IMG/VR virus record: IMGVR_UViG_3300043690_000025
Coordinates: 1-37,452 of that record
DNA from: a virus
Lineage: Duplodnaviria; Caudoviricetes
DNA length: 37,452 nt
Strand: one strand, 5' to 3'
Position numbers and translations under genes: made by a program. The notes below the pieces were generated by a model. The model did no database searches. It had not been told where the DNA came from and saw nothing but the letters and a program-made list of their open reading frames with translations. Positions 1 through 37,452 of the stretch are shown in pieces. Each line of letters begins with the position of its first letter. Within the stretch, counting starts at the first letter, position 1.

Positions 1-127
1 CATGTCAGGCCGGACGGGACCGTGTTCCTGTACACGCAGAAAACCGGCACGCCGGTCACCGTCCCGATCCCGGCTCCCGTCCTGGCGGCGTTCAACGCGT
101 TGCCCCGCGTCGGCCGGTATCCGTTCT
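1..127. repeat. Terminal direct repeat, copy 1 (circular assembly overlap)
   Basis: Identical to 37326-37452; lies inside the integrase ORF, which reads in frame across the join. Confidence 0.97.
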
Positions 128-441
128 GGAACGGCACCAGCGCCCTGCTGGGCGCCAGCGGCTACTGGCAACAAGGGCTGCTGTGGGTCTTCCGTCACGC
201 CGGCATTGCGAACGGCCATGCGCACCGCTTCCGCGACACGTTCGCCGTCGAGCTCCTGCTGGCCGGCGTCGACATCAAGGACGTCAGCGTGCTGCTGGGG
301 CACTCGACGACGCAGATCACCGAGAAGCATTACTCGCCCTGGGTATCAGCGCGACAGAGCCGTCTCGAAGCCGCCGTGCGCGCGTCTTTTGCAACCGCAC
401 CGGTGCCGGGTCCACCGCCGACGCCTGAGCCACCCGCCTGA
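1..441 (+). CDS. int: Tyrosine integrase, C-terminal part (continues from 36630; joined ORF 378 aa)
   Basis: QKT, HRFRDTFA (HxxR), LLGH and KHY catalytic motifs; in frame with the ORF starting at 36630. Confidence 0.95.
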   Translation, partial: HVRPDGTVFLYTQKTGTPVTVPIPAPVLAAFNALPRVGRYPFWNGTSALLGASGYWQQGLLWVFRHAGIANGHAHRFRDTFAVELLLAGVDIKDVSVLLGHSTTQITEKHYSPWVSARQSRLEAAVRASFATAPVPGPPPTPEPPA

Positions 442-580
442 GCGCCGACTCAGGAATGCGCCAGTTGTAGCCGAGCCGCATCACGCCGGCTTCATGCGCG
501 AACCGGCGACGCACCCAGTCCGGGCTGACGTTCCAGAGCTTCGCGATCTCCTGCGGACTGTAGTGGCGCTCGTCCGTCAT
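317..580 (-). CDS. xis: Excisionase-like winged-helix protein
   Basis: MTDERHYSPQEIAKLWNVSPDWVRRRF...WRIPES; GGGGAG RBS before ATG 580; adjacent to int, overlapping its 3' end. Confidence 0.75.
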   Translation of the reverse strand: MTDERHYSPQEIAKLWNVSPDWVRRRFAHEAGVMRLGYNWRIPESALRRVAQASAVDPAPVRLQKTRARRLRDGSVALIPRASNASR

Positions 581-590
581 GGCTCCCCCG

Positions 591-797
591 TTACGCCGCC
601 TGCACGATCGCCGCTTTCGAGACGCCCGTGCGCTCCGCAATGTGGTCCCGCAGGTTCGGCCGCGGGATCTTGCGTCCGAGCTCAATCACGTAGTAGGTGG
701 ACTTGGGGATATCGAGGTACCGCGCCGCGTCGCCGAGGCTCCACCCCTGCGCCAGCCGCCAATTTCGCAGCGCGGTGTTCGGGACACGTCCTGACAT
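591..797 (-). CDS. Cro-like XRE HTH regulator
   Basis: LRNWRLAQGWSLGDAARYLDIPKSTYYVIELGRKIP is an HTH_3-type pattern; divergent from the cI-like gene. Confidence 0.85.
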   Translation of the reverse strand: MSGRVPNTALRNWRLAQGWSLGDAARYLDIPKSTYYVIELGRKIPRPNLRDHIAERTGVSKAAIVQAA

Positions 798-805
798 ACG
801 CGCCT

Positions 806-834
806 ACTGTGCACCGAACGAATATGGCTGTCAA
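806..834 (-). promoter_or_regulatory. Sigma70-like leftward promoter for cro-xis
   Basis: TTGACA-17 nt-CACAGT, 8 nt before the cro ATG. Confidence 0.6.
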
Positions 835-859
835 GCCCCGCCCGCGTGTTTCCTCTTGG

Positions 860-888
860 TAGACACGGCCGACATTTTCGTGTACTGT
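860..888 (+). promoter_or_regulatory. Sigma70-like rightward promoter for the repressor
   Basis: TAGACA-17 nt-TACTGT, back to back with the cro promoter. Confidence 0.55.
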
Positions 889-902
889 CCATCTCGCACC
901 AC

Positions 903-1367
903 ATGCCCGTCGCCACCCGTCAACCCGTTCTGCGTTTTGATGTGCCCCCGCAGCCCGCCGACTTCATTCGTGCCCGCCTCCGCGCCGCCCTGCAGGCGTG
1001 GGGCACGCTCAGCGCGCTGCGGGACCGCCTCAACGCCGATGCGCCGACGCGCAAGTGGTCGGTCTCTCGGCTCTCGCGGTTGCTCGCGGGGCAGATCCCG
1101 CTCACCGTGGATGAATGCGTGCTGATTGTGTATGCGGCGGGGCTGTCGCTGGTCGACATCATGCGCCAGCCCGGCCGCGAGTTCGTCGGGGACTTGTCCG
1201 CCGACGAACTACAACTGCTGCAGCGCGTCCGCCGCGCGCCCCATTTCCTGGAGGCCTTCGACCAGGTGCTGACGCTCTACGACCCCCACCCTGGGGGCCC
1301 GGAGCGCCCCTCAGGCAAACCCCGTCCGCCGCGTCCGCGGCGGGTCCCAGAGCCGCGCCACCGCTAG
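903..1367 (+). CDS. Putative CI-like repressor (HTH, no S24 peptidase domain)
   Basis: WSVSRLSRLLAGQIPLTVDE HTH-like segment; divergent from cro; start uncertain. Confidence 0.6.
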   Translation: MPVATRQPVLRFDVPPQPADFIRARLRAALQAWGTLSALRDRLNADAPTRKWSVSRLSRLLAGQIPLTVDECVLIVYAAGLSLVDIMRQPGREFVGDLSADELQLLQRVRRAPHFLEAFDQVLTLYDPHPGGPERPSGKPRPPRPRRVPEPRHR

Positions 1368-1607
1368 CCGGTGCCGCGCCTGCAGACGCGCCTTCCACAT
1401 CGCGCCGACGTAAGCGCCGATCGCCCGTGCCGCCGCCGGCCCGTCCCGATCGATCACCTTGTCGAGCTGTTCGTGCAGCGTACAGGACTCAAACGATTTC
1501 GTACGCCACGAGTCCTGGGGGGCGGCGGCGACGAGCGCGGCGACGACGCCATAGGAATACACCACCTGCTTTCCACTTACCGCTGGGAGAGTCGTGGAAA
1601 CGGTCAA
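1311..1607 (-). CDS. Hypothetical protein convergent on the repressor
   Basis: ORF of ordinary composition with a promoter-like sequence upstream; start uncertain. Confidence 0.4.
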   Translation of the reverse strand: MTVSTTLPAVSGKQVVYSYGVVAALVAAAPQDSWRTKSFESCTLHEQLDKVIDRDGPAAARAIGAYVGAMWKARLQARHRLAVARLWDPPRTRRTGFA

Positions 1608-1626
1608 GGAATCGCGCGAGCGTCAG

Positions 1627-1655
1627 AATTTACGTCGCCGCTTACGGGTCCGCAA
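1627..1655 (-). promoter_or_regulatory. Putative leftward promoter
   Basis: TTGCGG-17 nt-TAAATT in an AT-richer intergenic region. Confidence 0.4.
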
Positions 1656-1808
1656 GGACATTTGCAAACATTTGACGTAGCACCTTTGGACAGCTTGACA
1701 GATCCCGTACGGCTGGGCCATGCGTCGTGGCGGTGTAACAATCTGTCACACTTTTTTCACATGGCGCACAGACCTGCACGGGTTCTGCGGCCGGCCTCCG
1801 GTTCGTAG

Positions 1809-1837
1809 TGGACACAAGCAAACCGCTTTGATTGAAT
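1809..1837 (+). promoter_or_regulatory. Putative promoter of the rightward small-ORF operon
   Basis: TGGACA-17 nt-TTGAAT with TGn extension. Confidence 0.4.
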
Positions 1838-1882
1838 GGGTGTGATCCGACGATTCAGGTGGAATGCACGGAGAACTGACTC

Positions 1883-2044
1883 ATGGCGATCAAGCTCACG
1901 ACGTGCCGACATTGTAAGCAGCCGTTCCATCTGTTCGTGGACCCGAAAGAGGTCGCGCTCTGTCTGAAGTGTCTCAGCCAGCTCGCGGCGCGCGAGGACG
2001 ACGGACGACCGCCGCGCAGGGAGACGCGACGACGTGGCCGATGA
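1883..2044 (+). CDS. Small zinc-ribbon protein (53 aa; not in ORF track)
   Basis: Hand translation MAIKLTTCRHCKQPFHLFVDPKEVALCLKCL...; two CxxC pairs; GGAG RBS; overlaps the next start. Confidence 0.65.
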   Translation: MAIKLTTCRHCKQPFHLFVDPKEVALCLKCLSQLAAREDDGRPPRRETRRRGR

Positions 2045-2270
2045 TTTTCGGCCGTTGTTCGAGGGGCTGCGGGATGCGAGTGTCCATCTCCAGGCGAGCA
2101 ATGAGCATTTAGTCGCCGCCAGCCGAGAGATGGTCAACGCCTTTGGCGCGCTCCAACGCGTGACCGCGGCGGCGCTGCACGCCCGCGATGAGCAAGAGGA
2201 TCTGCGCGAGAGCGTGCGGCGCCTAGAGGCCCTCGTCCAGGAACTCCTGAATCGGGACGGGAGGCACTGA
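2034..2270 (+). CDS. Hypothetical coiled-coil protein
   Basis: GTG start with AGGGAG RBS; helical heptad pattern. Confidence 0.65.
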   Translation: MADDFRPLFEGLRDASVHLQASNEHLVAASREMVNAFGALQRVTAAALHARDEQEDLRESVRRLEALVQELLNRDGRH

Positions 2271-2272
2271 AC

Positions 2273-2497
2273 ATGGCCTTCGGTCCCGGCAAGTACGATG
2301 ATCTCTGCACCCACATCCGCACCCTGACGCAGGCGCGCGGCGTGTTGCTGATTGTGATTGACGGCGGGAGAGGCAGCGGCTTTGGCTGTCAGGCGACGGC
2401 TGACATCACGCTGCGCCTACCCGAGCTGCTGGAGGATGTCGCCGCGCAGATTCGGCAGGACGGCATCGGTGGGGCCGGCCGGGGCGACCGTCCGTAA
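2273..2497 (+). CDS. Hypothetical protein
   Basis: GGAGG RBS; packed tightly in the operon. Confidence 0.7.
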   Translation: MAFGPGKYDDLCTHIRTLTQARGVLLIVIDGGRGSGFGCQATADITLRLPELLEDVAAQIRQDGIGGAGRGDRP

Positions 2498-2506
2498 CAG
2501 GATCCC

Positions 2507-2668
2507 ATGACGAAGAACCCCGCCGCCGTCGCGCTGGGCCGCCTGGGAGGCCGCGTCCGCTCGGAGGCGAAGACGAAAGCCGTGCGCGAGAACGGCAAAA
2601 AGGGCGGCCGGCCCCCAAAGAAAGCCCGAGCGCAGCCCCGTGTCACAGATACGACGGAGCCTGTGTGA
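2507..2668 (+). CDS. Small basic protein, possibly DNA-binding (53 aa; not in ORF track)
   Basis: Hand translation MTKNPAAVALGRLGGRVRSEAKTKAVRENGKKGGRPPKK...; GTGA overlap with the next ORF. Confidence 0.7.
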   Translation: MTKNPAAVALGRLGGRVRSEAKTKAVRENGKKGGRPPKKARAQPRVTDTTEPV

Positions 2669-2868
2669 GTTTACGACTCGGCGCCCTGCATGATGCCTTG
2701 CTCCATCCCGGCGATGCCGACCTCGCCACGCGCGCGGCGGAAGAGGTCGCGAGCGACGAGAACCGGCTGGCGAGCATCGACACGCGGCTGACGCTCCTGA
2801 CGTGGATGGTGACCACCAACCTCTTGCTGACCGTCGCCGTCCTCGGGCGCTTGCTATTCATCCGCTAA
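2665..2868 (+). CDS. Coiled-coil protein with C-terminal TM helix (DUF1640-like)
   Basis: Short coiled coil followed by LLTWMVTTNLLLTVAVLGRLL. Confidence 0.65.
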   Translation: MSLRLGALHDALLHPGDADLATRAAEEVASDENRLASIDTRLTLLTWMVTTNLLLTVAVLGRLLFIR

Positions 2869-2901
2869 GCCACAAGCCGTCACCCGCCGATACTTCTGAT
2901 C

Positions 2902-3138
2902 ATGATACGTGATTGGTTCCCGACGCGCTGGGATCGCCACGTCCCCCGCGTCTGTCGGCTGCCGTGGCTCCTGCTGAAATGGCTCCTCGTGCCGCTTGGC
3001 CTCTATCTGCTCGTCGGCCTTGTGCAATGGCGGGCCGGCTGGATCGGCGTTTGGGTCTGGCTCGTCGCGCCCTTCCTCGCGCGCTTCACGCAGCGGTTCC
3101 TCGCCCGGGTCACGGCGTCGCCCCCGCATACTGACTGA
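2902..3138 (+). CDS. Small two-TM membrane protein
   Basis: Two Trp/Leu-rich hydrophobic segments. Confidence 0.55.
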   Translation: MIRDWFPTRWDRHVPRVCRLPWLLLKWLLVPLGLYLLVGLVQWRAGWIGVWVWLVAPFLARFTQRFLARVTASPPHTD

Positions 3139-4696
3139 GCGTCGGCGTCGGCCGTGTCGCGGGCCCCACGCCCGCTTGCCCCACGCGCCGCAGAATATCG
3201 GCGACCGCCGCCGTGTCCTGACTCTTGAGGGCCTGCGCCATGCGATCGGCCCAAATGCCCGCCGTCAGCTGATTGTTGCGCAGCCAGAGGGAGCCGGCCG
3301 CGAGGAGCCCCGTCGCGCCGGCCACGGCGCCCGCCTCCGGTCCCGCCGCCAGCGCCGTGCTCACGGCGGGAATCCCACTGGCCAGGATCAGATGCCCGCC
3401 TAAGCCGAGGACATCGCGATTGCCCTGCCGCATCTCCATCGCCTGCAGCGCGTCGCGCGCCGCAATCGCCTGGCTTTCCTCTTTCAGATTGCTCGCGACC
3501 TCCGGAATGCCGATGCTGGTATAGGCGTCTTTGACCGCGTTGCGCTGCGCGAGCTCCACGGCTTTGGTCGCCTCGTTCGGGATACTTTGCTGTTCGCCGA
3601 AACTCTGTCCGAGTCGGAAACGACTACTCGCACGGGCGCTCTTGAGCGCCGCATCCGCTGGATAGCTGGCTTGCAGGGCCCGCGTCGTCACCGGAGTCGG
3701 CGTCAGCACCGGTTGCCCGTTCGGCCCGAGGATACTCGAGGGGCGCATCACGGTCGTCGTCACGTCCTGCGCCATCGGCCCCGCTAGGAGTCCCTGTTGC
3801 GCTGCGGCAATCTGATCGAGCTCCGGGCCCTGAATCCCCATGCGGGACGCCGCTGTCTTGAGCGCATCCAAGGCCGTCGCCGCGCGTGCGGGCGCATCGG
3901 TCGGGGGATTGGCGAGCGCCATCGCGCGTTGCACGCCGCGTTCGGCTTGGTCGACGAGTTCGTTGGCTTGCGCCGAGGTCGTCAGCCCACGGTTGACGAT
4001 GTACTGCACGAGCTCATCGCGCGAGACGCCAAGTCCCTTCCAATACTGGCCCGGGAGTTCCTCGACGAGCGATTTCGGTACCTTCAGGCCGGCCGTCGCG
4101 AGGCGCTGCCCGAGTCGTTGGGCGGCGCCAGCCGTGCCGCGCACCACCGCGCCCACGACCGGCAACCCGCCCCCAATCACTGCGCCCGCCGTCGGACTCC
4201 CGCCCTGCAGCGCCGAGATCCCCGCCCCGCCAGTCGCTTGCACGGCCGCCTGCGGGATCAATTTCGCTACCGCCTGCCCGACATACGGCGCGAGGCGCGG
4301 CGCGACGGCGGCTTCCGCCGCATCGGCGGCGCCGGCGATCGGGCCGCCGGCCAGGGCGCCGACCGTCAGTTGTCCGGCGACATCCCCGACTTTTTCCGCG
4401 GTGGTCGTGCGCGCGAGCGCCTGATGCGCCGCGTCGAAACTCGCGCGCGAGAGGCCTGGCACGCCGTACAGGCGGTCGACCGCCGCCGACACGCCGGGGA
4501 TCTTGTGCACGAGTTCCCCAAGGCGCACCGCGTCCTCGATCACGCCCTTCCCGGCGCCTCTGGCGAGGTCACCGATCCAGCCGTAGCCCAGATCCGGCGT
4601 CGTCCCCGCGGTGGGATCGGTAGAGAGATAGCCATGTCCGGCACTCGCGGGCTGCCCGGCGTTCGGATCCGTCGAGAGGTACGGCCCATCGCTCAT
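3110..4696 (-). CDS. DNA ejection/internal virion protein (last of cluster)
   Basis: Ala/Gly-rich with hydrophobic stretches; ATGA overlap with the upstream gene; P22 gp16-like position. Confidence 0.7.
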   Translation of the reverse strand: MSDGPYLSTDPNAGQPASAGHGYLSTDPTAGTTPDLGYGWIGDLARGAGKGVIEDAVRLGELVHKIPGVSAAVDRLYGVPGLSRASFDAAHQALARTTTAEKVGDVAGQLTVGALAGGPIAGAADAAEAAVAPRLAPYVGQAVAKLIPQAAVQATGGAGISALQGGSPTAGAVIGGGLPVVGAVVRGTAGAAQRLGQRLATAGLKVPKSLVEELPGQYWKGLGVSRDELVQYIVNRGLTTSAQANELVDQAERGVQRAMALANPPTDAPARAATALDALKTAASRMGIQGPELDQIAAAQQGLLAGPMAQDVTTTVMRPSSILGPNGQPVLTPTPVTTRALQASYPADAALKSARASSRFRLGQSFGEQQSIPNEATKAVELAQRNAVKDAYTSIGIPEVASNLKEESQAIAARDALQAMEMRQGNRDVLGLGGHLILASGIPAVSTALAAGPEAGAVAGATGLLAAGSLWLRNNQLTAGIWADRMAQALKSQDTAAVADILRRVGQAGVGPATRPTPTLSQYAGATP

Positions 4697-6606
4697 GGCG
4701 CACTTCCGGTGGGTTTCCAACCCTTGCCGTCCCAGATCGCGAGCTGCCCCTGAATCAGGCGCCGCTCACCGAGACGTGCCGGGGCCGCAGGCGCACTGAC
4801 CGACGTCCCCGCCGATGCCGCTGCGGGCGCGGCGGCTGGTGTCCCGCCGGTCTTGCCCCCCTCGAGCGCCGAGAGCGTCGCGCGGGCCTGCGGCGTGATC
4901 ATGTTGATCGGCGCCGTCCCCATCCCGGCCTGATATTGACTGGCCAGCGAGTTGAGCTTGTCTTCCATCATCCGTCCGGTGGTCGCGATCGCACTGTGAA
5001 TCTGCTGCGGCGCCATGCTGCTATTGATGGTCTGCAGGTCCCGACTGATGTCCGCTTCGGCGCCGCCACTCCCGCGCCACAGCTTCGTGACTTCCTCGAC
5101 GACGCGCGGGGCGACCGTGTCGAAATCGGTCTTTCCGGTCCAGCCGGTGGCGGTCGCGAGCCGATTAGCAATGGAGTTATAGAGCGGATAGTTGCCATTG
5201 TGGAGCGCGTCGGCCGCAGTCGTCAGTTCCTGCAGGTGGCCAATCGCGGTATTTAGCGCGTTGACCTGTTGGCCTTGCGTCCCGGTCGTAAAGGCCGCCC
5301 GCGTTTTGGACCGGGCGTTGTAATCCACCGTATCGAACGAGGGATCGTACTTGCCGACCACTTGTAAGATCCCTTGCCAATACGGATTGGTGAGGGCGCG
5401 GCCTGACGGCAGGGCCATTCGTCCGTCGGCGATCATGCGCACGGTGTTTTGTGTCGCCGCCGGCAGGGTCGCGAGGTACGCCTCATTGCGGCCCGTGGCG
5501 GCCGGTGTGGCCGCCGCCCCTGGCGTCGGGGTCCCTGCGGGCGGCGCCGCCGTGACCGGGGCGGGCGTCGCACCAGGCGTGGGCGTCCCCGCCGTCGCCG
5601 CAGGCGCCCCACTGGGTACGGGCGCCACGCTAGGGCTTCCCCCCGGCCCGAAGACGCTCTGCAGCTGTTGATTTTCCAGGGTGGCCTTCGTGGCGGCCGC
5701 ACCCGCCTGCGCCGTTCTGGCGCGCGTGAGGGCCTGCTGTGCGGGCGTTTGCTTCGCGGTCGCCGCCTGGGTCATCGCGCCCAGAATCCGCGTGACTTCG
5801 GCGGTATCCCCCCGCGCCCGCGCGAGCGCCAACTGCTCCTCCAGGGTTTTCCCGGTCGCCGCGAGCTTCCCTTCCTGGGTCGCTTTGAACGCCTCCGCCG
5901 TAGCCTTCCCGGTTTCGGCCTCCGTCTTCGCCTGCGTGCCCCAGTCACCGCGGGTCTTATCGTCTGCCAGCGTCAACTGCCCGAGCGCCCAGTTGTACTG
6001 CGCCGCCGGATCCGGCGGCAGGTTCTGTTGCAGGTAGGCGGTGGCCGCCTCGGGCGTGATCCCGAGGGCGGGATTGCCGACCGCCGTCCCCGTCGCGCCG
6101 ATCAATTTGTCCAGATCCAGGCGGCCCGGCGTCGCGTTCCCCTGCGCATCGGTCCCGGGCGGCACGATGGCCTGATGAATGCCCGTCGCGAAGAAATTCT
6201 GTTTCGCCTGTTCATACTCGCGGCGCTGTTTCACGAGGGCCGATGCACTCTCCTGCATCTGCTTGCCGCTGTTGACGACCGACGTGACGAAGGTGTCGGG
6301 CACCCCATTGGTCAGCAGATGCTGCCCGATCTTGTCGTAGTCCGGAATGGCCTGGCCGAACTGGTCGGTCGTTTGAAAGTCGGGATTGGTCACCGCGTCC
6401 TTGAGCAGCGAGACGCCGAGTTGTCGCCCGTGCGCCTCGAGGACCTTCTGCTGCAGGAGCTGCGCGTTGAATTGCCGTTCCTGCGCCTGCGCCGCGAGAT
6501 CGGCTTGCCGGAGGCGCAGGTTCTGGACTTGTTCCAGCACCTGCAGCGGATTGGCCATCGGCTCCGGAGGCCGGACGCCGAGTGGGATCGAGGGGTCTAA
6601 GGGCAT
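4693..6606 (-). CDS. DNA ejection protein (P22 gp20-like position)
   Basis: MPLDPSIPLGVRPP start; Gln/Ala helical; Pro/Ala/Thr linker; synteny. Confidence 0.7.
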   Translation of the reverse strand: MPLDPSIPLGVRPPEPMANPLQVLEQVQNLRLRQADLAAQAQERQFNAQLLQQKVLEAHGRQLGVSLLKDAVTNPDFQTTDQFGQAIPDYDKIGQHLLTNGVPDTFVTSVVNSGKQMQESASALVKQRREYEQAKQNFFATGIHQAIVPPGTDAQGNATPGRLDLDKLIGATGTAVGNPALGITPEAATAYLQQNLPPDPAAQYNWALGQLTLADDKTRGDWGTQAKTEAETGKATAEAFKATQEGKLAATGKTLEEQLALARARGDTAEVTRILGAMTQAATAKQTPAQQALTRARTAQAGAAATKATLENQQLQSVFGPGGSPSVAPVPSGAPAATAGTPTPGATPAPVTAAPPAGTPTPGAAATPAATGRNEAYLATLPAATQNTVRMIADGRMALPSGRALTNPYWQGILQVVGKYDPSFDTVDYNARSKTRAAFTTGTQGQQVNALNTAIGHLQELTTAADALHNGNYPLYNSIANRLATATGWTGKTDFDTVAPRVVEEVTKLWRGSGGAEADISRDLQTINSSMAPQQIHSAIATTGRMMEDKLNSLASQYQAGMGTAPINMITPQARATLSALEGGKTGGTPAAAPAAASAGTSVSAPAAPARLGERRLIQGQLAIWDGKGWKPTGSAP

Positions 6607-6618
6607 GGATCCGTCCCG

Positions 6619-8391
6619 TCAGTAGCCTGGCGCATACGGGGTCGTCGGCGTGCCCGACTTGTTCCCGTACAGACTGCCGTATAGCCCGCTGTACATCGCC
6701 GCGCCCCCTAACTGCGACATCAGATTGCCGTAGGCATTCGCACTGCCCACCTGCCCGGCGGCCGTCGTGTTGCCGATGCCGGTCAATAGGTTACTCGCAT
6801 TGCTGCCGTAGTTACTGCCCGAGGCATTCGCCCCGCCCGACGCGCCGTACCCGAGGCTATACAAGTTGTACAGGTTATTCCACTGCGTCTGTTGCTCGTT
6901 CTGTGTGTTGGCATACGCCTGCTGCTGTTGCTGCGCGCCGAACACCTGCTGTTGAAACGCATTTTGGACGTTCTGTTGATTGATTTGCGCCGCGAGCACT
7001 TGCTGTTGATACGCCTGCGCGATCGCATTCTGCCCCTGCTGATACTGCTGCAGGTACTGATTCCAGGCTTGCTGGTAGGCATTATTCGCCGCGCCGTACT
7101 GCGTCTCATAGGTGCCGAGCGCCTGCTGATACCCCTGGAGGTATTGGTTGTAGTTCTGCTGATAGGTGCCGAGGGCCTGCCCGTAGGCTTGCTGTTCGGC
7201 CTGCTGCTGCGTCTGATAGGTCTGCAGCGCCTGCCCATAGCCGCCTAAGTACTGTTGATAGGCTTGCTGATACTGGCCCAGGGCGCGGTTATAGACGTTC
7301 TGGTATTCGTTACTCGCGTAGTTTTGCGCGTACTGCGTCAGCGCCGCTTCGGTGCCGCCCGTATTCAGCGTGCCTTGCGCAGCGGCACTCCGCTGCAGCG
7401 CCTGTTGCCCGAGCGCGAGCCGCGCCTGATAGCCGGGATCGTTCTGCTCGGTGATGTCGGTCGGGGCCTGAAACTGCTGCGTCCAGGGTTGATAGGTAAA
7501 CGGCGTCGTGTCGAGCGTCGGCCCCTGAAACGTCTGGGTCCAGGGTTGATAGGTAAAGGTCGGCGGCATCGGCTGCGGCGTGATAGCCGGCATCCCGCTT
7601 CCGCCGCGAGCGCCACCGCCCCCCCCGGCATAGCCGCCGCCGCCCGCCGCGCCGCCGCCACCGCCGCCGGCCGCGCTGCCGCCTCCGCCACCGGGCGTAT
7701 CAATCAGCGGCCCGCGGGGGCCGCCTTGCGCCGCGACAATTTGCTGCGCGAGGCGGTCCTGCCAATACGACACGTTCTGCGGCGTCATCCCGCCGGTCTG
7801 ATTCAACCGCTGGACGAAATACCCGACATTGGCCAGGTCGCCGACGCCCGGATTGTTCGGGTCCAGCCCGTAGCGCTGATAGACCGCCGAGAGGATCGAG
7901 GTCGGGTCGTTCGGATTGACGGGCGCCCCGCCCCCTGCCCCGGCCCCGCCGGTAGGCACAATCGGCTGGATGGTCGTCGGCGTGGGTGGCGGGGTCGAGG
8001 CGGGTTGATTCGGCTTCCAGCCGCCCGCCGGCAGGGCGTTGATGTCATGGAGAATGTTATTCAGGTAGTTCTGGTCAATGTCGGTGCCCCACGCGTACAG
8101 GTTCTGCCCGGCTGGGTCATACCCCTTCGCCGCGTAGGCGCCCGCGATCTGTTGAATCGCACTCTGGCCCAAACCGCCCCAGGTCGCGCCTGCCGGCGCC
8201 TGGCCACCGGGGACCGTCTGCGCGCCCGCCGGCCCCGGGGGCAGCGCACGAATCTGGTTGATGATCTGGTTCAGGTAGTTCTGATCAATATCGGTGCCCC
8301 AGGCGTACAGGTTCTGCTCCTGCGGGTTGTAGCCCTGCGCCTTGTAGGCTTCCGCGATTTGATTGAACGCACTCTGGCCGAGCGATGCCAT
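6619..8391 (-). CDS. DNA ejection/pilot protein with internal repeats
   Basis: DPGYQARLALGQQALQRSAAAQG...AQNYASNEY motif typical of podovirus DNA-transfer proteins; Gln/Tyr repeats. Confidence 0.75.
   Translation of the reverse strand: MASLGQSAFNQIAEAYKAQGYNPQEQNLYAWGTDIDQNYLNQIINQIRALPPGPAGAQTVPGGQAPAGATWGGLGQSAIQQIAGAYAAKGYDPAGQNLYAWGTDIDQNYLNNILHDINALPAGGWKPNQPASTPPPTPTTIQPIVPTGGAGAGGGAPVNPNDPTSILSAVYQRYGLDPNNPGVGDLANVGYFVQRLNQTGGMTPQNVSYWQDRLAQQIVAAQGGPRGPLIDTPGGGGGSAAGGGGGGAAGGGGYAGGGGGARGGSGMPAITPQPMPPTFTYQPWTQTFQGPTLDTTPFTYQPWTQQFQAPTDITEQNDPGYQARLALGQQALQRSAAAQGTLNTGGTEAALTQYAQNYASNEYQNVYNRALGQYQQAYQQYLGGYGQALQTYQTQQQAEQQAYGQALGTYQQNYNQYLQGYQQALGTYETQYGAANNAYQQAWNQYLQQYQQGQNAIAQAYQQQVLAAQINQQNVQNAFQQQVFGAQQQQQAYANTQNEQQTQWNNLYNLYSLGYGASGGANASGSNYGSNASNLLTGIGNTTAAGQVGSANAYGNLMSQLGGAAMYSGLYGSLYGNKSGTPTTPYAPGY
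8060..8319. repeat. Imperfect intragenic direct repeat, period 210 nt
   Basis: Near-identical ~50-nt cores starting at 8060 and 8270, both encoding QNLYAWGTDIDQNYLN. Confidence 0.85.
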
Positions 8392-8394
8392 AGG

Positions 8395-9126
8395 TCACCC
8401 GTTCTGCGTCGTGCGCGTCCCGAGCGCGGCGAACATCGCCGCGAGCTGCTGCGGCGAGATCCCGCCAATGCTCGGCGCGCTCGCGACGGTTCCGCCGGGC
8501 GGCATGATGCCGCTTGCGGCATACATCGATGCCGGCCCGGTGGGGGGCGGCGGCGTATACGGCAGCGCCGCGGGAGTCGCGGGCGCCGCGCCATACGTGG
8601 GCGCGGACATCGGGACGGCGCCGCCGGGCAGCATCGACGGCGGGAGGCGCCCCGCCGCCGGCAGCGGCTGCGGGAACTGGTAGCCCGCCGCGCCCGGCCA
8701 GCCGGACGCGCCCCCCGGCAGCACACCGACCGGCGCATAGCGGCCGAGCGTTTGTGGCGTCGGGGTGGTCGGCCCGAGATTCGCCCGCCCGAGATACGCC
8801 GAGGCGGGTCCCGCATACTGCGACAAGGTCGGGGCCGGGGGCGTTCCGACGACGTTCGGGCCGCCGGCCGTCGCGGCCGCCGGTTGGAGACCCATCAACC
8901 CGGCGAGCCCCTGTCCCGCTTCGAGGCCGATGGTTTGATAGGGCGCCAGGCGCTGCTGCGCCTGCGCGTTCAGCGCCTGCTCGAGCGCCAAGGCCTGCTG
9001 GCCATAGCCCGCCTGCGTCTGCGCCGCGCTCTTGGCGGCGGAGGACTGCATCAGGGCGCCCGCGAGCCCTGTCCCGCCGGCCACGCCGAGCCCGAGCGCG
9101 ATCGCCGTGCCTGTCCCGACTGACAT
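8395..9126 (-). CDS. DNA ejection protein (P22 gp7-like)
   Basis: Hydrophobic Gly/Ala N-terminus, SSAAKSAAQTQA...LAPY; Pro-rich C-terminal half. Confidence 0.75.
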   Translation of the reverse strand: MSVGTGTAIALGLGVAGGTGLAGALMQSSAAKSAAQTQAGYGQQALALEQALNAQAQQRLAPYQTIGLEAGQGLAGLMGLQPAAATAGGPNVVGTPPAPTLSQYAGPASAYLGRANLGPTTPTPQTLGRYAPVGVLPGGASGWPGAAGYQFPQPLPAAGRLPPSMLPGGAVPMSAPTYGAAPATPAALPYTPPPPTGPASMYAASGIMPPGGTVASAPSIGGISPQQLAAMFAALGTRTTQNG

Positions 9127-9139
9127 CGTCGTCTCTCCC

Positions 9140-10144
9140 TTACGGCAGGGTGCCGCGCCCGAAGATCACCTGAATCAACCGCGCCGTGTCGCCCTCGCCG
9201 TAGTTCTCGAGCAGACTGCGCGAGTGATAGTACGGCGCCGGGAAGAGGACCAGCCGATTCGGCACCGCCGCCACCTGATGCCACGGCACCCAGCGCGCCG
9301 GATCCCGCCACGCGAGCCACTCCGCGAGCTGCTCGGGGCTCCCGTTGGTCACCGTACTCCGGATCGCGCCGGTGTCCTGCTTGCGCCAGAACGTCGTCCC
9401 ATCGCCCGGGGCGGGGGCGGCAGTCAGATAGAGAATCCCCGTCCACTCGCCCATATCGGTATCGGTATGGATGTAATTCGGCTCGGCTTGCCCCGCCGGA
9501 CTCTTCCGGACGAACGTGATCGTCGGCTCGAGCTGCGGATACCGCGCCGTCACCCAGGACGCCAGCGTGCCGTCGGTGTCCTGATTGATGCCGTGAAACA
9601 CGCAGCCGGGGGAGGTCTCCACGTCCGCGAACCGGCCGGCGAGCGTCTGCGCGCGATACGCCCCGAGATCGGGCAGGACGTCGTCATACACGCGCAGCCC
9701 CGTGTCCGCCACCGTCAGCGGCCGCTGGTAACTCACTTCAATCGGCGTATAGCCCCGCCGCTGATAGAGGCGCCCCACGCGGTCGTTCGGGGCGATGAGT
9801 TGGATCTGGCTGGCCCCCTGCTCGGCGGCCCAGCGCTCCGCCCGCTGCAGCAAGGCGACGCCACAGCCACGCGCGTCGGGGTCCACCCACCACGCCACTT
9901 CACCGACCGTCGGCACCCCCGACACATGATGCGCATAGGCGACGAGCCCAATCATCCCGACCAGGTGCCCGGCGCCGGCGTCCGCCACCAGCACCGTCGT
10001 GGTCGGCGTCGAGACTAGGTGCGTCGCCAGCGTCTCGAGCTGCGCCGGATTCTCCGGCCCCGCCGCGCCGTAGCTGGCGACAAAGTGTCGCGCCAGCGTC
10101 ACCAGCGCGGGCACATCCGCCAGCGTGCCGGGACGGATTGTCAT
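9140..10144 (-). CDS. GNAT acetyltransferase fused to a 2OG-Fe(II) dioxygenase domain
   Basis: N-terminal IRPGTLADVPAL...WWVDPDARGCG...LYQRRGY; C-terminal HTD...ILYL...NRLVLFPAPYYHSR...RLIQV. Confidence 0.85.
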   Translation of the reverse strand: MTIRPGTLADVPALVTLARHFVASYGAAGPENPAQLETLATHLVSTPTTTVLVADAGAGHLVGMIGLVAYAHHVSGVPTVGEVAWWVDPDARGCGVALLQRAERWAAEQGASQIQLIAPNDRVGRLYQRRGYTPIEVSYQRPLTVADTGLRVYDDVLPDLGAYRAQTLAGRFADVETSPGCVFHGINQDTDGTLASWVTARYPQLEPTITFVRKSPAGQAEPNYIHTDTDMGEWTGILYLTAAPAPGDGTTFWRKQDTGAIRSTVTNGSPEQLAEWLAWRDPARWVPWHQVAAVPNRLVLFPAPYYHSRSLLENYGEGDTARLIQVIFGRGTLP

Positions 10145-11151
10145 CAGTTCACCCCGGCGGAGCATTGCAGCGAGACGCCCGTGGTCCCGCTGGCCCACGC
10201 CGCCACGTCGTCGCGGGCAATCCGCAGATAGTTCTGCGCGCTCTGGGCCGAGACCACAGCGATGCCGTACTGGACCGCGCCCGGACTCCGGACGGCCGGA
10301 GCCGGGAAGGGCCCGGCCGACCAGCTATAGGGCCAGCCGCCCATCACCAGATAGATCGGACTCCCCGCGACCGTGCTCCCGGCGATGGTGGCGGTCATCA
10401 GGAGCGTGGTCCCACGCAGGTAATATTGCTGCGCCGTGACATTCCCCGCCGTCACCGTCCACGTGCCGAGCGGATTGCCACTGCCATCCTGGCTGACGAA
10501 ATTGGCGGCACTATACGGCACCGACAACCATTGCCCTTGCTCATGCGCGATGAGCACCCAGTTGGCGCCGGAGTAGATATAGGTCGCCGTCCCGCTGACG
10601 CTGGCCAGCGGGGTCGGCCCCGAATAGAGCCAGTTCGAGAGCTGGTTCTGCGTTTGTGACCCGCTCCCGCCGCCGCCCGTGTTCAGATAGACGGGCGCGG
10701 CGCTCCCGGCGCGCAGGATGAGGATTTGTCCGGGCGTCCCGCCCGCAAACCCGTCAATCGTCAGGGGCGCCGTATTGTTACAACTGAGGAACGTGACCAA
10801 CCCCGGCGCCACCGGCACATCGTGCTGCAGTCCGGTGAGCGTGATCGTCTGCACCACGCCGCGCAGTGCCGTCGGCGGCACGATGTTATCCGCCGTCCAG
10901 ACCGTGTTATTGAGGGCATCCTTCAAGACTTCCTTATACGGACTGCCACTCAGAAACACTTCCGGCGTCCGGCCGCCCGCATCGAGCACCACCGGATTCG
11001 ACAGCGGCGTGGTCAATTGCCAATCCGCATATACCGGCAGGGGCGTGCTCGTGCCCGCTTGATAAAAAGCGAGCGTCCCGCCGGCCAGCGGACGGCCCGC
11101 GCTATCAAACCACTGTTGAACCGGCGTCGGATTCAGGCTCCCCAGCGCCAT
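10144..11151 (-). CDS. Tail fibre/spike with N-terminal virion-attachment domain
   Basis: QWFDSAGRPLAGGTLAFYQAGTSTP...NPVVLDAGGR N-terminus; beta-rich C-terminus. Confidence 0.8.
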   Translation of the reverse strand: MALGSLNPTPVQQWFDSAGRPLAGGTLAFYQAGTSTPLPVYADWQLTTPLSNPVVLDAGGRTPEVFLSGSPYKEVLKDALNNTVWTADNIVPPTALRGVVQTITLTGLQHDVPVAPGLVTFLSCNNTAPLTIDGFAGGTPGQILILRAGSAAPVYLNTGGGGSGSQTQNQLSNWLYSGPTPLASVSGTATYIYSGANWVLIAHEQGQWLSVPYSAANFVSQDGSGNPLGTWTVTAGNVTAQQYYLRGTTLLMTATIAGSTVAGSPIYLVMGGWPYSWSAGPFPAPAVRSPGAVQYGIAVVSAQSAQNYLRIARDDVAAWASGTTGVSLQCSAGVN

Positions 11152-11152
11152 C

Positions 11153-11446
11153 TCAGAAGCTCCCGACGCCCCAGAACTTCTGCGGGTACACGCGGAAATC
11201 TTTCGCCTGCGGCAAGGTGTCGGCGCCGCTGTAGACACCGGTCAATTGCCACATGTCGTTCTTCCACGCCGTCAGCAGGCCCGCCTCGTCGCTGGTGTAC
11301 CCGAGCGCGACCAGGTCCGCGTCGGTCTGCGTGTCCAGGAACGATTTCAGCGTCGCGATGTCGCCGAACAGTTTTTGCAAGGCGCGCGAGGTATCGCCCA
11401 TGCGCGAATCGACTTCTGCCTTCGAGACTGGAAGACCGACAGACAT
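11153..11446 (-). CDS. Hypothetical protein, possibly a fibre chaperone (97 aa)
   Basis: MSVGLPVSK start overlaps the upstream stop; lies between the two fibre genes. Confidence 0.65.
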   Translation of the reverse strand: MSVGLPVSKAEVDSRMGDTSRALQKLFGDIATLKSFLDTQTDADLVALGYTSDEAGLLTAWKNDMWQLTGVYSGADTLPQAKDFRVYPQKFWGVGSF

Positions 11447-13095
11447 CAGGTCACCTCGATGGAAGACGTACCGTAGATCGTGAAGGCACCCGTCGTGTAC
11501 GTGCCCCCGATGGGATCCCGGTAGAGGCCGATCGCCGTGCCGCTCGCAATCGGGATCGGGGCCACCGTCACCCCCGCGTTGTTCGCCGCGAAGGGCGCCC
11601 CGACCGCATTGCTCACGGCGGTGTAGCCGTACGCCACGCGCGTCAGATTGGCGCCGGCCGGTGTGCCTCCCAGGGTGGTCGAGCCCAGATAGAGGGCGTA
11701 GGACAGTGTCCGACCACGCAGACAATAGCGATCCAGGGTCACGTTGCCGGCCGCGACGCTCCACGAGAGGCCCGCCGTCCCGGCATAGTTCGGGGCACTG
11801 AAGGGCGGCGCAATCCATGCGCCCTGGTCGTGCGCGACGAGGACCCACGCCGTGCCGATGTATTCGTAGGTGGCGGACCCGTAATATGCGACCGGCGTGG
11901 GCCCGCTCGTCGCGTAGTTCGAACACCGATTCCCGACGAGCGACGATGCGCTCTGGAATAGCAGGTAGATCACCGCATTGTTACCGCCGTTGTTCCAGAT
12001 CGTCACCCGTTGCCCAGCGACCCCGCCGGCGATCCCGGTGATCGTCAGGTCCGCCGTGCCCGTCCACATGATCGCGGTGTGCCCGTTCAGCCCCGGTGCC
12101 CAATCGTTCACGGTGCCGGTATCGGTGCGTGAGATCACCGTGTCCGCCATCAGCACGGCACTCGCCCCCGTCGCGCGCCCCTTTGCGTCGAGCGTGACGC
12201 GGGCGACGTGCGTCGCGTCGCCGTAGGTGCCGGCGGTGACGCCGCTGGCCGCTAACGTCGTCGCGAGCGCCCCGGCGGTCGTCACGTCGCCGGTGAGGTC
12301 ACCGTTGGTGACGGAGGTCGCGCCCGAGAACTTCGCGAGGTTCCCCGACGCTGGAGTGCCGGTCGCCGTGACCAGCGCACTGGCCGCCTTGCCACTGTCC
12401 TGCAGCAGCTTGCCGGTGGTATCCGCGAAACTGGGAAGGTTCCCCGTGACGCTGGAGGCGGGGCCGGTGACGTTGCCGCCGCCCGCCGAGACCGAGAGCG
12501 TCGTGCCCGACATCGACAAGCCGGACCCGAGCGTGATCTCACTCGGCGGAGCGCCACTCCCCGTCGAGGAACTCCCCAGTAGCTTGGAGGCCGCCGAGAC
12601 GTTCTGCATCTTGGCGTAGGTGACCTTGCCCGCCCCGATGGTCGCGGCCTGCGAACCGTCGCCCGGTCCTGCGGTCACGTCTCCCGTGAGCTGGGTGATG
12701 CCGTGATCACTGCCGCTCGAGGCGGAGGTCACCAACCCCTTGGCGTTGACGGTCACGGTCGCATTTGTGTAGGTGCCCGCCGTCGCCCCACTCGCGGCCA
12801 GCGTCGCCGCCTGCGATCCGCTGCCCGGCCCGGCGGTCACGTCGCCCGTCAGTTGCGTGATGCCCCCGCCGGCCCCGCCCGCCTCGAGCGCCGCAATCGC
12901 CCCCACCAGCCCGCGCTCAAATTCCAGCCACGGGCGCGTCATCAGGGTGGTCTGCGCGTCAATCACCGGGAGCTGCGCCGGCAGATAGGGTCGCCCGCCG
13001 GTGGCCGGCCCACTGCGCGCCCGTCCCCGCGCCCGCGGATCGAGGCCGAGCGGACTCGGGACCGGAAACTGCTCCACGCCGCGCCGCCGACTCAT
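11446..13095 (-). CDS. Tail fibre/needle-like protein
   Basis: Follows the gp10-like gene; LTGDVT and GTY..VT..AKG fibre repeats; Gly/Thr/Ser-rich. Confidence 0.8.
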   Translation of the reverse strand: MSRRRGVEQFPVPSPLGLDPRARGRARSGPATGGRPYLPAQLPVIDAQTTLMTRPWLEFERGLVGAIAALEAGGAGGGITQLTGDVTAGPGSGSQAATLAASGATAGTYTNATVTVNAKGLVTSASSGSDHGITQLTGDVTAGPGDGSQAATIGAGKVTYAKMQNVSAASKLLGSSSTGSGAPPSEITLGSGLSMSGTTLSVSAGGGNVTGPASSVTGNLPSFADTTGKLLQDSGKAASALVTATGTPASGNLAKFSGATSVTNGDLTGDVTTAGALATTLAASGVTAGTYGDATHVARVTLDAKGRATGASAVLMADTVISRTDTGTVNDWAPGLNGHTAIMWTGTADLTITGIAGGVAGQRVTIWNNGGNNAVIYLLFQSASSLVGNRCSNYATSGPTPVAYYGSATYEYIGTAWVLVAHDQGAWIAPPFSAPNYAGTAGLSWSVAAGNVTLDRYCLRGRTLSYALYLGSTTLGGTPAGANLTRVAYGYTAVSNAVGAPFAANNAGVTVAPIPIASGTAIGLYRDPIGGTYTTGAFTIYGTSSIEVT

Positions 13096-14564
13096 GCGCC
13101 GACCCCGCGCTGCACCGTCACATAGCCGCCAATGAGCCGCCACGGAATCGGATCGCTCACGCTGACTTCAAACACCCGATCGCGACTGCGACCCAGCCGC
13201 CACCACTGCGCCCGCCGGCTGTAGGTGCCCATCGGGGACGCCGAGATCCACCACTCCGACGACCACGTATGCGCGCGGTCATCGCTCCAGCGCAACATCG
13301 CCTGCGGATCGACGCCTTGGCCCGTCGGCGTGCCGAGCCCCATCTCGAGCTCGATTTCCAGCCGCGTGAACCGCACCGCCTCATTCTCCTGGCTCAGATG
13401 CGGGAGCCGCCGCACCCGCCGAATGGCGGCCGCCGGCGCATCGGGCAGATCGTCGACGGACTGATCCTCGCTGAGGGCATACAGCGTGCTCGAGGCGCGA
13501 TCGCCGACCAGATGCATATTTTGCACATAGGCGTGACAGCTCGCCCGGTGCGCTTCAAAGGCCCCCGTCGCCGGATTCAAAAACGCCCGCTCGTGCCAGA
13601 GGTTGGTCGCACGATCGAAGACCCACGTCTTCGATGCGGTCGGAAAGGTGAGCACCCAGAAACTGTGCCCGGCTTCCTGATACGTCCAACTTACCGCGTC
13701 ATCGATGCGCGCATAGGTGCGCCACTCAGCTTCGATGGCGTGCGTCGAGACGCGCTGCGGCGCGTACTGCGCGGCAATGACGGCGAGGCGGTCCCCGTTG
13801 CGATCCTGCGCGAGCCAGGCCACCGTCTGGTCAAAGTGACACAGCGAGGCGAGCGCGGCGCAGCCGTAATTGATGAACACGCCGGGGATCGGCGCGAGGG
13901 GAAAATTGGCATCCCCGCTGTCGTACCAGACTTCGGTCGTCAGCGTGCCCAGTAGCCACAATTCGCGGTGGTTCTGCAGCATCGCCACGAAGGGATCGGC
14001 CCCTTCCGAGCGGCTCGCCACGTCGACGCCGTTCCAGGTCGTCCCATCATCGGGCTGCGAGATCTGCAACGCGGTCGGCGACAGCGCGACGAAATAGCTG
14101 TCCATGAAGGCGACGTCGACCACCGGCGACACGGTGAGCGTCGGCTGCGAGACCGCGCCGCTCTGGAGGTCGTAGAGCCAGACGCGGCCGCCACTGGCGA
14201 CGAGCAACTGATGCCCTTGGATGCCGTTATCCGCAAAACTGACCGGATGACCATCGTTGATGAGGCCCGTCGCGAGGGTGGCGCACGACACGGCGGGCTG
14301 CGTGAGGCCCCCCGGCGTGCGCACGTCCACCAGCGTCGCGCCCACGACCCCGAAGCAGCGCGGGGGCACCGCCCAGAGTCCGCGCCAGGTGCCGGGGCCC
14401 GTGGCCGTCGTGAGCGGCGCAAGCCCTGGTGTCGGATACAGCACCGCAGGCGCCTTGCCTTGCCCGCTCTCCACGGCTTCCGGATACCAGTTGATCGTCC
14501 GCTGACAGTCGGCGACCACCGAGCGCGAGGTGTACGACGGGCCGACCAGCGGAATCGTCGCCAC
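13092..14564 (-). CDS. Tail hub/packaged DNA stabilization protein (P22 gp10-like)
   Basis: INWYPE...LYPTPG; LRWSDD..TWS; W.RLG.SRDRVFEV motifs. Confidence 0.88.
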   Translation of the reverse strand: MATIPLVGPSYTSRSVVADCQRTINWYPEAVESGQGKAPAVLYPTPGLAPLTTATGPGTWRGLWAVPPRCFGVVGATLVDVRTPGGLTQPAVSCATLATGLINDGHPVSFADNGIQGHQLLVASGGRVWLYDLQSGAVSQPTLTVSPVVDVAFMDSYFVALSPTALQISQPDDGTTWNGVDVASRSEGADPFVAMLQNHRELWLLGTLTTEVWYDSGDANFPLAPIPGVFINYGCAALASLCHFDQTVAWLAQDRNGDRLAVIAAQYAPQRVSTHAIEAEWRTYARIDDAVSWTYQEAGHSFWVLTFPTASKTWVFDRATNLWHERAFLNPATGAFEAHRASCHAYVQNMHLVGDRASSTLYALSEDQSVDDLPDAPAAAIRRVRRLPHLSQENEAVRFTRLEIELEMGLGTPTGQGVDPQAMLRWSDDRAHTWSSEWWISASPMGTYSRRAQWWRLGRSRDRVFEVSVSDPIPWRLIGGYVTVQRGVGA

Positions 14565-15356
14565 TTACCACCGCCAGCCGCGATACAGGTCGCTGTAAAT
14601 GTCGTAGCCGCCCGTGGGCCGCCCCGCGAACGCGGGATCGCACAGGAGCTCGGCGCGATCCACGTGCAGCCGCTTCACATCAGCGAGCCGCGCGGCGGCC
14701 TCGCCCACCAGGTCGGGCGTCAGCGGCACGTTGAACGGACGGGCCAAGCGCACCGCGAGATTGCTGACGATGGCCGCTTCGACGCCGTCCCCGAGCGCCA
14801 CCAAGGTCGACAGATCGGGGAAGCGTTGCAGCGCCGTCGGGATATACAGCCCGACCTGCAGCGTCGACACCGACGGGATCGGATAGATGGTGATGGTCCC
14901 GATCGGCACCTGCTGATCGTCGTAGAGTGCCCACGGCAGGGTCGAGGTCTGCGACTTGATGCCGACGCTCGCCCAGCGGTCGGTGGAGAGCACGGCCATC
15001 GGCGTCTCGTAACTGTTCGCGGCGGTATTGATGATCGTCGCGGCCTGGATGGCGGTTGGCCGGGCGATCGGCCAATCCGCCGCGCCCGGGCCGATGGTGT
15101 ACGTCGCCTTGTTGGCGATGAGCGGAAAGGTCTGCTTGGGCGCCCCCGGAATCGTCAGCCGTTGAATGGCCCACGTGCCCAGCAACTGATTGAGCCGAGT
15201 CAGCCCCAGCGCCGCATCCTGACTGGACGGCGTCGCCATCGCAGAAATCACGCCCAGGTCGCGCAGGGCGTCCGTGATGAGATCGAGCGCGCAGACGGTG
15301 GGCGGCGCCGCCGGCACCGGCGCACTCGGCGGCGTCAGGAGCGGCGCGGCCATCAC
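14565..15356 (-). CDS. Head-tail adaptor (P22 gp4-like)
   Basis: LITDALRDLGV...DAALGLTRLNQLLGTW...NLAVRLA; synteny. Confidence 0.82.
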   Translation of the reverse strand: MMAAPLLTPPSAPVPAAPPTVCALDLITDALRDLGVISAMATPSSQDAALGLTRLNQLLGTWAIQRLTIPGAPKQTFPLIANKATYTIGPGAADWPIARPTAIQAATIINTAANSYETPMAVLSTDRWASVGIKSQTSTLPWALYDDQQVPIGTITIYPIPSVSTLQVGLYIPTALQRFPDLSTLVALGDGVEAAIVSNLAVRLARPFNVPLTPDLVGEAAARLADVKRLHVDRAELLCDPAFAGRPTGGYDIYSDLYRGWRW

Positions 15357-15608
15357 TTATCCCTTGGCGGCCTTTTTCGCGGCCTCGGCGTCGTGCGCCG
15401 CCTTGCCGGCCGCATCGACGTAGCCCTCGCCTTTGGCTTTGGTTTCTTCCTCTTTGCTCGCCACCACGAGCGTGTCGTACTCGGGCGGCGCCGCTTTCTC
15501 GGCCGGCTTCGGCTTGTAGAGCGCTTTCGGGTAGTCCTGCACCGGTGATGCGGCGGGCGCCTCGGCGTGCGTGGTCGGCGCGTGTGCGGCGTGGATGTCC
15601 GGCGTCAT
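15357..15608 (-). CDS. Small head-associated protein (YP motif family, copy 1)
   Basis: QDYPKALY...VVASKEEE...GY; GGAGG RBS. Confidence 0.7.
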   Translation of the reverse strand: MTPDIHAAHAPTTHAEAPAASPVQDYPKALYKPKPAEKAAPPEYDTLVVASKEEETKAKGEGYVDAAGKAAHDAEAAKKAAKG

Positions 15609-15624
15609 GCGCGAATCCTCCTGC

Positions 15625-15966
15625 TCACTCGGGGAGATGCTGGTCGGTGGCGCGCTCGGCCGCGAGGCGCTCCGCTTTGGCTTTGGGGCTGAGACGGCGG
15701 TTGCTCCAGTTCGCTTCCGCGGCGGCGTTGGCAATGAGCTCTTCCTGACGGGCATGGATGCGCTCGGCCTCCTCCACCGTGTCCGCCCAGTCGCCGCTCA
15801 GGGTGGCGCGTTCCTGGTCGTTGTCGACAATCCGCGACGGCTGCCCGTGACAGTGCATCCAGCGCGGATACTCGCGATAGACGTAGGGTTCGGCCGAGAC
15901 CGTCGCCGGGGTAACCGGCGGCTGCGCTCGGCCGAACGTGACACTCGAGCGCGCGGGCGACGGCAT
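15625..15966 (-). CDS. Small head-associated protein (YP motif family, copy 2)
   Basis: YVYREYPRWMH...IVDNDQER...DW. Confidence 0.7.
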   Translation of the reverse strand: MPSPARSSVTFGRAQPPVTPATVSAEPYVYREYPRWMHCHGQPSRIVDNDQERATLSGDWADTVEEAERIHARQEELIANAAAEANWSNRRLSPKAKAERLAAERATDQHLPE

Positions 15967-15970
15967 CGCC

Positions 15971-16543
15971 TTACGCGATCGTCGCGCCCGCGGCGGATCC
16001 GATCGTCCACCCGCCCGAGATGGGAATCAGGATCACGGTCGTCTGATACGCCGGGAACGTGATCGTCTTCCCGCCGATGCCGTTGGTCCCGCCCACGGCC
16101 ACGGTATGCGCGGCTTTCCCGGTCGCCGAGATGAACAGCTGCTGGCCCTGCAGGCTGGGCGAGGGGGCCGCGAGCGTCATCGCGAGCGCGCCGTTGCCGT
16201 TCAAGGTCACGATCCCCGGATTGGGGTCGATCGCGCCGGAGGCGGTGAAACTGCGCGCGGGCGCCGGCGGGTACGACGTGTCGGTGGCCGGCAGCAACGC
16301 CGGCAGATCGCCGCCCTGCATGATCGTGACGGGCGCGCCGGCCGGATGCGCGGCCACCACGCCGCCATCGAGGCCGCGGCGCAGCAGCGAGAGGACCGTC
16401 GAGACGGGCTGCGCCACAATCGCGCACAGCTCGCCATCGATGAGCGCGTATGAATTGGGCGGATACGGCGGCGCGATCGCAAACTGCGCGTAAATGTCGC
16501 GATTGGTGATCGCGCCGACGAGCGTGGTCTGTTGCGTGGCCAT
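15971..16543 (-). CDS. Putative capsid decoration protein
   Basis: Directly after the coat gene; GAGGAGG RBS; beta-rich. Confidence 0.6.
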   Translation of the reverse strand: MATQQTTLVGAITNRDIYAQFAIAPPYPPNSYALIDGELCAIVAQPVSTVLSLLRRGLDGGVVAAHPAGAPVTIMQGGDLPALLPATDTSYPPAPARSFTASGAIDPNPGIVTLNGNGALAMTLAAPSPSLQGQQLFISATGKAAHTVAVGGTNGIGGKTITFPAYQTTVILIPISGGWTIGSAAGATIA

Positions 16544-16555
16544 GAAATGTCCTCC

Positions 16556-17758
16556 TCAGCTCTCAATCCGCACGGCCAGCTCAGGCCGAATCGTCTTCCA
16601 CCCGTACAGGATGTCCATGCGGGCGGGGCTCTGATCGCTGTAAATGTCGTACGCCTTCACGAACCGGATCGAGATCCCGAGTTCCTTGCTGCGCACGCGT
16701 TCGGCCGCCCAGACGCCCTGCGGCATGTCGAGATCGGCCATCACGAGGGCGAACGCGTCGGGATGGAACCCGAGCCCGACATCCCCGGTGGCGGCGGGCG
16801 AGACGACCGTGATCGTGGCGCCGTTGGCGGGCGAGGCCGTCACGGTCTGGAACGGCCCGCTGGTCACAATCGGCGGCGACACGACGATGGACGTCGCGCC
16901 ACTAGCGGCCCCGGCCAGGAGGGTGAACTTCTGCAGCGACCCGACGTCGCTGTAGTTCTGCGGGTTGACCTGATCGACCCCGAGCAGCGTGATCACGTCG
17001 CCCTGATTCAGCGCCGCGCTCAACGCGGTGGTCGTGATCGTGTTGCCGGTCTGCCCCGCGCCCGCGACCGTCGCCGTATTGGCGGCCGCGCTGGTCCGCC
17101 GCGCCGTGTTCTGGTCCTGGTACATCTCTTCGAAGCCCAGGACGTTGGCCGCGAACTGCCCCTTCCGGAACGCGTCGCTAATCTCGTTGGTCGGATTGAA
17201 GAGCGCGAGATTGTTGCCGACCAGATTCGCCATCATCGCGGGCGAGACCACGAGACACCGCTGATCCACCGGGCAGGCCGCGTTACTGAGCGCGACGCCC
17301 GCATTCAGATACAGCTGATTGACGGTGGCCTGGGTCGCCGGCGGCGTGCCGAGCGTACCGACCTGCGCCCAGACTTCCTTGTAGCAGCGCCAGAGGCCAT
17401 CGTAGTCGACCGTGTTCGCGAGCTGGCTCGCGGCGGGCGTGATGTAGCGGGTCCGGTAGTCGTCGACTTCCATCGTCAACGACGCCGTCGAAAACGCCAT
17501 CCCGACATTCGCCTGGTCGGTCAGCGTGATCGGGACGACCGTGTCCTGGATCCCCTGCACGACCAGCGCCTGGCCCTTGTTGGTCGTGAAGCGCTGCGGC
17601 AGGCGCGCATTGACGGTGTAGCCGACTTTCGCGCCATCGTGAACAAACTGATCATCGTAGCTTCTGTTCACATTGGCGGCGAACTTGAGATTGTTAACGA
17701 GAATGCGGGCGACTTCTTTGGTCACCCAGTTGGGCGTAATTAAGGCATTGGTGGCCAT
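16556..17758 (-). CDS. Major capsid protein (P22 coat family)
   Basis: N.LITP.WVTKE...NRSYDDQF...KVG...RLP; FHPDAFAL; RMDILYG. Confidence 0.93.
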   Translation of the reverse strand: MATNALITPNWVTKEVARILVNNLKFAANVNRSYDDQFVHDGAKVGYTVNARLPQRFTTNKGQALVVQGIQDTVVPITLTDQANVGMAFSTASLTMEVDDYRTRYITPAASQLANTVDYDGLWRCYKEVWAQVGTLGTPPATQATVNQLYLNAGVALSNAACPVDQRCLVVSPAMMANLVGNNLALFNPTNEISDAFRKGQFAANVLGFEEMYQDQNTARRTSAAANTATVAGAGQTGNTITTTALSAALNQGDVITLLGVDQVNPQNYSDVGSLQKFTLLAGAASGATSIVVSPPIVTSGPFQTVTASPANGATITVVSPAATGDVGLGFHPDAFALVMADLDMPQGVWAAERVRSKELGISIRFVKAYDIYSDQSPARMDILYGWKTIRPELAVRIES

Positions 17759-17777
17759 CGCTCACAACTCCATCCAG

Positions 17778-18797
17778 TCATCGCAACCCCGCCTTCCGAC
17801 GACTGCGGTCGCTCTCATTCCCCCGGCGCACGTACTCCGGGCCAAATTCGAGATCGCTGTAGTCGCTCGAGCGGTGCGCGCCGGCCCCGACTGGCGTGAT
17901 CGGCGTCGGTGCGCGCAAGGGTGAACGAGGACCGGTGGAGACGGCGCCAGACGTCGAGTGCGCCTCCACGATCTGTGCGATGCGGCCCAAGGCAACCAAG
18001 GCGGGGCCGGGCGCCAATTCACTGATCCGGCGGGCATCCTCAGGGTGCTGGGCGAGGTAATAAATCGCCGCCACCCCGGACGGGTCGTGCGTAAAAAACT
18101 GGTCCATCGTCTCGGACACTGGCACGTCGCTGGCGCCCACCACCTCGGCATAGTCGGGATGCGCCGCGATGTAGTCCGTGCGTCGGGCCTCAAAGGCGGC
18201 CTGTGCAGCCGTCTGCGCCTGCTGCTGTTGCTGCGCGATGGTCGCCTGGAAAATCGCCGCCGCATGGCGATCGAGCTTCCAGTCCGCCACCGCGTCGACC
18301 CACTCCTCGTAGGTGCGGAACTGGTCGACCGTGGGCTTCGGCCGGTTCGGGTCGCGACTGGGCGCCGCCGGGGATAGGGGCGGCGCCCCCGTCGCCGCCG
18401 CGGGACCGGGAGCAGACCGGTCGCGCAGCTGCGCCTCCAGCGCGTCGAGCCGTTCGCGGTAGCTGTCGCGTTCGCGTTCGGCTTCGCGCTGCCGCCACGT
18501 CAGTTCGTTGATCCGCTTCTGGGATTCGCTCAGCGGTTTGCCAGGCGTGCCGCGTTGATGCGGCCGCACGGCGACGCCGGGCAGCGGCGGCTCGGCCTCG
18601 GACTCAGACGCCGGCGTCTCGGGGACCGACGCGGGTGTCGCGGCCGCACGCGGGCGATCGGCGATCCGCGGCGGCGTACGTTCGTTCGGATCCGCGCGTT
18701 CGCTGTCGCCGACCAACGGTGGCCAGTGGTCGGAGCCCGACTGCGCACTGACGGTGTCGTCGGTGGTCGTCGTCGGCGTGAGTGGTTCGTCGGCCAT
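17778..18797 (-). CDS. Scaffolding protein
   Basis: QKRINELT coiled coil; P...F.TYEEWVDAVADW; YYLAQHP; directly upstream of the coat gene. Confidence 0.88.
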   Translation of the reverse strand: MADEPLTPTTTTDDTVSAQSGSDHWPPLVGDSERADPNERTPPRIADRPRAAATPASVPETPASESEAEPPLPGVAVRPHQRGTPGKPLSESQKRINELTWRQREAERERDSYRERLDALEAQLRDRSAPGPAAATGAPPLSPAAPSRDPNRPKPTVDQFRTYEEWVDAVADWKLDRHAAAIFQATIAQQQQQAQTAAQAAFEARRTDYIAAHPDYAEVVGASDVPVSETMDQFFTHDPSGVAAIYYLAQHPEDARRISELAPGPALVALGRIAQIVEAHSTSGAVSTGPRSPLRAPTPITPVGAGAHRSSDYSDLEFGPEYVRRGNESDRSRRKAGLR

Positions 18798-18808
18798 GCG
18801 AAATTCAC

Positions 18809-18883
18809 GGGGACAAACGAAAAGGGGCGATGCAGCTCCGTGTTGCGGGTCACGGATCCACATCGCCCCTTCTCGATGTCCCC
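18809..18883 (-). promoter_or_regulatory. Long hairpin in the scaffold 5' leader
   Basis: Nested complementary arms GGGGACA/TGTCCCC, AAGGGGCGATG/CATCGCCCCTT and TCCGTG/CACGGA. Confidence 0.7.
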
Positions 18884-19022
18884 TTTGTCGCATCGCGCAG
18901 CCGCTGGGGTGCGGCGGTTCGGGTTGCAATCCCTAGCGCGAGCGGAAAGCTGTGTACGCTACATCTGGCCCGTCATTCTGCCACAACTGGAGGACGTCGC
19001 CGCAGCCGTCTGATCGCCCCTA

Positions 19023-19054
19023 TTGCCCTCCCGGTAAACTGTCGATACAATTTA
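19023..19054 (+). promoter_or_regulatory. brnTA promoter with overlapping palindromic operator
   Basis: TTGCCC-17 nt-TACAAT; imperfect palindrome TAAACTGT-CGAT-ACAATTTA. Confidence 0.7.
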
Positions 19055-19055
19055 T

Positions 19056-19325
19056 GTGCTGATCGGCTTCGACCCCGCGAAAGAGGCGCGCAATCTCCAG
19101 AAGCATCACATCAGTCTGATGGCCTATGCCCTCATGGATCTGGACGTCGCGCTCGTCACGCCCGTTGAGCGGCATGGCGAATCGCGCATCGTGACGTATG
19201 CGCCGATTGCCGGGCGGTTGCATCAGGCTGTCTACACCCTGCGCGGCTCGATGACGTGGATGATCAGCTTGCGGAAAGCCAACACACGAGAGGTACGCCG
19301 GTATGCACGCGCACGCGCACGTTGA
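19056..19325 (+). CDS. brnT: BrnT family toxin (RNase)
   Basis: FDPAKEARNLQKHHIS...GESR...ISLRKANTRE..RY. Confidence 0.92.
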   Translation: MLIGFDPAKEARNLQKHHISLMAYALMDLDVALVTPVERHGESRIVTYAPIAGRLHQAVYTLRGSMTWMISLRKANTREVRRYARARAR

Positions 19326-19617
19326 ACCCGATGACGACGACACGATCTTGACGGACGCCGAACTCGACAACCTGAGACCCGCCGCGGAGGTGTTACCGGC
19401 CGAGTGGCTGGCCGCGCACCGGGCGCAACGGCGCCGCCGCGGCCGGCAGAAGGCCCCGACCAAGCGCCTGATCAGCCTGCGCCTCGATCGCGACGTGCTG
19501 GCGGCGTGGAAAGCCACGGGTCGGGGCTGGCAAAGCCGCATGCAGGCGATCTTGGCCGCACACGCGCCGCGCCGGATCACCGCACGACGCCGCGTCACCG
19601 CGACTCGCCAGTCCTAG
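19303..19617 (+). CDS. brnA: BrnA family antitoxin
   Basis: RGRQKAPTK..ISLRLDRDVL...KATGRGWQSRM; overlaps brnT. Confidence 0.92.
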   Translation: MHAHAHVEPDDDDTILTDAELDNLRPAAEVLPAEWLAAHRAQRRRRGRQKAPTKRLISLRLDRDVLAAWKATGRGWQSRMQAILAAHAPRRITARRRVTATRQS

Positions 19618-21968
19618 CCGGGCCCCATCGCCGCGCCGGGACTCGCGCCCGGAAACGGCGGCGGCGGCCCGCCCGGCAGCCCCGGCGCCCCGATCGGCGG
19701 CACGCCAATACCGGGAGCCGACGGCGCCTGATCGGCCCCTGGAGGCCCGCCCAGGCCGTTGCCGTTCCCGTTCCCGTTGCCCGCCGGCTGCATCAGGTCC
19801 AGGAGCTGCCCGACGCTGTCGTGATGCTGCTGCGTCAGCTCGCGCAGCGCCGCCATCTGTTCCGTGAACAGCGTTTCGAACTTGTCGCTGCGCACCTTAG
19901 CTTCGGTCTCGAGCAGCGACACCTGCGCCTGCATCGCCGCAATGCGCTCGCGACTCTCGCGGTCGGCGGCCGCGATCCGTTCCTTCGACGACGCCTGGAA
20001 CGCGTTCGCGTGCGCGTCGGCCTGGAGCATCGCGTTTTGCTGCTGCAATTGCTGCAGGGTCGCCTGCATATGCTGGAACACCGCCTGCGCCGGCGGCGGC
20101 AACGCCGGCACCGCCCCGGGCTGCGTCTGGTCCTGGAGCTGCGGCGGGAGCATCTTTTTGAGCCGGGCCGAGATTTCCTGCGCGCCCGGCCAATCCATGT
20201 TCTTCGTCAACAGATCCCCGACCAGCGGGAACGCCGGCGGATAGGCGCGCACATACTCGACCATCGCCGCCGCCGCTTCCTGCCGCCGCGATTGATAACT
20301 CGGCCCGGCCGTGACCGTGACATCGTAGGTACCCGCACTCAGGTCGTACACGCCTTTGAGCCCTTTGGCCGCGAGAAAAGCGTCCGGCCCCAGGCTGAGA
20401 TAATCGGGCGGCATATTCTGCGGCCCGGAATAGACCAGCACCTTTTTCGCCTGTTCATCCAGGCCGGTGATCCGTACCACCTGCGGCAGTTCGTAGACAA
20501 TCGGGATCCACTCGATGAGCAGCCGCCCCAGCGAGCGAATGGCGCGCGCGAGGTTGTCCAGATAATTCGCGTTCCCCTGCTGCGCCTGTGCCTGGCGGGC
20601 GAGAATCGCGCGCCCGGATTGCTGCGAGGCCGCCTGCTCCGCCCCGTGCACGTCCATGAACCCCATCACCGCGCGCAGATTGTTCTCGGCGCGCTGCGCG
20701 GCCACCACCGTCGCCTGGATGGGCGGCTCAATGGCGTTGCGAATGGGCGGCGGCAACAGCTGCCCTTCGATGGTCGTCGGCTTGTAGATCAGGCGCGCCC
20801 AGTTGCGACTATTCGCCGTCTTCCACAGGTCTTCATAGCCTTCATCCTGCCCTTCGGCCATCACGTACGGCGCCCGCGGCCCGAGGCCAATCTGCTCGAC
20901 CGTCGCCGACTCCATCGCGTTGTCAATCTTCTGCGGGTCGATCGCGTCCCGCACGACGCCCCGATGGTCCAGCCGTCCGAGATCGTCCACGGTTTCGTCG
21001 CCAATCACCGGAATCAGCGGAATGCGGGTGCCGGGCACGATGGTCTGCTCGAGCACATCCACGCCCGTCATCAAGACCCAGCGCACCGTCGGCGTGCGCA
21101 CGACGCGCGTCCGATCCGGCTCCTGGTCCTCCGGCCATTGATCCTTGGGCAGCACCTGCGAGCCGAACAGCCCCAGCGTCGTGTCCTCGTCTTCGACGTA
21201 GTAATACTCCGCGACGCGGATCTGCTGCTCCGGGAACCAGTCGTTGATCGTGTCGCCAATCGACGCGAACGCCGCGCCGCTGCCCGCCTGGGCGTGCGCC
21301 TTCGGCCAGCGCGCCTTGAACGCATCGGGCGAGAAGTCCGCCGTGATGAAGGCGTAGCGCATATCGCGCCGGTCAAACTCGATCGCGCCTGGGTCGCAAT
21401 AGACCGTGAACCGGTTCCGAATACGGGCAATGCGGATCTGCTGCTGGAAGAGCGCCGGATCGCTGCCACCGCCGACGGTATTGCTCACATACTCGGTGTA
21501 GACGCGAATAAACCCCAGGCCAATCTCCGCCGCACTCTCGCCCGCCGTCTCATACGCAATCGGCGCGTCGCTGGTCGTCTCGATGTTGCGGATGATGCCC
21601 TGGAAGACTTCCGCGGTCGCAATGTCCGCGTCATCGTCCACCGGATTGACTTGGATCGCCGGCGGATTGTTCCGCATGTCGTTGGCGATCGCCTTCACGC
21701 CGCCACGAATGCGATTGATCGTCAGGCACGGGCGCCGATCCGCTTCGCGCTGCCGGCGCAGTTCCGGATCCCACTGCTTGGACGCCGCAAACCGCTGATC
21801 CTCGAGCTGGCGATCGCGTTCCGCGCGCTCCGCGTCCGCGGCGGCCCGGAAGTGCTTGCGGGCCTGCTCAAGCAGGTCGCGCTGCGCCGCGGGCGTGGTC
21901 GGGCCCGGGGCGGGTTGACCGCTGCGGGGCGGGAGATCCGGCGGGTCTTGGATCGGAGGTTGCGCCAT
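19614..21968 (-). CDS. Portal protein (P22-like)
   Basis: QW...RPCLTINRI; D.Q...N; GTYDVTVTAGPSYQSRRQE; C-terminal coiled barrel; 784 aa. Confidence 0.95.
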   Translation of the reverse strand: MAQPPIQDPPDLPPRSGQPAPGPTTPAAQRDLLEQARKHFRAAADAERAERDRQLEDQRFAASKQWDPELRRQREADRRPCLTINRIRGGVKAIANDMRNNPPAIQVNPVDDDADIATAEVFQGIIRNIETTSDAPIAYETAGESAAEIGLGFIRVYTEYVSNTVGGGSDPALFQQQIRIARIRNRFTVYCDPGAIEFDRRDMRYAFITADFSPDAFKARWPKAHAQAGSGAAFASIGDTINDWFPEQQIRVAEYYYVEDEDTTLGLFGSQVLPKDQWPEDQEPDRTRVVRTPTVRWVLMTGVDVLEQTIVPGTRIPLIPVIGDETVDDLGRLDHRGVVRDAIDPQKIDNAMESATVEQIGLGPRAPYVMAEGQDEGYEDLWKTANSRNWARLIYKPTTIEGQLLPPPIRNAIEPPIQATVVAAQRAENNLRAVMGFMDVHGAEQAASQQSGRAILARQAQAQQGNANYLDNLARAIRSLGRLLIEWIPIVYELPQVVRITGLDEQAKKVLVYSGPQNMPPDYLSLGPDAFLAAKGLKGVYDLSAGTYDVTVTAGPSYQSRRQEAAAAMVEYVRAYPPAFPLVGDLLTKNMDWPGAQEISARLKKMLPPQLQDQTQPGAVPALPPPAQAVFQHMQATLQQLQQQNAMLQADAHANAFQASSKERIAAADRESRERIAAMQAQVSLLETEAKVRSDKFETLFTEQMAALRELTQQHHDSVGQLLDLMQPAGNGNGNGNGLGGPPGADQAPSAPGIGVPPIGAPGLPGGPPPPFPGASPGAAMGPG

Positions 21969-22017
21969 CGTCCGCGCCTCAGTCTACGGCACCCGTCAAT
22001 GATCCGCGCATCACGTT

Positions 22018-22578
22018 TCACCCGATCCGCGTGATCGGCGCATGGCGCGTCACGCCCATCGCCGCTTGTTGTGTCAGCACCCAGCCGCCCCGTTCGCGCG
22101 TCGCGCGTTCCGCCGCGTCCTGCACGATGCAGTACTTCAGATTCGCCCCATCGAAGCGGTACAGCATGCGCGGATATTCGCGATACACGTACGGCGCCGT
22201 TCTTTGGACCACGAATCGACGTTTCAGCACCGTACTGGGCACACGCTCGAACGCGTCCACCAGCGCCGCCAGAATGCGCGCCCGGCGCTGCGCCAACACC
22301 CGCTCCGCGCGCTGCGCCTCTTTCGCTTGTGCCCGCGCACGCGCGACCCGCTCGCGGTCGGCCGCCTGGCGCTGCGCCTCCCGCGCCGCCGCCGATCGGG
22401 CCACCTGCTCGATCGTCCGCGACTCGGGCGCGTCCACGACCAGCGGATCGCCTGGACCGTAATAGGCGCTCGCGTGCAGCGGCCGGTCATAGCCGAAGCT
22501 CGCCAGCACGTCGCGCACTTCCCACTGTTCCGGCCAGAATTCCTGCGATCGAATCAGCCACGCCTCGGGCGGTCGCAT
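22018..22578 (-). CDS. Hypothetical protein with C-terminal YP-motif domain (copy 3)
   Basis: TGATG overlap with TerL-B; YVYREYPRMLY...IVQDAAER...GW. Confidence 0.65.
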   Translation of the reverse strand: MRPPEAWLIRSQEFWPEQWEVRDVLASFGYDRPLHASAYYGPGDPLVVDAPESRTIEQVARSAAAREAQRQAADRERVARARAQAKEAQRAERVLAQRRARILAALVDAFERVPSTVLKRRFVVQRTAPYVYREYPRMLYRFDGANLKYCIVQDAAERATRERGGWVLTQQAAMGVTRHAPITRIG

Positions 22579-24047
22579 CACCCCAACCACGCATCGGCCC
22601 CACTGGGCCCCCGACTGCGCGCCGCCACCCGATCCGCCTGGCGCGCCAGCTCCCGCCGCGCTTCCGCCGCTTTCTCCGCCTCCGTCAACTGCTGCGCACC
22701 GAAACTGAGCTCCAGATACTCCGCGCAGTTCATGCCGTGGTCGTACCAGCCGTCTTTCTTCGGCGTCCGCACCTGCTTGCGCCCGACCGAGACCAGATGC
22801 TCGCTCCACACATAGCCCGCCTCGAAGGCGTCCGCAACAAACGTCCAGGGCTGCGTCTCCCCCTTGCCCGTGACACGTAGCCAGCGCGTCGGGTCGCGCT
22901 CGACCAGCAAGGCTTCGCCAACCGGGGTGCGGCGCCGCATGTGCGCGCCAAGGCGCTCAATCATCGCCAGGCGCACCTCCGGACTATTCGCCGTGGTGCG
23001 CCACACGGGCGCGAAGCCCGCCTCCTTGAGAATCTGCACGCCGGTCAGGCGCGTCCCGCTCGGCGCCTGGGCGCCCGCCGGGTCGCAACAGGTCTGCAGC
23101 GAGGCGATCTGCGGAAACCACTGCGCCCGCGTCTGCTGCACGAGCGGCAGAAAATCTTCGAGGAACAAGTCTTGACCCAGGATGCCGCCCAGATAGACGA
23201 CGCCGCCCAAGGGCGGATACTGCGCCCAGACGAGACAGGGATGATGCCGCCCGAAGTCGATCCCCTCGTAGAGCGGCAGTGCCGGGTTGTAGACGCAGGG
23301 CCGCACATGCAGCGCGCGCGTAAACAGCCCTTTATAGACCGGCGTGCCAATGACGTTGAGCCCGCGCAACCCTTCGATCGCCGTGCGCCGTTTCGGATGC
23401 CCCGGCGGATAGGTCGCCTCGAGATCCGCAATCGTTTCCGGTGGCAGGTTGTGCGCGTTGTCGTAGATGCTCAGATGGTAGTACCGCTTGCGCGGGTCCG
23501 GATTACCCTCCGGAAATTCCTGCGCGAGCCAATGCGCCTCACTCGGCGGGTTGGGCGTCAAGAGAATCTGATGCGGATAGCCGGACTGCGAGAGTCGGCC
23601 GGCGAGCTCGAGAAACACGTCGTACGGCAACTCTTCGGCCTGGTCCACATAGATCCCGGCGAGCGTGAGACCGCGCAGCTTGGCGTAGCGCATCACCTGG
23701 TCGGCCGCCTTCAGCCCGAAGAGATACACGCGCGAGCCGTTCGCCAACTGGTCGTATTGTTCGTTCGGGTTCCAGATGAACCGCACGCCCATCGTGTGCA
23801 GCGTCTGCCGCCACGGCGGCCGTAACTTGGATTGCGTGTCCTGGTCGCCGTAGCGACAGACCAGCCAGTGCATCCCGGGATGCTGCAGACACGCGGCCGC
23901 GACTTTCGCCAGCGCCGCCGTGGTTTTGCCCGAGCGAAATGCGCCCTCGAGATCGACCAGACGTGCGTCGTCTCGGATGAAGCCTTCGATCGGCCCGCGC
24001 CAATCGAAATAGACTTCGCGCCGCGCCTCAGGGGTGGCCGTCGCCAT
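22578..24047 (-). CDS. terL: Terminase large subunit B (portal-proximal)
   Basis: GAFRSGKT Walker A; IYVDQAEE Walker B; TPNP motif III; GIDFG and DPAG nuclease motifs. Confidence 0.9.
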   Translation of the reverse strand: MATATPEARREVYFDWRGPIEGFIRDDARLVDLEGAFRSGKTTAALAKVAAACLQHPGMHWLVCRYGDQDTQSKLRPPWRQTLHTMGVRFIWNPNEQYDQLANGSRVYLFGLKAADQVMRYAKLRGLTLAGIYVDQAEELPYDVFLELAGRLSQSGYPHQILLTPNPPSEAHWLAQEFPEGNPDPRKRYYHLSIYDNAHNLPPETIADLEATYPPGHPKRRTAIEGLRGLNVIGTPVYKGLFTRALHVRPCVYNPALPLYEGIDFGRHHPCLVWAQYPPLGGVVYLGGILGQDLFLEDFLPLVQQTRAQWFPQIASLQTCCDPAGAQAPSGTRLTGVQILKEAGFAPVWRTTANSPEVRLAMIERLGAHMRRRTPVGEALLVERDPTRWLRVTGKGETQPWTFVADAFEAGYVWSEHLVSVGRKQVRTPKKDGWYDHGMNCAEYLELSFGAQQLTEAEKAAEARRELARQADRVAARSRGPSGADAWLG

Positions 24048-24510
24048 TGCCGTTCTCGTGCGTCGGCAGGAGGGCCCGCGCGTCAGGCGTCACGTCGATG
24101 ACGGCCGGCGGCTGCGAAGCAAAGCGGAATACGATAGTGACCGGCGCCTCGTCACGCGCCGTAGGCGCCTCAGGCGTCAGGTCCAGTCGCAACAATTTGG
24201 CGCGGCGTTCCATCACGCTGACCATCGCGCGGCAGGCGCTCGGATCGCCGTTGCGCACGCCCGCCGTCAACGCCACGGTGAGGACATCCAAGCGCCGCGC
24301 TTCGAGTTCGCGCAGCCGCTCAGCTTTGCGCTTCACTAGCGCATCTAACGACCCGAGTTCCTTCTGGACGTCGTAAAACGCGGTTTTGTCGGTGACGCCC
24401 AACTGGCGCCCGATCTGGCGATAGGTCGCCCCGGCAATACGGAGCTCCAGCGCCTTGACCGCCCGATCCCGCTGCGCTTCAGCTCGCCCGTTGAGCTTCG
24501 ACGGATGCAT
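24028..24510 (-). CDS. terS: Terminase small subunit B (HTH type)
   Basis: ALELRIAGATYRQIGRQLGV...RLD...MERRAKLLRLD; overlaps the TerL-B start. Confidence 0.78.
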   Translation of the reverse strand: MHPSKLNGRAEAQRDRAVKALELRIAGATYRQIGRQLGVTDKTAFYDVQKELGSLDALVKRKAERLRELEARRLDVLTVALTAGVRNGDPSACRAMVSVMERRAKLLRLDLTPEAPTARDEAPVTIVFRFASQPPAVIDVTPDARALLPTHENGNGDGHP

Positions 24511-24530
24511 GCCAACATTACCTGTCTGTA

Positions 24531-25781
24531 TTACCCGCGCACGGCTTCGCCGACTTTGACGGCACGCTGACCGGTGAACGCTTCCCAGCGGTCGATGATG
24601 ACTTGGCAATACTGCGGCTCTAGCTCAAGCCCGAAGCAGCGCACACCGTGCTGCTCCGCCGCAATGAACTGTGGCCCGCTCCCGGCAAACAGCTCATAGC
24701 ACGACTCGGCACCCCGTAAGTGCTTGACGATGGGCGTCGTAAAGAGCGCGACCGGCTTCGGGGTCGAGTGATTGAATGCCTGGCGCTCTGCCGCAGTCAC
24801 GTGGGCAAGTTCCCACACGGTCGTCTGTGTGCGCTCACCGGCGCCGAGTCCATAATCAGGCGGCTGATGCCCTTCAACCCAGCCCATAAAACAGGGTTCG
24901 TGCTTCCAGTGATACTGCCCGCGCCCGAGCAAGAGCACCGGCTTGACCCAGATAATTTGCCGATGCAGCACGACGTTTGCAGCAGCAGCAGCAGCAGCAG
25001 CAAAGAATCCTTGCGTCAGGTGCGCGTGCCAGAGATACCACGCCGCGTTGACCGCGAGCGCGTGCGCCGTCGCCACTCGAAACGCCGCTTCGAGAAACGT
25101 CTGCAACGCCTCATCACGAAGTTCGTCCTTCGCCACCCGTGGCTTCGCCACTCCAGGATTCGGTCGGTCATCGTTGGCGTACGAGACTCCGTACGGCGGG
25201 TCGGTATTCATCAGCCCGGCATGTACGTCGCCCATCAGCCGCGCCACGTCCTCCGCCTGCGTACTATCGCCGCAGAGCAGCCGATGCGTCCCCAACTCAA
25301 ACAGATCCCCGCGCTGAATGTCGGTCGCCCGCTGCTCGGGCACCTCGTCCGGATCCGTGCGCCCCGCCTTCGCCGTCACCGGTACGCCGAGCAGCGCGGC
25401 CAGCTCCTCATCGGTCCAGAACGTCTGCAGATCCAGCCCCTGCGCCTGGTCGGCCAGGAGCTGCGCCACGTCCCAGGTCGCCAGTTCCGCCGTGCGGTTG
25501 TCGTAGAGCGCCAACGCCCGTTTCTGTGCGTCGGTCAAGCCGCGCCGCCGCACCGCAATCAGCTCATCGCCGGTCGCGTCGACCATCCGCACTTTCGAGA
25601 GTCCCGCCGCTTTCGCCGCCTGGACGACGCCGTTGCCGGCCAGCACGACGTTGTCTTCGTCGACGACGATGGACCGCGCCGCGCCCACCTGCTTCAGCGC
25701 GTCCGCAATCATCGCGACGTTGCGCGCATTGTGCGTGCGGCGATTGGTCGGGTCCGGCTTCAGCGTCTGCAGCGTCGGCAT
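24531..25781 (-). CDS. ParB-like N-terminal domain plus amino-DNA methyltransferase (beta class)
   Basis: PDPTNRRTH...LYDNR; HRLLCGDST, TDPPY, HSTPKP, ELFAGSG. Confidence 0.92.
   Translation of the reverse strand: MPTLQTLKPDPTNRRTHNARNVAMIADALKQVGAARSIVVDEDNVVLAGNGVVQAAKAAGLSKVRMVDATGDELIAVRRRGLTDAQKRALALYDNRTAELATWDVAQLLADQAQGLDLQTFWTDEELAALLGVPVTAKAGRTDPDEVPEQRATDIQRGDLFELGTHRLLCGDSTQAEDVARLMGDVHAGLMNTDPPYGVSYANDDRPNPGVAKPRVAKDELRDEALQTFLEAAFRVATAHALAVNAAWYLWHAHLTQGFFAAAAAAAANVVLHRQIIWVKPVLLLGRGQYHWKHEPCFMGWVEGHQPPDYGLGAGERTQTTVWELAHVTAAERQAFNHSTPKPVALFTTPIVKHLRGAESCYELFAGSGPQFIAAEQHGVRCFGLELEPQYCQVIIDRWEAFTGQRAVKVGEAVRG
24979..25002. repeat. (GCA)8 trinucleotide tract encoding poly-Ala
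   Basis: Read directly; in frame within the MTase. Confidence 0.9.
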
Positions 25782-25783
25782 GC

Positions 25784-26065
25784 TCAGACCTGAGGCGACC
25801 CAGTAACAACCGGCAGCGTCCCGGGCGCGAGCGTGGGCTGCGTGAGCGGCGGCCGCACCGGCGCGATGCGCGGCACGCCGGGATGGACGACCGCCACCGG
25901 ATGGACGTGAATATGGAGCGTCGAAGGGCCGGCGTATTGCCGCAGCCGACGGCCCGCTTTCGCGCCGGCGAGGGCGGCAACCGCAATCGGATGGACGGGG
26001 CGGGCATAACTGCCGAGGCGCCGCCGTTCAGCCAACATCCGAGTTTGCGCGGGAGTTAGGGCCAT
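25784..26065 (-). CDS. Hypothetical basic, Pro-rich protein
   Basis: AGGAG RBS; packed between neighbours. Confidence 0.6.
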   Translation of the reverse strand: MALTPAQTRMLAERRRLGSYARPVHPIAVAALAGAKAGRRLRQYAGPSTLHIHVHPVAVVHPGVPRIAPVRPPLTQPTLAPGTLPVVTGSPQV

Positions 26066-26068
26066 GGA

Positions 26069-26284
26069 TTAGCGCACTCCTTTCGCGTAATCGCTGAGGC
26101 GCCTGCGCCGGTTCGCGCGTGCGCTGGAGCCCTTCACATAATGGGGGAGGTTCGTTTCCTTCGTCGCCGCGAACTCGTGCAGCGTTTTGCGCGGGAGTTG
26201 CGCGAGGCGCGGATAGTAGCTCTCGGAGGGATCATGTTCCGCGATGGCCATGGCCCGTCTTTGGGCGACCGATTGGCTAGGCAC
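26069..26284 (-). CDS. DUF3008-like small protein
   Basis: MPSQSVAQRRAMAIA...LHEFAATKETNLP. Confidence 0.65.
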   Translation of the reverse strand: MPSQSVAQRRAMAIAEHDPSESYYPRLAQLPRKTLHEFAATKETNLPHYVKGSSARANRRRRLSDYAKGVR

Positions 26285-26335
26285 TGTTCACCCCGCGTCC
26301 TTGCATTCTACGCTGGTCGAGCGACGCGGCGCGCA

Positions 26336-26650
26336 TCAATGCACCTGCGTCGGCGGCGTCACGCCCTCGTCGAGATCCGCCAGAAACAGGACGCGCGTCA
26401 TCGCCCGCACCAGGTCTGCGCACACCCGCGCGCCGACCACCAGCCCGGCCAGATCCTCCGCGGTCGCCGTGCCCGACGCGATCACGCGGTCATTGAGCGC
26501 CGCCACCCGTCGCAGCACCACCCACGCGTCCCGCTCGAGCGCGGTCCAGGCGTGGCGCGTCACGATGGGCGCATCGGGCTGCGCCAGCCAGCCTTCCAGC
26601 GTCGCGACGATCGCGGCGCCCTGCTGGTCGAGCTCGTCGGCGAGCGTCAT
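26336..26650 (-). CDS. Hypothetical protein
   Basis: ATGA overlap; GGGGAG RBS. Confidence 0.6.
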   Translation of the reverse strand: MTLADELDQQGAAIVATLEGWLAQPDAPIVTRHAWTALERDAWVVLRRVAALNDRVIASGTATAEDLAGLVVGARVCADLVRAMTRVLFLADLDEGVTPPTQVH

Positions 26651-26880
26651 GCTCCCCGCTCCCACGCGTGACAAATCCGGGCATATTCTGGCCCGCACTC
26701 GCCGGTCGCGGCATAGACCCGCACGAATGCGAGCAGCGCGATTTTTCGGGGTAAGCGCATCGCGATCATCCATGGCAGCGTTTCGTGCCAGTGCCAGCGC
26801 AGACGCGCCGGGGCGTAATGCCGCACCAGCCACCACCGATACCCGACCTGCCACCGTAGCGTGCCTTCGGGTGCGGTCAC
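26647..26880 (-). CDS. Hypothetical Trp-rich protein
   Basis: Overlaps both neighbours by 4 nt. Confidence 0.6.
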   Translation of the reverse strand: MTAPEGTLRWQVGYRWWLVRHYAPARLRWHWHETLPWMIAMRLPRKIALLAFVRVYAATGECGPEYARICHAWERGA

Positions 26881-27002
26881 GGGACGAACTTCCCGATGGC
26901 GAGGAGGATCACCGCGACGGGGATCAGCGGATACGCCGACGCCACAAAACTCGCGACGGCGAGCAGCAGCGCAATCACGGCGAGAATCTGGCCAGCCGTC
27001 AT
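26877..27002 (-). CDS. 41-aa two-TM membrane protein (holin candidate)
   Basis: GGAGGAGG RBS; MTAGQILAVIALLLAVASFVASAYPLIPVAVILLAIGKFVP. Confidence 0.6.
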   Translation of the reverse strand: MTAGQILAVIALLLAVASFVASAYPLIPVAVILLAIGKFVP

Positions 27003-27057
27003 ATCGCCTCCTCCCTCACAGCCTCCACGCTTGGACGCACGCCGGAACAGGACCCTG

Positions 27058-27591
27058 TCAGGGCCAGTCCGCATCGTCCGGCGCGCGTTGCTTAGGCTGC
27101 AGCACCGGCCCGTCACCTTGACGCAGCGAGGCCACGTACTCGACCGTGCGACGGGCCATCGACCGCGGAACACAGACACCCTGCGTGCGATAGCCGTCAT
27201 TCAGCGCCGCGCGCAGCGGATACCGCATCCACCATGCGGGCAGACGGCTCCGCACCCGCCGGAAGAGGAACATCCAGACTTCATCGGGCACGATGAAATA
27301 CGCGAGCCAATCGGCACGACTGGAGAAGACCCAACCCTCTCGGCCGGTCACGTCATTGCTGACCAGTTCAAAAAACAGATTGCCCGTCCGCGCGGCCCGT
27401 TCGTCGCACTTGTAGTCAATCCCGACGGGACCCTCGGGCGTGACCGCAACGCGGTCAATGCCCTGCCATTGCTCGTCCATCGTGGCCTCGCGCAGGTCGT
27501 ACGCCTCGCGGAGCCACCTATCGAGCGTCGGCGCCCATCGCCGTTCGACGCCCTGACTCGCCGCGAACTGATGCACCATCTCTGGCTTCAT
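27058..27591 (-). CDS. PD-(D/E)xK nuclease-like protein
   Basis: QWQGID...IDYKCD...TGNLFFE...GW...ADWLAY. Confidence 0.6.
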   Translation of the reverse strand: MKPEMVHQFAASQGVERRWAPTLDRWLREAYDLREATMDEQWQGIDRVAVTPEGPVGIDYKCDERAARTGNLFFELVSNDVTGREGWVFSSRADWLAYFIVPDEVWMFLFRRVRSRLPAWWMRYPLRAALNDGYRTQGVCVPRSMARRTVEYVASLRQGDGPVLQPKQRAPDDADWP

Positions 27592-27596
27592 CAGTC

Positions 27597-28433
27597 TCAG
27601 TCCTCGAGGGTCAGGCGCTCCCAGCAGTGGCCCAGATCGGCAAACGCACGGCAGAAGTCCTCGATGTCGTCGCCCAGGTAGACGACCATTGATGGAAAGG
27701 GGGCTGGGTCCTCACTTCCAATGAAAGTTAAGCGCCCTTCGATAAAACAGACCGGGCAGACCCGACGGTACCAGTCCGTGAGCCGCTTAAACCATTGCGT
27801 ATCGGTCCGCGCGGGCACCAGCGCAATTGCCTCAGTCACGCCACCATCGCGCTCGTATTCCACACAGAGTTTCTCCACCCACGCATCAATCTCGCGTCCG
27901 TAGGGCGGGTTCATGTAGACGCGACCCTCCCAAGGCTGCGCGAGCCCATCGTCCACGGCGGTATAGTGGCGCGCGGCCGGGACGTTCGGTGTGCCGGGAT
28001 TACTGCACGGATCGAGATCAATCGCCCCGAGGCACTGGAGGACACGCTCGACAATCAGCGTCGGCGTACAGTGCTCAGGCGTCTCGCTGGAGAAATGGAC
28101 GGCCAACTTCTGACCCACGTTCGCCACCTCGTTATAGGCATCGCGGAAGCGCGGCCGTGGATTGTGATTAGTAAACTGTTCGAATACCTTCCGCGTCCAC
28201 ACCACATGACTCTGTGAGTACGGCTTACCTGTTCGCCCGTTGATCCACTGGGCGGCCAGTACCCGCGTTGACGGACCACCTGGCGCGTCCAACTGCTCGA
28301 CCACCTTCGCAGCCTGCTCCCACAATGCCGCGTCCGCATCGTCTTCGCCGCGAATCACCCGCAGTTCCAACGTATTGATCTCGCGCATCGCGAAATCGAA
28401 CACGGACTGCACGACGGCCGTCGTCTCTTTCAC
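27597..28433 (-). CDS. Phage Dam-like N6-adenine DNA methyltransferase with N-terminal extension
   Basis: TP...DLDPCS...DDGL..W...MNPPY...ARTDTQWF...GRL.F. Confidence 0.88.
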   Translation of the reverse strand: MKETTAVVQSVFDFAMREINTLELRVIRGEDDADAALWEQAAKVVEQLDAPGGPSTRVLAAQWINGRTGKPYSQSHVVWTRKVFEQFTNHNPRPRFRDAYNEVANVGQKLAVHFSSETPEHCTPTLIVERVLQCLGAIDLDPCSNPGTPNVPAARHYTAVDDGLAQPWEGRVYMNPPYGREIDAWVEKLCVEYERDGGVTEAIALVPARTDTQWFKRLTDWYRRVCPVCFIEGRLTFIGSEDPAPFPSMVVYLGDDIEDFCRAFADLGHCWERLTLED

Positions 28434-28442
28434 GCGCCTCTC

Positions 28443-28877
28443 CTACTGGGCCCGCCGCCAGGTGCCGCTCGCCGTCGCACTGAGCGCGCCCGCCCCCTGC
28501 GCGTACGCATCCCGAAACACCGTCCCGTTGATGAACACCGCGACCTGCACGATCCCGCTGGTCGTGACCGCATTACATTGGGCCTCGAGCAACACGAACA
28601 GCGTCGCCTGCTTCGATTGAAACGTCGCGAAGTAGGGCAACGACACCGCGGGCAGCACCGTCGTGCCGTCGATGTCGTCATCGGTGATGATCTGGACCGG
28701 AGCCCCGCCGCAATTCCCCGTCGCCCGGTATTCGATGGTGTCGGCCGTGGTCGTCGGCGAGGATGGACTCGTCGCCGTCATCGGGATCGGGGTGACGACG
28801 GGTCGATTGGAGTTGTCTTGACAGCCGAGGCCGCCGAGCGCCAGGGCCGTGCAGAGGGACGCGAGCGAATGTCTCAT
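28443..28877 (-). CDS. Lipoprotein with beta-sandwich-like domain
   Basis: Signal peptide ending LGGLG-C; Thr/Ser/Pro linker; GGAGGAG RBS. Confidence 0.7.
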   Translation of the reverse strand: MRHSLASLCTALALGGLGCQDNSNRPVVTPIPMTATSPSSPTTTADTIEYRATGNCGGAPVQIITDDDIDGTTVLPAVSLPYFATFQSKQATLFVLLEAQCNAVTTSGIVQVAVFINGTVFRDAYAQGAGALSATASGTWRRAQ

Positions 28878-29065
28878 ACACTCCTCCATGCGGCCTGCGC
28901 GCGCGCGCGGCGGCAGCTTCGACAGAACCAGAACCACGCGCCCGTCTGCGGATTGACCGTCAGCCGTTCGCGACAGCCGCGCGTCTGACACTGCCCGCGC
29001 GCATGGTGCCGGTCATGCCAGAGGCGATTGCGCGCACGACGGGCACGCAGCGCGCACGCCGTCAT
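28874..29065 (-). CDS. Small Cys/Arg-rich protein
   Basis: CQTRGC...CRSC; ATGA overlaps on both sides. Confidence 0.55.
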   Translation of the reverse strand: MTACALRARRARNRLWHDRHHARGQCQTRGCRERLTVNPQTGAWFWFCRSCRRARAQAAWRSV

Positions 29066-29355
29066 GGCACCCGCTCCGGGCGCCGCGACCGCCGCCGCGT
29101 CGGGGGAGCCCACTGCGCGCTCACAAACGTCAGCACCGCGTACCCGCCACACGTCCCGGCGACGGTCTCACACACCACGGCGGCATCGTGCCCGGTCAAC
29201 GGATACGCCGCGTGCCGATCCCGCGACCACGCTCCGGGGGCGGTGTAGTACTCCGGCGGCGCCCCGTGCGTGCGCCGACGCACCACGACGAACCGCTGCA
29301 CGCGGACCCGGGAGTCGTCCCCGGCGCACCGCGAGCCCACCGCTAGCCCATCCAT
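29062..29355 (-). CDS. Hypothetical protein
   Basis: Fills the gap between TerL-A and the next gene with overlaps. Confidence 0.5.
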   Translation of the reverse strand: MDGLAVGSRCAGDDSRVRVQRFVVVRRRTHGAPPEYYTAPGAWSRDRHAAYPLTGHDAAVVCETVAGTCGGYAVLTFVSAQWAPPTRRRSRRPERVP

Positions 29356-30629
29356 CCCTGCACGCCCGTCGGCAGCTTCGGGAGCTGCGGCGCCCGCGGC
29401 TTCTCCTTCGGCGTCTGCTGCCGCACCGCCAAGTACCGAAACGCACTCGCCCCGTGTTCCGCCCAGTCGTGTACCGGCTGCGCCTTGTATTCGTTCAAGC
29501 GCGTGTTGAAATCGCGCCGGTAGTGCTGTAGCGCCTCAAGCCCCGCCCGACACTTCTCCTCGTCGAACCAGCAGCGCGGGAACAGCATCCGCGCCGCATG
29601 GATGCCGTCCTCCAGCGGGATGTTCGGGCAAATCTGAAACTTGATGCCGAGACTCGCGGCCGTTTCGAGCCGCGACCGGCCGCTGCCGAGTTCTCTCACC
29701 TGGATGTCGTGCGGCGCGCCGTGCGTGCCGTAGACGTAGCCTTTCGCGTTGAGGATCTGCGCGTAGTGCGGGAGGCCTTCGCCGCTCGATTCGTAGTAGT
29801 CGATAAGTCGTACTTCCCCGCCGCGCGTTGACTGACTGAACCAGATGGCCGTCGAATCACCAACTCCCAAGTCCCAGTCCGTATCGACGGGCAGCACCGG
29901 ATCAACAGGCACGGATCCGCCAATCCGACCAGCGCGCCGTCCAGCCTCCAACTCACCGGCAAAAATGGCACCCTTGACGGACGCTTCGAAGCTGCACTCG
30001 TACTCTTGCGCGTACTCATCGGCCGTCATGTCCTTTCGCGCTGCGGCCAGTTCGTCCGCCGGAATAATCCCGGTCGCACTCGCCTTGAACTCCGCGAAAA
30101 ACCATTGCGGATCGCGCTTGGCCTGCTGCACCACTTCGTAAAACTGATTCTTCCCTGCCGGCGTGCCGAGAAAGAGCGCCCACCCTTGCCGGTCACTCAG
30201 CGCCGGCCGCACGACTTCGGTGAAGATGCGCGGCGGCATCAGGCCGTACTCGTCGAGTACCACGCCGTCGAAGTAGAGCCCGCGCAGACTGTCCGGATTG
30301 TCCGCGCCGTAGATGCGGACCTGGCCGCCGTTCGGATAATCCACCGCGAGCTCGGACACGCGCGACGTCACGCCGGGAATCGGCTGCGAGAAGTCCAGCA
30401 GATAGTCGAAGGCAATCGCTTTGCCCTGTGCGTAGGTCGGCGCGATGTACGCAAAGCGCGGGCGTTCGCGTGGACAGAGCAGCGCGCACTTAATCAGGTG
30501 ATTGACGGCCGCGACGGTTTTGCCGAGACGGCGATGGGCGACCACGACGCCGAAGCGGTGCGTCTCGAGGCCATCGTGAATGGCCCACTGCGCTTTACGC
30601 GGCGCGTAGTCGATCTCGACTTCAGGCAC
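29343..30629 (-). CDS. terL: Terminase large subunit A (428 aa)
   Basis: GTG start overlapping the MTase stop; HRRLGKT, APTYAQ, LRG...VVLDE, GTP; WDLG, PHD and HGASAFRY nuclease motifs. Confidence 0.93.
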   Translation of the reverse strand: MPEVEIDYAPRKAQWAIHDGLETHRFGVVVAHRRLGKTVAAVNHLIKCALLCPRERPRFAYIAPTYAQGKAIAFDYLLDFSQPIPGVTSRVSELAVDYPNGGQVRIYGADNPDSLRGLYFDGVVLDEYGLMPPRIFTEVVRPALSDRQGWALFLGTPAGKNQFYEVVQQAKRDPQWFFAEFKASATGIIPADELAAARKDMTADEYAQEYECSFEASVKGAIFAGELEAGRRAGRIGGSVPVDPVLPVDTDWDLGVGDSTAIWFSQSTRGGEVRLIDYYESSGEGLPHYAQILNAKGYVYGTHGAPHDIQVRELGSGRSRLETAASLGIKFQICPNIPLEDGIHAARMLFPRCWFDEEKCRAGLEALQHYRRDFNTRLNEYKAQPVHDWAEHGASAFRYLAVRQQTPKEKPRAPQLPKLPTGVQGWMG

Positions 30630-31188
30630 TGATTCGCTCAAACGGCAGACGCTGCGCGCCTGCGAGCCAGCGGTTATATTTGATGGCCGGACCACGCGTA
30701 AACCGAGGCCTCGGTTTCGGCTTGTCCGTCGCGGACGACCGGAAGACCTGCAGCACACGCGCCGCGCAGGAGTCCCCAACACGCACCAGCCATCCGCGCT
30801 CGAACGCACAGGCGCCATCGCCCGCAATCCAGATCGTGTGAAACCAAACCACCCGCTCACGCGCTACATAGGCTGCGGCTCGCAGAAGCTGCTGTTTCAT
30901 CTGCTGATTGAGGGGGAAATACGGCGGATCGAGAATGACCACATCGAACGCGTCTCGTCGAAACGGCGGTAACCAGGCATCCCCGAGTACGTGCGGACGG
31001 GTGCTGACATCGATGTCCAATTTCGTGCCCCACGTCGCGAATCCTCCGAACATCTGCAGCACGCGCTTGCCCTCCGTCAGCGCGCACAGGTGTTTCTCGA
31101 CGGCCGGCGGGAATGACCAGCGATTCGACTTCCCCTGACGGGCGTTCGCACACCAGAGCACGCCGACGTCTCTCGGTGGCCTACTCAT
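30622..31188 (-). CDS. Small amino-DNA methyltransferase-like protein
   Basis: VLQMFGG (motif I-like), GDA, FDVVILDPPY (motif IV); lies between TerS-A and TerL-A. Confidence 0.78.
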   Translation of the reverse strand: MSRPPRDVGVLWCANARQGKSNRWSFPPAVEKHLCALTEGKRVLQMFGGFATWGTKLDIDVSTRPHVLGDAWLPPFRRDAFDVVILDPPYFPLNQQMKQQLLRAAAYVARERVVWFHTIWIAGDGACAFERGWLVRVGDSCAARVLQVFRSSATDKPKPRPRFTRGPAIKYNRWLAGAQRLPFERISA

Positions 31189-31606
31189 CGCGCGCCCCTT
31201 TCCACTTGATGACCAGCGGCCCGCCGTCCGCGCCCGTCACCGCCACCGACTCGGTCGGCTTCCCCATCGTCCGGTCGAGCACATCGCGCACGGCCGCCAT
31301 CTGCACCGTCGGGAACTCGTCGCGATCCAGCAGCCGGTCGAGTGTGCCAAAGGCTTTCGGCTGCATGGCGAGCAGCCGTTCCTGCGCCTTCGCCTTGACG
31401 TGCGGCGCCGAGCCGCCATGCATCCGACACACGGTGCCCCCCGCAATCGCCGGGTTTTTGCACGGCTGGCCGTTCCGTTTGCCCGTCGCCGTACAGCGCG
31501 GCGCCCCCGGCGCGAGCAGCGGATGCATTTGCATGAGGCTCGCGGTTTGCGACGGGTCCGCATCCACCGTGGAGGCTTTGACTGGGCCACGCGGCGCGTG
31601 CTTCAT
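31181..31606 (-). CDS. terS: Terminase small subunit A (HGGxSTG-like Zn domain)
   Basis: RCTA...PCKNPA...CRMHGG; DVLDR.MGKP; VTGADGGPLVIKW tail typical of TerS. Confidence 0.72.
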   Translation of the reverse strand: MKHAPRGPVKASTVDADPSQTASLMQMHPLLAPGAPRCTATGKRNGQPCKNPAIAGGTVCRMHGGSAPHVKAKAQERLLAMQPKAFGTLDRLLDRDEFPTVQMAAVRDVLDRTMGKPTESVAVTGADGGPLVIKWKGARDE

Positions 31607-31628
31607 GGCTCCGCCTCGTCCGTATGCA

Positions 31629-31769
31629 TCACCGCCCAGATCTGCGCGCGTCGGGCGCATGAATCACCGCGCAATCCTCCGCGCACAGCAACTTGCGCCC
31701 GTCCGGATAGTTGACCCACGTCCACGGTCCCGGCGTATGCTGCATTTTCTGCTTCGCTGGCTGCTCCAT
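31629..31769 (-). CDS. Small HTPGPW-motif phage protein (46 aa; not in ORF track)
   Basis: Hand translation MEQPAKQKMQHTPGPWTWV...; AAGGAG RBS. Confidence 0.6.
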   Translation of the reverse strand: MEQPAKQKMQHTPGPWTWVNYPDGRKLLCAEDCAVIHAPDARRSGR

Positions 31770-31803
31770 GTCGCTCCTTCAGGCCGCGGACGGGGGCCGG
31801 GTA

Positions 31804-32064
31804 TCACCGGGCGGCTCCGATCACCTTCAGCGCCTCGTCCACTGTCCGCACCACCGGCCAGGGAATGTCCGTCTGCGCCGCCGTCAACCGCCCTGTGCCG
31901 GTTTTGATTTCCATCGGCGTGAACACCCAGCGGTAGAACACCAGCACATCGGGCAGACCGCGGCCGCCCACGCGCCACACGCGGGCCCCGACGCGGCGCA
32001 GAGCGTCCACGATCAGGCCTTCGGAGGCATCCCGCCGCTTACTGGCGCCGCCCGTGCGAAACAT
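31804..32064 (-). CDS. VRR-NUC-like nuclease/resolvase
   Basis: RDASE..IVDAL...GLPDVLV...EIKT..GRLTAAQ. Confidence 0.8.
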   Translation of the reverse strand: MFRTGGASKRRDASEGLIVDALRRVGARVWRVGGRGLPDVLVFYRWVFTPMEIKTGTGRLTAAQTDIPWPVVRTVDEALKVIGAAR

Positions 32065-32342
32065 CAGGACTTCCCCACCAAGTCGGCTTCGGGTTCTGCG
32101 GGCGCCTGGGCCTGGGCCTGCCGTGCGCGCCCCTGCGCGTGGAGTTCCGCCGCCGTGCGACCCGTTCGGCGAACCATCTGGCTCAGATCCGGATACGGAT
32201 GCGCCTCACGCCACTGGCGCTGCACCTCGCGGGTGTGCGCCGCCGCAGCGGCCACCTGGGCAAAGAAGTCCGGCGGCAGCGAAGGATAGCGGGCTCGCAG
32301 CTGCGCCAGACCCGTTCGAGAAAGGCCGCCTACTTGTTCCAT
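32064..32342 (-). CDS. Hypothetical protein
   Basis: GGAG RBS; TGATG overlap with VRR-NUC. Confidence 0.55.
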   Translation of the reverse strand: MEQVGGLSRTGLAQLRARYPSLPPDFFAQVAAAAAHTREVQRQWREAHPYPDLSQMVRRTGRTAAELHAQGRARQAQAQAPAEPEADLVGKS

Positions 32343-32977
32343 ACGTATCTCCGTCGGAAGTCCTGGATCGCCTCGTCCGTCAAGGGCGTGCACGACGGCA
32401 TCGTCTTCAGCACCGGCTCGAGATCCGTCCCGCCGAAAAGCCGCGTGAGCAACTCGCAGGCTTGCGCGTGTGTCGGCTCCGGCGTCTCGGGCGCGATATC
32501 CACGACTGACACGTAAGGACGCCCCCGGTCGCTGGTCCGCATCGCCGTCACCATCAGGATGGCCTTGTTGAGCAGGTCGGGCCGCTGGGGGATGTCATGG
32601 TCCGCACAGAATTGCTTGGCGTCGGCCGACAGGTCCGCAAACGAGGCCCACTGATTGCTCGCCAACACCGTCCGCGCGACGGTCAGATAGATGCCGAGGT
32701 CGGTGTTGGCGGCGGCGTCCTCATGGTGCGTGCGATGGCAGACGAAGCACACCACCTCAAGGTCGGTCGACCATTCGCGACCCAACCGCACGTAGGTGCG
32801 ATGATGCACCTGCAGATCGCGTCGACGCCCGCACCGCTGGCACGCATAGCCAGCGTCCGCCAAGGCGCGATTCCGGACGCGGCGCCAGGCGTCGGTGTTC
32901 AAATAGTGGCGGTAGGACACCGGCGCGCGTTCTTCGCGCCGGGCTCTAATACCTGGATCATCAGTACTGAGTGCCAT
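32330..32977 (-). CDS. HNH endonuclease (possibly the C-terminal half of a Rep-HNH fusion)
   Basis: YLNTDAWRRVR...CQRC...LQVHHRTY...DLEVVCFVCH. Confidence 0.85.
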   Translation of the reverse strand: MALSTDDPGIRARREERAPVSYRHYLNTDAWRRVRNRALADAGYACQRCGRRRDLQVHHRTYVRLGREWSTDLEVVCFVCHRTHHEDAAANTDLGIYLTVARTVLASNQWASFADLSADAKQFCADHDIPQRPDLLNKAILMVTAMRTSDRGRPYVSVVDIAPETPEPTHAQACELLTRLFGGTDLEPVLKTMPSCTPLTDEAIQDFRRRYVWNK

Positions 32978-33012
32978 GAAACAAGACCTACCGTATGACT
33001 CTGTACGTAGTA

Positions 33013-33456
33013 CTAGGATCGGATTGGATCGGATTGGGTTGACGTAACACGCCGCGAACTTCGCGCGCTGTTCGCGGGATGTTCGCGCGAGCCATTCGGC
33101 GGTGTTCGCGAGATGTTCGCGAGATGTTCGCGCGCACGCGTCATGCGTTGGCGCGCCGCGTCCTTCCGCTTCACCACCGCGGCCCGCGACTCCTGCCAGT
33201 CGAGGTAGTCGTGCATCCGATAGTCGCCCGTCCGGCCCTCCGCGTCGGCGTCCCACAGGTGCACCGTCACCAGTTCCTGGATCCTGGCCTTCGTTGCACT
33301 CCGAAAGGCCCGCACGGCCAGATCCGTGATGCGTCCGTCCGTCAAATGCCGCGTGCAATAGATGCCGCCCTCAATCCAGAGGCGAAACGCCCCGTCCGAC
33401 AGCGCCTGCACTTTGGGGTGATAGATCGCCGCGTCATCGAGACGGAACCACGCCAT
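33013..33456 (-). CDS. Replication initiator, N-terminal domain
   Basis: MAWFRLDD...HPKV..LSDGAFRLW...TDG...HDYLDWQ; contains iteron-like repeats. Confidence 0.75.
   Translation of the reverse strand: MAWFRLDDAAIYHPKVQALSDGAFRLWIEGGIYCTRHLTDGRITDLAVRAFRSATKARIQELVTVHLWDADAEGRTGDYRMHDYLDWQESRAAVVKRKDAARQRMTRAREHLANISRTPPNGSREHPANSARSSRRVTSTQSDPIRS
33069..33132. repeat. Iteron-like repeats, putative replication origin
   Basis: TGTTCGCG at 33069, 33080, 33103, 33114 and 33125 (11-nt period within groups); AT-richer stretch near 32945-33015. Confidence 0.75.
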
Positions 33457-33458
33457 CC

Positions 33459-33602
33459 CTAGACCCTCCGCAAGGTGCGTATCCACCGCCGCCACCAAGA
33501 CCCCTCGCGTCGTCGCCGCTCGAGCTCCAACCACCAGCGAATGGCGTACAGCCGCGAGTCCGGAAACTCGCGCATCAGCCACCGCAGCGTGCCCCGCGTC
33601 AT
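33459..33602 (-). CDS. Small Trp/Arg-rich protein
   Basis: ATGA overlap with the upstream gene. Confidence 0.5.
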   Translation of the reverse strand: MTRGTLRWLMREFPDSRLYAIRWWLELERRRREGSWWRRWIRTLRRV

Positions 33603-33850
33603 GCCAGCGGCGCGGTGTCGGCCGCGGCCTGGTCGATGTCGTCGAGATGCAGCCGGGGATTGACCCGGCAGTCCTCGCAAAGAAACTCCGGATTCAGCCC
33701 ATCCGGCCGATGGAAGGCATCACAGACGGCTGCCGGCCAGCCGTCATGGTTAGAGGTGAAAGTGCCGTCGCATTCCGTCCGTTGGCCGCGTCGTTGACAC
33801 GGATGCGTGTGAATCTGTTTAGTGCGCGCCAAGTCGCATCTCCTCTTCAA
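33599..33850 (-). CDS. Small Cys/His-rich protein
   Basis: HPC...EC...VC...CEDC; start may be TTG 33832. Confidence 0.55.
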   Translation of the reverse strand: MKRRCDLARTKQIHTHPCQRRGQRTECDGTFTSNHDGWPAAVCDAFHRPDGLNPEFLCEDCRVNPRLHLDDIDQAAADTAPLA

Positions 33851-34166
33851 TCGATTTCAAAATCGCCTTCAGTGTCCGGACCAGCTCCACCACCAGCTTC
33901 TCCGTCGCCCGCGCTTCCTGCCGCGCCGCATACTCCGGCGAGAGCTCCGCGCGAATGCGCGCGCGGTTCGCCTTCTGCTCCGTGTCCAGCGCCTGCGCCA
34001 GGACGGCGGTAAACGCCGCGTCGGCCCGTGTCACTTCCGTCGTGCAGTTCCCGAGCAGTGACGTCAGCGTCATCAGCAGTTCACGCGCGCGAGCGGGGAC
34101 CACGTCACCCGTTAAGAGTTCCCGCTGGATGGCTTTCACCCGCTCGCGCACCGTGAGCTCGCTCAT
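33819..34166 (-). CDS. Hypothetical helical protein
   Basis: MSELTVRERV start; ATGA overlap with the exonuclease stop. Confidence 0.7.
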   Translation of the reverse strand: MSELTVRERVKAIQRELLTGDVVPARARELLMTLTSLLGNCTTEVTRADAAFTAVLAQALDTEQKANRARIRAELSPEYAARQEARATEKLVVELVRTLKAILKSIEEEMRLGAH

Positions 34167-34801
34167 GCCGCCGCCGTCATCAATCCGCGAATCTCGCGCT
34201 CTTCCGCGTCCACTTCCGAGAGAAACAGCCGCACCGCCAGTTCGTGCGCGTGCAGCTCCTGCGCGGTCGCCGTCACGCGCGTGATCTTCAGCCGCAACGG
34301 CGCCGGAAAATCCGGGTGGTAGCTCACAAACTCGCCCCACGCGCGCCCCGAGAGCCAGAGACACTGCAGAATCTGCAGGCGATACTCCTCCGGCAACCCG
34401 CCACGCAGATACTCGAGATGCGTCGCCGCCTTCGGGCACTTGATCTCGATGACGCCGTCGGCATCGACGAAGCCATCGGGACTCGCGCCGGTGAGTAACT
34501 CGGGATGCGACAAGAAGCCGACCGGCGACACGAGCCGACCGGTTTCGATTTCGTAGGTGGCCCGCGCCTCCGATTCGAGCTCGATGCCGCGCAGCATGTC
34601 CGCCGACACGAAGCCGTTTTCCTGTGATTGGCCGGTGATCCGCTCGAGCACCAGGCGCGTCCGCAAGTTTTTGCGCCCAGCGCCCCACCCGCTCTTGGTT
34701 TTGGCAAACGCGTCGGCAATCACGGACGCCGTCAGACGGCCGAGGCGAGCGGCCACCCACTCGGGTGACCGCTGGTCAGCGTGAATGATGGTCGCGATCA
34801 C
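34163..34801 (-). CDS. YqaJ/lambda-type exonuclease
   Basis: QRSPEW..RLGRLTAS; G.ELE..AR..Y; GASPDG; IEIKCP; Y..Q. Confidence 0.93.
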   Translation of the reverse strand: MIATIIHADQRSPEWVAARLGRLTASVIADAFAKTKSGWGAGRKNLRTRLVLERITGQSQENGFVSADMLRGIELESEARATYEIETGRLVSPVGFLSHPELLTGASPDGFVDADGVIEIKCPKAATHLEYLRGGLPEEYRLQILQCLWLSGRAWGEFVSYHPDFPAPLRLKITRVTATAQELHAHELAVRLFLSEVDAEEREIRGLMTAAA

Positions 34802-35514
34802 GCCGGCACCGCCTTGGCGTCGACCGCCTGCGCCTTCGTTTTCAACCCCTCCCACGTCTCACGCGCCGTCCGATCTAAGTGCGCGCGGAACTCCCGCGGC
34901 GAGGTGTTCCACGCCTTGCGGAGTGCGTCAAACCCGTTGTCCGCCGTGGATTGCATGTCGGTGAGCCACTCGCGGTAGCCCTTCGGGGCGTCTGCCTCCT
35001 CCCGCATCGACACGACATTGGACGTGCGCGAGCCGGCGACATCCGGCGTCGTCGCATCCGCATCGGCGGCCATCGCTTCGACCGGAATACAGAACGTCAG
35101 AAACGCCGCGTACTTGTAGGCCACCGACATGGCCTTGTTCGTCGCCTTGTCGGCCGTATCCATCGCTTCGCCGAAGGTGCGCGCCGTGTGCCGGCTGCCG
35201 TCCGCCGTGGCGATGAAATCGAACTCGGCGTCGACGACGACCGAGAACAACGGATCGCCTTTCTTCGTCGCGCGCTCGGTCATCTGCCGCGACAACATGC
35301 GCGGGATGATGATCAGGCCGTACTCCGGCAGCAGCGGCGCCAGCGCATTCAGCACATCGTCAATCCCCCGGAAGGCGAATCCCTGCTGCTGGTTCCTCCG
35401 GCTCTTCCCAATCCCCCGCTGCGCCATCGCCGCGGCCACGCCCTGGATCGCCCGATACACCGTCAGCGCGCCGGGCGCCGCCATGGTCTCTGGTCGCTGC
35501 TCACTCGTCTGCAT
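34798..35514 (-). CDS. ERF-family single-strand annealing protein
   Basis: GFAFRGIDDVLNAL...GEAMDTADKATNKAMSVAYKY...FCIP. Confidence 0.9.
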   Translation of the reverse strand: MQTSEQRPETMAAPGALTVYRAIQGVAAAMAQRGIGKSRRNQQQGFAFRGIDDVLNALAPLLPEYGLIIIPRMLSRQMTERATKKGDPLFSVVVDAEFDFIATADGSRHTARTFGEAMDTADKATNKAMSVAYKYAAFLTFCIPVEAMAADADATTPDVAGSRTSNVVSMREEADAPKGYREWLTDMQSTADNGFDALRKAWNTSPREFRAHLDRTARETWEGLKTKAQAVDAKAVPA

Positions 35515-35532
35515 ATCCCCTCTGCCTTCTGC

Positions 35533-35730
35533 TTAGGCCGCCGAGTGCGGCCGTTCCACCTGCTCCACCCACACCCGGCAGCCGGGACACGTCGGCGTCT
35601 GCTCCACGCCCACCTGCTGGCTCGCCGGGATGTACACCCCGCACACCGTCTGCTGCTGCCCCGCCGTGTCCCGACGCGTAAACGCCGGGATGTAGTGCGT
35701 CCACGTATCCGGCGCGACCTGGCGGACCAT
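35533..35730 (-). CDS. Small zinc-finger-like protein
   Basis: TH...VCG...PTCPGC; TAATG overlap. Confidence 0.6.
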   Translation of the reverse strand: MVRQVAPDTWTHYIPAFTRRDTAGQQQTVCGVYIPASQQVGVEQTPTCPGCRVWVEQVERPHSAA

Positions 35731-35933
35731 TACGCGACCCCCTGACGCGGCTGCGCTGTCGACACGGGCTGCGCGCAGCACGCCTCGCAGCGATACGGCG
35801 GCCGCTCGTCCGCGTCCACCGCGTACGGCTCGCCGCACGCCACGCACGTGACGGTCACCGTCTGCGGCCCTTCCCAGTCCGACGAACACGCCCCGCACCA
35901 CCCACACGCCGCACTGCACGCTGTTCCGTTCAT
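35730..35933 (-). CDS. Cys-rich small protein
   Basis: CSAACGWCGAC...CVAC...CEACC. Confidence 0.6.
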   Translation of the reverse strand: MNGTACSAACGWCGACSSDWEGPQTVTVTCVACGEPYAVDADERPPYRCEACCAQPVSTAQPRQGVA

Positions 35934-36040
35934 ACCGCGCTCCCGTTGCGCTTCGTCCATAATCCGAGCACCAGCGCCACGACGAGCACCAGCGTCGAGC
36001 CAATCGCCTGCGCGTGATCCACTGCCCAGTCGAACGCCAT
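35930..36040 (-). CDS. 36-aa single-TM protein (not in ORF track)
   Basis: Hand translation MAFDWAVDHAQAIGSTLVLVVALVLGLWTKRNGSAV; overlaps both neighbours. Confidence 0.6.
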   Translation of the reverse strand: MAFDWAVDHAQAIGSTLVLVVALVLGLWTKRNGSAV

Positions 36041-36252
36041 CACGCCACCGCCGCCTTGTAGGCCGCGTCTGCCGCGGCTCGCTTGCGTTCCAGTTCCGCC
36101 AGGGCGTCACGCAGGCGGCTCAGCGCCTCGTCGGCCGTCCACAACCCCTCGGCCTGCAGCTGCAAGGTCATATCAACCTGGCCCACAAAGAACGCGTAGG
36201 CCCCCCGGTGTGCGTCCTCCCACTCACTCAGCCGATTCGTCGTCGATGTCAT
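36040..36252 (-). CDS. Hypothetical protein
   Basis: Overlap-coupled in the early operon. Confidence 0.65.
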   Translation of the reverse strand: MTSTTNRLSEWEDAHRGAYAFFVGQVDMTLQLQAEGLWTADEALSRLRDALAELERKRAAADAAYKAAVA

Positions 36253-36440
36253 CGCGTCATCCCCTGCCGCGACTCGCGGCTGTCGAGTAGCCCCCGCTCG
36301 GTCCAGGCGTCCTGCAGCTCGCGCAGCGCCGCTTTGACCGCCTCGAGCGCCAGCCGCAGCCGCGCGTTCTCGGCACGAAGCTCGGCGTTTTCTCGCTGCG
36401 AATCCGGCGTGCGTTGCTGAGCCATATCTGGACCGTTCAC
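36249..36440 (-). CDS. Hypothetical coiled-coil protein, first gene of the early operon
   Basis: ENAELRAENARLR heptads; downstream of a promoter. Confidence 0.6.
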   Translation of the reverse strand: MNGPDMAQQRTPDSQRENAELRAENARLRLALEAVKAALRELQDAWTERGLLDSRESRQGMTR

Positions 36441-36504
36441 CTAGCAGTTTCGGCTGTTTTGTCCGGTATATCCGGCCCGAAACCTCAATGTTTTCGATAT
36501 CCAG

Positions 36505-36534
36505 AGTCTACTGAACATTACCGCGGAAGGTCAA
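36505..36534 (-). promoter_or_regulatory. Leftward early promoter
   Basis: TTGACC-18 nt-TAGACT with an upstream T-tract (UP-like). Confidence 0.65.
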
Positions 36535-36611
36535 GAAAAAAAATTCGTCCCTGTGTTTGCAATCACTTACAGCCACGCCGTCGCCGTGCTGTGCCAGTTC
36601 TGGACCCGCTG

Positions 36612-36620
36612 TGATACGCT
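36612..36620 (+). promoter_or_regulatory. Extended -10 element for int
   Basis: TGnTACGCT, 9 nt before ATG 36630; no RBS. Confidence 0.4.
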
Positions 36621-36629
36621 GAAGCGCGT

Positions 36630-37452
36630 ATGGCCCTCCATCTGTATCGGCGCCACCGCGTGAGTTGTCCGCATCGCTCGCAGACCTACCGCCGCTGTCA
36701 GTGCCCCATCTACGCGAAAGGCACGCTCGCGAAAACCTACGTGCGGATGTCGCTCGATCTCACGAACTGGGACGCCGCGACGAAACTGATCGGCCAGTGG
36801 ACAATTGCCGGCCAGGTTGGCTCGCTCCATCAACCAAACGCCCGCACGCTGGCCGAGACGGTGGCCGCCTACGAGCGCGACCTGGAGATCCGCGGCTTGA
36901 GCCTTCGGACCCGTCGGAGTAAAGCGTTCCTGCTGCGCGTGCTGATGCGGTGGGCCGTGCGACACGGCTCTACGCTGCTGACGGATCTCACGCCGGCGCG
37001 CCTCGCAGAGTTCCGGGCGAGCTGGACAACGTGGTCCCCCGTCACACGGCACGTCTACCAGAAGCACTACGCGAGCGTCTTCCAGTGGTGCGTCACGCAG
37101 GGCTGGCTCGAGACCAACCCCGCCGACGCCCTGAGTCCGATCAAGGTGCCCGTGAATCCGACGCTGCCCTTCACCGCCGACGAGATGGCCCGCATCCTCG
37201 ATGCGTGCGACGCCTACGTGCAGGCGCATCCCGGCACGCGCGCGTTGCGCCATCTGCGGACGTTCGTCCTCATGCTGCGCTGGACGGGACTCCGCATCAG
37301 CGACGTGACACGGCTCGAGTGGGCGCATGTCAGGCCGGACGGGACCGTGTTCCTGTACACGCAGAAAACCGGCACGCCGGTCACCGTCCCGATCCCGGCT
37401 CCCGTCCTGGCGGCGTTCAACGCGTTGCCCCGCGTCGGCCGGTATCCGTTCT
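36630..37452 (+). CDS. int: Tyrosine integrase, N-terminal part (not in ORF track; runs off the end)
   Basis: Hand translation MALHLYRRHRVSCPH...RRCQCPIY...NPA...TLPF...WTGLRISD; in frame with 1-441. Confidence 0.93.
   Translation, partial: MALHLYRRHRVSCPHRSQTYRRCQCPIYAKGTLAKTYVRMSLDLTNWDAATKLIGQWTIAGQVGSLHQPNARTLAETVAAYERDLEIRGLSLRTRRSKAFLLRVLMRWAVRHGSTLLTDLTPARLAEFRASWTTWSPVTRHVYQKHYASVFQWCVTQGWLETNPADALSPIKVPVNPTLPFTADEMARILDACDAYVQAHPGTRALRHLRTFVLMLRWTGLRISDVTRLEWAHVRPDGTVFLYTQKTGTPVTVPIPAPVLAAFNALPRVGRYPF
37326..37452. repeat. Terminal direct repeat, copy 2
   Basis: Identical to 1-127. Confidence 0.97.

Follow-up and report, generated by a model that had tools for sequence, protein, structure and literature searches.

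In the temperate phages P22 and Sf6, the headful packaging module runs in the order TerS, TerL, portal, scaffold, coat and gp4-/gp10-like genes, with one TerS and one TerL. The C-terminus of TerL binds the portal in T3, lambda, SPP1 and P22 (PMC13595956). Swaps of terminases between phage lineages are known. One podovirus study describes terminases as exchanged against head modules, and recombination as having fixed two divergent tubeA genes (PMC10386132). The soil phage analyzed here is also temperate and has the P22/Sf6 gene order, but it carries two TerS/TerL pairs of unrelated families, and neither TerL is of P22 type (Table 1). We favor, somewhat above even confidence, a history in which both pairs are intact, pair B is resident, and pair A was added by offset recombination and would dock via a matching tail.

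Table 1. Genes of the packaging and head region, with positions in the window (the whole 37,452-nt stretch of DNA analyzed)
Feature	Position	Strand	Basis
TerS-A, HGGxSTG/CCCH N-domain, 141 aa	31181..31606	-	NF041373; Atlas structure match Terminase_2
Methyltransferase-like ORF, 188 aa, DPPY motif	30622..31188	-	weak NCBIfam match
TerL-A, 428 aa	29343..30629	-	phrog_2, PF03237; relatives at 74-83%
Dam-like adenine methyltransferase	27597..28433	-	PF05869, phrog_111
Small conserved gene, 71 aa	26069..26284	-	inferred junction of two parental gene orders
ParB-N + N6/N4 methyltransferase	24531..25781	-	phrog_498, PF01555
TerS-B, HTH-type, 160 aa	24028..24510	-	TerL downstream in loci of relatives; structure model
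TerL-B, 489 aa	22578..24047	-	phrog_2, PF03237; 64-65% to L085 and L098
P22-like portal, 784 aa	19614..21968	-	PF16510 E 3e-147; Sf6, P22 portals in PDB
Scaffolding protein	17778..18929	-	phrog_8865
P22-type coat protein	16556..17758	-	PF11651

The genome is complete and circular at 37,325 bp. The window has an exact 127-nt repeat common to both ends, across which the frame of a 378-aa integrase stays open. A P22-type portal and coat, head-tail genes, ejection genes and this integrase mark the virus as a P22-like temperate podophage. The initial annotation had proposed looking for a break in coverage at the cassettes, and there is none: sequencing run X1, possibly the source sample, yields a single 37,355-bp contig with 0 differences and a depth of ~19 throughout. 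Two runs of other studies, X2 and X3, contain 0.85 and 0.78 of the genome's words, and together their contigs cover 23.9-31.7 kb, with no joints and differing by 1 substitution and one 6-nt indel. Joints and loose ends with sides of 20-23 nt were taken as chance matches, including the two on one 10-kb contig, and runs X4 and X5 (shares 0.13 and 0.06) were left out as support. An assembly chimera of two phages could be suspected from the metagenomic origin of the sequence and because no single X2 or X3 contig covers both terminase cassettes. However, the flat-depth contig, the jointless tiling by two other studies, the even base composition and a search that found no long repeat between the cassettes lead us to reject this reading, to which we give almost no credence. 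Neither codon use nor GC3 marks the cassette edges, and a scan for promoters and terminators gave chance-level counts (1 versus 1.7 and 9 versus 8.1). B-type genes are also present in three MAG contigs, each from a different phylum.

Much of the initial annotation, which read the region as two complete, unrelated terminase cassettes serving one portal, is borne out. The four terminase ORFs lie on the minus strand where it placed them, and the 45 ORFs scanned include a single gene each for portal, scaffold and coat. Each TerL is full length, has ATPase and nuclease halves, and matches phrog_2 over most of its length and also PF03237. The two share little, as had been claimed: BLASTP aligns just one 46-residue stretch (30%, E 0.002), which argues that they are neither halves of a split gene nor products of a duplication, and both possibilities were ruled out.

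TerL-A has R34 and G36-K37-T38 in Walker A and D126-E127 in Walker B, and the R, G, K, D and E of these motifs are invariant in 118 family members. Its nuclease half has three carboxylates and a His, including D253, D308 and H392. A Ser stands at the usual D395, and E391 covaries with it (41 ES, 76 SD and 1 other of the 118); judged from this alignment, E391/S395 is a compensated variant. W304G and D395S had resembled damage in a first alignment, and decay of TerL-A was dismissed when both were found in relatives or compensated. At columns at least 90% conserved, TerL-A has 1 deviation versus a median of 3.5. TerL-B has GKT40-42 in Walker A and D135-Q136 in Walker B, and its nuclease carboxylates and His (D264, D322, D432 and H437) are invariant; N440 occupies the position where the last Asp is usually found, and D436 provides an acid comparable to E391 in TerL-A. 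It has 9 conserved-column deviations versus a median of 4 (93rd percentile, above most relatives), and 10/10 relative-rate tests gave no rate excess over its relatives L085 or L098. The structure model of TerL-B (pLDDT 88.5) predicts a two-domain ATPase and nuclease fold, for which Foldseek returned the TerLs of D6E, Sf6, T4 and HK97, with D6E best (E 2e-21). Pairwise dN/dS, which is near saturation and includes time before the merger, is 0.13-0.17 for TerL-A, 0.35-0.39 for TerL-B and 0.29-0.32 for the portal. Neither TerL shows signs of decay.

The two small terminases differ in their DNA-binding domains, in agreement with the initial annotation: HGGxSTG/CCCH (NF041373) in TerS-A versus a modeled HTH in TerS-B. 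The CCCH set of TerS-A, read from the sequence, is C38, C49, C60 and H63, and its relatives occur in 16 loci, all of TerL-A type. TerS-B is predicted to consist of an HTH and long helices. Its fold search returned no TerS match (the highest-ranking matches were to generic HTH folds and helical hairpins, Z at most 8.0, rmsd 3.0, 54 aligned), and a single-sequence locus search gave no matches. Relatives of TerS-B have a TerL just downstream in 65/80 loci, 43 of them established via profiles or BLAST links and 22, from 30 further ORFs, via PHROGs. Both proteins have the features of a small terminase, namely a DNA-binding N-domain, a helical core and a position before TerL, in part as predicted by the model. 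The 188-aa methyltransferase-like ORF sits between TerS-A and TerL-A, overlapping both; in locus L219, a 60% relative is flanked by a TerS-B-like gene on one side and a TerL-B on the other. The Dam-like methyltransferase belongs to the block of small genes separating the cassettes, and the ParB-N and methyltransferase gene is directly upstream of TerS-B.

Which pair is resident can be judged from relatives of the portal. Those at 70% identity (the complete genome G001 and fragments L084 and L098, which have the same sample number in both names) have a TerL-B that is 64-65% identical and lack TerL-A. Divergence from G001 is alike across genes (dS 0.85 for TerL-B, 0.72 for the portal and 0.77 for the coat). 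We take B to be the resident because the nearest portal relatives have TerL-B alone and because TerL-B diverged alongside portal and coat. TerL-A relatives at 74-78% adjoin portals just 28-36% identical to that of this phage, which suggests that A is the newcomer; relatives of TerL-A are the single phrog_2 match in their records and lie mostly just before a portal. Both cassettes occur together in this phage alone among 340 loci, of which 71/155 A loci and 53/167 B loci have 6 kb present on the side expected for the other cassette. An A profile detected nothing in 27 B records (0/18 at at least 90% completeness) and a B profile nothing in 49 A- or portal-found records (15 complete), while the A profile detected the phage's own genome and the B profile its positive control. 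PF17289 failed to detect even this phage's TerLs and phrog_2 detected 18/50 B genes, so a distant third TerL family in relatives could have been missed.

TerL-A ends in PTGVQGWMG and TerL-B in PSGADAWLG. The common pattern P-[ST]-G-x-x-x-W-[ML]-G, whose exact form was set after viewing both sequences, is also found in the four nearest relatives of TerL-B and in 4/117 other A proteins. In loci that have both a portal call and one of the two tail types, Trp or RGGY, every Trp tail is paired with a P22-like portal (A 49/49, B 64/64) and every RGGY tail with a portal of another class (A 8/8, B 26/26); on trees, this association amounts to 2 independent switches in A and 3 in B. Two more TerL types adjoining P22-like portals also end in W-M. 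Since the Trp tail follows P22-like portals from one TerL family to another, both motors could dock on the one portal. The match of the TerL-A tail is probably largely inherited, as the proteins most closely related to TerL-A already end in a similar way. Alternatively, TerL-A may be a passenger that arrived with the small genes, does not dock productively and at most cuts at its own pac site. The low identity of the portals beside its nearest relatives would fit this, as would its GTG start codon, which is preceded by no clear ribosome-binding site, just gene overlap. We consider a passenger role quite unlikely given a tail of P22-portal type, the lack of decay, and locus L058, in which an A-type TerL occurs together with a portal 42-44% identical to that of this phage.

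The Walker B motif of TerL-B bears on a different proposal. Gln replaces the catalytic Glu in 118/118 members of the TerL-B family, and D135-Q136 aligns with the D-E of the D6E TerL. In lambda, E179Q is lethal and leaves <1% of ATPase activity (PMC6379665), and among the literature matches listed there is no natural D-Q terminase. One could envision a division of labor in which TerL-B hydrolyzes ATP poorly and TerL-A acts as the motor. This is very unlikely: in the complete genomes G001 and G026 a B-type protein is the sole TerL recognized among the ORFs scanned, and 18 complete B records gave no second TerL match, in searches that miss many distant TerLs. For this reason, Gln136 lowers our confidence in a canonical ATPase site and not in TerL function. 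The catalytic base of TerL-B could be the invariant E138/E139 or the near-invariant D68/D70. The family challenges the rule of an essential Walker B glutamate.

The initial annotation raised a dual packaging system, and such a system might be under selection: two pac specificities would let packaging persist if a satellite or co-resident prophage blocks or redirects one TerS, or would serve two classes of pac-like sites. Each intact cassette has its own TerS, the last nine residues of TerL-A fit the TerL-B pattern (as defined afterwards), the arrangement recurs in three studies, and the dual tubeA genes show that a duplicate arising by recombination can become fixed (PMC10386132). We nevertheless regard selection for two systems as unlikely. 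No second lineage with both cassettes was found, the TerL-A tail is largely inherited, and the populations of the three samples are so nearly clonal that they represent one event and yield no dN/dS signal. Intactness cannot tell a recent merger from a selected one, because even the nearest relatives are distant in nucleotide sequence. What stands of the dual-packaging claim is two intact TerLs with a tail of the portal's class; the pairing is nowhere seen conserved or selected. We are similarly doubtful of a stronger version, in which two unrelated motors of separate pac specificity run stably on a single portal, a portable Trp tail lets any TerL family dock on P22-like portals, and one of the motors hydrolyzes ATP despite lacking the Walker B Glu. 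A backup against Avs, also suggested, runs counter to the mechanism described in PMC13601566: Avs proteins kill the cell upon binding terminase, so a second TerL would presumably add a trigger and not take one away. The initial annotation had also considered that all relatives carry one cassette and the second evolves neutrally; no relative in our survey carries both, and neither TerL shows decay. Among its proposals, a module replacement in progress fits best, with B resident, A of another lineage and no relative carrying both.

The position of the 71-aa gene suggests how such a replacement could begin. This gene follows TerL in 14/15 A loci and precedes TerS in L097 and L098, which points to an offset crossover. 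Its C-terminal RLSDYA is common to L097 and L098 only, and it has 17/25 and 14/25 identities to two A loci versus 11-12, a comparison with distant proxies in which the middle does not favor A. The donor podophage would have had the order TerS-A, TerL-A, small genes, 71-aa gene and its own portal, and the recipient the same 71-aa gene ahead of its own TerS and TerL-B. If crossing over took place within or close to this gene, the two cassettes would both be retained, as parts of a single late operon. The interval from the 71-aa gene to TerL-B also contains two extra genes and a different TerS, so further exchanges probably occurred. The early arm matches the B-type phage G026 best, and A may therefore be a cassette insertion and not a whole-arm swap. 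Under this addition of A to a resident B, TerS-A and TerS-B would initiate headful packaging at separate pac sites, each together with its own TerL, and any one procapsid would be filled by a single kind of motor. Routine packaging is likely carried out by B, with A likely redundant and, in a genome of just 37.3 kb, likely tolerated. The dual-cassette state would be the intermediate needed for terminase exchange with offset crossovers, one cassette being lost later.

Among solved structures, the D6E large terminase (PDB 5oe8; PBSX/Terminase_3-like) is nearest to TerL-B both in sequence profile and in fold; TerL-B differs from it in the D-Q at Walker B and in a long C-terminal helix that bears the Trp tail. 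The closest cultured relatives of TerL-A are the TerLs of the Pelagibacter phages HTVC024P, Greip and Skadi (46-47% identity), with one matching place per record among the 15 matches listed. As both motors and the portal occur in one natural system, motor-portal compatibility becomes directly testable, and the data suggest a simple rule, in which a short C-terminal tail follows portal class across TerL families. In work on viral genomes, TerL is relied on as a single-copy marker and to check for chimeras, and this phage is a verified exception. Second terminases in the mainly open-access literature were split genes, alternative alleles, misannotations, or homologs in tandem in jumbo phages, with no statement of their nature (PMC11273794). 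vB_G30_01, PDS1 and vB_EfS_SE likewise have two TerL annotations per genome, which their reports attribute to one gene split by mutation or possibly a homing endonuclease (PMC11512304, PMC10773633, PMC11510935); here, in contrast, both TerLs are full length and unrelated, each with its own TerS. In the Sulfitobacter phage GT1-like podoviruses, terminases were swapped relative to the head module and two very divergent copies of a gene were kept (PMC10386132). That doubling concerns a virion protein across a whole clade, whereas here it concerns the packaging enzyme in one lineage.

The phage carries two intact terminase modules, a double set that is real, verified and so far unique. As the initial annotation claimed, these are two full, unrelated TerS/TerL pairs: both large subunits match phrog_2, the PHROGs large-terminase family, over most of their length, and TerL-A (upstream cassette A) and TerL-B (portal-proximal cassette B) can be aligned over 46 residues only. 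TerS-A has an HGGxSTG domain, and its Atlas model matches Terminase_2. TerS-B itself bears no TerS annotation; a TerL gene lies just downstream in 65 of the 80 loci of its relatives, with several TerL families represented. The ~4.8 kb between TerL-A and TerS-B hold small genes, a Dam-like gene and a ParB-methyltransferase. In all, a cluster of three methyltransferase-like genes surrounds the terminases, and a 60% relative of the one in cassette A sits inside the B cassette of another locus (L219).

Features of the window discussed in the text
Feature	Position	Strand	Remarks
TerL-A	29343-30629	-	phrog_2 match over most of length
TerL-B	22578-24047	-	phrog_2 match over most of length
methyltransferase-like ORF	30622-31188	-	between TerS-A and TerL-A
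methyltransferase-like gene	27597-28433		
methyltransferase-like gene	24531-25781		
(GCT)n run	24970-25011		encodes poly-Ala inside ParB-methyltransferase gene
small gene, 71 aa	26069-26284	-	family with members in 31 other loci
BrnT/BrnA toxin-antitoxin pair	19056-19617	+	opposite strand, inserted between portal and scaffold
tyrosine integrase, 378 aa	36630-37452 and 1-441	+	in-frame ORF across contig ends

An exact 127-nt repeat common to both ends closes the window, which is the whole phage record, into a 37,325-bp circle. Pfam and PHROGs searches of 45 chosen ORFs identified P22-type portal, scaffold, coat, head-tail and ejection genes, Erf and YqaJ recombination genes and a replication initiator. 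The integrase region has 68-76% nucleotide identity to G026, a relative's complete genome. The phage is a temperate P22-like podophage of soil metagenomes.

An assembly chimera of two phages is ruled out. Sequencing run X1, possibly the source, holds a single 37,355-bp contig with 0 differences at an even depth of 19-21. In runs X2 and X3, which come from other studies, contigs tile 23.9-31.7 kb without joints and differ by one substitution and one 6-nt indel; the coverage break or chimeric join raised as a concern in the initial annotation does not appear over the cassettes. In X2 and X3 both cassettes never lie on one contig, and a few gaps, the largest about 300 nt, separate the pieces listed. 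The three populations are nearly identical and therefore count as one lineage. The indel, over the ParB-methyltransferase gene, is probably located at the (GCT)n run; this protein has 416 aa here and 414 aa in a database variant (P0245).

Sequence comparisons identify cassette B as the resident and cassette A as the newcomer, because portal relatives carry TerL-B with similar dS, while TerL-A relatives adjoin distant portals. The closest portal relatives, L084 and L085, are 70% identical. L085 belongs to G001 (40.7 kb, rated complete). This genome encodes TerL-B at 65% and lacks TerL-A; when 28 of its longer ORFs were searched against PHROGs, one TerL was recognised. L098, whose sample number is that of L084, has TerL-B at 64%. 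The window groups with G001 in the TerL-B tree (support 0.84), and dS between them is 0.85 for TerL-B, 0.72 for portal and 0.77 for coat, similar values being expected if all three descended together. The nearest TerL-A loci (74-78%) adjoin portals just 28-36% like the window portal.

Judged by conserved columns and substitution rates, neither TerL is decaying. The proposed dN/dS check gave values below 0.4 throughout. Strongly conserved columns show one deviation in TerL-A (median 3.5) and nine in TerL-B (median 4), and TerL-B had no rate excess over L085 and L098 in 10 of 10 relative-rate tests. These data give no merger date, so pairs too recent to decay and pairs kept by selection both fit. 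S395 as loss of the last nuclease Asp in TerL-A was rejected: TerL-A's E391/S395 is a family variant found in 41 of 118 relatives, with S391/D395 in 76. The carboxylate shifts one helical turn in those 41 relatives, and the TerL-B arrangement is likewise shifted (SPP1 nuclease residues from PMC3592435).

In the TerL-B Walker B motif, D135-Q136 aligns to the D-E of D6E TerL, its closest solved structure; residues 135-139 read D-Q-x-E-E, with Q136, E138 and E139 invariant in 118 of 118 relatives. The equivalent E-to-Q change is lethal in lambda (PMC6379665). In the complete genomes G001 and G026 no TerL other than the B-type protein was recognised, so this family may not need the usual catalytic Glu for ATP hydrolysis; another carboxylate likely serves in catalysis. 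No family with Gln at this position appeared among the papers listed by a literature search.

Relatives with both cassettes were sought among the longest records, 50 per search, drawn from 80 loci of each kind, B and A (carrying TerL-B-type and TerL-A-type genes), and none was found. The TerL-A profile matched none of 27 B records (18 at least 90% complete; window matched as control), and the TerL-B profile none of 49 others (42 A-type, 7 portal-found; 15 complete; G001 matched as control). With phrog_2, each record in three sets of 50 had at most one gene, the sole double match falling within a single ORF; its recovery of B genes is 18 of 50, and it could therefore overlook a third, distant TerL family. 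Among 340 stored loci, some duplicated across collections, the two families meet in the window only, the flank being long enough to show the other cassette in 71 of 155 A and 53 of 167 B loci. Outside the window, each family serves as an ordinary terminase that is the only one in its genome. A selected dual packaging system, with which maintenance by selection would agree and for which no relative with both pairs was found, is possible and rather unlikely.

Other arrangements were seen among these loci. An A-type TerL is inverted relative to its own portal, scaffold and coat genes (L025:8038-11272), and ~6 kb of glycosyltransferase-like, radical-SAM-like and collagen-like genes, judged from translations only, separate TerL from portal at L010:3500-9700. 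At L376, L377, L380 and L417 a TerS-B-like HTH lies within a ~550-aa ORF with a portal gene immediately after it; a phrog_2 match falls in an ORF of that size in two of these records, which suggests TerS-TerL fusions.

Across L001-L259, wherever a portal was called and the tail could be classed, TerL tail type tracks portal class rather than TerL family. Trp tails accompany P22-like portals (A 49/49, B 64/64), and longer tails ending RGGY a distant SU10-like class (A 8/8, B 26/26). These counts exclude 17 loci whose tails are of other types and 28 whose tail was classed but for which no portal was called. The association represents only two (A) and three (B) switches on the trees, so Fisher values overstate it. 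Two other TerL types next to P22-like portals end W-M (L087-L089, L091, L092; L422, L424). TerL-A ends PTGVQGWMG and TerL-B PSGADAWLG; their common pattern, defined afterwards, recurs in the four proteins nearest to TerL-B and, among 117 other A proteins, in 4, and a similar tail is already present in TerL-A's nearest relatives. Both TerLs are predicted to dock on one portal.

The 71-aa gene belongs to a family of unannotated small basic proteins that start M-P-A/S, contain A-E-H and lie near terminase and head genes of P22-like soil phages. In A loci the gene follows TerL in 14 of 15 cases, whereas in L097 (G001) and L098 it precedes TerS; the B loci as a whole have eight copies upstream and eight downstream. 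In the window it follows the A block and precedes the B block, where the two gene orders meet. Over the first 25 residues it most resembles A loci L017 (17 identities) and L044 (14), vs 11-12; its end, RLSDYA, occurs elsewhere in L097 and L098 only, and the middle is non-discriminating. From gene order and sequence, we infer that an offset crossover within this gene or close to it may have joined the A and B blocks. The early arm best matches B-type phage G026, so insertion of the A cassette fits equally well.

The module replacement in progress suggested by the initial annotation thus stands as the most likely reading, with moderate confidence: an exchange intermediate whose newcomer pair is compatible but redundant. 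TerS is the subunit on which the satellite proteins Ppi and Rpp act. A backup against Avs, also suggested, fails on logic (PMC13601566).

No publication on two complete, unrelated terminase pairs turned up in our literature search, which largely lacked subscription papers. Recombination is known to exchange terminases against podovirus head modules and, in two groups of phages, has led to fixation of two divergent tubeA genes (PMC10386132). For jumbo phages, PMC11273794 mentions tandem terminase homologs and gives no details. The published cases of two TerL genes that we examined are split genes (PMC11512304, PMC10773633, PMC11510935); whereas those phages have one TerL gene in pieces, this phage has two complete, unrelated pairs.
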